A stretch of 63,866 nucleotides of DNA, the filler included, from Cercozoa sp. M6MM (taxonomy: Eukaryota > Protista > Endomyxa: Ascetosporea), in the NCBI GenBank assembly GCA_040357565.1. It is 11 parts of 11 records of this genome, joined end to end, with 100 filler letters (N's around TTAATTAATTAA, not from the genome) between each part and the next. Parts side by side here need not be neighbours in the genome. Positions count along the whole stretch, not along the records: positions 37,711 to 54,933 come from JBDODJ010000267.1; 10 more parts are not named here. The stretch is one strand, 5' to 3'. Position numbers and translations under genes: made by a program. The first letter of the stretch is position 1. The number at the start of each line of letters is the position of its first letter. The notes under the pieces were generated by a model, which was not told the origin of the DNA, did no database searches, and saw only the letters and a list, made by a program, of their open reading frames with translations. This document shows positions 1-63,866 of the stretch, one piece after another.

Positions 1-47
<47 letters not shown>
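1..47. repeat. (AC)n microsatellite, intronic, contig end
   Basis: Seen directly; lies just past the GT donor of the last DGK exon on the contig. Confidence 0.95.
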
Positions 48-48
<1 letters not shown>

Positions 49-56
49 GGGCGTAC

Positions 57-2405
57 CTGCACAGCGACGGGTTTGAGAACGCGGATGCGCACGCGCGTGG
101 CTTGCGCCAGACGTGCGGCGTGCCCAAGTTTCACTCGCACCTTTGCCATATCAAAAGAGTAAGGATAAGCAATTTAGCCATCGAGCGCTCTCTACCTTGA
201 TGTGATTCCAGACACCACGTGTCGACATCACCTCGATACGACCGTCACCCATGCTGGGCGGTGTCCACTGTCAAACAACAATGCATATAGGTACTTAGGG
301 GGTTCTGCTATGAAAATGAGAGCCGGAGTACTTCAGACACGCGATCGGCTCGAGCGGTGCTCGTTGAGTTGCCCCAGAAGTACACTCTGCATTGATCCAT
401 ACAGTTAAACACAGTGCAGAAAATCTGTCCACACGCCAAAGTGTAAAAATTGAATACCCGTTTGCTGCAGAGTTAATATTGATGAGTTTTAGACTACAGA
501 AAGACACGAGGAGTGATGAGGAAAGTAGTGAGAAGTATAGGAAACTACGATCTCGTGTGCGCAGGCAACTCGATACGTTCCTCTTTGTCACCCTCGGTGA
601 CGTAGATCTCCCTGCAACACAACAACCCGTCATGAAGGGTTACAAAAACATGAGAAATGCCGTACACGCGGTCATTGATGGGTGGATGTTGACTGCGCAT
701 TTCTTGCAGCGACAGTCGCATGTACTGTGCCTTGTTTCGCAGCTACAAAAATAATTGAAGGAGGTAAACGGAGAACAGAGACGGAGAAAACACGGAACAA
801 GAGGTAGTGGAAAAGGAGCGGCAGGGTACAGGAGAGGTAAACTTGTGTGGCATGATTTCACGTCGCTCGTGAAACCGATGCGCGACATGAGCATCATAAC
901 CTGTGCACACGTACAGTGTGACAAAAACCAATATTGGTAGCTAGGGCCGCAGAAGTACCCAAGGATAGGTAGCACACGAAACTATCGGGACGACGCGTCG
1001 GTTTCGACGCCTGTTCGAGGGATAAGAGTAAAAGGAACAAAAGGGAAAGCGAGAATCAGGTTGTGCCAGCAATTCGGCGCACTGTTGGCGTTGTCCCACT
1101 GGCGCCGAGTCCGGCGGTGCTCTAGGCGCTATAAAATTTTGGTATTCAAGACACATTTGATCGCGATCAGTTAAAAGTAAAAACAGAGAAAGCTACCCAC
1201 TGCGAGGTGTCCGGGAGCCGACTGGGCACTGAGACGGGGCGATGACTACAAGAGCACAAGAGCACATATCTGTATCGTCGCACAGCTTCAAAAAGATACT
1301 TACATTAAGTGCAGAGCGATGTAACTGCGGCGGTTCTTCTTCACTCTGCAATCATGGTAGAGACAGGGATAACAACGGGGTATCGGGAAGGGAGTTCAAG
1401 GGGTTGGAGTTAAGATACACCGGAGTCGAGGATAGCAATGTCATCATCCGGCTCAGGCAGCGAGAGCTCTGACTCCGGTTCAGCAGGTTCATCCTGACAG
1501 CTGCCGCACAAGCTGTCCATATCGTCGAGGAATCTGCAGTGCCAGTGGTCCAGCTGGACCAGTTCAGACCGGATGGATACGAGCGCTGTTAGTCGCTTGT
1601 GGCTACACACGCAACGGGTCGCAACATTGACCGAACAAGGTGGTGAAAGAACTGTACATGTTGCGTATCGAGTAGGATAGAACATTGTTCCAGCCACTGG
1701 CACGCGACAGGTCATTTCCGGTGCCCAAAGGCAGTAGTCCGATCTGAGTGGTAGCAACGAATGCAAGGGCAACAAGGTTAAAGCACTAAATTTTAATACC
1801 GGGATGGCATCGGCTGTAATTCCGAGTCGCCGAAGCTATCCAGAGGCACACACATTCAACTCGACCGACACAGGAACAAAATCTACTGTACCTGCTCGTT
1901 GCAGATGCGCTCGAGCATGGCAATGCCGAAACTGGCCGTACCATCGCCACCACCGATTAACACACTACAAAGGGTACGGGTAAAAGGGAAAGCAGACCGA
2001 GAAAAGCGTTTTAAACACATGAGGTACCGCAAACGGCGCCGCTGTGTTACATCAAGCGACAATAGAAAATCACGCGCCTCCTGAGTTGCTCTACTCCACA
2101 CAAAATAGGCGCAAAATTGTGCGGACCAACCTAAATACCGCTCTCGTACTTCGCCGTCCTTCGACACCAACGAAAGTAGTGAAACTGCGTGAGCGCCCAT
2201 GTTTCTGAGATCATCGAGGACCATTTGGCCCAGTCGGCCGCCACTCTTGGCGTTGACCAGGGCCAACACAGGCGTGTTGGGCGGGTCGAATACATCTGTT
2301 GAGACATCAAAAGATGGTGCATCTCCCCCCCCCCCTCGCATGCCGAGTTGCTTAGAGTGTTGTACCTGCGTTGTCGGCAGCGGTACACGTTATGCAACGC
2401 AACAT
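57..2405 (-). CDS. DGK: Diacylglycerol kinase (catalytic + accessory domains), multi-exon, 3' partial
   Basis: Spliced motifs VNAKSGG, IGGGDGT, LPLGTGNDLSR, LDHW, YLSLGYDAHVAHRFHERRE, DGRIEV, RLAQ...VAVQ; probable ATG at 2405. Confidence 0.92.
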
Positions 2406-2784
2406 TCTCACGGGCACGATCTCGCACTATCGCAACACGAAAGGAAGTGTTCGTTTTTTCAACTACAGAAAATACAGATTTTCATCATTTTCACCGATAC
2501 CGGTTAAACTATCCTCTGTGTCTGCACAAAGCGCGTAGACGCAAAACTATAACCGCTGAATGACACGAAAGTGTAATACGTAAGAGAAAAGGCACAAAAA
2601 TTGCGGGGAAATCGCTCTGGGCAGGGCAGCTGGATCGGTGCCTGCCGAGTAGTTTGATCAACCATTACCGATTATTAACAGAAAATAGTCGTCTTGGACT
2701 AGCAACGACTCCACTCTCGCTGCAGTGCAACCGTGACGGTTTCGTCTGCTACAGTCGAACAAAAAGGCACTTGGGTGTAGGCGG

Positions 2785-3999
2785 CTAGTAGTGAGCAAAC
2801 AACGATTGCAAAAGCTGCTCGACTTCGCCTGCCTTGGCGAATGGCACCTGTTTATGTAAAAGGACACACTCAAGTAGTTTGTTATCTAAGCATCGGAAAA
2901 ATCGGACCACCGAGAGTTGCGATACCTTGGCCGGGTCAGAAGAGTAATGCACTTTTTCAAACCTACAAACAAAGGAAGCGAACGAGTAATTGATGTGAGA
3001 GACAGAAACAAGATGGAATGGGGCATACAGTTCGCCAAGGCGTCGCCAACGCGGCAAAACCAAATCAACGTGCTCGTTTCGCAGGGCCGCCTGCGCGTAC
3101 AGTCAAGAGAGAAGCAAAACAGAGAGGGCAAGGTACCCTCAAGGAAACGTCATCGACACGGAAGTGGCGCTGCTCGGACAGCACCTGCTGCAGCGAAGTC
3201 GCCATGCGCAGCAACAATTTTTTGGCCGCACGTTTCGCGCGTCCTTTTAGCTAAGAACACAGGAGAATCACGGCAACAGCATGGAGGTGCGGTGAAAAGT
3301 ATAGATACCACAATAGCACCGGACCCATTGTCCTGATTGTACTGCGTGTGCGAGGGCGACGTCAGAGTATACTAAACGAGAGGAAGTGAGGAAACACAAA
3401 CATCAACAGCAGCAAATAAGTCTTACTGACGTGCTGTCAGAGAAAACCGACTCGGTGTCTGCCACTCGTTCTAAGAGTACACCAACAGGGTAAAGTTTAA
3501 AAGGAATACAAAAAGAATCAAAAGATACCATGCTGCCCACTGCCTAATGCTGCAACGGCATGCGACAGATCCACTTGTTGAACTGAAGGAACATGCGTAT
3601 CGTGTCCCGGCTAGACATCTGACAGTCTACCCTGCCCAGATAAGTTGCTACCCTGGCCATGCACGTGCACAGTGACATTAATCTTCTGGAAAGCACTGGC
3701 TGCGCTGTCCAATGCGTGCACCTGCGCCTTCCACGAGTCGCGTGCGAACGAGTCGCGCAGACGTACCAAAACGCGCTGCGTGTCCGGCACCGTGTTGCTT
3801 GACTGCAGGAAAATTGAAATAAAGACTCAATCTGAGTAAAGGTAAGAATATGACACGGCAAACAGAGGCCGCAACTGATCGTCCTGCTCGATTTCTCTAC
3901 ATTAAAAGAGGTAAATTGGAAAATGGGCACAAAGGGTAGAACGGGAGTACTGCAGCAAAAAGTGAGCATTCACAATCGCCGACAGCCACTGCAGTGCAC
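2785..3999 (-). CDS. Hypothetical multi-exon protein, 5' partial
   Basis: Chain of GT-AG-bounded exons ending ...VPFAKAGEVEQLLQSLFAHY*; no recognisable motif. Confidence 0.5.
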
Positions 4000-4019
4000 C
4001 TGTGCCGGTCTGTTTCAAC

Positions 4020-4224
<205 letters not shown>

Positions 4225-4241
4225 ACAGAGATAAGCATCAA

Positions 4242-4341
4242 NNNNNNNNNNNNNNNNNNNNNNNNNNNNNNNNNNNNNNNNNNNNTTAATTAATTAANNN
4301 NNNNNNNNNNNNNNNNNNNNNNNNNNNNNNNNNNNNNNNNN
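4242..4341. other. Artificial contig linker (Ns + TTAATTAATTAA six-frame stop); also at 11732, 16820, 21913, 29408, 33499, 37611, 54934, 58288, 62667
   Basis: Same 100-nt N/TTAATTAATTAA/N block repeated 10 times. Confidence 0.98.
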
Positions 4342-4362
4342 CCCCCCCCCCCCTGCATGTAG

Positions 4363-4485
4363 GAGAAGGCGGAGCGGTATCAGCGCAGTGCACGCAAGAC
4401 ACAGTGCTGCATTCTGGTGGTGGCCCTCGTCATTCTCGGTGTCATTCTCGGGCCTGTGCTCGGTGTCGTGCTCAAGAAGGGCTGA
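4363..4485 (+). CDS. Syntaxin (Qa-SNARE) last exon
   Basis: After an AG: EKAERYQRSARKTQCCILVVALVILGVILGPVLGVVLKKG*, a KA..YQ..AR motif followed by a C-terminal TM anchor. Confidence 0.8.
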   Translation, partial: EKAERYQRSARKTQCCILVVALVILGVILGPVLGVVLKKG

Positions 4486-4628
4486 ACACTAAGGATTCAT
4501 TCATGTAAGTTTTTCGTTCCTAGCCTCCGGTAGCGTCGTCTTAGTTGGGTTGTTTAGTGTCGCGACTTCAGCAGTCTATTGATTTTGACACACTGCAATA
4601 CGAATACATAAGGCAGCAGCACGCGATG

Positions 4629-5680
4629 TCAGCTGTCAGCTGGACCGGCGGCGGCCTTCTTTCGGCGCTTCTTGCGTCTGCGGCGTTTCTTTGCGTCGCT
4701 TTTGGTCGGTGTCGCAGTGAGAGTGTGAGTGTCGTTGTTCGCACTGTCTTTGGTCACAACTGGTGACGTTGCTTTGGTTTCCCTGTCGACTTGTGCAGCT
4801 CGCACGGCACGTAGTCGAATTATGTCGGTGCTTTTGACTGAAAGGACCCTTCAATGATAGAATGCACAAAAGAAGAGGAATAAAGCCTACCAGCGACGCG
4901 ACACAGCATCTGCGCGTCTTCGTCATCGACGATACGCGCGTTGTTCTTGTCGAACTGCACAAGTGAAATCACGTTGTCAAAAAATACAAGACAAAGCTGA
5001 CGCTACAAGTCGGATCTTGCACTCCTTGGAACACTGGAACTTGCGTTTGATTGCACTGTGCAGCGAGTCCAGCGTGACGTCATTCGCGTTCGCCTGCTGG
5101 CGGAACTGAACATTGCGAATCTCGTCCTCCAGTTGAACGAGAAAGCATATCGACTGTTCATCCGAGCTTTCAGTTTCGGCAGGTCTTTTCGCTTTCTGTT
5201 TATTGCGTCGGCAGCAGCAGAACAGGCGCGAAGCAACACTGCGCTTCTGCATCGCTTGTGATTTCGCTGCTCGCGCTCTTGCATCTTTATCTTTGCTTTC
5301 GCTCTCGCTTTGGGTTTTCTTCGTCTTGTTTCGGCGAAAGCACGATTGAAGCCAAGAAAGCACCGAAAACCACTGCTTTCGCAAAAGCTGCAAAGCTGAG
5401 CCAAAGAAGAGCACCAAAAAATACAGGAACGGCAGCAGCGGGACGCCCAAAGCAAAGACAACAACAAAGCACGAGACCAGCTGCACTATCAGCAGCATAT
5501 CGCTCTCTTGCGGGTATCCAGCCGCCATCCAGTGGTACAGCCGCCCATGCAGGTCGCTCACTCTGCGTCGAATTAAAGCGGACCGCGCCCAAGCAGACAA
5601 AAAAGGAGGTACCTCAGAACTGCATTCTCGACAACTTGATCAAGCTCTAGATCTAGAGGCAGCAGGTCTTCTATCTGCAT
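4629..5680 (-). CDS. Hypothetical membrane protein with basic C-terminal tail
   Basis: MQIEDLLPLDL... spliced; hydrophobic segment LLIVQLVSCFVVVFALGVPLLPF; likely ends KKRRRRKKRRKKAAAGPADS*. Confidence 0.55.
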
Positions 5681-5743
5681 TTCTGTGGTGTACCAACTAC
5701 GCGCACACTTGTGAGCAGCCCTAAGCTCCTTTCAGCCCTCAAG

Positions 5744-7769
5744 TCAACGTTTTGATCTTTCGATCGGCGTAGTACAGCGTTGTACTGCACTGTAACGATA
5801 GTGACGCTGGGAACTTACGCTGCACGGCCGCGGTGCGTTATTGTAATTGAACACAATGATTCCGGCTCTTACTGTTCCTCGCGTCGTTTGGAGAGATGCA
5901 GCATGCGGTCGAGCGTTTGGCGAGCTTGCATCTCGGCAGCTTGGCGTCTCTTGCGCTCGATAAGTTGCTGCACCGAAAACACAGCAGCGTAGAAAGGAAC
6001 ATACTGGCAACACGGTTGGCAAAGGGCGACGTACCCGTTCCTTCATGCGCAACCGCTGCTGTGCCTCGTATTCCTCTCTTCTCTTGATGGCCTGATGTGA
6101 AACAGTTGTCTGCCAAAACTTTTGTAGTTTGGGGATATAAAACAGTACCTCGTCGGATTCTTCGTGTTCTTGTTGCTGACGGTGCAAGTAGCTCTCCAGC
6201 TGCTTTCTTGTGAAACTACGCGCACGCACCAAGCATATGCAAAACAAAAGCCAAGTACAGGCAGAGCAATGGGTACTCATCAGTCGCGAAATCAGGAGGC
6301 ATCACTGACCGCAGACCTCTGGGAAAGAAAACAGCAAGCAAGTTTAGTTGAATGTACACAGTCCCCCACAAGAGTATGTACCGAACGAAAGGTCTCTTGC
6401 GACACCGCAGTAATCGCGAAGTATTCCTTGCCTGAGCACACCCAGGTAGCTCAAGGGATACAGAAAGAAGGAGAGCATGAGAGACGGGACAATTTACAGC
6501 CAGTTCGATCGGAGTGCGTACGCGCGGCTGCGCTTGTCGCCGAAGTTTCAGCAAACGGTCGAGCAGAGAGATGGCGCGGCCACCCGAGTAATGATGTGCG
6601 TAGGTCAGTCCCTGCAGGTGGGGTGGAGTAACAGGGGACACGAGGACAGGCAAGGTGGAGGTAACAGGGAACACGGATGAGTACCATAGAGAGCGCGGTG
6701 ACTGCTGTGTAGTCACGTGACACATTGCGAGGCGGCAACGACCAGCCGCGCGAGAGCCAGTGCGTGCCGAGTGTGCACACGCGGCGGTACTTGGTCGTGC
6801 CTTCCTCTTGCTGACTGTTGCACATAGCACAAACACACCGAGTGGGCATGAGTGTCAGTTGGTCGCTTTTCGTAGTGGCACGTAGTACCGTGGCAAGTCA
6901 AGTGGCTCCTGCGACGGTGCCGTTGATGCGAGTGCACGTGCCCACTGACGTGCCTGCAAGGCGTCGTGCGACACGTTCAGCACACTCGTCAACAGTTCGC
7001 GCACCTCCTTCTCTGTACAAAACAAGTTCATGTGAGTACAAAGAAACTGTACATACGCACGCCGGCTACAGATGTACCATGCAGCTGCAGCCACTCGCGA
7101 TGCCGTGCCAGTGACACGAGGAACAGCGCTGCCGCTGCTCGCGTCTCTGCCGACACTTCTCTCTCTGTGCACGAGAGAGGCTACGATAGTTTAATTGGGA
7201 AAAGAGGCATCGCGGTGCCCAAAGTACCAGGCGAGACATCGACGGAGTGCGCAATGACACGGAGTGCCTCGAGCCAGTAGGTATCGTCGCTGAGATTGGC
7301 CGCATGGTCCACCAGTTGCGTCAGCCAGTTACCTTTCTGTGGACACAAATTTTGAGCCTACACACCAGCGTGAGTTTGAACGTCAACGTAGAACTTACAG
7401 CAAGCGTGGCATGCGACAGGGTCTTGGACTCAATCTGCGTATTCAATAGCCGCTCTCCCAGGGCCTACAATTCAAGAATATTCAGACATGTATCTCATCT
7501 CTAAAATGCCAGTGTACAATCTCAATCGCCTTTTCGCCTCCCTGACAACAGGCAAAACGGTATGCATCACATGGCCCAATCGTGCAGGGTGTACCAGCAG
7601 CGGTGCCCGCGATCGGGGTGCGTCGCGCACGATGCGCCGTAACAACCCTTTCAGCGACGGCCTGGTGGCGAATGACATTTTCAAAACTGCGTGCACACCG
7701 CAGCGCACGCGCACGGATGTGTGCAATACAGAAAACAGTGTGGGCTCAACCGTTGACCTCGGGGATCAT
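5744..7769 (-). CDS. Hypothetical multi-exon protein (ends approximate)
   Basis: About ten exons that splice in frame with GT-AG; no family recognised. Confidence 0.55.
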
Positions 7770-7938
7770 TGATACAGCTTTGTACAGTACTGAGCCGGAA
7801 TTGCGGCAATGATCGATTGATCTCATGTGTTTGCCGGCGTGCTGTATAGCTGGGTGCGCTGTGCCTGCTGAACCAGAAGAACGAAGTGTTCGCACGCATC
7901 TGCATCCGTTGATAGGGAGTAAGGACTTCGGGGTGTTG

Positions 7939-10900
7939 ATGGATCACACGGCTTTGGAGGCGTGCAAGGTGGGATTCGTTTGTCCGTTTGTCGACCTCGT
8001 TAGACCCTGTGGCTTCTTAAATTTCCTCCCTGTTACCGCTGTCATCTCTGCGCAGGTGGTCTGGTCGAATGCGCCTCATCTGGATGAGATCGACCGCGTG
8101 TGCGTGCTGAGGGAAAGCGACGACGATGCCAGCGGTCACTTGGTGACGGTACACGACACCGGCGAGATAACCGTCTGGAATACCGACCGCGGCGCACGAG
8201 CATACCGTCCGAGTGCGTTGATTGTACCGCCGGGACGGCATCGTGTGACCTCGGTGCTGCGCAACGTCGTGCTGCGCGGACAACCGGTACACAGTTCCGT
8301 CTGTCTGCTCTGTTTATGCCTGAACCTGATCTTTGACTTGACTTTGCTTGACTTGATTTGACTTGCTTTGACTTGCTTTGACTTGCTTTGACTTGATCTG
8401 ACTTGACTGGTGTGTGAGCAGAGTTTCCTGGTCGGTACCGCCGACGGTTTGATCACAGCGTACGCACGTGCTGGCTACTCGGTGGTACAACCTGCCCTCC
8501 GTTACCCGTCTCACTTCCTGTTTACCATCTCTTGACTCCTCTTACTCTTTTTGCCTTTGCTGCTCCCTTTACCCCTCCCCATCGCAGGCATTCACTCTGC
8601 TGAGTGCACCAATCGATCTGATGGTCGGTTTCAACAGCAGCAACTTTGCAGGTAGTACTAACCCCCCCCCCCCGTGCCTGTGTGTCTGAACAAGCCTGTT
8701 CATGGAGGTGTGTGCATGCAGACAACGTGCGAGGCAGGCGGCCGAGTGCACCGTGGACGCACGTGCTGTGCGTGTCGAAACGCGACTCGGCTGTCGACAT
8801 TCTGCGCGTCGGCGATCTGTCCCTCGTGGCCACTCTCAAGCGTGCTTCTGACTTTACCCCCCCCCCTAGTCTCTTCTTCCCCCTCTTACTCCCCATTTAC
8901 CCCCATTTACCCCCATTTACCCCCATTTACNNNNNNNNNNNNNNNNNNNNNNNNNNNNNNNNNNNNNNNNNNNNNNNNNNNNNNNNNNNNNNNNNNNNNN
9001 NNNNNNNNNNNNNNNNNNNNNNNNNNNNNNCCCCCCCCCTTGTCTCTTCTTCCCCCTCTTACTCCCCATTTACCCCCCTTTACCCCCATTTACCCCCCTT
9101 TACCCCCATTTACCCCCCCCCCCCGGTACCCCGACCCGCAGACCCGGTGGGCCACAACGTGGTGAGTGCGGCCGTGCACCGCGACCGCGCCTTTGTCGTG
9201 TGCAGCAACGGCGCGTGTTTCGTGTGGCGACTCAACGCTTTTCCCTCGCTGCTGACGCACTTCTCGCTGGTAGCCACGCTGCTTGGCTACAGTCAGTGCC
9301 CGTGTGAGAGAGGCTCAATGCATGCGCAGACACCGCAGGAGGCAATCACTGTGACGCAGGCCGAGATATGGCCGGCGCACGGACGCGTCTTTCTGGCCAA
9401 CGCACATGTCGTTGTCGCTTGCGACTGGAACCAACGATTGTGGGGTTTTCCGCTATTTTCTTGTTTTTTTCTCGGTATTTTTTGGCTACTTTTCGCTATA
9501 TTCTTTGCTTTTTCGTTATTTTTGTAGTTGTTTTCTGTTTTGATTTCTGTGTAATTTGCTCTGATCGCGCAGTCAAGTGTCGCACACTGAGATGAAAATT
9601 GCGCCACACAAAGCTCGGCGACAACGGTGCGTTTTCGCCTTCACTTTCGCTTTCGCTTTCGCTTTCGCTTTGGCCCGGGATAGCTTTCGCGCTTGCGCAG
9701 TCTGCTGAGTGCGAGTGCCGAGTACTTTGGCGTCGCGATTCAGTGTTTAAAAAGCAAAGAGACGAAAGTACGTGTTTTGCATCTTCCTCTCGGTACCGCT
9801 TTGCTCTTTGGTTTCGTCTGCTCACAGCTTTTTTTAATGTTGAAAAAGCAGAAAAAGCTTTGCGAAAAGCGACGAGAGTGGCGACGAAATCTCACAAGAT
9901 GCGCGCTTTGCGCTTCGAGTCGATTTCGCTGGAGAATGTGCCTCACGATGAAAACGAGGCGAACGACACACTGTGTCTCGTTGGCTTCGACTCGCGCTGG
10001 CGTCAGTTGCGACGCTTCGAGTTGCCTCGCTGCAAAAGCGACTCTTCGAGCGAAAGCGGCGTGCGACACAGCGTGCTGTTCGACTTGAACGTCTTGGACG
10101 CAGTTTTCATGCGCAATTTAATGTCGCCGCGTACTTCGAAAATCGACACTGAGATGAGTGAAGTACCTCACGAAAGCAACGATGAAAAGGATCGAAAAGG
10201 AGTCGAAACTGATGAAGAAAGCTGCGAAAACGTCGAAGCAACTCGCGAAAGCGACGAAGCGATTCGGAAAAGCGGCAAAGCAACACGTGAAAGAGACGAA
10301 GCAACTCGCGAAAGCGACGAGGCGAGTCGAAAACGAAGCGAACGCGACGAAGCAACTCATGAAAGCAGCGAAAGGCGACTGATGACGTCGTTCGACGACA
10401 GCATCGTCGGCGCAGGCGTCGTTGTGGCACGTGACACTGTGGGCTGCGATGGCTGCGTGCGCGAGGGCGAGGTGCGCGTGCACATGCTGCTGCCGCACGT
10501 GCGTCGCAGTGCACTCGTGCTGCGTCGTTCCGCCTTCTCGCAGCGGGTGGGACTTTGCCTTCCTCTTTACTCCCCTGTTACCCCCCCCCCCCCCGTTACC
10601 CCCGTTACCCCCTTCTCCCCTGCAGGTAGAGGCACTGACGAGCATGGTGGCGATCGGCGACCTGCCGAGCGAGTCGCCGCTGTCGTCGCACCGCGTGCTG
10701 CTGCTGCTGGCCGACGCTGCTGGTACCCTGTCCGCGCGGATGCGCAAATACACAGCGGGGACACATGGCCGAGCGGATGTGCAGGCGACCTCTTCGTCGT
10801 GTCGCTGCTGAACGGCGCTCTGCTGGCGCACGTGCGCGCTCTGTCGCGCGGTGCCGTCACGCGCTTCTTCCGCGCGGAAGCGGACGTGCCGCCGATCGGT

Positions 10901-11658
10901 CACTCGGACGGTGACGGTTGCGATCGCAGTGATCACGTGGTTTTTTCCACTGACACCGTCGACGACGTGCACGCGATCAATCTGCGACTGTGGGTTTTCT
11001 TACCGTCCCCCCACCTTTACCTTCTCTTTGCCCCCTTTACCCCATCCCCCCACCTTGACCCTCAATTTTACCCCTTTACCCCCTTGTCCCCTTATCCCCT
11101 TACCTCAGACTATCGGCGTCGAAACGCAGCGCTTTGCGAAGCGACGCTGTGACCACACTGACTAGTACGCCCCCTTTACCCACCTGCCGTGTGCTGACTG
11201 TACTGGACTGACTGGACTGACTGTACCGATCGATCAGACACGGGACTGGGTCGAGTGAGACACGTGCACCGTCAGTGTCGACAGCTGCGGCAGCGGCGAC
11301 TCTGCGCAGTCGAATTCGACGGCGGTGCTCTCGCCTTCGTCTCGCTCGACAATGGCGGGTACCTCCTCGGTCTTACCCCTCCCCCCGTTTACCCCCCTGT
11401 TTACCCCCTTTACCCCCTTGTCCCCCCCCCCCCAGAGAGGTGCAGCAGGTGCTGTCGCGGCAGCAGTACTTCTGCGTCGGTCAGTGGCTGGAGCGACGAC
11501 GTCGTGATACCGACGGTGCTGATACCGACGGTACTGTCACTGGCTACGTTGATACCACCGACGACGGTGTCGCCAATGATCTCGGCACTGTGGACGATGA
11601 TACCGACTCTGTCGACGACGGTTTCGAACACTATCACGGCGCTCTAGAACTGCCCTGG
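7939..11658 (+). CDS. WD40-repeat protein, WDR7/rabconnectin-3 beta-like, 3' partial
   Basis: VVWSNAPH...LVTVHDTGEITVW...YRPSALI resembles the WDR7 N-terminus; later LCAVEFDGGALAFVSLDNG blade; similarity judged by eye. Confidence 0.6.
10232..10375 (+). repeat. Coding tandem repeat (EATRESDEA-like)
   Basis: Repeated GAAGCAACTCGCGAAAGCGAC-like units inside an exon. Confidence 0.75.
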
Positions 11659-11883
11659 GTGCACTGTTTTTTCCCTCTTTTCGCCCCCTCTTTACCCCTC
11701 TTTACCCCCCTCTTTACCCCCTCTTTACCCCNNNNNNNNNNNNNNNNNNNNNNNNNNNNNNNNNNNNNNNNNNNNTTAATTAATTAANNNNNNNNNNNNN
11801 NNNNNNNNNNNNNNNNNNNNNNNNNNNNNNNGCGTGTGCGTGTGGGAGTGGGTAAAGGTGGGGTAAACCTGGTCTGTGTGCAG

Positions 11884-13240
11884 CAAGGGTCTCTGGGCGA
11901 TTCCGGAGTTCGACCCGTTCGCCGAGGAGGTATCGCTTTCTTTAGCTTCTTACCCCCTCTGTCCCTCTTTACCCCCTCTTACCCCCATGTGCAGAAGGCA
12001 GCGAAGAAGAAGGCGGAAACCGACGCCAAGATGGAGCAGCGGTAGCTTTAGCCCCCCCCCCATTGCCCCTTCATTACCCCCCCCGTAGCCGTGCGCAGCT
12101 GGTGGGAGCGTCGATGTGCCTCGGTGTGACGGAGTGCATCAACTCGGTCGAGTTCTACGCACAGGTGTGTTTTTACCACTCTATCCCAGGGGGGGGGGGG
12201 GGGGGGGGGTGATTTTACTATGCATGCAGGTTGCCGAGGATCCGCGTCTCAACTTTGTCGAGCACTGCATTGCCGAGGTGCGTCTGTCCAGAGGAAACTC
12301 GGCTGGGGGGGGGGGGGGGTAACATTGATATATGTCTGCACAGGAGGGCAACAAGGGCGCCTTCCAGTCCGAAGAAAACGTGCGCAAGGGCAGCACTGTG
12401 CTCGCTCTGTTCGAGGGTACCTCTACCCCCTCCCCTTTCTTACCCCGTCTTACCCCTTTACCCCTCTCCTACCCCCTCTTACCCTACTCTCGCAGGCGAG
12501 TGGTGCCGTGCCACGGTGCAGCGTCGCAGTCGCAACAAGCAGTCGGGCGAGTGGGCCTACCACGTCTTCTTCCTGGACTACGGCAACTCGAGCGAACTCA
12601 AGTTCGATCAGTTGCTGCCGATGCCGGCGCAGCTGCGGCAGGTGCTTTACCGCCTTTTACCCCACCCCACCCCTTTGCCCCCTACCCTTTACCCCCCCCC
12701 CCAGATTCCGGGTCTGGCGCGTCGCTTCGTTCTCGCCGGTCTGCGCGCTCCGGTGCGTTCTGATGCTGCTTTACCTCCTTATCCCCCGTTTACCCCCCCC
12801 CCCCCAGGGCGGGCGACTCGGCTACACGGAGCAGGCGCGCTTCACGCTGGCGGACTTCATTCTGGACAAGCGAGTGCAGGCCACGGTGAAGTACGTCGAT
12901 ACCGACGGCACCTTCCATGGTAAAACTCCATGTCTTAACCCCTACCTATACTACTCCCTTCATCTCCCTACCCCTCCTACTCCTTTTATCCCCTACTCAT
13001 ACTACTTTACCCCCCCCCCCCGCGCACGCAGTGCTGGTGGAGGCCTCGCTGGAGGACGGCGACAAGGTCGACGTGTCCACCGAGGTGGTGCGCCAAGGCT
13101 ATGCCTGTCTGGGCAACGTGCGTCCCGAGTGGGCACGCCAGGCCTGGCTCGCTGCACTCACCGAGGAGGAGCGACAGGCCGAGCAGGACTGCGTCGGCGT
13201 CTGGTACAACGGCGACTGGCGCGACGAGTCCGACGATTAG
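11884..13240 (+). CDS. SND1: Tudor staphylococcal nuclease C-terminus (end of SN4, Tudor, SN5), 5' partial
   Basis: Nine exons splice cleanly: KGLW, EFYAQ, ALFEGEWCRATV, VFFLDYGN, VRQGYA, GVWYNGDWRDESDD*. Confidence 0.92.
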
Positions 13241-13498
13241 GTCCGTCCGTCCGTCCTTCGAGTCGCATCACTCGACGGGGCCCGGCTACGCTGTCACTTC
13301 GCCAGCGCTCCTCACCGCCCCCTCAAAAGTTTGTTGAGTCTTGTATGAAACCAACGCAACTAAGTACCGCCCCCAAAAACTCAGTTACGTACACTAGAAT
13401 GCGCTGAACTGAACGTTTGATCCATTTATGCCACTGCAGCAGCCACGTACGGAAGAAACGAGGCACATGTTACTTAATACAAGACCGAACGGGCAAGG

Positions 13499-15350
13499 TT
13501 AGCGTCGCTGCTGCTCAAGCGTGAGTCGGTCGACGTCGCGAATGATCTGCCGGTCGAGCGACGGCTGCTGAGTCGTGTCTTGGTAGCCGTAGCTGCCCTG
13601 CGTCTGCCGCGTGCCGCCCTGGTGCACCGAGCGGCCCACGACGGTCGAGCGGTCCTGCAGGCCCGTGAGCGAGGACCTGTCACACCGTCCATCGTATCAG
13701 TACCAGTCGGAGGAAGGGTGCAAATGAAGGGAGCAATAACATCGACAAAGGGCAAGGTACATGGAGCTGTCGGACTGATAGCCGTAGCTGCCCATGGTCT
13801 GGCGCGACGGCACGTAGACGCGCTTCTGCTCCTCCGAGAAGGTGCGCTTGTTCTCCTGCGCCAGACGCACGTCACCCAGGTACGGACCTGTCCGCACACA
13901 CATACACAACTATCTTATCCGTAGATATACATATATATATATATATATATACTATCTATGTGTACATACATAGCACCATAGATAAAGTGTCAGTACCGTT
14001 GAAGGAGGCGACCTTGGCGCGCGCCAGTGCCGACAGCGAGAACAGCTGGTCCACCACGAGGCCGAGGTTGTCGCCTTCGAACAGGTCCTGCGTCACGAAG
14101 CAGTCCGTGTCGCGCATGCCCAGTGCCTGTGCAGGTGGGTACGGGGGTAGGTGCAGGTGGGTACGGGGGTAGGTAGGTGGTTAGGGTAGGGTAGGGTAGG
14201 GGCAGGGTAGGGTAGGGGCAGGGTAGGGCAGGGAGTAAGGAACACACCTTGCACGCATTGAGGTAGGCGACGATGTTCTCACGCTGCATGAAGGCCATGC
14301 GACTCGTGCTAATCTTGCGCACACTGCCGGCCTTGATGGTGTTGATCAGCTTGCACAGCAGCACGCCCGACTTGAGCGACGCGTGGAAGTCCTCCACTGG
14401 CTCGCCTGGGAACAGGAGAGGGGGGTAAGGTGTGGGGGGATGGGGAAAGGCACAACAGAGAGGATACCGGTGATGTCGGCGATCCACTGCGCGGCCTGTT
14501 GCTCGCGACCGACGTCGTACTTGGCCGCCTTCTTGCGCTCCAACTGTCCCCAAACACAAACTGCGTCTGCCCACCCCAAGCGCTCCTATAACAGAAAGCG
14601 ACCCACCTCAGCATCAAGGCCGTAGCTGTACTTCTCCTTGTTGCGGTTGGCCGCGTTGCCTATGCAGGGCATACACAAGTAGTCTCCCGTCATGTACCCC
14701 TCAAATCAAGTGTACCGCCAGTGGTCATGCCCGAGTTGACACTGCTGCCGTCGACCGAACGCACCTCGGTCACAAACACACCTGGGTCAGGGGGGGGGGG
14801 GTACAGAACTAAAGAACTAAAGGTAAAAGGGGTCGAGTTGATTACCATCACGCTTCGGTTTGGACTCAGCAGTGCGCGACACCGACGGCGCCGAGCGGGC
14901 AGCGGAAGCACCCTGCGCACACAGACACCGGTAAGCTGACCTCCTTTGGCCTCCTCGTCCGAGGTACGCAACACGCACCGACAGTGAGCGCACGGACGAG
15001 GACGAGCCAGTGCGGTGCGCCGGCGTGCGCGAGATCGACGAGGCCGACTGCTTTCACACAAGCAGTTTAGGGGGAGGGATAAGAAACGGCTAAAGGAAAA
15101 TCAACAGGCAAGGCGACATACCGAAACCGGCTTCTTGGGAGCCACCGGCTTGGGCGCCGGGGTCGGCTTGGCCGCAGCACCAGCAGCAGGGGCAGGCGAC
15201 GTGCCCGTCACAATCGGACTGCCGCAGTTCGTGCAGAACTTGCCCGTTTGGTTCGGGGCACCACATTGCGAGCAGAACACCTGCGCAAGCCACATGCATT
15301 CGACTTTTGGACAAAGCAGGCACGTTTCTCAAAAGGAGGAAACCCACCAT
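13499..15350 (-). CDS. Calponin/transgelin-like CH-domain protein with N-terminal zinc ribbon
   Basis: ATG-only first coding exon; FCSQCG...FCTNCG; YGLDAELERKKAAKYD; LKSGVLLCKLINTI; FVTQDLFEGDN. Confidence 0.9.
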
Positions 15351-15785
15351 TATTATCTGTTTTCGGTTTCTTCCCTTTGTTTACACTACAAACTGAGTCC
15401 GGAAGCTGTACAAGCCTCTGGAACGATAGAACAATGCAGTTGAAGCGTGCGTAGCGTCTGGCGAACGTTTTAGCGGGTCTGGCGCGTGCAGAAGCTCGGC
15501 TCTCTGCTGAGCCGATTTTGAGCCCTTTTCTGATCATCTTCTTCCTGAGTTGTTCGTTGTTTTTGTCCTGCTAATGGGCTAATATTTTATTATACTGTGC
15601 CGAGTACTTTTAAATCGTCTGAGACAGAAGATATTTGATACAGCATTTCCAACTCAAAAAAATAAAGCAAATCACAACACCGCTCCGAGTAGCTAGAACG
15701 GTGTCACGTGTGACTTTAGTGCGGTTAAAACCGATTTTCGGCCTCCAACTGGCTGTTTGTTGTGTTTGACCAAAGAAAGCCAGCC

Positions 15786-16805
15786 ATGTCGGACGCCAAG
15801 AAGCGGCGCGACTTCTCGGCGCGCGACATCGAGCGTGCTCGGTGCGGCTAGTCGTGTTTCTGTTGGACAAGTGGACCCACCTGTGTGAAGGCATGTCTTG
15901 ATACGCGTCGATGTGTGTGTGCAGACAGCTGTCGCGCCGGCAGTACCTGTCGGACCGCGAGGTGTCTGAGATGGAGCTGCTGCGTCGTCGTATCAAGGCC
16001 GAGGAGGTGCGTTTCTCTGCACACAGACAGGGTGGGTCGGGGAGGTACTGGGGAAGGTACTGTTCGGGAGGCACCCCTTGCTGTTTGTGCAGGAGCGTTT
16101 CGGCACGGAGCAGCGCACGCTGCGCGAGATTGCGCAGCTCGAGAAAGACAAGGAACTGCTGCAGCGACTCGAGCGGCGGCATCAGCTGCGTCGTGACACT
16201 GGGGGTAACTCAGGTGATAGGGGGTAAAGGAGGGAGGGTAAGGTATCTCACTGTATGATCTAACACCTCGTAGGACGTCGGTATGTCATGGGACACGACG
16301 AGGAGATTGTACTACTCTGTACAGTGGGGGGGGGGGCAAGGGGGCAAGACACGGTGTCTGTGTATAGAGCGAAGCACAGCGACGCGCACAGGAGACCGAA
16401 ACCGAATTCGCATCCAGGTACCTCTTTCTGTTTATGTATATATGTATGTATGTCTGGTATGTATGTATGGTATGTATGTATGATGTATGGATGTATGTAT
16501 GTATGTCTGTCTGTCTGTCTGTTTGTCTGTATGGATGTATGTATGTATGTATCTACGCATCGATATGTATCTATGTATCTCCGCATCTGTATGTGTTGTG
16601 TAGATACGCACAAGCTGCGGCAGAGGAGGGCGAGTGGGACGATCTCGACGCGCAGCGTTCCTTCCCCTTCTTCCCGCTTTACCCTGTCGTTTACTCCCCT
16701 CGCTTACCCCTCCCCCCACCCCCTCAGGTGTCTGGGAGAAAGGCATCAGCGAACGTGTTGGCGATCGCGAGCAGCGCAAGCGTCGGCAGAAGTACATCGA
16801 CAAGG
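15786..16805 (+). CDS. DHX16: Pre-mRNA splicing helicase DHX16/Prp2 N-terminal region, 3' partial
   Basis: RQLSRRQYLSDRE..ELLRRRIKAEEERFG...QRVWE resembles the DHX16 SRREYL...DEEFLF...QRRWE segment; helicase core is off the contig. Confidence 0.72.
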
Positions 16806-16919
16806 GTAGCCCCCCCCCCNNNNNNNNNNNNNNNNNNNNNNNNNNNNNNNNNNNNNNNNNNNNTTAATTAATTAANNNNNNNNNNNNNNNNNNNNNNNNN
16901 NNNNNNNNNNNNNNNNNNN

Positions 16920-16967
<48 letters not shown>

Positions 16968-16978
16968 AGACAGCGTAC

Positions 16979-18176
16979 AGTGACGATGCAGCGTGCACAC
17001 TGAAACAGCGACTTCATGCGCAAGCTGGGAAAGTCGACGTGCTTGATCCGGTCCTCGTCGAAGGCCTTCTTGGTGTCAACGACGATGTTAGGACGGAAAC
17101 GACCCATCACCACTTGCGTTTCCTGCAGAATATACCGAGTATAGACCGATTGGTACTGAGAGGAAAAGTTAAGATAAACAGGTGTCAATCTCTCGGGTGG
17201 GCTGTGTGTACATTGTGCTGCGAAAGGTCGCGATTGACGGCACGAAGTGAAGCTGTGTTGGCCAGCAGCAGAGCACACGCGTCGGCGAACCGCGTCTGTC
17301 GGTCGTGCTCCCTGTCCGGCACATGTCGGATCAGACGCGCCTAATGTGTCCGCACAACAATCCGAGACAGTGTCCAAGTTCAGTTTTAGTTAAGGCTGCG
17401 ACAAAGATAGTACCGGCTGACCGAGGTGCGTCGTGAGGAAGTCGGCAACAGCGTCGCCGCAGTCGAGTCCGCGGACAGGCGTGCGGAACACCTTGCTGTG
17501 CACCTCCTGGTTCGACGGGGCACTGTTGTTGCCGGCACACAGAGGTACTTGCACACTGTCTCCCTCCTTGCTCAGCTATACTTGTGTGTGTGTGTGTGCG
17601 TGTGTATGCGTGTACATATACTCATCCCCCTGGTCCCTTTAATACAAACCAAGTGGGTACAATGAGATGAGTCTCAGTGACGGCAGTGTCGATCGTTGCC
17701 AGGTTCGGACAGTTGCGTTGCGTCAAAAAGCCCTGCCAAAAAGAAAGAAAGCGAGGACGGATAGACCAGGAGAAATCCGTGTTACACAGGCGTTGGTAAG
17801 TTTACACTCGTTTCGGCACAGACGGCCATGAAGTGGCGGTCGTACTGCAGACCGCGCGGAGTCACCAGCCACGTGTCCAACTTGATGCCTGTCTCGAGAG
17901 AGAATGCACAGTCAGGTAGACTCATGGGATCAGATGAAACTAATGAAGTGCCTCGGGCTCCCTTGACCGGGTACAAGTGCATCTCGTCGATTCGCACACG
18001 CTTCTCAGTGACCTATCACGCCAGGGTGGTGCCCAGGTCTCTCAGCCCCTCCCCCTGCGTTTCTCTACCTTGAATTGTCTCCACAAGTAGTACGCACTGG
18101 CAATTCCCAGCACACCGAGTACGCATGGCATGGCACGCGTCAGCAACGGGCACTTTGCGCCTGCTTCCTGCGGCAT
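16979..18176 (-). CDS. MOSC-domain protein (mARC-like), 3' partial
   Basis: N-terminal TM; LYPVKGARG, GLQYDRHFM, FLTQR, RFRPNIVV, DED, CARC motifs. Confidence 0.92.
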
Positions 18177-18451
18177 GTTCGTTCGGCTTGTTCCTGTTTC
18201 CTGCGCACGTGCAAACTGACATTTCGGTCCGTCGCAGGAGTTCATCACTGCGACACAAATCAGCAGAAATTACAGCAATGTGAATCTACACGCCGATATA
18301 GTGGTTATTGAAGGATTTCGATGCTTTACTCGGAAAAACGCGGCCGAGCCCAGTTTTGGCCAGCAGATGATCATCAGCCATGCTCACGATCGCCAGAGAA
18401 AGACGTACTGTACGTTGTTCTGGCTGATTTGGTTTCCTGGTGTTGTGTATC

Positions 18452-19503
18452 ATGTCAGCCGTGGATACGGATTTGCAGTCTTGCCTTGAGGTGCGTGCAC
18501 CTCGACGTGATTTATTATTGTTGCTGTTTGTGGCGACTGTTTGCTTGTTCTTGTTGTTGCCCAGCTGTCAGTGCAAGCCTCCGACCTGCCGGACAAGGAC
18601 GCGCTCAGCAAATCCGATGGTTTCGTGGTGGTGGAACTGAAGGAAGGCAGCGGCGCATTTGTCGAAGTTGTATCTGAAGTCTTTAGCTGAAGCTCATTTT
18701 CCCTGTGGTGTGTTGTTCTTGTTTGACTGAGTTTCATTGAACAGAGCAGAACGGAGACAGTGTTTGACGCGCATCATCCTCGCTTTGCGCGCTCCTTTGA
18801 CATTGTGTTCAAGTTTGAGACGGCGCAGGTGACTTAACCTCACGTGTGTTGGGTATATGAAGGAAAGCTGAGTTGCTTGTGCAGAAACTGAAGTTCTCTC
18901 TGTACGACAATGACTGCAAAGGCAGTGACGACCTGACAAAGCACACCCTGCTGGGAACCGTATCTTACTCCTCTATCAACTTGCAGTGTTCTCTGGATCT
19001 AGCTGGTGGGACTGTGGCTTGAATGAGCAGTGCGAGTGCAGTGTGGCCCGACTGGTGAATGCACGCAATATGACACTGACCGAACCCGTTGGTATCATTA
19101 AGTTCAAATTTATACTTGCGGGAGCGTTATGCCTTTGGAAACAGAGGCTTCCAACGGCAAGACTCCGCGCAACAAGAAGAGCAAGAAACAGACCACTCTC
19201 ACGCTGCGTGCTGAGGTAGTTTGTGTCTGCACTCAGAGTGTAGTTTGTCTCGATGCACGCTGTTGTAGGAGCGTGCCGCCAACAATGACACTGTGTACTT
19301 CGATATGAGTGCTTCAAAACTACCTAAGATGGACATTGTAATATCACCGTCTTCGCTTTCACCCTTGGTTTGTCACTCTGACACTGTCTGACTGAATAGC
19401 TCTCGCACGCTGACCCGTACGTTGAAATCGCGCGTGCCCTGGAAGACGGGTCCTGGCAGCCGGTGCACAAAACCGAGGTTTCTCTCTCTCTCTCTCTCTC
19501 GCG

Positions 19504-19554
<51 letters not shown>

Positions 19555-19564
19555 NNNNNNNNNN

Positions 19565-19622
<58 letters not shown>

Positions 19623-21710
19623 TTGGCTTTAGGCAACAACTGAACACAGAAGGACTGAACACAGAAGGTGTGTGTGTGTGTGTGTTCAGATCATCAAGCG
19701 CAAGAAGTCGCCAGTTTGGAAACCCGTACCCTCACTTGCCTGCTTCCTCTGTAATGTGAGAACACTCCGATTCCGCTTGTGTGTTTACGCAGTTCACCAT
19801 CTCTCTCCAGAAGCTGTGCAACGGTAGCTTTGTTGCTGGGAGAGAGAGAGAGAGTGTGTGTGCGTGTGTGTATGTGAAACACAATCATTGACTAAACTTG
19901 GCTCAGCGGACATTCACCGCCCGCTGCTGTTGCGCGTGTGGGACTGGGACTCTGGTGAGTGCTGAAGCTTCTCTTGTCTTGCTTGTCCGCTCCCCGAGGG
20001 TTGTTCAAGCAAGACTTGTGTCGATACAGATGGCCGACACGACCTGATTGGCGAGTTGCAGCTGCCGTTGGCTGACCTCATCGATCGCAGTCAGGTGTTG
20101 CAACCTTGCTCGGTCCGTGATGTTCGTGTGTGTGTGTGCGTGTGTGTGTCATGTACAGTGTGTTCGTGTCGTATATGTCATGTATGTCAGTAGGTGGAGA
20201 CTGCACACACGACGCGACATGAGTTGGAACGCTTCGCCAACCGCGGCACGCGCAAGGTGCTTCCTCCTCTTTGCCCCAAGCTCTGCCTGTAGTACACTCC
20301 TTCTGGTACCTCGACACAGGCGAATAAACGGTACGGCACACTGCAAGTCCGAGCGCGTATCGAAGTGTGCACGCACTCGAACAACTTCCTTGACTACATC
20401 CGAGGTAGCAACCGTGTCTTTCAGTGACACTGCTAAGGGAGGTGTCTTTGATGATCCCAACTTGTACAGGAGGTGTCAAGATCGCACTGTGTGCTGCCGT
20501 TGACTGTACTCTTTACAACTACTCAGCGGGAGGGGTTGAACTGATGACTCGATGGCTACAGTCACGGCGAGCAACGGCGACCCAACGAACCCGACGTCGC
20601 TGCACCACTTCAGTGCACAGGGCCACAACCAGTACTCGGAGGCACTGGCCACCATCGGTCAGATCCTGTCGCCTTACGACTCCGACGGCTCCATTGTACT
20701 CATCTATATCCCACCATCAGCATTGATTTGAGACTGTGCACATTGACTCATGCATGTGTGTGACAGGCAGCCTGGGGTTTTGGTGCGCGTCTCATGAGCG
20801 GGCGCAAGAGAGGCCAGGTGTCGCACTGCTTCCCTCTAAACGACAACGACATGCAGCCCGAGGTCGCTGGTATAAAACTGCTGCTGACCCTCACCCTGTG
20901 CCTAGTTGTCTTGCTTGCTGTTTGCATGCTGTCCTGCTGTGTCTGTCAGGTGTGCCCGGTCTGCTCGATGCCTATCGTGAGACGTTCAAACGGGTACTCC
21001 CTCCTGTGTGCATGCTATGTTGTTGTGCCTATACACAATACAAGTGCATGTTGGTCGGCAGATTCGTCTGTCTGGCCCAACGAACTTCTCGTCAGTCCTG
21101 GACAGTGTTATCAAAATCGCCAGCACTCCCTACACGGACTGCATGCGCCGTACAAGCACTTAGGAATATTCAGGCTGCCCTGGACTACACTGACTGAACT
21201 GATGTTGTGTGTGTTGCAGACTACACTGTGCTGCTGATTCTGACTGACGGTTTGATCTGTGACATGGAGCAAACAGTCGAACGACTCGTCACCGGATCCA
21301 ACGTAAGTTTGAGTGAGTGAACTTGCAACCCTTCTGTAAATTTTACAATGAATCAGTTGCCGCTTTCGATCGTTATTGTTGGTGTCGGCGATGCCGACTT
21401 CTCTGGTGACCTTGCTGAGTTTCTGTTGTAGCAGAAACTGATTGACTATCTGACGTGTCGTTGTTGTGCCCAGGTATGGAAGCTTTGGACGGCGACGACG
21501 GCGTTCTCACCGACCGCAAGGGCCGTCGTGCTGCTCGTGACATTGTGCAGTTCGTTCCCTACAACTCTGTGGTACTACGTCCGCGCGCTCATCGGAATAC
21601 CCGATTTTCTTTATCTGTATTTTCCTGTATCCCTTTATTTTTTCTTGGGATTTTCCTTCGTCGTGCAGAACAGCGATTCTTGGGAGCTCGCGCGTGTCAC
21701 TTTGCAAGAG
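18452..21710 (+). CDS. CPNE: Copine (C2-C2-vWA), 3' partial
   Basis: DLPDKDALSKSD, FKFETAQKLKFSLYD, DPYVEI, VWDWD, FLDYIRGG, SNGDP, SGPTNF, LILTDG, DGDD, RDIVQFVP. Confidence 0.95.
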
Positions 21711-21752
21711 GTGCTCTCTCTATCTTTTGGCACATGAAGACACATTCTTGAG

Positions 21753-21912
<160 letters not shown>

Positions 21913-22012
21913 NNNNNNNNNNNNNNNNNNNNNNNNNNNNNNNNNNNNNNNNNNNNTTAATTAATTAANNNNNNNNNNNNNNNNNNNNNNNNNNNNNNNN
22001 NNNNNNNNNNNN

Positions 22013-22043
<31 letters not shown>

Positions 22044-22067
22044 GGGGGGGGGGGTAAACGGCAGTAC

Positions 22068-22920
22068 GTGTTGTTGAGACGCTCACGCACGTCGAACTGA
22101 ATCACGTGTGTCAGCGGCAGCTCCGGCATGGCCTGGGGGAGGGGATAAAGGGAGTGGGTGGATAGGGATAAAGGAGGCAAGGGAGCTACCTTCTTGGCCT
22201 GCACGAGCTTCTTGATGCCCTGCTTGCTGGTGCAGACGACCTTGAGCTCGGCGTGACTGAGGATGTATTCGATGGCGTCGGGCGACAGCGTGTCGTACAG
22301 AGCGACGGTGCGCAACTTCTGCGTGGCGTTGGCCAGGTTGGTCACGGTCCACTCCACGCGGTTCTTGGCGTAGATGCCGACGCAGTCGTTCTCGCCGAGC
22401 GACGGCACGCATTCCAGCAGACCGCGGCCCACACTGCAAGTAGGAACCGGAGGGTAGGGGGTAAGGTAGGGATAAGGGTAGCGACAGGTAGGGGTAAGTA
22501 GGAGGTACGCCTCGGCCTCGTCCTTCATCTCGCCGACCGTGTAGTAGACGTAGTCGCCGCGCGAGCCGTCGTCCTTGTAGTAGCGCGTGCCGAGGAAGTC
22601 ATCGTCGGCGCCCTCAGCCGCCGAGGCGCACATCAGCTCGTACACCCTGCAAACAACACATGCATACAACACATGCGCACAGAGTCTTAAGGACTGTAAA
22701 AGCAAGGAAGGCAGTACGTGTAGCACTCGCGGCCGTTGATGGTCGGGAAGGCCAGCAATTGCTCGGGACTGCTCGTGGTGCGGTACGTCTCCGTGCAGTC
22801 GGGCTTCTCCTGCTTCGAGGCATCGCGACCCACCGTCGTAGTCTGCGCATCGCGCTTCGCGAAGAGCTGCGCGCGGTAGTCGAACGGCGCCGAGTGTCCT
22901 GTGGAAGCGCAGATGCCCAT
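22068..22920 (-). CDS. ACSL: Long-chain acyl-CoA synthetase N-terminal part, 3' partial
   Basis: FLGTR, VGIYAKNRVEW, VALYDTLSPDAIEYILSHAEL. Confidence 0.92.
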
Positions 22921-23651
22921 AATGTTATCGCTCTCTTTCGCAATTTTGGTGCCGCGCTGTAGCAATCCAACGCTAGGCCCACACGGACTGAGAAAAAGTT
23001 GCTAGCTGTGGCCAACACACTGTCCTACAGGTCCGAAACGCCCCAAAGTGCCTTGATCTCACTGGCAAAAGCTGCGGCACGGTTGAGCCCCGACTCGCGA
23101 GATCCTGATCGGGAACCGATCGATCCCACAGCGCAACGAGCAGACCTCGCGATCAAGCGCGACCTCGACCATTTGACAAGCGGGTCAGCGCAAGATCACT
23201 CCAAACCACCATCATCAAACACACCGCAAGGCCCAACCAGCGAAAGCAGAGCCCAAATTAGCGAAAACTGACGGGAGAATTCAACACTTGGCTTTTGATC
23301 GCCCAGTCACAGCCAGTCACCCAAAAGAATCAGTGGCTTGCAAAACAGCACTAAAAGCAGCTGTTCATCATACAGCGAGCTGCAACACAGCCGTCTCGAG
23401 GGCGCTCGCACCTCGGGCGGCACCCAGGAGCCACTTGCAGCAAAATCGCAACAGCCAGCCCAGTGACAAAACAGCAGTTACCAGCTCCCATGACGTTTTT
23501 GCACTAAAGTTAACACCCAGCAGTTACCAGGATTGGTGCTCAAGCGGTTTCGGTTCGTGACTGCAACAAGCAGCACTCACGAAAAATAAACAAAAAATAG
23601 TTCTTTGTCGATCGCCCTGGATCTCGTCACGCCCGGTCTAACGGCGTTAGT

Positions 23652-26600
23652 ATGCACAGAGGGCTTATTGTGCTGCTCGCACTGCTTGTGAGGTACAGTA
23701 AACCCCGAGATCAGTTCAAGTTTTTGCAAATTCGGGGCCTATCGCGCCCGCCGGCTTCGTGTTGCATCTGCTGCAAACGATGAGAAGGCTCCTGTATTCT
23801 CGGTGAGTTGATTTGCTTTGTTGTCAGCACTTGCACGGCCGTTGACCACAAGCGGTTCCGCACGTGGCAGCAAACCGCGTTCGCAAGGAGACAGCGTGCA
23901 CCACAGAGCGAGCTTTGGCAGCAGGTAGGGTCGTCGTACACCAACTGTGTTCCTATGCGAAAACAGAAGCTTTGGGTGACAGGTGCATTACGAGTGGCAA
24001 GAGGATGCAAGCAGCGTGTCTGCCGAAGGCTTGAGCGGCGTGTTGCAGCCGGTGGCGAGTACGCCTGAGGTGCTGGAGCGACTGGGTATCGAAGGCGTTT
24101 CAGTCAAAGTGACAAACTTGCACGGTGTGCTTCGCGTGCTTTTCGATGAGTTACCTGCCGCTAGTGGGTACTCCTTGTGCCTGCTTTTCAATTGAGTTCT
24201 TGTGCACTGTCTGTTTGAGAAGGGAAGCAAAGCGAAAGCGATTCCGGGTGCCCGGTGTCATCAACGAGGAGCTTTCGACTCCAGCTCGAATGCAGCAGCG
24301 TCCCAGTGGTTCTTTTCGTTTACAGTGACGTTGTTTACCAACAAACTCGCACTGACTGCACAGGATTCGAACTCGAGTTGGACGACTCTGTGACTGCGTT
24401 CGTCAAGACAACAGGCAGCTTTGAGTTGCAGGTACAGTTCCTCGCGCTTAAAGCAAGGTAGCTCAGTTCGAGCGACGCTAACTTTGGCACAGTTGTTGCG
24501 CAACGGCGATGTCGTAACGAGTGTCAACACGCGTGATCTACTGATGTTCGAGTCGACACGAGCACGACTGGCGCACGATGATGTCGACATGTGGCAGGAG
24601 CACTTTGACAAGCACACTGTGCAGCATCGGTATTTTTGTTTTGGCTCTGTCTTGCTTTGTTCTTTCAGATTGCCTCGTGGCTTCAGTTTCGGTCCGCAGT
24701 CCGTCGGTGTTGACGTGTCATTTCACGATGCGGAACAGTAGTTTTGTTTCGTTAACTTGTGGTGCAAGGATTGTTGGTAGGTGCTTCTGTTTTCCTTCCG
24801 GGCAGTGTGTACGGACTGCCCGAGCACGCGTCGTCGTTTGCTCTAAAGGACACGTTCAAGGAGTACCAGGAGCCCTTCCGACTCTACAATCTGGACGTGT
24901 TTGAGTACGAACTCGACTCGCCAATGGCTATCTATGGTACCTTCAGTGTGTAGGGGAAGGGGTAAACACAGCTTGCTTTTGCTACAGGCGCCGTGCCGTT
25001 GGTGCTGGCGCCGTCTTCATCGTCGGTCGAAGCGGCACTGTGGCTTAATGCTGCTGAAACCTTTGTAGACATTGATTGTACACATTGATTGTACACATTG
25101 ATTGATTGTACACACTGTCTCGAGGCGTGTTTAAGGGATATTTAAGGGTGCGATAAGGGCGATTTAAGGGTGCATGTCTGTCAGACCGGGAGGACGACGT
25201 GTCGGTGCACTGGATGAGCGAAACTGGCGTCGGCGAACTCTTGTTGTGGTCGGCCGCGACGCCTGCCGAAAGTGCCCATGTGCTCGCCGAACTCACGTGC
25301 TTTTACCCTTGCCCCCTAACCCCTCTTAGCCCTGCCCCTATCCATTCCCTTACCCTACCTCCTCCCTTAGCGGCTACCCGTACCTGCCGCCGTTGTTTGC
25401 GTTGGCGTACCACCAGTGCCGGTGGAACTACAACTCGCACGAGGACGTGCGCCAGGTGACACAGGGCTTTGACCAACACGCGATTCCGTTCGACGTGCTG
25501 TGGCTCGATATCGAGCACACCAATGGTATGGCCATGCCTTTCTATCAAACTACATGTCTAGCTATATGTGCCAAAGTATAGAGCTGTATCTGTATATGCA
25601 TGTGTATTTCTGTATCAATATATATCTGTGTTTATATATATCCGGTAGGCAAGCGGTACTTTACGTGGGACGAGCGGCACTTTGGCGAGCCGGCACGCAT
25701 GCAACAGGAGCTGGGCGCACAAGGCGAGCGACGCATGGTGGCCATCGCCGACCCGCACATCAAGGTGGACGCGCACTGGTCGCTGTACCAGGAGGCACAA
25801 GAGGTGCTGGTGCGCAACGCCGACGGCAGCGAGTTCCGCGGACAGTGCTGGCCGGGTCAGTCGGCCTACTTAGACTTGCTGCTGCCCGAGGCACGTGACC
25901 TGTGGGCTAGGCAGTTTGATCTCAATACGGTGAGTCTCACTTGCACCGTCTCACTTGCACCGTCTCACTTGCAGCTATGCCGTGCCACGTGTCTCCAGTC
26001 TATCAGTACTGTGTGAGCAGTATCAAGGCGCCACACCGTGGCTCTTCACGTGGAATGACATGAACGAACCTTCCGTCTTTAGTGGACCCGAACTCACGAT
26101 GCCCAAGGACGCGACGCATCTGCATGGCACGCTGGAACACCGCGAAGTGCACCAGTTGTACCCGTCCCCTTACCCCCCCCCCCTGTTACCTCGACATTAT
26201 ACCCGCATTTCTGTCGCACTTATCCCCATAGTCCCTGTTATGCCCGCATATAATCTTGATGTCCACCCCTTGGTAGGTACGGGCAGCTGCACCACGGAGC
26301 GACGTTTGCGGGTCTGTCGAAGCGGCCGATGGCGGCGGAGCTGGGCTATGAGGAGTCGGCGCGTGCGCGGCCGTTTGTACTGACGCGGAGTTTCTTCGCG
26401 GGGTCGCAGCGCACGGCGGCCGTGTGGACGGGCGACAACAAGGCCGAGTGGTCGCACCTGGCGGCAGCAGTGCCGATGCTGCTGTCGCTCTCGGTGGCCG
26501 GTATCTCCTTTGTCGGCGCCGACGTTGGCGGCTTCTTTGGCGACCCGTCGCCCGAATTACTACTGCGCTGGTATCAGGTACGGTTGCCAGCTTAATTATT

Positions 26601-28040
26601 AAGGGTATAGCACTGTAGTTAAGAGGGTATAGGCGGTATGAGTATGGGTATAAATAGTATAAGGAGGTATAATTAAGGGGTATAGAAGTATGCTTAAGAG
26701 GGTATGCTTACAAGGGTATGCTTGGGGAACATACATAGATGGCGGCACTGCAACCCTTCTTCCGCGCGCATGCGCACATCGACTCCAAGCGACGCGAACC
26801 CTGGCTACACGGCGAGCCTTGGACTTCCTACATTCGGTACACACACTGGGAGTGGGGGAGGGGTAAGATGGGAAGTAACTATGCACAGTCGAGCGATCGA
26901 GCGGCGCTACCAGCTGCTGCCGACGGTGTACACGGCCTTTGTGGAGGCACACCGTACCGGCGCACCCGTGATGCGACCGCTGTGGTACGAGTTCCCCGGT
27001 CTCGCCGACGCCTACCGATCCGACCAGGTAGCCTGTCTGGGGGTACAGGGGGGTACACATGCCGGGTCGCCGGTCCGTTCCGAGCGGTACAGGGGGGGGG
27101 GGGTAAAACTCTGACACTGCCGTAGGCCGAGCAGAGTTTCTTCCTGGGCGACTCGGTGCTGATGCGGCCGGTGACAATGGCCGGTCAGACGGAGGTGTCC
27201 ATGTGGCTACCGGGAGAAACGCAAGATGACCACTGGGCCGTGTTCGACTCGATCGTCGAGTTGGTCGAGGGCACTGCTGACCCGGCAGACCGCATGCCAG
27301 TGACGGTACCGGCGGGTCAGGTGGTCACTCTGCCTGTCTCCCTGACCCACGCGGCCGTACTGCTACGACCCGGCACCGTCACTGCTCTCAAAATGCGGTG
27401 CCTTCTGCCTCTGGGTTTGGGGGGTAAATGGGGGGCAAAATGGGGGGCAAAATGAGGGGTACACGTAGGAGACGACGCTCGTCAGGCGCGCAGAAACACG
27501 ATCCGCTGTCCCTCGTGGTTGTGCTGAATCACGAGGCACGTGCCTCGGGTCGCCTCACTGTGGATGACGGTAGTTTAACCCCCCCCCCCCCTATTTTTGC
27601 TCCCTGTTTACCCCTTACCCCCAGGCGAAACGGACGCGTTTGAGCAGCAAGAATACGCCGACTTTGACATTGACTTGGCCGAGGACACTCTGCGCGTGCG
27701 GCGGCGTCCGCGCGGAAGTTTCGTGCCACTAAACGCTTCCATCGAACGCATCGTGCTCGTCAACGCTCCTTTCACGGTGCGTTGACTCGAGGGGGGTCGG
27801 TGTAAGGGGGGTAAAGAGGGAGGTAAAGAGACGTTCTGGTAGGGCGGCACGCATCAAGGCAGGCGCGTGAGTGCGAGCAGAGTGGATGCACGTGTGCTGG
27901 TGCTGCACCGCGCGGGCCGTCTGCCGGCGTCGGCGGAGGACACGAGTGCCACGTGGCACTTGGACACAAGCGACGCTGCCTCGGGAGTAAGCGAGCGAGA
28001 CAGAGACGACAGCGATGACGTCATTAAGCGTGAGTTGTAG
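23652..28040 (+). CDS. GANAB: ER glucosidase II alpha subunit (GH31), complete
   Basis: Signal peptide [14 protein letters not shown]; [66 protein letters not shown]. Confidence 0.96.
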
Positions 28041-29226
28041 TCTTCTTTTTGCTCTCTGTGCCTTGTGGTGCTTGTGGGGACTGCACACTACTATCACTAA
28101 GCGGTTTCAACCACACTTAAGCAGCCGTGGAGACCGATGCAAGAACTAACGACCAGACTGACGCAAAGACAAAGACTGACAAAGCGGAGGAGACTGAGGA
28201 GCAAGCGCAGTTGTCGCCGGTGTTGCAAGTCGTCGCACTTCTCGTCGTGGCCGTCGCTGTGCTGCTGCTGCGCCGGCGTAGACGTGCGGCGTTGCCCTCC
28301 TGGCAGGCGCCTCGGGCGAGTGCCATTCTGCCTCGTCGCCGACGACGTTTGCATGAGGAGGTACGGACCGTCCCTGCTGCTTTCTCTTTCCACAGATTTG
28401 GCATTTTCTGCAGTCCGAGTACATGCCTGTTGCCGGGGCGCCAGACGATCTGTTGTGAACAGAGACTACGACTGGTGGGAGAGCAAGTTACCATAGTCAG
28501 GAATAGTTGAGATGAGTTGATGGTGACGAACAACTAAGAAAACCGAACTCAAACGTCGTCGCAGTGCGTACTCGGGGACTGTATCGATAGTATCATCGTG
28601 ATGCCTTGTTTGATCAAACCTCACTGGGTCCAAAAAGCGCAAACAGACGGTGAGCCTGATAGTATGGTAGTGTTCGATCGCGAGTCACGTGAGTCATCCA
28701 TATCGCACACACCAACGTGTGCCTGCGGCGGTAACGTGCAGCTCGATGCGCTCAACGGTCCAGGAAAGAGCGAGTCGACTCAGCGAGCCAAAACAGAACA
28801 CACCCGCCACCCGACCCAGGGCATTCGTTGTTCCACACCGTGTGTCAGTGAGTGGTGTGGTGTCACGACTACCTACTTGTTTTCTCGGTCTGGGTGCATT
28901 CCCGGCCTCTCGTCGCGTGTGTGTCAGCGCCAAGGCTGTGTGTGAGTCGTTTCTTGTCCCTTCTGACCGATAATACCGCGACTCACACTTGTGTGGTGAG
29001 CAAGCACGTGTGTGAGCATGTTAGAGTCAGCAAAGTTGGCGTCGCTTTTTGCTGTGATCGGCGTTGTTGTTTTTGTTTTTTTTTTTTTTGTGTTTTGCTT
29101 TATTTGTCTCTCTCCGCGTGTATGTTGCGTGCTTTTTTTCCTCATTTTTTCGCAGTCCGGAGGTATCAGGGAGTACTCAGTACCCAGGAATTTTCTCTCT
29201 GCAGAACAAAGAAAAACCCAAAGCTT

Positions 29227-29386
29227 ATGGAGACAGCACAATCCAAGGAAGAAGAGCTGCAGCGGACACGGCAAGATCCGTAAGTTTTTGCTTTTGCGTT
29301 TCTTTGGGTCGCTTTTTTCGATGTTTGCGCGTTTCTTCAGTGCCGGCGCGCCTCCGATTTCGGCCACTGTTGCGGACCAGTCTTCA
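29227..29386 (+). CDS. 5' fragment of unknown gene
   Basis: METAQSKEEELQRTRQD followed by a GTAAGT donor and a second short exon. Confidence 0.45.
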
Positions 29387-29507
29387 GTATTCTTACCCCC
29401 CCCCCCCNNNNNNNNNNNNNNNNNNNNNNNNNNNNNNNNNNNNNNNNNNNNTTAATTAATTAANNNNNNNNNNNNNNNNNNNNNNNNNNNNNNNNNNNNN
29501 NNNNNNN

Positions 29508-29604
<97 letters not shown>

Positions 29605-29641
29605 AACTGAGTATCTCTCTAAGCGTGGCCTGTAAGCACAG

Positions 29642-29956
29642 GCCTCCAAGTACGACAAGCATTCCTCGAAGCACGACTCGCGTCACGATGCCGGCTACCA
29701 CCGCAGCGACCGCCGACACGGCCACCGTGACCACCACTCGGACCGCCGTCGTCACGGCCACGGCGATAGCTACGAGCGTCGTCACGGCCACGGCGACCGC
29801 TACGAGCGTCGTCACGGCGACGACCATGCTTCGGACCGTCGTCGCCGCCGTCGTCACGGTGGCGATCACGGCCACAAGCGCCGTCGCGACGAGCACTACG
29901 GCCGCCGCCGTGCTGACAGCTACCATCGTGACCACAGCTACGACCGTGACTACTAA
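29642..29956 (+). CDS. Last exon encoding a His/Arg/Asp/Gly-rich low-complexity tail
   Basis: After CAG, 105 codons ASKYDKH...RRHGHGDSYERRHGHGDRYE...HSYDRDY*; GC3-rich codons; frame absent from the ORF track. Confidence 0.75.
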   Translation, partial: ASKYDKHSSKHDSRHDAGYHRSDRRHGHRDHHSDRRRHGHGDSYERRHGHGDRYERRHGDDHASDRRRRRRHGGDHGHKRRRDEHYGRRRADSYHRDHSYDRDY

Positions 29957-30474
29957 ACTGTCGCACACCGGCTTGACCTCTCAACGTCCTGATCTCTATC
30001 TACTTCGCCTCCGCGCACGCGGGTTTCATGCATCATTTTGCTGTTCTAAATTGAATTAATTCGTGCAATGCACGAATCGGCGCGGGTTTCATGCATTAAT
30101 CTGGCGTCGGGTCGTGGTTATGAAGTTGGTTTCGGTCGGTTGCCACTTGCTACTGCTGACTTAGACGCAACTTCGGCGCCGATGCAGTTGTTTTCGCTGA
30201 CGATTTCGATGTACATAACTTTGTAGTCACAACGTTCGCCGGCTGCGGAGTGCGGCTGATGCATTTGTCCGATACAAGCTGCTACTGAATGTCGATTGCT
30301 TTCACGATTCTATTGATTTTTCTTACAGCGCAGAAAGTAGGAAGGCTTTTGCTGAGAGTAGCACGGTCCACCGCAGTCATCGGCGTCGTTGCAGTTGAGA
30401 AAATCGAGTCAGGCTTGCTGCCAGTCCTGCCAATGGAGTACAGACACGCACGCATGTTCGAAATGCGAAACGGC

Positions 30475-30755
30475 GTTCGGTAACCACCACGCTCGTATTA
30501 ATTCTGTTGGTTTTCCTTCTGTTATCCCGCTCGATGGTAATCACAACAGCCTAAAACACGCCTTAACTTCATGGTAACTACCACGGTCTAGATTTTAACA
30601 TGTGGTAACTACCACGGTCTAGATTTTAACGAGGCACTATTCCCGCGTGGTAATTAATTACCACGGGGACAGACAAGTTGCGGTTAATAGACACTTGGTA
30701 ATTACCATCATCTCTGCAATGCCCAGATGTAACTTAATCGTGGTAGTTACCATAA
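30475..30755. repeat. Cluster of GGTA-NN-TACC palindromes including a 28-bp tandem duplication
   Basis: TGGTAACTACCACGGTCTAGATTTTAAC x2; perfect CGTGGTAATTAATTACCACG; TGGTAATTACCA; TGGTAGTTACCA. Confidence 0.85.
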
Positions 30756-31533
30756 TGACACGCGTAAATGCTGTGTAGCTGGGTGTAAATTAAATTTTAC
30801 ACCAGATTCCTCGAAGAGACGGGTGGCTACAGGTGATGTGAGAGTGATGTTAGAGGATGGCATCATTTTCGACAGATATCATGATCCTTGAACTTAAAAC
30901 CCTAGTGGACAGCAACCTCACCTCTTCCTCTCGGGGGAGACATACAGGACTGCTCGTTGCACCTCCTCCCTTAGTTTTTTGAGTTAAAGGACTTGCTTAC
31001 TTATTGCACAACTGAAAGTGGCGGTCGACGGCCCAGACAGAAGACTAGAGCTCCAAGTGCAGCTTAGCGAAACACGGCAGCTTAACGAAAGAGAAAAGCC
31101 GGGGAAAGAGCCGGAAAGGGCGCTGATGAAAGTTGCCGCAATGGGGGAGCTCGGCACCGGCGACGATCATGTCGATTTGCACAACGAATCTGAATCTGAT
31201 GCTGCTAGCCGAAGAGCGAAACTTGGATTGTCGCGAAACATCAAAGTCTCACTGATGCTTCCCTTTCGACCAAACCACTTAAACTGACGTTACATCCGCT
31301 GATAGGCCTATGAAACATCAAAGTCTCACTGCCCATTAACTGTGGTTCGCCCACGGTTTCGGGTGCAGCGTCCACGTAGGACACGCTTCGTCGGTGAGGA
31401 CTTGGAGTGCGTGGTGGGCTATTGCGAGCGCATCCTACGAGACTGGCAAATGACGTTCTAAGCAATGCACAGTGCTATAAACACAGCAATGCTGCAGTGA
31501 CAACCATGTGCTCTATACCGGGAGGGGAAAGTC

Positions 31534-31588
31534 GGGGTACAAATGGCGATTCGATTTGGATTTTTCCTCAAAAAACCCCGCCATACCC
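31534..31588 (-). repeat. Dispersed intergenic repeat, copy A
   Basis: About 43/55 identical to 56793-56845 by hand alignment. Confidence 0.75.
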
Positions 31589-31940
31589 GAAGGTCGATGC
31601 GATGCGGATGGGAATTGCCAGTGTGGCAATAACCAAAGCAGTTTTAGAGATAACGTCGTGTCGTCCGGGGGAAAGATGAAGCTCGTGGTAGTGATAGTTA
31701 CCATGCTCTAGTTAATGCTACAACGTAGCTCCAAGTTCGGTCGTATTTACCAAAACAAACCCGGGTGCTCGCGCCAAACCGCGCCGACCATGATTCATTT
31801 TCTACTACAGTTAGTAATTGAAACGATTCAACTCTACTGACGTAGCGCGAAACCGTCGGTGGCGCTAGCTATGGTATCATGCCGCGTTCAAGTTGCGATA
31901 TCGTCGTATGCGCGCAGTCGCGCAATGAGCAGGAAACAGT

Positions 31941-33477
31941 TTATTCGAATGCCTTGACGAAAGCTACAGGAACGAACGCATGGTCAAATTCATCTCGCGT
32001 CAGGAAAAGTATCGCATGAGAATATCGCGTACCTTCGGGTTCATCACCACCCTCGACAATACGAGTGATTGGCGTGTAGTCGGGGCGGCCAGTCTAGCAT
32101 TACGTGCAAACAACAGAATCGATGGCCAAGGTGGAACAACAAGTGCACAGTGGGCAAGGTACCTCCTTCAGGAAGCCAGCAGCCACCTGCACGGCGTTGC
32201 TCTTCTCGGCCTTGGAGCTGCCCTCGCCGACAAATACGAAGATCTGCACGCCCAAGTCGAGCAGGAACACGTCGGTGGAGTTGAGCAGGTCGCGCGACAC
32301 GCTCGACAGACGCGTGCACACGAGCTCGCCGCTCTCGTCCGACAGCTGGTACAGCACGGGCTCCTGCGCCGTCACGGCGCTGTCGGCACCACCAGCCGAA
32401 GCGGGCGGCACCTCGCTCTTGCCGCCAAGCTCGGCCCAGAAAGCCGCGTTGTCATCTGTGTATTCACACACCACATACATGCAACCAACAACCAAAAGTA
32501 CGACCTGCTACCATCAGAGCCATCCACAATCTGGATGGTCGGCTTGCCCATGCGCTGCTCCTTCAGTTCGTTGGCGATGGCGTTGCCCTTGCGGCGCTCC
32601 CAGGCACCTGATTCGTCGCCAAAGAAGACGAAGATCTCGAGACCGGCATCAAGGAGGAAGGCATCACCGCGGTTCATAGAGGAGACGGCCTTCTCCACCT
32701 GGGTCACGCGAACGTTCTTGCCTGTTTAAAAGGAGACTTCCCGCACACTCCTAGGAGCACATTGACCAGGTTTGAGGTACCGGTGCCCTTGATGTGCAGG
32801 AGGCGTGGCACGTACTCCTCCGGCTTCACCACGTTGAAGGCCGAGTCAATGCCGCCCGAGCTGCCAAATGATACAGTCAGAAAATGACCGACACTCAACT
32901 GTATAGAGGAAACAAGTGGTTGTGGTACAGCAGCTGGATCTGACCGTCAAAAACGGCGAGGAAGTCTTCGAAAATCCAATCAACGAATAAAAACGAAATA
33001 CGGGACAAAAGGAGAATGAACCGTTGGACTCGTAGCCCTGCACCTCACGGTACTGCACCGGAGCGCAGCCAAGAAGGTCGTCAAGTTCGACCGTTTTGTA
33101 AGCTACGCGTGCATCACCAGGGTGTACTGCATTGCAAAGACCACTCGAGTTTCGGCTTGAGAACTACCAGCCACCGTGGACTCGTCTTGCGAGCATCCAG
33201 AGCCAATCCAGAAAAAGACGTTGAAGTGCTTCTTGTCGCTATCACCCTTCGTGTAGGTCTTAAGAACAATGTAACAGTCGCCGTCGTAAAAGGTCGCAGA
33301 GGTCTCCTCTGCACAGTGAGTGGGAAGTGAAGAAGGTTAAAGCTAACTCTGAACAGAGGAACTGTGCCGAATAATACCGCGCTTGACGCCAAAGTTGGCA
33401 ACGCGCCACTTTTCAACGCCAACAATCGAGCCGGCGCCAGAGAACTCCTGTTCCGACTCGGCAGCGTTCTTGCGCAC
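31941..33477 (-). CDS. Severin/fragmin-type gelsolin-family protein, 5' partial
   Basis: FYDGDCYIVL, FWIG, AAYKTVELDD, QYREVQGYES, PRLLHIKG, MNRGDAFLLD, DVFLLD, PITRIVEGG..EAFVKAFE*. Confidence 0.95.
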
Positions 33478-33598
33478 CTGTACACACACACACACACANN
33501 NNNNNNNNNNNNNNNNNNNNNNNNNNNNNNNNNNNNNNNNNNTTAATTAATTAANNNNNNNNNNNNNNNNNNNNNNNNNNNNNNNNNNNNNNNNNNNN

Positions 33599-33748
<150 letters not shown>

Positions 33749-33753
33749 TGACA

Positions 33754-36700
33754 GGCTGTGAACAAAGCGCATGGCCGGCCAGAGAATCAGGAGTTCGACT
33801 GTCACTTCGAGTTCTTCAACGATCAATGCAGCTTCTCTCTCGACTTTTCGAGCGAGTTCGGTACAGCAGGTTCCTCTTGTTGTGTGCCATTCCTTCGTGT
33901 ACCTTTATTTCCCATGTGTTTGTGAAGACTACGTTCAAGCTTCCGTCAGCTTCAGCATGCGCTTTGGTAAGAAAAAACGGAACTAGTTGCATAACATTCC
34001 AATGTACTCATATGTATCAGCACGCAACTTTAACGAAACTCACGAGAGTTCTTCCGCCTACCTCAACGACTACATTGCAGCTGCCTTGCCGCACAGTACA
34101 ACTTCCACTCTGCCTTCAGTTCAGCAGTTATGATTGTCGGTGTTGATGTGTGAAGAACCAAACTACGACCTTGTGGCGACTGGAGACCGCGAACTCGAGT
34201 TGCGTGTCCACCAGCAACCCGACGATCGTCAGCGAGACAGTATGCGCATCGAAGTATCAAACCAACTGTTTCAATTTTACTGTATACGAATCATAGAGAG
34301 TGAAACGTTTGCTTTGTGAAACAGATTAGTTATTACAATGCGGACCTGCCGTCGGACCAACGTGCAGTTTCGAGCCAATCCATCCACGTACTCTAATCAA
34401 GTTTCCACTGTTCAAAACTAAACTTTGCTTGTCTGAAGGTCAATGCGTTGGATGCCATGCTGAGCAAGAACCAAGGAGACGAGTATGTGCATGTCGAGAC
34501 GATCGAAGGTCTGGACTACCCGGCCAACATCGTATTTGAAGTCACCAACGTCGACACGCGAGAACAACGCAGTTCTGTAACGTCCAAGAGCACGCACGTC
34601 AAGTCACGTCCGCCTGTGTTCGTGTTCGTGCTGGGTGTCTTCGAACCAGACACACGCGGTACCGAAAAATGATTGTGATTGTTTAGTTTCTTTCTTAAAC
34701 TGCGTGAAAATTGCCAAGTTCAGGCATTCACAAGTTTGTTCTGAGTTGGAGCGACCAACTGCGAACTGAAGAAGATGCCGCAGCGACAGAAATGAAACTT
34801 CAGTCGAAACGCATCATCGATTCCTCTTCTCAGTCTGGCACAACAATGACAGAAGACTTGCCGCGTTTCAATCCGTAAAATTGTTTCTTCATTTCTCTCA
34901 TTCTTCCATTTTGTGAATTTGAGAGTATATTTAGACTTATCAACGCCACGGAAGTTTATCCATCAGAGACGACTCATCTCGAGCTTGGCTATGAGTAGTG
35001 TTTTCTGTTCAAGCAGAAGACAGCATTCCAGTCAGTACAACTTTTTCTTGCAGATACCAACTGACACTGGTTGCAACGAACAACTACGGCACTCGGAGCG
35101 CTACAAACACTGAAGTGGTAGAGCAACACTTTTTTCTCGATCTCCAAGTGCTGAAACTCCATATTCGACCGTCGTCTGTATTTATAGATAAAACTTGGAT
35201 ACGACCCGTTGACGGTGCAAAACTTGACTTTCGTTATCGAAGACATTGGAAGTAACACGCATGCGAACGTTTTGATCACTTGGGAGGCGCCGGCAGACAC
35301 TGGTACCGTACAAAGCTTTGACTTTTTCGGCACTGGAGAAACCAACTGAAATAAAATAGGGGCTGGAGTGCGTCCGATCGATCACTACGTCGTCACCATC
35401 GGCAAGAACAACGAAACCAAGTGGCACATGCAAGTGCAGGATTACTACGAAATCGAGAATGTCGAATATGACACGAACTTTACCGTTTCGGTATCCACAG
35501 GCGCTTTCCTTTCAGTTTTTGACTGGTGTCTTGATGCTATAGGTGAGTGCGGTGAATGCACTCGAGATGCAATCGGAACCTGCAGAAATCTATGTGCACA
35601 CCACCAAACCTCAAGAAAGACTGAGTGCGCCAGTTTTCAACTCACCGGCGATCGTTGTCTCCAGTGCGAACACTGTCGATGTGAGGTACAGTAAATCGAT
35701 TATCTTGACTCGGCTTGCTCGTCGAGTTTTGTTGTGCTGGCAACAGTTGGAGGCACGCAACACCGGCGCAAGCCTACATCGTCGAAGTTATCTACAACGA
35801 CACTGCAATCGACAAGCAGTCGCACTACCACAAAGTTAGCTCTGGTAAATTTACTGGAAGCTAGTTTCATCAAAGCTACGGCAGCCTCTCCGTTTTGGTC
35901 CTCATGTTCTGTGCATGACAGACACTTTGTCTGGCGTGTCGCTACAATACACATTCACCGATCTGACTGAAGGCTTAGTGCAAGTGGCTATTGCTGCTGT
36001 TCGCTTCAACGTTGAAGGCAACTGGACACTCTCTGAGCAGTTCTACTGTACAGTACTCTTTCTGGATGTATGTACTTCTTTTTTTATGATTAAACTTAGT
36101 TTCGTTTTCATCTCCTGTAGGCATGGGCAAACCGCAATTGCCCTTCCAACTCTCGGCGATATTGTTGCCTTTCAATAGTACACTTATTCATTCCTATTGC
36201 TCACGGGTACAATCACCTTGACAGGTGTCTTTGGGTCCGTGTTGATCGAGATGTCGTGGAACTACAAGTAGCTTTAATTTTCAGATGTACTCTCGTACAA
36301 GCGAAATCTGATTGCTTCTTTGTGCTCGAAAGGCAAATGGATTGGCCACAGGTGACACAGCTCGCTTTAAAGCGTACGGAACCAAAGAGTGGTGCTGAGG
36401 AGCAGCTTGCCACCTATGTAACTTTACCCTACCCTTGAAACTTGAAAGGTTTATGGAACACTGATGTGTGAATAGACGCTTCAAAACAAGGTGTCCCACT
36501 CTGTGTCGGGCATGTACGATACTGCTTTTCACTACTACGTGCGTGCAAGGTAACGAACATTCGCGAACTATACCGTGCACGTACTGAAACGAGTCACTGT
36601 ATCAATAATCATACAGATTGCAAAATCCCGTGAGTTCCTCCGCCTGGACGGATTGGGTCCGTGCTTCTGATCAGCTGGTCACTTTTGCTCCAACTGAAGT

Positions 36701-37506
36701 AAGTTTCACTTGCAAACGTAGAGCTCACTGCCTTGCTTAGGTCGCGAAACAAACGGCTGAGCCAGTGAAACACAATCCTCTGCCTGCTTACGTCATTGTG
36801 GTACAGGTTTTGTATTCCCAGTTCAAGTTAATTCCGACAAAAGTGATTTCTTAAACCTATAGCAGTTCGTATTCGTTCCGCTGTTACTGTTGGGACTTGG
36901 CGTTGCTTTCTACCGTCGCTACAGGACCTTGCAATTGACGTAACTGCGTGTTGTAAATTTTAAGGAAAGCCGTACTTTTTTGAGCGAGCTTCAGTTGTTT
37001 TCTGCAGCGACACGGACAAAGTGACTCAGGCCACGGAGCGTGCCATGGAAGGCGCCGGTGACGTGTCTGTTTCGTTGGAAAACGAGGTGCTTGAAGCCGT
37101 CGTTTTCGAAGAAGACTACGAGCTCGAGTTGTAGGTTCGCACTGTTGCGTCGGCTTTAATCCTACTTTGCTTGTTAAATTAACGTAAATACAATTCGTTT
37201 TACTTCGTAAACACATTTAGTACAGCAATGTAAAAGCTCGCTTGGCGCTGACGGTGGATATAACGACGAATATGGTACTTCATTTCCTGATTCAGACCAG
37301 CTTTTCTGATTGCTTCTTCTGGCAATTTATGGTCAGGCGACTGTCGGAACGATAATTAAGCGCACGAGGATTGTCGCTTTCGCGCGGACTGCCGGAAAAC
37401 TCACTCAGGTATCCAGACAGTACAATATATACTGTAAGTTTACTTGAACAGACGCTGTACACAGAGTGAGATAATTCAAAGAAGAGCGATTGCAATTGCA
37501 AAAGCC
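33754..37506 (+). CDS. Type I membrane protein with several fibronectin type III domains, partial at both ends
   Basis: ITWEAP...IDHYVV...DTNFTVSVSAVN..SEP; SW...YIVEV...FTDL..IAAV; TM FVFVPLLLLGLGVAFY followed by RRYR. Confidence 0.75.
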
Positions 37507-37710
37507 GGTACTACAGAGGCTGTCCGCTGGTTAGTGCAGCGTTTCTTCAGGGGGGGGGGGGCCTACAGTCAAGAGACGTGATGTACGTTCAGTTCGAGGG
37601 GCGGAAGCAGNNNNNNNNNNNNNNNNNNNNNNNNNNNNNNNNNNNNNNNNNNNNTTAATTAATTAANNNNNNNNNNNNNNNNNNNNNNNNNNNNNNNNNN
37701 NNNNNNNNNN

Positions 37711-37829
<119 letters not shown>

Positions 37830-37865
37830 ATATGTACATTATGCAGGTATAGAGATGCACAATAC

Positions 37866-39179
37866 CAGACGTGCGAGTGAGCCCAGCACGGTGGAAACCA
37901 CGCCACGCGAGTGGTTTAGTTTGCGGCACTTTCGCGGCTGCCACCTGTGCAGCCACCAGCAAGCACTCCGCGAGAACACACATGTGCGTGAAAGAGGCGA
38001 GTACAATGCACGCGGCAGCACGGCACTCGCGAGTTGCTGAGCACACGAGCGACGTCTTCGCGTGCCTGCTGACACTCGCTGCACACACGCAGTTACATGT
38101 AGAGAGACAGCGAACACACAGACACAGACACAGACACAGACACACAGACACAGTCACAGCCAACCTCATCAGCATCGGTGTCGCCCAGCACGGCGTAGTC
38201 GGGATCGCGCGCGTACACAATCTCGTACAGACAGCCATCGCGTCCAGTACATAGGATGCGACCCTCGCCTGTACCGACACACACCTCAAGTATACCCCCC
38301 GTAAACTAGGAGTCCACAATTTAGAAGCAAGGCTACGGGTTGTAATGATCCGTGTCATCTGCACGTTGTCCGTCGAGACTGCAACAAGATACTTGAGTGT
38401 ACGAGGATACTGATTGAAGCAGGATATACCACTGTAGTTGGTCTTGCGAACGCGGATGGCACCGTCAGCACCGGCGTCCTCGTCCTCGTACTCCACCGTG
38501 AAGAGCACGACCTCGACCGGCGTGGCCACCACGAGCAGGTGCGCCACGTGCCGGCCGAACACGCCGTGCCGCGGCTTGGCGAGAGCGACGGCGACGATGA
38601 TTTGACCGAGTGCATCCACCGGCACCAACTCACCTGCAGAACACATCAGTGGGACTCACCGCTACCACACAAAGCGGCAGAGTCCTACCAGTCTGCCAGT
38701 GCCACAACACGAGTTTATTGTCAAACGCGACGAAAGCACGGCGCAGCGGCGGCAGCAGACCCGCGAACGTCTTGCACACCACCTCGCCGTAACTGCGACA
38801 CCAAATTTTCGCGTATTTCACACACAACTTTCGCAAGGACTGTGCATTACCGCTCGAGAACAGGCGCCGGCACTGGCACAAAGCGCGACTGCATCAGGAA
38901 GTTCCAGTCAAAGTGGTAGGCGCCATTTCCTAGTTCCAACGAGCAAAATTCGCCTTCCTTTAAAAAGCGCATGTGCTTAAACGCTCGCATGTACCACGCG
39001 AAGGCAGACCAGCGAGTACATCGCGCAGTCTTTCGTCCTTCGCCAAAGCTTCCTAATAGCACAATCACGCACGGATAACCACAAACTCACTGTGCACTCA
39101 AGCAATATCAGAGACGTACTTCCACAAGACTGCGCGCTTCCTCGCGTGCTACGCCGCCTTCTTTACTCTGTTGCGACAT
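37866..39179 (-). CDS. NUP155: Nucleoporin Nup155/Nup170 N-terminal propeller, 3' partial
   Basis: GLLPPLRRAFVAFDNKLVLW, VALAKPRHGVF...LLVVATPVEV, STDNV, GRILCTGRDGCLYEIVY. Confidence 0.92.
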
Positions 39180-39494
39180 GCGACACACCTTCCGCGCGGA
39201 TACACGAGATGCCAGTGAGGCAAATTAATATTCGGTGCAGAAAGCAATGGTGCTGTTTGGGGGAAGTCTCCCCGTCGGCCGCGCTATGTGTTGTCTGAGT
39301 CTTGCAGCTCAGCGTACCACACGCGCAGTCACCTGTGTGCTAGCAGGGTGGCGCTATTCTAGGTTTTGGTTAACGCTGCGCTTTCGGTCCAAAACGGGAC
39401 GATCGGTCGGAGCGACGGCCTAGGGGATGATTTGTACCAAAAAAAAAAACAACCTCACACACTCTCTTTGTGTTTTCACTCTCCATCACTCGCA

Positions 39495-40187
39495 ATGGCT
39501 GGTACACTCCCCGATGATTTGCGTGAGAGTGCAATTTGATGCACGCTCGATTTTTGCCGTTTCGGGGGTATTTTGTTTGTCGTGCTGTGCCCTGGCATGC
39601 TCTCGCAGTGTTGTGACCAGCATCCACGTGAGAGTTGCCTGAGTGTGTGCGCAAAGCGATGGCTGCGCTGTGGCCCGCTAGTGACCTGGACCGAATCGCC
39701 CCGGAACAGGGATGAATCTAGCTCCGCGTGTTCTCGGCTTGAGCTGAGTTCGCGTGCGACGTGGCCCGGCGCTTAGCCCCAAGATCACACAAGCCCTGTT
39801 GTGGGCCCTGTGTTGGTTTGTACTGTTTGTGGGCGATTGTGCACAGCTTCGAAGGCTAAGGTCGCCGCCAAGGCGCAGAAGAACGGCTCGTTCGCCAAGA
39901 AGGCCAAGAAGGTGCGCACGAACGTGACGTTCCACGCCACCAAGACGCTCAAGCTGCAGCGCAAGCCGCTTTACGAGCGCAAGCCGGTCGCCCAGCGCAC
40001 CAAGTTCGACAAGTTCGCTGTCGTGCAGTTCCCGGTGGCCACGGACACGGCCATGAAGAAGATCGAGGACAACAACACGCTGACGTTCATCGTCGACGTG
40101 CGTTCCAACAAGCGTCAGATCAAGCAGGCCATCAAGGAGCTGTACGAGGTCGATGTCGCCAAGGTCAACACGCTGATCCGCCCGGAC
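39495..40187 (+). CDS. RPL23A: 60S ribosomal protein L23a/uL23, exons 1-2; terminal exon not found
   Basis: ATGGCTG/intron/exon 39847-40187: [33 protein letters not shown], then a GTAAGT donor. Confidence 0.95.
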
Positions 40188-40269
40188 GTAAGTTTCGCTT
40201 TTCGATCTGCCTGTTGGGTTTGGCGTTTCGGGCTGCTTCTGCCTTTGGCTGCTCGGCTGCTTGGGAGAG

Positions 40270-40380
40270 TGTTTCTGGGGATGACGACATACCACACAGA
40301 CCTGTTCTGAAACGTGGATGGAATTCAACACTCTGCCGCGGTTGCTGTAGACATGTGATATGCACCACTCTGACCCAACA
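40270..40380 (+). ncRNA. Intronic box C/D snoRNA with two 18S rRNA guides (U25/snR56-like and U32A/snR40-like)
   Basis: C-like ATGACGA at 40281; guide CACAGACCTGTT + D' CTGA (40295-40310); guide ATGCACCAC(T) + D CTGA (40360-40373); flanking stem GGAGAGTGTT..TGGG / CCCAACACTTTTTCC. Confidence 0.85.
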
Positions 40381-40743
40381 CTTTTTCCGAGACACGTTCT
40401 CGAGACCTTGGCAAACAGTGCACTCAAGGCTTTTGTGTGTGATTTGACTTGGTGCGAAATATCTTTATCCTTTGGCTGCTGCTTAGGACGCAACAGATCG
40501 GTTTACTAGGTCGCCAACCTGTGTCTTGTTAGAGTGAAAGCTACAAACTACACTAAAACTATAACTTCCTATGTTACTGTTAGTCGACATCAATTACTCG
40601 GCGTAGAATCATATCATGCCAAAATGAAGCAAGAGCTGGAAACCAAAATAGCCGTGATGTGATTACACATCTATTTATGCCAGTGACTCAGACTCGGGGG
40701 AAATAATCGACTAGCGTAAACCAACGCAAGGAGCAACATTCGG

Positions 40744-41947
40744 CTAACGCCTGCGACTGCGTCGATCGCGGCTTCGACTGCGGTCTCTGTCGCGACTGCG
40801 CTCGCGTCGTCGGCGCCTGTCGCTCCGATCCTCGTGAGACGTGCTTCGGCGCTCTCGGCGACGACTGCGCGAGCGGGAGGACCTTCTCCTGCTGCTGCGC
40901 GAAGACGAAAGCCGCTGGCTCTTGGATTTCGCGCTGGAGGCGTCACTTTGCTCGGAACGCGTGTCACGATCGTCCACCGAGGCGCTGGTGGAAGAGGACT
41001 CGCCTCGGTACTCCTTGGAAAAATCGCGTTTCTCCACAAGCAGTTCATCGCCTGGACGAGCGTGTCGGGGTCGACTGTGCTTCTACAGACACACGCACAT
41101 CCAAGTATGTATCGAATAAATATAGATAGAAGAGAAGCAGCGTGCGTACTTTCTTGCCCTTGTCAAGTTTCTTCTGCAACTCATCGTAGGAGGCACCGAG
41201 TCCGAGTCGGTCCGGCCGCGGCTTGGCCACACTCACGTCGACCTTCTGACGAACGCGTCCGATGCCAGTGTTTGGGTCCTACGCAGTTGAATTGTGAAAG
41301 CAAGCGAAGACTCAAGTTGTGAACGTAAAACACGGCGTACCCAGTTCATGCCAAGAAGCATGGCGCGGCCAAAGTCTTCGACCGGAACACGCTCGTACGT
41401 GTCGTGATCGGGTGCTTCCGGTCTCATTTTGAGCTCATGATGCAGCTTGGCTTCGTCGCTGGCGTAGCGATCAATGCCAGGAACACGGTTGCGCAACAGC
41501 AGCGGCTGCTGCTCGAGTAACTTGCGCGCCTTCTCGAGCTCCTCCGGCGTCGAAGCGACCTTGCTGTCATCACCACCTTGCCCGCCAGCAGCGTGCGACT
41601 CATCCGTGCCATGCAGCAGGGCATTTCGGATTCGGTCGTTGCTTCCATCGGTGCGCCACTGCGTCTGCTTGAGCGGGATCACCAAGTGCTTCTTTTCCTC
41701 GTCTGCATACTCAATGAAATTCAAGTAACACACTTGATCGCTTAAGAAACGCTGAATTAAAACCCAACTGACCAGCATCTGTGCGTCCATCCGCGCGCAT
41801 AGACAAACCACCAACGAGTGTCACCTTTGGTTTGTCGTCCTTCTCGACTTCGAATGCACCGGCAAGCGGCTGAGCCTTCTTTTGCTTCTTCTTGCCGGCT
41901 TTCTTCTTGGAGCCTGTCATTGAGAACGACAGGCCCGAGAACGACAT
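40744..41947 (-). CDS. Spp2/MOS2/GPKOW-like G-patch protein with RS-rich tail
   Basis: LVIP motif; YERVPVEDFGRAMLLGMNW...KPRPDRLGLGA G-patch. Confidence 0.85.
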
Positions 41948-42145
41948 TTTCGGCCTGTCTACACCTATGATACAACCAAGTGGCACACCCGGGGCACAAC
42001 AACAGGTCGTTAGCCGCACTACGCTCGGTTCAGTGGAGCGCTGGTTTGTCTTTATTATTATCTTAATTCGAATAGAACTTTAACCGACTCGGGCGAAAAC
42101 GCAGGGATTTAGAGCTGTTTGACGCTTTAACAGAGTGAGTTCACA

Positions 42146-44014
42146 ATGGCTGACGAGTGGCTGTTGTCTGTGGATGAGGTAGAGGCGTGCGATATCGCGC
42201 GATGGTATCCGCGACTGGAGCACGTGTCGTTTGACACGGTACAAAGTGCAAGTGCTTTGTGTGTAAGTGTATGTCGGAAAGAGGGTCCGCGCAGGAGCTG
42301 CTGCCGCTGGAGAAGGATGTCGTGGCATTTTTGCGTCGCGACGGTGCCGCACTGCCGCGTAGTTGTCGGCAGGACGCGCAGCTGCAGGAGTCGCAACTCG
42401 AGTCGGTCGGGCAGACCATCGAGTGGTCCGACGATGAGGATGCCGACACCGTCGACGACGGTGGTGCTGACACTGATGACTTTGACTGTCCTGAACTGAT
42501 CACGCGTATCAACGAAACCGTCACGCGACTTGGCGGCACCGTGCTGCCGAAACTCAACTGGAGTGCACCTCGGTAGGGCAGTACCTTTACCCCCCCCCCC
42601 CCTCCGCCTCCTTTTTCTTGACTCATGTGTGCAGTGACGCCGTGTGGAACTCGGTCTCGCAGTCGCTTCAGGTATACTCCAGCCTTACCCCTTTACCCAT
42701 TTTAACCCCTTTACTCCCCCCTCCCCCCCCCCCCCATACAGTGCGTGGACGCCAACGACGTATTCGCGATGCTGAAGGCGTCGCGTTTCGCGTCGCATGA
42801 TCTCTTCCGCGCGTACGACTGCTGCTGCCTGGTCGAGCACGATGAGGTCAGTTTTCTGAGATAGTCCTCTTTGTATCTCAGCTGTAGTGTGTAACCTTTG
42901 GTGTTTTGGACAGGACAAGGTGGCCGAAATTGAGACACGTCGACGAGAGGGACCGCGCGGAGGATTCGTTCTCGCGCTGCGTCGCTTTGATCACGACCTA
43001 ACGCACGCGCATGAGGTCAGTCTTCCTGTTTCTGTTTCTGTAGGTGGATGTTTGGGAAAACGCAGTTCCGCTGTTTTGTGGCGGGTCGTCGCTTGCTGCG
43101 CGTGACGCAACGAGACCACCGCACGCGTTTCGACAAGCTGCACGAGGTATTGTGACCACTGGCACTCTGGTCGAGAGTGATCGCACACACTGACTGCGTT
43201 TCGACACACATCCGTGCAGAAAGAAACGCAAGATGCAATCAAGTCAAAGATTCTGTCATTTTTCGAGTCATACTTGCGTGACTTTGACGTGCCTGATTGT
43301 ACTGTTTACCTCCCACCCCCCACCTCTCTTGATATTCCTATACTCCTGCAGTCGTATTCGATGTCGTGCTAGACAAGACGCTGTCTACAGTGACACTGGT
43401 GGACGTGGCGCCCTTCCATCCCAAGACGGACAGTTTCCTGGTGCCGTGGCCGCAACTCCACCGCCTGCGGCGGGAGGCTTCGGTACCCCGACACGAACCC
43501 TCACCCCTCCTTTTATCTCCCCCTCCTTTTATCTCCCCCTACTTTTATCTCCCCCTCCTTTTATCCCCCTTCCTTTTATCTCTCCCTCCTTTTATCTCCC
43601 CCTCCTTTTATCTCCCCTCCCTCCTCGTACAGGAACAGAAACTGCAGCTCGTGCTGCAGGACGAAACGCACGTCGGTCGCAACGACATGATGCAATACGT
43701 GCTGCCGCAGGAACTGGTCGACGTGTGCAATGCCGACGCGGTTGCTGCCTTTGCTGAGGCGTGTCGCCAGGGACACTTTGATGCTGTACACATCTTGTAT
43801 TCTCCTACTTGTTTGCTCTGTTACGATTGGCACACTTGTCCTATGCAGGGCAACCTGCCGGAACACTTGCTGCGACCCGACTCTCAAGCGGTACCTCACT
43901 GTTTGCGTGCAAGGACAGAAATATGCTTGCTTGAATGATGCGTGTGAGTTGTAGGGAGAGCTGCCAGTGTCGGACGCCAAATTGCGCTCTGCTGATCAGC
44001 TGCGCCGTCTGTAA
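42146..44014 (+). CDS. CDC123: Cell division cycle protein 123 (D123 ATP-grasp, eIF2 assembly factor)
   Basis: CDIARWYP, LGGTVLPKLNWSAP.DAVW, MLKAS, EFRCFV, TQRD, FDV, LVDVAPF. Confidence 0.93.
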
Positions 44015-44266
44015 ACTTAGGGTCGAACCCGCTACTGTCTCCCTTATTTCTATCTATTAGCGTACACTTTAAATAGACTGGCGTGGGTATGCGATCCCTG
44101 CGCTACCACAGCAGCTTTACCACTTTTTCACTGCCGTACTAGTTTGCTTCAGTTTCAGCATGCCGTAGTTTGCTTCTGTTTCAGCCTGCCTTTGTTCGCT
44201 TTGGTTTAGTGAACGTAACGTGCAGTGAAAATACAGCACAATGGTTGAGGTGCTGACCCTTCGGAA

Positions 44267-47200
44267 TCAAAGGCCTCTCGAGGCAGCAAAAGCTAGGGCG
44301 CGCATGCTTTCTTCAACTGTGCGGTATGGAGAAAAATGGAGTCATCAAGACATACAGTAAACTGAACATGCACGCCCGCCGTGAGTGACTAGGTAAATTT
44401 ACCGTGTGTGGTGTGCATGCTACGCGCCATGCGACGTGGTCGTTCTTGCCGCTGGCGATCTTCCTCGTCCCAATTGTCACTCACGTCGTATGCCTGTAGT
44501 ATTGATGCATGTGACTACAGGTACGTACGATGCAAGTACCTTGTGTTCCTCCACGTCGTCTTCAGCGTGTTGCAAACGCTCACGTCGTGCACGACGGTAG
44601 TCCAGTGGTGCTCGGACCTCCTGTATCAACAGCAAGTTTCCTTTAGATACGAGAGTGCAAGTGGCCCACAAAGCACGTCTAACCGGAGGGTGATGCAGTT
44701 CGTGCTGACCGTAGAAAGATTCGCCATCTTTGTCCCAAACCAAAGTCGACCACGACGATCTATGCACAGACAGTGATGGTAGGAAGCGATGATATCGGAT
44801 ATACAGGGTACAACTGGTACCCAACTTCGTCGTACATCTCTGCGCTCTCTTCGCGCCCGTGCTCCGGCCGAGCTCGGCGTCGTCGTCTCAGTTCTTCCAC
44901 CTGCACTCGCTGTGTTTCGTCGACATAGACGTCTTTGTACTGTACTGTGTCACGAATGACGGCATGAGCCGCCCGGACTGGAGCAGGTCTGCGATACTCA
45001 GAGGGTTCCATATTCGTTGGTACTGGTACGCAACTGAACGCACCTGCGTTCGATTGTTTCGCGTACGTGCCACTAACGCATCAGTAGATACTCGTGTCGC
45101 TTGCAGTAAAACTATAGGGCAGATTGTGTGTACACAAAGAGGTCGCAGCGGCGTCAACATCGAGTCGGTGTCAACTTTGTCAAAGTCGATCTCTAAAATA
45201 CAGTGTGCGACAAAACTGGAATTTCGACACGATAAAGGGAGGGTCATCGAAGATACCTTCGGTGCTCTTGGTACGCAACACACGTCGCCACTCGAGCAGC
45301 ATCAACGCTTTGTGCGTCAGCAACAGGCGGTCCCTTTTGATTTCAACCTGGTCTCTGGGTACCTACCGTGCAACTCGCGGTATCGATCAATTGTTGACAT
45401 GAATGGCTTTGTCAATTTACCTTGTTGTTGACGATAATTTCAACGATACGCTGGACACTGACCTCTTCGTCAGGAGTTGTCGCAGTGCTTTCGTCGAGTG
45501 TGCCGTAGCGACGCAAGAAGTCGCAGTGTCGCATACAGTAGCAACTGTTCTCGGCCACACACAGGAAGAGTAACGATGTGAGGTGAAATTTGAAACCTTG
45601 GTACAGTTGGCGCTCTCTGTCATGCAGGTCAAAGCGCCAAAGGCGCAGCTGCGCTTCAAGGTGAGAGACGTCCGCGCGGATGTCAGTAGCAGCGGCGTCG
45701 ACTTCCGCGCGGACGCACACGAACAGGAGAAACGCGCAGCGTCGTATCGCAGCCGCCGTTTCTTCAGTGTGTTGGCTGCGGATGATTCGATACCCCGAGT
45801 GATATGTGGATAATTGTATTTACACATCGACGTACCAAACATGAATTAAAGGGTCGCACTGACGCAGCGCATCGACGTGCACCAACGCATGTGCGCGCAT
45901 CTTGGTGCTTTCGTTGTCGTAGTAGGTCAGCGTCGATCGCAATCTGCAGACAATGATGAAATACGATAATGCATGTCCCAGTTTGCAAGTACCGAGGGTA
46001 GGTCTCGTGCTCGGGAGGCCCGACAATACGGCGATAGAGTCGTTTGCAAAAGCCAAGATTTTCGCTTTCTTCAGATCCGTAGTCGATCCATTCGTGTGTC
46101 TATGCAGGCATGTCAGTACCGACAAAATCTGGACTCATACTTGATGTACGAGTATAATTAAACTTGATCACCAGAACGGCGTCCCACCGTGACTGTGTCA
46201 GTCGTGTGCCATACACTGCACATAAGGATACGATCGAACAGATGCCAGCAAAGGAGGGCCAGTTAAAAGGTGCAAGGTATTACATATCCGAGTGAGTCGG
46301 CAGTTGCTGCGAGAGAAGCACCAAGCTGCGTCTCTGGAGACTACAACATGCGGACACTCAAGTTCCAGAGTGCACAAAATGAGTTCTGGTGGTCTAGTCT
46401 ACCAGTGGAACAGCGAAGCGTCTTTCCAATCTCGAACATATCATAGGTCGACTCAGTGACTTGTGTCAGTGTGTCGCTGCTGTCGCTGACATCGCGACAG
46501 TGCCGAAGATTGACATCTATTTCGCCTTCAACGGTCTGCACAGACAGCCAGTTCTCTACTTGCGTAGAAAGCAGTACATTTTGTTGTGATACAACATGTT
46601 GCGCGAGGTGCTGACTGAGTGTTCGAGCCAGGTTGGAGGTGGACTCCCTTTCTCTGCGCAGAGAAACACAAACAGTGCCTTTTTTGCCGGCCTACAAGAC
46701 TTCGTCTGTAAACTACAGTTTATTTACGCGTAGTACCTAGAAGCCCGTAATGCCAGTCGTCGCATATCTTTGAGCAACCGCGGCCACAGTTTCCTGCATA
46801 TGCCATGTTCGTGTAATACACTCTAGAGCAGTCTGGCAACGGGACTATGTACTACCGTTCTTTGGTCCACTCGTCATTCTCATCTTCAAAACTGTCTCCT
46901 TCAAGGTCGTCTTTTTCCCTACCAGTACATAAACAACTTGGAGTTTTGCTACGGCACTGTAGCATACGACGATAATCAATATTGGTACTGCTTCAAGTAG
47001 CCCTGTCTGCGCGCGTATACTCCCAATGCTGAGGCGCGCAGAGTCTCTGCAACCGCAGCAGCAGCGAAAGCATCCAGGCCGTGGTGACTGCACAACCCTC
47101 AATCCCCCGATACAAACAGTCATAAATCCTTGAGTAATACGGGGGAGATCGTTCGTCCAAGGGAGCACCCGCATTTGGACCAAGTGCAGGCGATGCGACA

Positions 47201-47430
47201 AACAGAACACAGTTAGGATGTTGTGCCATCTTATCCGTCAGCTCAGTTTCATTGTCTCGGCCCTGCGTGCAGTTGAGACATAGGCACAGTGAGGAGAAAT
47301 TGTCCATGAAAACTGATGCTACAAGTGCCCAGGAAATACGATCGACCACGAAGGAGAACACTCGCCAGAGTATGTCATGCAACAAGCTGTCTCTGTTGTC
47401 TTCTGCCTCTTTCGCACTCAGTGCCTGGTG

Positions 47431-47515
<85 letters not shown>

Positions 47516-49352
47516 ATTTACAATGGCTTTAAGTGTCGTGTCGCTAGAGCGTGCCCAGGGCCAGCCTTTCTGATCCACCTCCGCGTGCTCCGTCTCCTCT
47601 TCCACAGGCACGCGCGCGCCTACATCGGCCGTGTCGTAGGTCAACTTGGTCCGAGACACCAGCAACTGTGCCAAGCTGCCGGCCGACACTCCTGCCCGCT
47701 TGAACCGTACGGCCTGGTAGGAACACTGTTGTTCTGAAGGATATTTTACCCAGCAAGTCAGCAGCATTGCGAAGCGGCTCCATGCTCGAAATGGTAGCCT
47801 TCTACTCCGAGTGTCTTTTTACCGTCAAAGTCATAAACAAAGCGTAGGGTACCCCGCGATTCTCGTCAAATTTGACAACTCGGAGAAAGAGTAGCGCGCA
47901 CAGCACCCCGCACAGGTCGGAACACAGGTGTCGCGACACCCCTAGACAACGCAATGCCGACTCAGCCGCGGCACATCTGCACCGACCCTTCTTATGATTG
48001 GTGTAGTCTTTCTTGTCACATGAAGCTACTGTACCTACGCTGCAGTGCTTGCACGCTTTGAGTGAAGAAGCGGCGATTCGGCCGGCGTCTCAGCGGCGCA
48101 AAGGAAGCGGCGCGCACACAGGCGCTACGGAGGGCTCCACGAGTGTCGAACTGCAGCAACAGCGTTGTAGTGAAGGGCACCGCATCTCCTCCTAGATACA
48201 TGCACAGTTAATAATGTGAATATTGTTAGGTAAAGCACCAAGAAATGCCATACTAGTACCGTCAAAGGCATTGCGCAGCCATGTCTCCCGGCAACGGTGA
48301 TGGTGGTGTTGTCGATCACCGTTTCTAGTGTTTTTCCCGGGATTTGCGATTCGTCCGGTCGGCACTGAAAACAACTGTCGCAGCACGAACATAGCCATTT
48401 GGAGCTTCACTTGCACGTGCGGTATTGCATCCTCATCAATCGACTGTGCACACCTCGTCGAGTCAGGACAACTGGCTAAGAAACAGCTACCTGTGTGGCA
48501 CACTGTGCGAAGAAGTCTATGACGTGCTCGAGATTGCGATGTGCCGCACCCGAGGCACTGAGAGCAAACGATCGGTGAGCAGGTATTTATGTTTTTTTCA
48601 AGGGACTTTGACATACCTCCCCGACAGCAGCACGCACTGCGGTGCCGAGAAAAGTACGGCGTCGCGGTGTGCACGTGCGCACAGTCCAAACAAGTGCGGC
48701 GGCATTGATGGCCGGTGCTGCGACGATGCATACCGACGCGCCACCGACGGTTCCACACCGTGAGGAACGGTGGTGTCCTCGGCGTCAACACTAGCTTGAT
48801 CAGTGTGAACGTACCGTCCCACATGGGATCTGTCGATCCCGACGGCGACATCGTCAACAATCTCGACTGTCGAAAAGAGACGACGCCTGGCTGCATCAGA
48901 TGCGACCTGCTTGGCCCAGTTATCATACGGTAAGCCTGCTGGTTTTGGTTCTGGGAAGAAAATGACTGTCTTAAAAAAAAAACAAAAGTGTACTTGCACG
49001 TCAAGCGGGAGTTACCTTGCTGGAGTGCCTGCTCTGCGTACTGGTACGTTCCGGGTCGTGGCTCTGGGGGGTACCCAGGTTGTGTCCCTTGCGGGTACCC
49101 GGGCTCCGGCTCTTGTGGGTACGCATATCCAGTTTGTGGCCCTTGCGGGTATCGATCTTGCTCAGCGGAAGGTGCTAGCTGCCGTTGCTGCAGTCGCTCT
49201 GCTTGGTACGTCTGAACCTGCGGGTACTCGTTCGGTGCAGTGTCGCCAGTCGGTGCTGTTTGTGGCTGTCTCGGTAGTGGATATCGCTGCTGCCCGTATC
49301 CTTGCAGCTGTGGTTGTTCCTGACTCCACTGTTGTTGTCCCTGGGACTCCAT
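44267..49352 (-). CDS. Highly divergent, probably catalytically dead myosin-motor-domain protein (ends approximate)
   Basis: Myosin landmarks in order: MPPHLFGLCARAHR, QCVLLSG, LQFDTRGALRSA, LCALLFLRVVKF, LRNAADLLGV, EAEDNRDSLLHDILWRVFSFVVDRIS, QLR, MRHCDFLRRY. Confidence 0.78.
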
Positions 49353-49864
49353 ACTTGCTTGAATCGCTTCTTATATACAGACGACCTTCTTTGAGGATCC
49401 GGGACACCTTTGAATTCAGTGCATTGTTCAGTTTTGCTTGAGGTGCACATGCGAAAGTCCGAACTACCTCCAGCGCGCATACAATATACACGAGAGATTT
49501 CAGTACACCTGAATATGAGTTATTCAGAGTCTAAGTTATTCCTGTTCCTTTTCGTCCGGCTTCGCCTACAGATCCAACTGAACGAACTGGCAGCTGACAG
49601 AACAGCGATGATCGTAGTACAGTATAAATTACTAGTAGTTTCCCTGTAGGCCTGTGTCAGTCCTGGGGGTGAGTCACAACAGCATATCCAACTTCCCTTT
49701 TTTGAAGTTAAGTCGTCGGCGTCGGCCGGCGCCTCGTCTTGCTGTCATTTCTTTCAACACCTAGTTAAACCGAACGAAAACACGCACATAATTCAATTAC
49801 TGAACGTACCGAACAAAAGCTGCCAGTTTGCAAAGTAATCGAATTAAATCAAATCATCTTCGTA

Positions 49865-50616
49865 TCAAATGGCATGCTTGTGCAACACAATTGAAGTTAG
49901 TAGCGAGCACGTCGACGCGCCTTGAGTCGTGACTGGCGTCCGTAGGCACGCGTCCGTCTTCTGTCGTTGTAGTTCCTGCACAGGACACCAAAGTGTAGCC
50001 CCCCACAGAAGGAACAGAGAGCAAAATAGGGAGAAGTACTGGCCGCGCTGCCTGGCCTGGCGGCGACGACGTGCCATTTTCCGACGCATGTGGAAGAGCT
50101 GCTTGCCACTCAGACTGTGCTTCTTCCTGTGTTCCAAAACCAGACGTGTCTTACACAAGAGGAGAGCAGCCAAGTGTTCCCGCAATTCAATGTACTGGTA
50201 GTAGTCGGCAATAGCCTGCTGGAATTTGCTGGCGTCAGAGTTCTCACTGGCTTCGCCGTTGTCTGCACCGCCACACACACCGAGATACGGACCAAACGAG
50301 CTCTAGCTACAGACGCAATACTCTCCTTGAAGTTGCGTGTCATGGCCTTCTCCAACTCAGCTTTTTGTTCCTCACGCACTTGCTGACCCACGACTCGCAA
50401 CTCGGACTGTACAAACACTCAAACACCCATAGAGCACATGGAGGCATCCGCAAGTGGTACCAGCAGCTCGTCCATGCCAAAATCAACACCAGCCTTTAGT
50501 CCAATCGTGTCGAACGACGAGATGAGAGCGTCGATGTCAATGTCCTTTTCGAGATAGGACTCGTCGTCGCCAGCGCCGTTGCTCACTAGACACAGATCCC
50601 CACCATACACCGACAT
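49865..50616 (-). CDS. Hypothetical protein
   Basis: ATG at 50616 and several GT-AG-bounded exons; no motif recognised. Confidence 0.5.
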
Positions 50617-51057
50617 TCGCGCGTTCCTACATTGGGTGTACCCGCGCCCAGCGTGTCTGCTTGTTTTTGAGTGTTATTGGCCTCCATAATACGCCGCATA
50701 TCGGCCGCAAAATCATTCTCAGCCTCACCCCCGCCGAAATCACTCTACGGTACAAAGATGACAGCGCACACTCGGCACAACACCATAAAACAACACACAT
50801 CGTACCAGCGCGGCGAAACGGTTTTTCTGGGGCTCTTCCGACATTAGCGATCACAATTAGTCTATCCTGGTGTCACACGCGCCTCTAAATTCGTCAGATT
50901 GCCTTCAGACGGCGCTCCATCGGCTCATGTGTTTTTCGTCACCAATACTCTTTCCTACGTGCTGCGGCGGTGTGAGTTAGGTGCGAAGTTCCCATCGGCG
51001 TCAATTGGTGCGCCGGCGGGCCATACCGTCCTATTTTTAGTCGGTGGGTGGCAGTCA

Positions 51058-53697
51058 ATGCTACTGACCCTTCCGCGCGGAACGCGTTTCCTTCTGGTGG
51101 TCTCTGGCGTTTTGCTACTATTGGCTGCTTGGAAGTCGCGTAATTGGCGGTACTCATTGCTGTGGCAGGTAGCTCCTCCTTATGATCCTTAGTGTTTCCA
51201 AAGAAAGGCTTTTTTGTGGCGAGTAGCTGAAGCAGCGAAATGCGGTGGAAGGCGAGTTGCCAAAAAGGATACGCAGCGTCAATGATGGTTGGGTTGATTC
51301 GGCACGCAGTTCTCTTTTGCAGGTTTCTGGTGACAAAGTCTCGAACAGTGAAACTGGCAGCGATGCAGTAACTACAGATCGTGAGTGGTCCAGTCTGGTG
51401 CAGTGCGTACCCGAAAGCCCAGAAACGTCATCTCAAGTGCGTGTGCACGTGGTGTTCCTTTCGATGCCTAGACCTTCGTGGCACGAGTACTTTTCTCTTT
51501 GTGTTGTGTGGTATGAAATGTGATTAGTGCGCATTGCTTGTGCAGAAACTTGTACCTGTCACGCGCGGTGCTTTCACTGAGAGAGTCGTATTTTCTGCAC
51601 CGCAAAAGCACCATTGAAAGCAACAAGGACAATGCTGACGTGAGATGGAGCGTTGGAGTGATGACTCCTTCTTCCACACTTGAGTATCTTTTGCAAGCAT
51701 TTATTCTTCCACACTCTCGTTTGTTTAATATGTGTGGTATCTACAGTGAGCATGGTGAACTTCGTATGCTGCGACGAAGACACCTTCTGTCGTGCCTGCA
51801 CGAGTAAACTTTTAGTGCTCCCATCAATTTCTTTCTTACTTTCTTTGACTTGAATGATGACTCAGGTTCCATGCGGAAGAAGCCAGGCGTGCTCGCATGG
51901 CAGCTGCGTAAATTCTGTCTTCCTAGTCTTTTGGGTCATGTGTGACCGTATTCTTGTGCATAGCACCGGCGAACACGATGACGAAGAAACTCCAAGGTGC
52001 CTGGCTTTTGTTGGAACGGTATGCCGTCTTTGCTTGAATTATTGTACAATCAGACAAGCACTCAAAGCGATGACGAAGCGAGAGCGCTGGCGGTGGCAAC
52101 ACTTTGGCAACTACGCCGCTGCGCTGCGACTCGTGAAAGATTCCGAGTACCGACACTTCTTTGTGTTCTGCACTTTATTGATTCGTGCCTACTTTTTAGA
52201 TATATTCTGCTGCTCGAGGATGATGTCGTCATGTCGCGGGACTTTGTCAAAACCGTCGAAGCTTTCGTGTCGCCCAACAGTGTGTCCAATGTGTTCTCGA
52301 GCAGTGGCCAGCAATTAAACCAGCCCGCTTATCTGCGACTGTTTCTTCCGGAACTGTATCTGGGTTGGGCGGGTGAGAACTGGCATATTCAAGTTCTGCT
52401 GCCGCTTGGTAGCCTTGCCTCACCATGTTAGAGTTTTTCTGGATTGGTGTATGCCTTTGTACACACAACAGGAGTCGCCTTTGTGGTGGGTGCACTCTGG
52501 CGCCTGCTTCAGCCGTGCTTGGGCAACGCTGTCGATACAGGCACCACTGTTGCCAAGTACACCTCTATGGACACTCATACTTTTGATGAAGACGGCGATA
52601 TTGAGGACGGCACACTCGGCAAAGTGCATCTGAGTCTTCCGTGGCCAGGCCATGCAGACGAACTTGCGTACCTTGTTGCTTCCACCGGTGGATTATGCGA
52701 AGGCTCCTGCAAACTCCTTGTGTACAGGAACAGAGATGCACATGTGTACTCAAGATCACCAACGCCGTCGGAGTGCGAGTTCCCAGCATCTCCGCGGTTC
52801 ACCATGAGCAACTCCCGGGCTTCAACATTGCTGAAGCACACAGTGAGACAGTCGATCCGGACACTGCGGTCGCTGTCGAGATCGGTGCACTTTCCGAGTG
52901 TCGTCAATGGTCTGATCGCCGGCGTTACAGCTTGGCTGCTTCTGGTGATTGTTGGGTACGTCCGAGTCAGGTTGTTCCATTTGAGTGAAACCCAGACTGT
53001 ATCTGCCTTGACAGCAAACAAAACATCACGATATGGCCATTGTGGCCGTACCGCGATGACACCGTCAGTGTTGCTACAATCAGTGCCTGTCTGCAGGGCA
53101 ACCTGTACCCTCGCGATGCTGCTCTCCATATCGCTGGTATGCTCCACATGAACTCACCCGAGTTTCGCACTTACCTATCCTGTATGTAGACGAGTTTGAA
53201 AAGGCACAACAGTCGCTGCTGATGAAATTCGCTACTGCCGAGGTTCAGGAAGAACTGCGACAACGAGAGATTCGTGAGGTACCTCTGACCGTACTTTTGA
53301 CCTAATGTCTTCCCAAAATCTCCATGTTCTTGACGATGTGATCCAGAGGACCGCAAAACCTCAAGAGGACGAGGACGAGTGGGTGCGACCGCTCGACATC
53401 ATACTCGGCGATATTGTGAGGGACATGCCGAAACATAGTGCACTGCAGTACTATCCGTCCCTTTTGCAGGTACCTCTATAGTTTTGTTTCTCGTTGGTCT
53501 GCGAGGATACACTGTGTGCCAAAACAGCACGTGGGGGTCGTGTCTAGTGGCCAGAAACCTCGGCCGTGGTACAAGTTCCCGGACTCCAGGTACGATTCTG
53601 CCAGACCTTTCGTCCTCTGTTTATTTCAGTGGGTATCTGTTGTTATTGTGGTAGGTCAATACGTGACGTCGACAAATTGTTTCCAGAAGACATCTAA
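51058..53697 (+). CDS. PGAP4/TMEM246-like (GnT-IV-related) glycosyltransferase
   Basis: N-terminal TM; NYAAAL...YILLLEDD; YLRLFLPE; two internal hydrophobic segments; ACLQGNLYP; PSLLQHVGVVSS. Confidence 0.7.
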
Positions 53698-53834
53698 AAC
53701 TTGATCGCTTTGGAATCTAACGCAATAGATATCCATCCCTTCAGTTTACCCGCCACGGGAAACATCGCACCTCGTCGGATGCCGTCGGATGTCGCTAGCG
53801 TAAGTACACCCGATTAAGCGGGTGTACCCCGGAT

Positions 53835-53862
53835 TGGCGGAGCGTTTTTTGAAAAAATCCAA
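53835..53862 (+). repeat. Dispersed intergenic repeat, partial copy B
   Basis: TGGCGGAGCGTTTTTTGAAAAAATCCAA versus copy A TGGCGGGGTTTTTTGAGGAAAAATCCAA. Confidence 0.55.
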
Positions 53863-54117
53863 CCGTTAGGCGTTGTGGGCTTTCCTAAGTTTCCTTCACG
53901 GACCGTATTATTTGCCCCCGGGTGTCTGGTATGTTTAGGTACACCGCTGGAAGGTTTTCACTTTATTGACGATAGGGTTTCCCCGCACAACGCAATCCGG
54001 GATATGCATACCCGATTAAGCTGTCATACGAGAATGCTAGCGTCAGGAATATGTTGAATACAACATTCGTTCGCTATGGATCTATTACGTCAACGCAAAC
54101 GAAACAAACACGTTCGA

Positions 54118-54930
54118 TCATTGGTATCGACCGCGCTGTCGGTGGTCGAAGCGACGAACGCCGCCGCGACGATCGCGTCGCGCCAGCAGACGCTCGTTCT
54201 CCTGTACATACATACATGGATGCATTACACATCTCAGCAAATTTGCCCCAGAGCACAGGCAGAGCAGAGAAAGGTGATGGTACAGCACGGATGGCGCGGT
54301 AGGCCTTGACCTGCACCTCCCAGGCCGGCTCGAACACCTGTCGCAGGTACTCGCCGTACTTCTCGGTGATCTGAGTGGGATGCTCGATGCGCAGCTCCTC
54401 ATTTGGATGCGTGTTCAGCAGCATAAACTGCGCGGGAGTTACACACAAGATAGAGGTAGAGGTAGGGGAGAGGGTAGGGTACAGCAGCGCCCTCGTCGTC
54501 GTCGCCGGCATGCAGACGCTCAAGCGCGCGCATCATACGTTCGCGCAGCTTGACGCGCTTGAAGGCCGCCAGGTCAAAGTCGCGCAGCAGCAGGTAGCCT
54601 TGCGACTGCACCAGGTGCAACGGCATGCCCTGTGCTCAGCCAAGTGTATATGTACACACAGACATACATACAATATATACATATATACATGTAAGGTACC
54701 TGCTGCGGCTTAATGACGTGCAGCACGTCGCGGAACACGCAGCGCAGAGCGCACACGATCTCAACGATCACGACCGACAGACGCGTTTTAATGCGCAGCA
54801 GCATGTCGCCGCCTGCCAGTCAGGGTAAAGGTTAGGGGCGCCCCCGGGGGGGGGGGTAAAGAAGTTGATCGATGTGTTACCCTCGGCAACGTTCTGAACG
54901 GCAGCCAGCACACGCGAGAAGTGGAACACC
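54118..54930 (-). CDS. Hypothetical protein, 3' part
   Basis: GC3-rich exons (YLLLRDFDLAAFKRVKLRERMM; EHPTQITEKYGEYLRQVFEPAW) with GT-AG introns. Confidence 0.65.
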
Positions 54931-55060
54931 TAANNNNNNNNNNNNNNNNNNNNNNNNNNNNNNNNNNNNNNNNNNNNTTAATTAATTAANNNNNNNNNNN
55001 NNNNNNNNNNNNNNNNNNNNNNNNNNNNNNNNNCCCCCCCCCTGTTTCAGTCGACGAGGG

Positions 55061-56689
55061 CGAAGAAAACGTGCTGCGAGTGGAACGCAGCGAAAGTCTC
55101 TTCGCGTCTCTGGCCTCACGACCCGTGTATTTCGGTACCTGTCCATCTGTACCTGTCCATCTGTGTACCTGTTCATTTGTACCTGTCCTTTGTACCTGTC
55201 CAGAGACGGCAAAGCCGCCGACGGTGCAGAAAAACAAAGAGGCGCAGCACAAGGCCAAAGTGCTGTTGTACTCGCTGGGTACACTTTACCACCCCCTTAC
55301 CCCCCCCCCCCCTCAGGTGAGAAAGCAGGCGCACAGTCGCTGCAACTGTTGGCGGCGGAGCATGCTGCCGCACCTTCCTCGATCTACGGCTTCCGACAGA
55401 TGGTGCGTCTATAACCTCCCCTCTCCCCTCCCTATACCCCTTGTCCCCTTTACCCCCCACCCCCCTACAGGCACNNNNNNNNNNNNNNNNNNNNNNNNNN
55501 NNNNNNNNNNNNNNNNNNNNNNNNNNNNNNNNNNNNNNNNNNNNNNNNNNNNNNNNNNNNNNNNNNNNNNNNNNCCCCCCCCCCCCTCCCAGACGCACAC
55601 GTGAGGAAGCGGCGAAACGTGTGAAGCGACGCCAGCCGAAACTCGATCGTCACAATCGTGGACACTGGTATATCTTACCCCCCCCCCCCAGCGCCTTTAA
55701 ACCCACCTACTCCCATGTGCACCTAGGGTGCTGTGTAAGCGCTCGGGCGCGCAGAGCGTCTTGCTGCGCCGACTGTGTCGCGATGCTTTTTCGCAGGCAC
55801 TGCTGGCCGTGCTGCCTGTGCCGGACAAAGACGAGGTATGGGGCATGCGGGTCAGAGTATAGAGAGTATGGGGGGTCAGACAGAGTATAGGGGGTTGGAG
55901 TCTAGGGGATCTGAGTATATGGAAGTTAGGGTATTGTGTACAGGCGATCCTGGCACCACTGGCATCGCTGAATCTGGAGGCCGTTTTAGACGACAACAAC
56001 AACGACAACGATGTCGTCGACGACGAGAGCGACGACGAGGAAGGGGACGAGGGCATCGAGAAGGACGGTTTCGAAGCGCTGCGAAATGTAAGTCCTTTGC
56101 CTATCCTACCCTCTTCACTCTGTCCCCTCCCTCACCCCCTGCCTCTTCCCTTTGCCCCTACCCTTACCCTACCCCTACGCAGGCGGTGCGGCAGTTCAAA
56201 CGGCGGCAGTTGCGGCAGGTGGGTGCCACCATTCAGGCTAGTCAGGGACAGGTCTGTCAGGGTCAGGGCCAGGGTCCGGTCAGTCAGGGTCAGGGACAGG
56301 CGAAACAACACGACCACGTCAACGATGACTTCGCCGAGAACGAAAGCACTTTTGTCTTCGACAGCGACTGCGTCGATGACGACCGTACCGTCTCTTTCTC
56401 TTTCTATATATATACGTTTATAGGTTTATTATTAATATCTCTCTACACATACGTCTGCGTGTATGTGCAGAGACCCCTTCACGCTCAAGCGACGTGAAGC
56501 AGGAGGCGGCTTTCTACGACGACATGCCGGCTCTCCAAAAACTGGAGGTATGTGGCACCATGTCACCCCCCTACACATGTTTACTGTGGTGTGCCACAGG
56601 ATATTCTGTCTGATGTCGAGGAGAACGCCGCCATTCGCGTCAGGCCGCCTCGCCTCGACATCAACTCCAACATCATAGATCTCACGTGA
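55061..56689 (+). CDS. Hypothetical protein, acidic 3' part
   Basis: Spliced exons ending ...RLDINSNIIDLT*. Confidence 0.6.
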
Positions 56690-56792
56690 ATTTCGATGAA
56701 ACAAACCATGGGGTGCGATCGATGCGGTTCAACACAAACTGTCGAAACATAGCTCAGTCGAGTAAATGCATACGCCGTATATCGTAATTGCG

Positions 56793-56845
56793 GGGTGTGG
56801 CGGGGTTTTTCGAGGCAAAACCGACGCGAACCCCAAATATACCCC
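56793..56845 (+). repeat. Dispersed intergenic repeat, copy C, followed by a C-rich tract
   Basis: GGGTGTGGCGGGGTTTTTCGAGGCAAAACCGACGCGAACCCCAAATATACCCC. Confidence 0.75.
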
Positions 56846-57141
56846 CTTAACCCGCCTTACCCGCCTTCCCTCTATACCTCTTTTGCTCACCTTACCACCT
56901 TTAGCCCCCTTACCCCTTTTAGCCCCCTTACCCTTTAAGCCCCCTTACCTCCTTTTAGCCTTACCCTCCCCCCCCTTAAACTCTCTTCGATTCTGATTTT
57001 GTCTCGAAATACCCGGAATGTTCGGTAACTACCGCACAGCAGTATTGTTGATAGACCCGACCTAGTTATTTTAGTCATCGTCAGAAGCACGAATCTCCGG
57101 CAACATGACGGACACTGACAGCTGACGATCGGTTGAAGTCG

Positions 57142-57608
57142 TCATGACCGTCCGAGGCGAAAACGCAAGAACCTGGCGTCGCAGAATGGACACATGGTCA
57201 CGGTTCCATTATTACTGCACACACAGACACACACACACACACTCTCTCTCTCTCCCCTTGTCCAAAGCAGAGGAGAGAAAGGGAGGCGAGTGTACCTGTT
57301 GCCGTCGATGCGCTGTGCCGTCGCAAGGTCGCGCAGTTTCATTTCAAGCATGACTGCATGGGGGGGGGGTACCTACTGGTTGGGGGTGTGGATAAAGAAG
57401 CTACTCGCTTGGTCGGCACAGCGTTCATTAAGACAGCGCTGCGTTGGCGAAGGTCGTGCACTCAGCACCTCCTATATAGATGTCGGTATATAGCGATATG
57501 CCTATATGCAGATAGGTTGACATTAAAACAGGTGAAGAAAGGATGCACCGACGTGAGCCACATGGTCCTCTCCTTGCAGGCAGGGTAGTCTGCGCGTGTC
57601 CATCAGTA

Positions 57609-57673
<65 letters not shown>

Positions 57674-58263
57674 ACACACACACACATAGCGTCGGCAGGA
57701 ATACTGCGACAGGAGACGACGTATTTCTCGCCCTTCACTTGACGCAGTGTGTAGCCTCCTGTCCAGCAAGTATAAGGGATAAAAAAGATAATAAAAAAGG
57801 TGTGGGGGGGGGGGTAAAGATAAAGTTTACCTTTCTGTGCGTCGCAGGAGCAGCGTCGAAGAACAGTTTGCTGCGTGCCTTTCGCCAACTTGCACCTGCC
57901 ACATGACGTAAGGAAACAGGGGGGTCAAACCGGGGGATTAAAAGGATGGGTCAAAGGGGGTGACATACCTCGGATGCGTGCATTGGAAACACCGGTGATT
58001 CTGCAGCAATCGCGCACTCTCCTCAATGTCCGTGAACTCTCTCTGCAGGGGGCGGGGTAAACAAGGAGGTAAGCAGGAGGATAAACAAGGGTAAACAAGG
58101 GGTATAGAGGGGCATAGAGAGGGTGAACAGGGAGTAGAACCGGCGGATTGACGAAGCAGAAGGGACAGACAAAGTGCGTTTTTTTGTTCTTCTGATTCCT
58201 CACCTGGACCACCTGAAATCGGCAGATCGGACACGTCGTTTCCGCCACTGGCTCCAGCGATCC
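57142..58263 (-). CDS. TOP3: DNA topoisomerase III C-terminal zinc-ribbon region (TOP3B-like), 5' partial
   Basis: CPICRFQVV...HFVCPFCFVNPP...CFQCTHPRC...CPFCD matches the TOP3B-type Cys pattern. Confidence 0.75.
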
Positions 58264-58455
58264 CTGCATTTTACCCCGCTGTTTACCNNNNNNNNNNNNN
58301 NNNNNNNNNNNNNNNNNNNNNNNNNNNNNNNTTAATTAATTAANNNNNNNNNNNNNNNNNNNNNNNNNNNNNNNNNNNNNNNNNNNNACACACACACACA
58401 CACACACAGACGCACAGACACACACATATACAACATAGAGTGTGTAGGGAAGTAC

Positions 58456-59806
58456 TTTATCGGCGCGCGCCTTCTTGGCACGTGCAGTGACTTGCGTCTT
58501 GCTGCCGCATCGTTTCGTCTCGTGCTGTGCCCCATCAAGAAGTATGTGGGTAAGGCAGGCTGTGGACAGTTGTATGCGAGCCAGAGAGTGTGTGCACCTC
58601 TTCGCCGAGAAGCTGGCGCAGGTGTTTGCAGGTGCGCAGATCGACCGACATGCGCTGGTTGCGCCAGGCCATGCAGCTGTATCCACCCGTGTTGTTAGAG
58701 AGAATGTGTGTATGTTTGTATGTCTGTGTGTGTGTGTGTAAAGAGAGTACGTGCAGTAGAAGACACCACCACGGCAGCGCACGTCGTAGGGTCGAGCGGC
58801 ACTGCCTTGCACTCTGTTTGAGAAATGTATAGGAGTCACATGCACACATCCACACAGAGCGTACTGAATCAACTCGTCGTTGAGCAGACGACGCAGGTTC
58901 TTCTTCTCCTCGGTTTCGTCCTTATCGTCAGCAGAGATGTTGTTGGCGCAGCTGGCACTGCTACCGACACTGCTGCCACTGACACTGGTGTCACTGATGC
59001 TGCAGTTTGATGCTGTCTTTGACGGAGCTTTGGCAACAAACACACAACAGCAGATGCAGCAGAAACCAAAAGGAAGGGAAAGAGACAAGAGTACACGCGA
59101 CACGACGTCGTTTCGGCGGGTTTTCGAGTTCTTCCGAGGCCTCCCTCTTCTGTCGTTGCACAACACCAGCAGATGTGGCCACATTCGTAATATCCGTGTC
59201 CGAATAAACTGATCGTACCTCCTGGTACTCCTGCAGCATCTTTTGCATCCCCTGCAGTGCTTCATCCTGGGAGGCAAAGCGCGACACCATCTTGGCACCT
59301 ACGAGTTGCATAGCACAGTAACCGGTGCAGTATCTCTGCTTTCACAGGGTGCTACCAGTGCTGCTGGTGACGTGCAACTCGCTGCCACGTGTCTTCAGAG
59401 TCAGCTCAGTCCCGCTCTTGCGGATCGTTCGCGTGCCGCCGTACAGGTGCAGCATCTTCAGTTTACACATGACAAAGGTACACATGCACATACACCAATG
59501 CTTTTGATTGTTGGGCCCAGTAAACTGCACAACTACCTGTTGCACAAAGGCGTCGAACTTTTCCTTGATGTCATCGGAGTCCAACACATGCTCCAGCTGT
59601 CGCAACAACAGTATCGACACGGCACAATGAAAAGTTACACTGGGCTGTGTAGGTACCTTCTCAGTGAGATTGGAAAGCTTGCCTTGTTGCAGGTACAGGG
59701 CAAACTCGCGCGGCACACCCCACCGACGCTCGATTCCTACTAGCGCATCCACAAATTCACCAGGTAGGCCAAACGCAGCGGCTGAGCTGTGCAGTGGTGT
59801 TCTCAT
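58456..59806 (-). CDS. SWIM zinc-finger protein (WGR-like segment + SWIM), 3' partial
   Basis: Spliced VQGSAARPYDVRCRGGVFYCTCMAWRNQRMSVDLRTCKHLRQLLGEE (CxC..CxH). Confidence 0.75.
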
Positions 59807-60038
59807 CTTAGCTTTTGGATGTTGATATGAGTGTAGAACTACTCAATGGACAGACCCGTGATTTGATTGAGAGCTCGAAATTGGCGGGAATTGCCAGTGA
59901 AAATAAAATACTGAACTTCTGCTATAAAGAATGCAGTGTGCCGTTAGCGTGCTCGTGATAGTAAAAACACCGAATAGCTCACATGATCGGCTGCGGATCA
60001 TGCCTGGCTCCGGTATGCGGCGCAAACCCATTGTGCGG

Positions 60039-60254
60039 TTAGCAGCGCTCGAAGATCTTGTAAAGCTGCTCGAGGCGCGCCGTGACGACAAAGCTGCCGT
60101 CCTCGGCATGTCTTCTACACACATACACACACACATGTGCACACACACACACACNNNNNNNNNNNNNNNNNNNNNNNNNNNNNNNNNNNNNNNNNNNNNN
60201 NNNNNNNNNNNNNNNNNNNNNNNNNNNNNNNNNNNNNNNNNNNNNNNNNNNNNN

Positions 60255-60298
<44 letters not shown>

Positions 60299-62610
60299 TT
60301 CGAATAAGAAAGAGCGTAGTACCTCAGCGGAGTAATACCAGCGCGCAAAGCAGGGAAGATCGTGTGCTCCACGATCTCCTTAACTGTCATTCTGCAGGCA
60401 GCAAAGACAGACAAAAAATACACTGACACAAAGTTCCGGTGTGTTCTGAACGATCAAACCCATCCTGCAACTGCCAAGGCGCCAAGTAGCGCGGTCGAAA
60501 AGCGTAGAAATTCGCCAACTCGTTCGAAATGTCGACAAAGCACTGTTTCTCTTGCGACCACTACGTGCACACAGGTCCAATGGATGATGATTGTTGTATG
60601 AGGATACTATATATATATATATATATATATATGGGTTGAAAGGGGTAGGGTACATCGACGTTGGTGGCCAGACGCAGCAGGAACAGCGGCAGGTCCAACA
60701 GCGGCGGCGTGTAGCGCGGTGCCAACTCCGGCAACTGCACGAGTCGCACGCTGTCCTCGCTGTGGCTCTTAAGGCCTCGGTCTGGACTGTCTTGGTCTGG
60801 ACTGTCTTGGTTTGAATCGACGGCGGTACTGACGAGTGTGATGGAGAAGTACAATGACAGCATCTCGGCGTGCTGCCACAGACGCTGCGTCGCCTTGCCT
60901 GCGCCCCCAAACGATGCTATCTGTGCAAACACACAACATAACGGCAGACAGAGGTACGAGCCAGATGGTCCACGGGTCCGTCTGCCGGTGTCCAACCCTG
61001 CGCGTACACTCCAGTGAGTCAGTTGGTCAGATAGTCAATCAGCCAGTCAGCTAGTCAAGTCAGGCAAGGGAGAGACGGGTACCACACGACGCGACTGTAG
61101 TGCCGTTGTCATGAGCGACAACACCGAGACGCCCGCGTCGCCGTCATTGCTACCCGGCTCATTCAGAGATATGCGTGGGTGGTGCGCAAAGTTGCGCAGT
61201 GCCTACATCAACACATACATACACACACATGCATGTGCACACGCGGACACACAAGGAAGCACGGTGGAGACACCTGCTCGAAGAAGAAATCGCGTGTCAC
61301 GGTCGGAATGCGCACCAACATGAGTTGCGTGTCGCACTGCACCACCGCCATATCCAGGTGTCTGCCATAACACACATACAAACACGCACTTGCATAACAG
61401 TGGCGGCACAAATAGAGGGCACACACGCCCAAGCAGAGCACTCGTACTCATCATCGACGAGTCCGACAAAGAAGTGCCGCGCGAACAGGTCGTCGAGCGA
61501 CTCGTGCCGCTGCGCGTCCAACTCGTCCAGCAGCTCATTGACCTGAGCAAGATTGTCGCGCCATATACCACCTTACGTAAATACATAATATACGTAAATA
61601 TATACATATATATATATATATATACGTTAAATAAATGCATAGATACCGAGGACAGGTCGGTCGGTCTGCGTCGGTTGCGCTTGTTCCTAACGAGTACGCT
61701 GGCGTCGCCCGACGCTTTCATTTGCTGTGACACACAGTGCATGACACACACGCACACACACGCGCATGCGTGTAGCGTACCACGTCCTTGTGCGTCACTT
61801 TCTGCGACCCGTCGCCTTGCACGTAGTTGCCTACAGCAGTGTGGTACATACATAGAGCCCTGTGTATGTATGCAGTGCGCATGAGCATGTACCCGACTGC
61901 TCAGAACGAGGTGCCAAAACGCCACTGTTCAACGAAAAGATCTTGTCCTCTGCCCTCATACGTATATTAGCACCCCGCACAGGACACGAAGGTGCAGTAC
62001 CCTTGGGTGCATGTCTGAGAAACATCTCGAGACGGTTGGAGGGACTCTTGTGGTCCACTCGCACCAGCTTGTCCGGTCTCGCCTCTTTCTTGGCCTGCTT
62101 TTATTGTATTGGTCGTTTGGTGTCTCCATGAACATACGCAAAGAGCGAATGGAAGAGAGACTACCGGAGTCTTTGGGGCAGGCTCAGTTTGCGACTGTGC
62201 GCCCGTCCACTGGTACATGTCCTACGCAGGAGTGTCTTCTGGAATAGTAGAGCCGGAAGAAAACATACCAGGAACTTGCGTCGCTTCTTGTGCGGATTCT
62301 CCTGTGCCTGCGTGTGGAACATTTCGTTCTTCACTGCAGCATTCTATTGTGCACACAAGCAGGCATGCAAATACACAAGTGTACACGAACCGAAGCCTCG
62401 TTTGTGTACCTGCGGTGCCAGTGTTTGCGACTTAAAACTTCGACTGGCGTGCGACACCGACACTGCCGCATCGACTGCTTTGAGCACTTCTGCTGTGATC
62501 TGTCACAAACACACACACACACTTACACATGAAAACAAGCAGGTAAGCAGGTCTACCTGGTCCTGCTGCAGACAGCGAACTTCGTGCTTGGTGGGTGATA
62601 CATTAACGTC
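60039..62610 (-). CDS. MLH1: DNA mismatch repair protein MLH1, C-terminal half, 5' partial
   Basis: DVNVSPTKHEV, HFFVGLVD, EMLSLYFSI, LPLFLLRLATNVDW, VEHTIFPA, terminal LYKIFERC*. Confidence 0.95.
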
Positions 62611-62766
62611 CTATACACGCGAAGGATACACTCACAGGCAAGCATCCGCGAACACTCGAATACCACNNNNNNNNNNNNNNNNNNNNNNNNNNNNNNNNNN
62701 NNNNNNNNNNTTAATTAATTAANNNNNNNNNNNNNNNNNNNNNNNNNNNNNNNNNNNNNNNNNNNN

Positions 62767-63866
62767 GGGGGGGGGGTAAAATACCAAGCACATCGCGCAC
62801 GACCTGAAGCGTCGCGCCCTGCGCGTCCGGCTCGCCCTGTCGCAGAATCCATTTTATAACTTTCCCGTATTTTTCTGCATCCGCGCGGATACCAGATCGA
62901 TCGACGCGACCGGTTCGCCCGTGCGCGGGTCCTCGCCACTCTGCAGAAACACACGAAGAAAAATGAAGAAAAAACAACAACAAAAACAACAAAAAACAAA
63001 AGAAAAACAAACAAAACAAAAGAAAACACAACAAAACACAACAAAACACAACAAAACAAAAGAAAAACAAACGAAACACAACAAAACAAAAAGAAAAAAC
63101 AACAAAACAAAAGAAAACACACACAAAACAAAGAAACACAACGAAAAAAAAAACACAAGAAAAAAGAAAAACAAGAAAAAAGAAAAACAACAAAAGAAAA
63201 ACAACAAAAAACCACAACAAGACTTACGGGCGGCTCGATGTAGATGTGCAGCGTCTGGTCCGACTGCAGGATGCGCAGCACCGCACGCGGCAGACATCTG
63301 CAGGAGGGGGGNNNNNNNNNNGGGGGGGGGGTAAAATACCAAGCACATCGCGCACGACCTGAAGCGTCGCGCCCTGCGCGTCCGGCTCGCCCTGTCGCAG
63401 AATCCATTTTATAACTTTCCCGTATTTTTCTGCATCCGCGCGGATACCAGATCGATCGACGCGACCGGTTCGCCCGTGCGCGGGTCCTCGCCACTCTGCA
63501 GAAACACACGAAGAAAAATGAAGAAAAAACAACAACAAAAACAACAAAAAACAAAAGAAAAACAAACAAAACAAAAGAAAACACAACAAAACACAACAAA
63601 ACACAACAAAACAAAAGAAAAACAAACGAAACACAACAAAACAAAAAGAAAAAACAACAAAACAAAAGAAAACACACACAAAACAAAGAAACACAACGAA
63701 AAAAAAAACACAAGAAAAAAGAAAAACAAGAAAAAAGAAAAACAACAAAAGAAAAACAACAAAAAACCACAACAAGACTTACGGGCGGCTCGATGTAGAT
63801 GTGCAGCGTCTGGTCCGACTGCAGGATGCGCAGCACCGCACGCGGCAGACATCTGCAGGAGGGGGG
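62767..63866 (-). other. Three-exon gene fragment present twice around a 10-N gap (probable assembly duplication); includes an intron of about 280 nt that is T-rich and low-complexity
   Basis: 62767-63311 appears identical to 63322-63866. Confidence 0.85.

What the first reader, a model, noticed from the sequence alone, without database searches (positions are those of the whole stretch)
40188..40743. RPL23A has a strong donor but no terminal exon: trans-splicing candidate or truncated snoRNA host
Seen: exon 2 is intact with strong codon bias and ends at IRPD/GTAAGT; an intronic-type snoRNA follows; the convergent G-patch gene stops at 40744. Established: eukaryotic uL23 continues with a conserved G.KKA(Y/F)V.L...DAL.VAN.IG tail of about 25 residues. 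I could not find that exon in 40188-40743 or, reading by eye, in the remaining 14 kb of this gap-free contig. Only scattered fragments appear (LKAFV near 40423, VAN near 40510), in AT-rich codons and not collinear. Inference: (a) split gene completed by spliceosomal trans-splicing from another locus, as known for Giardia split introns, here with a snoRNA in the 5' half-intron; (b) recent truncated paralog kept as a snoRNA host; (c) local misassembly.
Basis: partly seen in the sequence, partly recalled or inferred. Interest (0 to 1): 0.8.

Follow-up and report, generated by a model that had tools for sequence, protein, structure and literature searches.

The report
Missing exon is an assembly collapse
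The ribosomal protein gene RPL23A of this marine amoeba looks cut short, but transcript-like contigs of the same species carry a normal end, and the absent exon was most likely dropped by the genome assembler between two near-identical copies of a small intron RNA, so this is likely an ordinary gene and not trans-splicing.

Summary
In detail: no uL23 tail exon lies on this gap-free contig. The likely cause is a misassembly. Contigs from 2 of 6 non-source runs laid (two studies) leave exon 2 exactly at the 40188 donor and read on in frame as G-K-K-K-A-Y-I-K-L-T. One of them, after 80 letters absent from the contig, returns to this same locus at an AG acceptor (40486-40513, 27 of 28 letters). 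A normal tail plus stop needs 77 letters. In the deep DNA run, the 109 bases holding the box C/D snoRNA (40275-40383) have 1.97 times the depth of their flanks and two extra single-depth flanks. The simplest path is exon 2, snoRNA copy 1, tail exon, snoRNA copy 2, 3' UTR exon, with about 370 bp collapsed. I did not see the tail exon in DNA, so its place in the loop is inferred. The organism is Cercozoa sp. M6MM (Lemnamoeba sinaloensis). A long-read assembly is published and can settle it. Trans-splicing would need two jumps: about 2%.

The parts
39495..39501 (+). RPL23A (uL23) coding part of exon 1 (ATG GCT G)
   Evidence: sequence; gives the MAAS start of the NCBI model P0002; no laid contig joins exon 1 to exon 2
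39502..39846 (+). intron 1, 345 nt, GT..AG
   Evidence: sequence; X3, X4, X5 and X7 contigs begin at 39846-39847
39847..40188 (+). exon 2 of RPL23A, PF03939 plus PF00276 positions 3-55 of 86
   Evidence: covered without differences by contigs of X3 (343 letters), X4, X5, X7, X8
40189..40194 (+). 5' splice site GTAAGT, used
   Evidence: X3 and X5 contigs leave the DNA exactly after 40188
40189..40486 (+). assembled 298-nt 'intron'; inferred chimera of the 5' part of intron 2 and the 3' part of intron 3
   Evidence: inference
40275..40383 (+). 109-bp exact repeat present twice in the genome; inferred point of collapse, where about 370 bp with the roughly 81-nt tail exon are missing
   Evidence: X1 record 2 depth 1082.9 against flanks of 611.5, 474, 579.8, 533.7; two extra flanking contigs
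40276..40377 (+). box C/D snoRNA: terminal stem 40276-40279 with 40374-40377, C box AUGACGA 40281-40287, D' 40307-40310, D 40370-40373
   Evidence: sequence; Rfam snR56, snoZ119, snoU25, DdR1 hits, all below gathering score; stem in the fold
40295..40306 (+). D' guide, 12 nt complementary to SSU rRNA; predicted to direct the site of yeast Gm1428 (snR56, U25)
   Evidence: snR56 = Gm1428 in the table of PMC2794176
40360..40369 (+). D guide, 9 Watson-Crick pairs plus one G-U with SSU rRNA of L041; predicted to direct the site of yeast Gm1271 (site number recalled)
40423..40437 (+). 'LKAFV' bit: intronic; 12 of 15 letters shared with the flank of the second snoRNA copy
   Evidence: 2 such matches in the window, 1.36 expected, so only its position is suggestive
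40485..40486 (+). 3' splice site AG of the last intron
   Evidence: pyrimidine-rich context; the X3 contig rejoins the DNA here
40487..40513 (+). start of the last exon, likely 3' UTR only; its end is not determined (at most about 40743)
   Evidence: X3 record 12, 28 letters from 40486 with 1 difference
40744..40746 (-). stop codon of the convergent G-patch gene

Best explanation
RPL23A here is likely an ordinary cis-spliced four-exon gene whose third exon was likely lost when the assembler merged two near-identical intronic snoRNA copies. Shown: transcript-like contigs splice the 40188 donor to a normal uL23 tail that is absent from the contig, then return to an acceptor at 40486 of the same locus; the snoRNA stretch is present twice in the DNA data. 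Inferred: the true order is exon 2, intron 2 with snoRNA copy 1, exon 3 (about 81 nt: 77 to the stop plus 4 of UTR), intron 3 with snoRNA copy 2, 3' UTR exon. The assembler entered the 109-bp repeat from intron 2 and left it from intron 3, dropping about 370 bp. Each excised intron would yield the same double-guide box C/D RNA, predicted to methylate two SSU helix-34 guanines.
For:: X3 (study P3) and X5 (study P5) give the same 30 letters after 40188, in frame GKKKAYIKLT; 9 of these 10 residues sit at the first or second rank of their column among 87 homologs, and K at column 2 is fourth. X3 record 12 matches 39846-40188 with 0 differences, has 80 other letters, then matches 40486-40513; 87 of the 95 homologs in which the anchor motif was found (119 examined) have exactly 25 residues after the D, which needs 77 letters after 40188. 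X1 contigs form an X around 40275-40383, depth ratio 1.97, extra flanks of 134 and 216 nt at single depth. If these two abut, the loop is 260 nt; minus an 81-nt exon this leaves 179 nt of intron flank, against 189 in the assembled intron. X1 shows one unbranched record over 39300-40304 and no loose end at 40188, so no second or intronless copy of exon 2 appears. The strain is reported over 99% homozygous, with mean intron 82 bp (PMC13746701); the draft was a short-read Supernova assembly (PMC11069148). Same-gene snoRNA duplication is the usual route in chicken (PMC2653536).
Against: The tail exon was not seen inside a DNA contig: only 30 letters of each extra flank are displayed. That the two extra flanks abut is assumed. 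X3 and X5 are other samples than the sequenced strain, and their RNA nature is a guess (X5 is labelled DNA?). A 109-bp repeat is shorter than a typical read, so a collapse is not inevitable (own knowledge). Left and right flank depths sum to 1191 and 1008, not exactly 1083.
Confidence: 0.88

Rival explanations
1. Still a misassembly, but an arm swap: the two snoRNA copies sit in two separate loci, and the assembler joined RPL23A's left arm to the other locus's right arm.
For: An X-shaped graph allows this path equally. The 28-letter return match has 1 difference while exon 2 has none.
Against: The RPL23A transcript itself contains 40486-40513 and joins it at an AG, so the right arm belongs to this gene unless those 28 letters are duplicated too. 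The flanks of the two copies diverge within 17 bases of the repeat, and no second X1 record was laid at 40486.
Confidence: 0.06
2. The assembly is right and the tail exon lies elsewhere, beside the second snoRNA copy; it is spliced in by two trans-splicing steps, out from 40188 and back to 40487.
For: The exon is absent from the contig, and its genomic place was not seen. Genic trans-splicing exists in Giardia (PMC5224939 passages).
Against: It needs two trans events around one internal exon while a direct 40188-40487 cis splice is avoided. The duplicated segment and the length sums are explained without it. The shared stretch is an identical copy, not shown to be a complementary arm. No title among the 8 listed of 13 papers holding Rhizaria, trans-splic and spliceosomal intron reports genic trans-splicing in Rhizaria (listing only).
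Confidence: 0.02
3. A truncated paralog kept as snoRNA host, with a complete RPL23A elsewhere making the full-length mRNA.
For: NCBI's model P0002 reads through the donor into 39 unrelated residues, as a truncated gene would look.
Against: Full-tail contigs match this exon 2 at 343 of 343 letters and end in this locus's downstream exon. Exon 2 is at single depth without a branch in X1. No second M6MM-named protein is among the 120 listed of 343 hits.
Confidence: 0.02
4. A real deletion by recombination between the two copies exists in part of the culture, and the assembler reported that minor allele.
For: Direct repeats can recombine (general knowledge); contigs cannot show which paths the reads take.
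Against: Both extra flanks are at full single-copy depth (580 and 534 against 611 and 474), so the deleted form cannot be common. Losing the tail of a single-copy uL23 should be lethal in a haploid cell (inference).
Confidence: 0.02

Closest known systems
Collapsed tandem repeat in a short-read assembly (PMC7757076, passages read)
   Same: Two copies merged into one, depth about doubled over the repeat, extra flanks in the graph, no N gap left behind.
   Different: Here the repeat is only 109 bp and is interrupted by a unique spacer, so a coding exon is lost and a false protein end was annotated (P0002).
Ribosomal protein genes hosting cis-duplicated intronic snoRNAs (human RPL23A with SNORD42A/B, PMC8393311 table; chicken intragenic paralogs, PMC2653536)
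   Same: Likely paralogous box C/D RNAs in neighbouring introns of one ribosomal protein gene, here also RPL23A.
   Different: A different guide (snR56/U25-like plus a second SSU site, not SNORD42/Um116); the copies are identical over 109 bp, so recent or homogenised; the second intron would start about 4 nt after the stop.
Giardia lamblia trans-spliced (split) introns (PMC5224939, passages read)
   Same: A donor with no matching exon in the local DNA as assembled.
   Different: Giardia joins a 5' and a 3' transcript from distinct loci through base-paired intron halves and a cleavage motif. Here the mRNA returns to the same locus and only an internal exon is absent.
snR56 (RF01188), snoU25 (RF01298), DdR1 (RF01559)
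   Same: Same D' guide and D' box, aligned across the models.
   Different: All scores are far below the gathering thresholds (25.3 of 54 bits at best), and this RNA has a second guide before box D.

Membership tests
Giardia-type trans-spliced intron | 5' and 3' parts of the mRNA come from distinct loci | tested here: not met
   The X3 contig ends in 40486-40513 of the same locus; one contig, 28 letters
Giardia-type trans-spliced intron | extended base pairing between the two intron halves | not testable with these tools
   No genome held, and only 30 letters of each extra flank are shown
Giardia-type trans-spliced intron | 3' end formation inside the 5' half-intron, with no usable cis acceptor downstream | tested here: not met
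   An acceptor at 40485-40486 is joined in the transcript
Truncated paralog or pseudogene host | a second complete copy of the gene | tested here: not met
   Single-depth unbranched X1 record over exon 2; one M6MM protein among 120 listed hits; whole assembly not searchable
Truncated paralog or pseudogene host | its own mRNA lacks the tail | tested here: not met
   2 of 2 same-species contigs that cross 40188 carry the tail
Collapsed tandem repeat | doubled depth over the repeat | tested here: met
   ratio 1.97
Collapsed tandem repeat | two entries and two exits in the assembly graph | tested here: met
   X1 records 1 and 3 enter at 40275-40304, records 4 and 5 leave at 40354-40383
Collapsed tandem repeat | the extra exit leads back to the extra entry and holds the missing exon | tested here: inconclusive
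   Lengths fit (179 against 189 nt of flank) but the inner letters were not displayed
Box C/D snoRNA | C and D boxes with terminal stem | tested here: met
   the C box has one departure from RUGAUGA (consensus recalled)
Box C/D snoRNA | 10-21 nt rRNA antisense next to D or D' | tested here: met
   12 nt at D' (target locus fetched with a motif holding this site, so the independent support is); 9 plus one G-U at D
Rfam snR56 / snoU25 | score at or above the gathering threshold | tested here: not met
   0 hits at gathering; 25.3 of 54 and 16.4 of 50 bits
Box C/D snoRNA | accumulates as a small RNA and directs methylation | not testable with these tools
   No small-RNA or methylation data were available

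The most novel reading that the evidence does not exclude
The assembly is correct, and an internal exon of an essential ribosomal protein lies at another locus and is spliced in by two trans-splicing steps, with a copy of the same snoRNA on each partner: a double trans-spliced gene in Rhizaria.
Probability: 0.02. Interest if true: 0.9.

Novelty: not a real feature. Interest (0 to 1): 0.07.

Why it matters
As biology it matters little: a normal gene. As curation it matters a little: NCBI model MHM6MM_004856 (P0002) ends in 39 residues of read-through intron and should not be used for phylogenomics. It is also a clear warning that duplicated intronic snoRNAs can silently delete exons of ribosomal protein genes from gap-free short-read contigs and mimic split genes. 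A side result is a predicted double-guide snoRNA in a rhizarian; none of the 8 papers listed for Rhizaria, snoRNA and ribose methylation contains the word Rhizaria (8 of 918 listed), which is a weak search.

Tried and rejected
No whole genome is held, so the tail could not be searched in the rest of the assembly. Micro-exon reading of 40376-40743 (LKAFV, DAT, VAN bits between several AGs): rejected, because the real tail is KKAYIKLT and is absent. RNA editing of a degenerate exon: rejected for the same reason. No RNA holder is on record among the 19 runs listed; this is no evidence either way. 7 of the 19 runs were laid. In X2, X4, X7 and X8 the same-species contigs stop inside exon 2 and say nothing about the junction; X2 and X4 also hold diverged contigs that cross 40188 into a KKA tail, which I set aside as other organisms. 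Metagenome loci (40 loci) gave only distant homologs, at most 79% DNA identity over more than 100 nt; three genomic ones have an intron a few codons upstream of this donor, which does not bear on the question. I considered laying X1 on such a homolog to see the exon in DNA but used the last call on the junction instead. The repeat search of 37800-54933 shows no second snoRNA copy among the 20 direct families and 25 inverted pairs displayed, of 48 each. The four readable supplements of PMC13746701 hold no L23, uL23, snoRNA or RNA-seq. The look-up of earlier findings returned nothing. The snoRNA fold is no more stable than shuffles (z 0.10), as is usual for C/D RNAs. L042 is not an Rfam SSU match and was not used.

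Full report
Setting. The window is a chain of contigs; the finding lies on one of 17,223 bases (37711-54933) without N. The exon-2 peptide matches P0002 at 100%, an NCBI model named Cercozoa sp. M6MM on a contig of 17,223 bases. M6MM is the rhizarian amoeba now named Lemnamoeba sinaloensis. Its draft was assembled from short linked reads with Supernova (PMC11069148, passages). A later HiFi assembly reports over 99% homozygosity, 13 introns per gene of mean 82 bp and 99.5% GT/AG sites (PMC13746701: abstract, sections 5 and 45, passages).

Observation. Exon 2 (39847-40188) is open, has GC3 0.95, and covers PF00276 only to position 55 of 86. It ends at GTAAGT. No tail motif occurs in six frames of the window. 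P0002 simply reads through the donor into 39 unrelated residues. Of 119 homologs examined, 95 show the anchor motif, and 87 of those have exactly 25 further residues. The G-patch gene stops at 40744-40746.

What the transcript does. 19 runs were listed and 7 laid. Of the 6 that are not the possible source, two have same-species contigs that cross the donor. X3 and X5, from studies P3 and P5, both leave the DNA after 40188 and continue with the same 30 letters, which read in frame G-K-K-K-A-Y-I-K-L-T (translated by hand). This fits the homolog columns and has no match in the window at up to 3 mismatches. The X3 contig matches 343 of 343 letters of 39846-40188, has 80 other letters, then matches 40486-40513 at 27 of 28. 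Position 40486 is the G of a pyrimidine-rich AG acceptor. The tail with its stop needs 77 letters, so the missing exon is about 81 nt and the exon from 40487 is likely 3' UTR. Caveats: both runs are other samples, their RNA nature is guessed (X5 is labelled DNA?, yet its contigs cover exon letters only), and the return match is one short piece from one low-depth contig. The other four runs stop inside exon 2.

What the DNA does. In X1, flagged as a possible source of this DNA, five contigs were laid. One covers 39300-40304 (depth 611.5) and one 40354-41300 (474). Between them a 109-nt contig, 40275-40383, has depth 1082.9, or 1.97 times the mean of its neighbours. Two more contigs touch it: 134 nt entering at 40275 (579.8) and 216 nt leaving after 40401 (533.7), both continuing with letters not in the stretch. 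So the snoRNA segment exists twice. If the extra exit leads to the extra entry with the same 30-nt overlap as the other joins, the loop is 260 nt. Removing an 81-nt exon leaves 179 nt of intron flank, close to the 86 plus 103 of the assembled intron, and the contig lacks about 369 bp. X1 shows no loose end at 40188, so no intronless or second copy of exon 2 appears. The extra exit resembles the LKAFV stretch at 12 of 15 letters (2 matches in the window, 1.36 expected, so only suggestive), which would make that bit a duplicated intron flank.

The snoRNA. Boxes C, D' and D and a 4-bp terminal stem are present. Rfam gives nothing at gathering level and weak concordant hits to snR56, snoZ119, snoU25 and DdR1. 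The D' guide pairs over 12 nt with SSU rRNA; because L041 (SSU by Rfam) was fetched with a motif that contains this site, the independent support is the Rfam alignment. The D guide pairs over 9 nt plus one G-U at another SSU site. snR56 guides Gm1428 and snR40 Gm1271, both in helix 34 (PMC2794176, passages); matching the D target to Gm1271 is my recall. Expression and methylation are untested.

Mechanism. Shown: the donor is spliced to a normal tail; the transcript returns to this locus; the snoRNA segment is two-copy. Inferred: both copies lie in successive introns of RPL23A with the tail exon between them, and the assembler merged them. Same-gene snoRNA duplication is common (PMC2653536, passages), human RPL23A hosts SNORD42A/B (PMC8393311, table passage), and repeat collapse in short-read assemblies is well known (PMC7757076, passages). 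An intron about 4 nt after the stop would escape junction-triggered decay under the usual 50-nt rule (own knowledge).

Rivals. An arm swap between two loci is the same kind of error and is hard to square with the return to 40487 (0.06). Trans-splicing needs two jumps and differs from the Giardia cases, which join two loci through paired intron halves (PMC5224939, passages) (0.02). A truncated paralog is contradicted by the tail on this exon's own transcript and by single depth (0.02). A minor deleted allele is contradicted by the full depth of the extra flanks (0.02).

Verdict. Not a real feature; interest 0.07. The one step not seen is the exon inside the loop. A BLAST against the published long-read assembly decides it. 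Papers not named above were seen as listings only.

Noticed in passing
window 39502-39846: Intron 1 is 345 nt, four times the species mean of 82. 39585-39800 folds somewhat better than shuffles (z -2.18, 4 of 200; stretch chosen by eye) and has H-like and ACA motifs near 39782-39791. It may hold another intronic RNA; no Rfam hit at E up to 10.
   Followed up: partly
window 40189-40310: NCBI model MHM6MM_004856 (P0002) reads through the donor and ends in 39 intron-derived residues that overlap the snoRNA: a wrong protein end in public databases.
   Followed up: yes
window 39755-40077: An X2 contig covers 92 nt of intron 1 plus exon 2 without a difference: unspliced RNA or DNA of the same species in another sample.
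   Followed up: no
window 39847-40188: Contigs identical to exon 2 occur in six other runs from six studies (X2, X3, X4, X5, X7, X8), so the species is present in several unrelated samples.
   Followed up: no
window 37663-38655 (-): The upstream divergent gene has a Nup133 N-terminal-like match (PF08801, E 6e-07), a likely nucleoporin.
   Followed up: partly
window 43485-43638: About 10 tandem copies of a 16-nt C/T-rich unit, and long GT repeats at 37711-37823 and 47435-47514, in line with the simple-repeat richness reported for this species.
   Followed up: no
L041 1-1282: A contig filed as viral in IMG/VR carries eukaryotic SSU rRNA (E 3.7e-165), probably cellular sequence.
   Followed up: no
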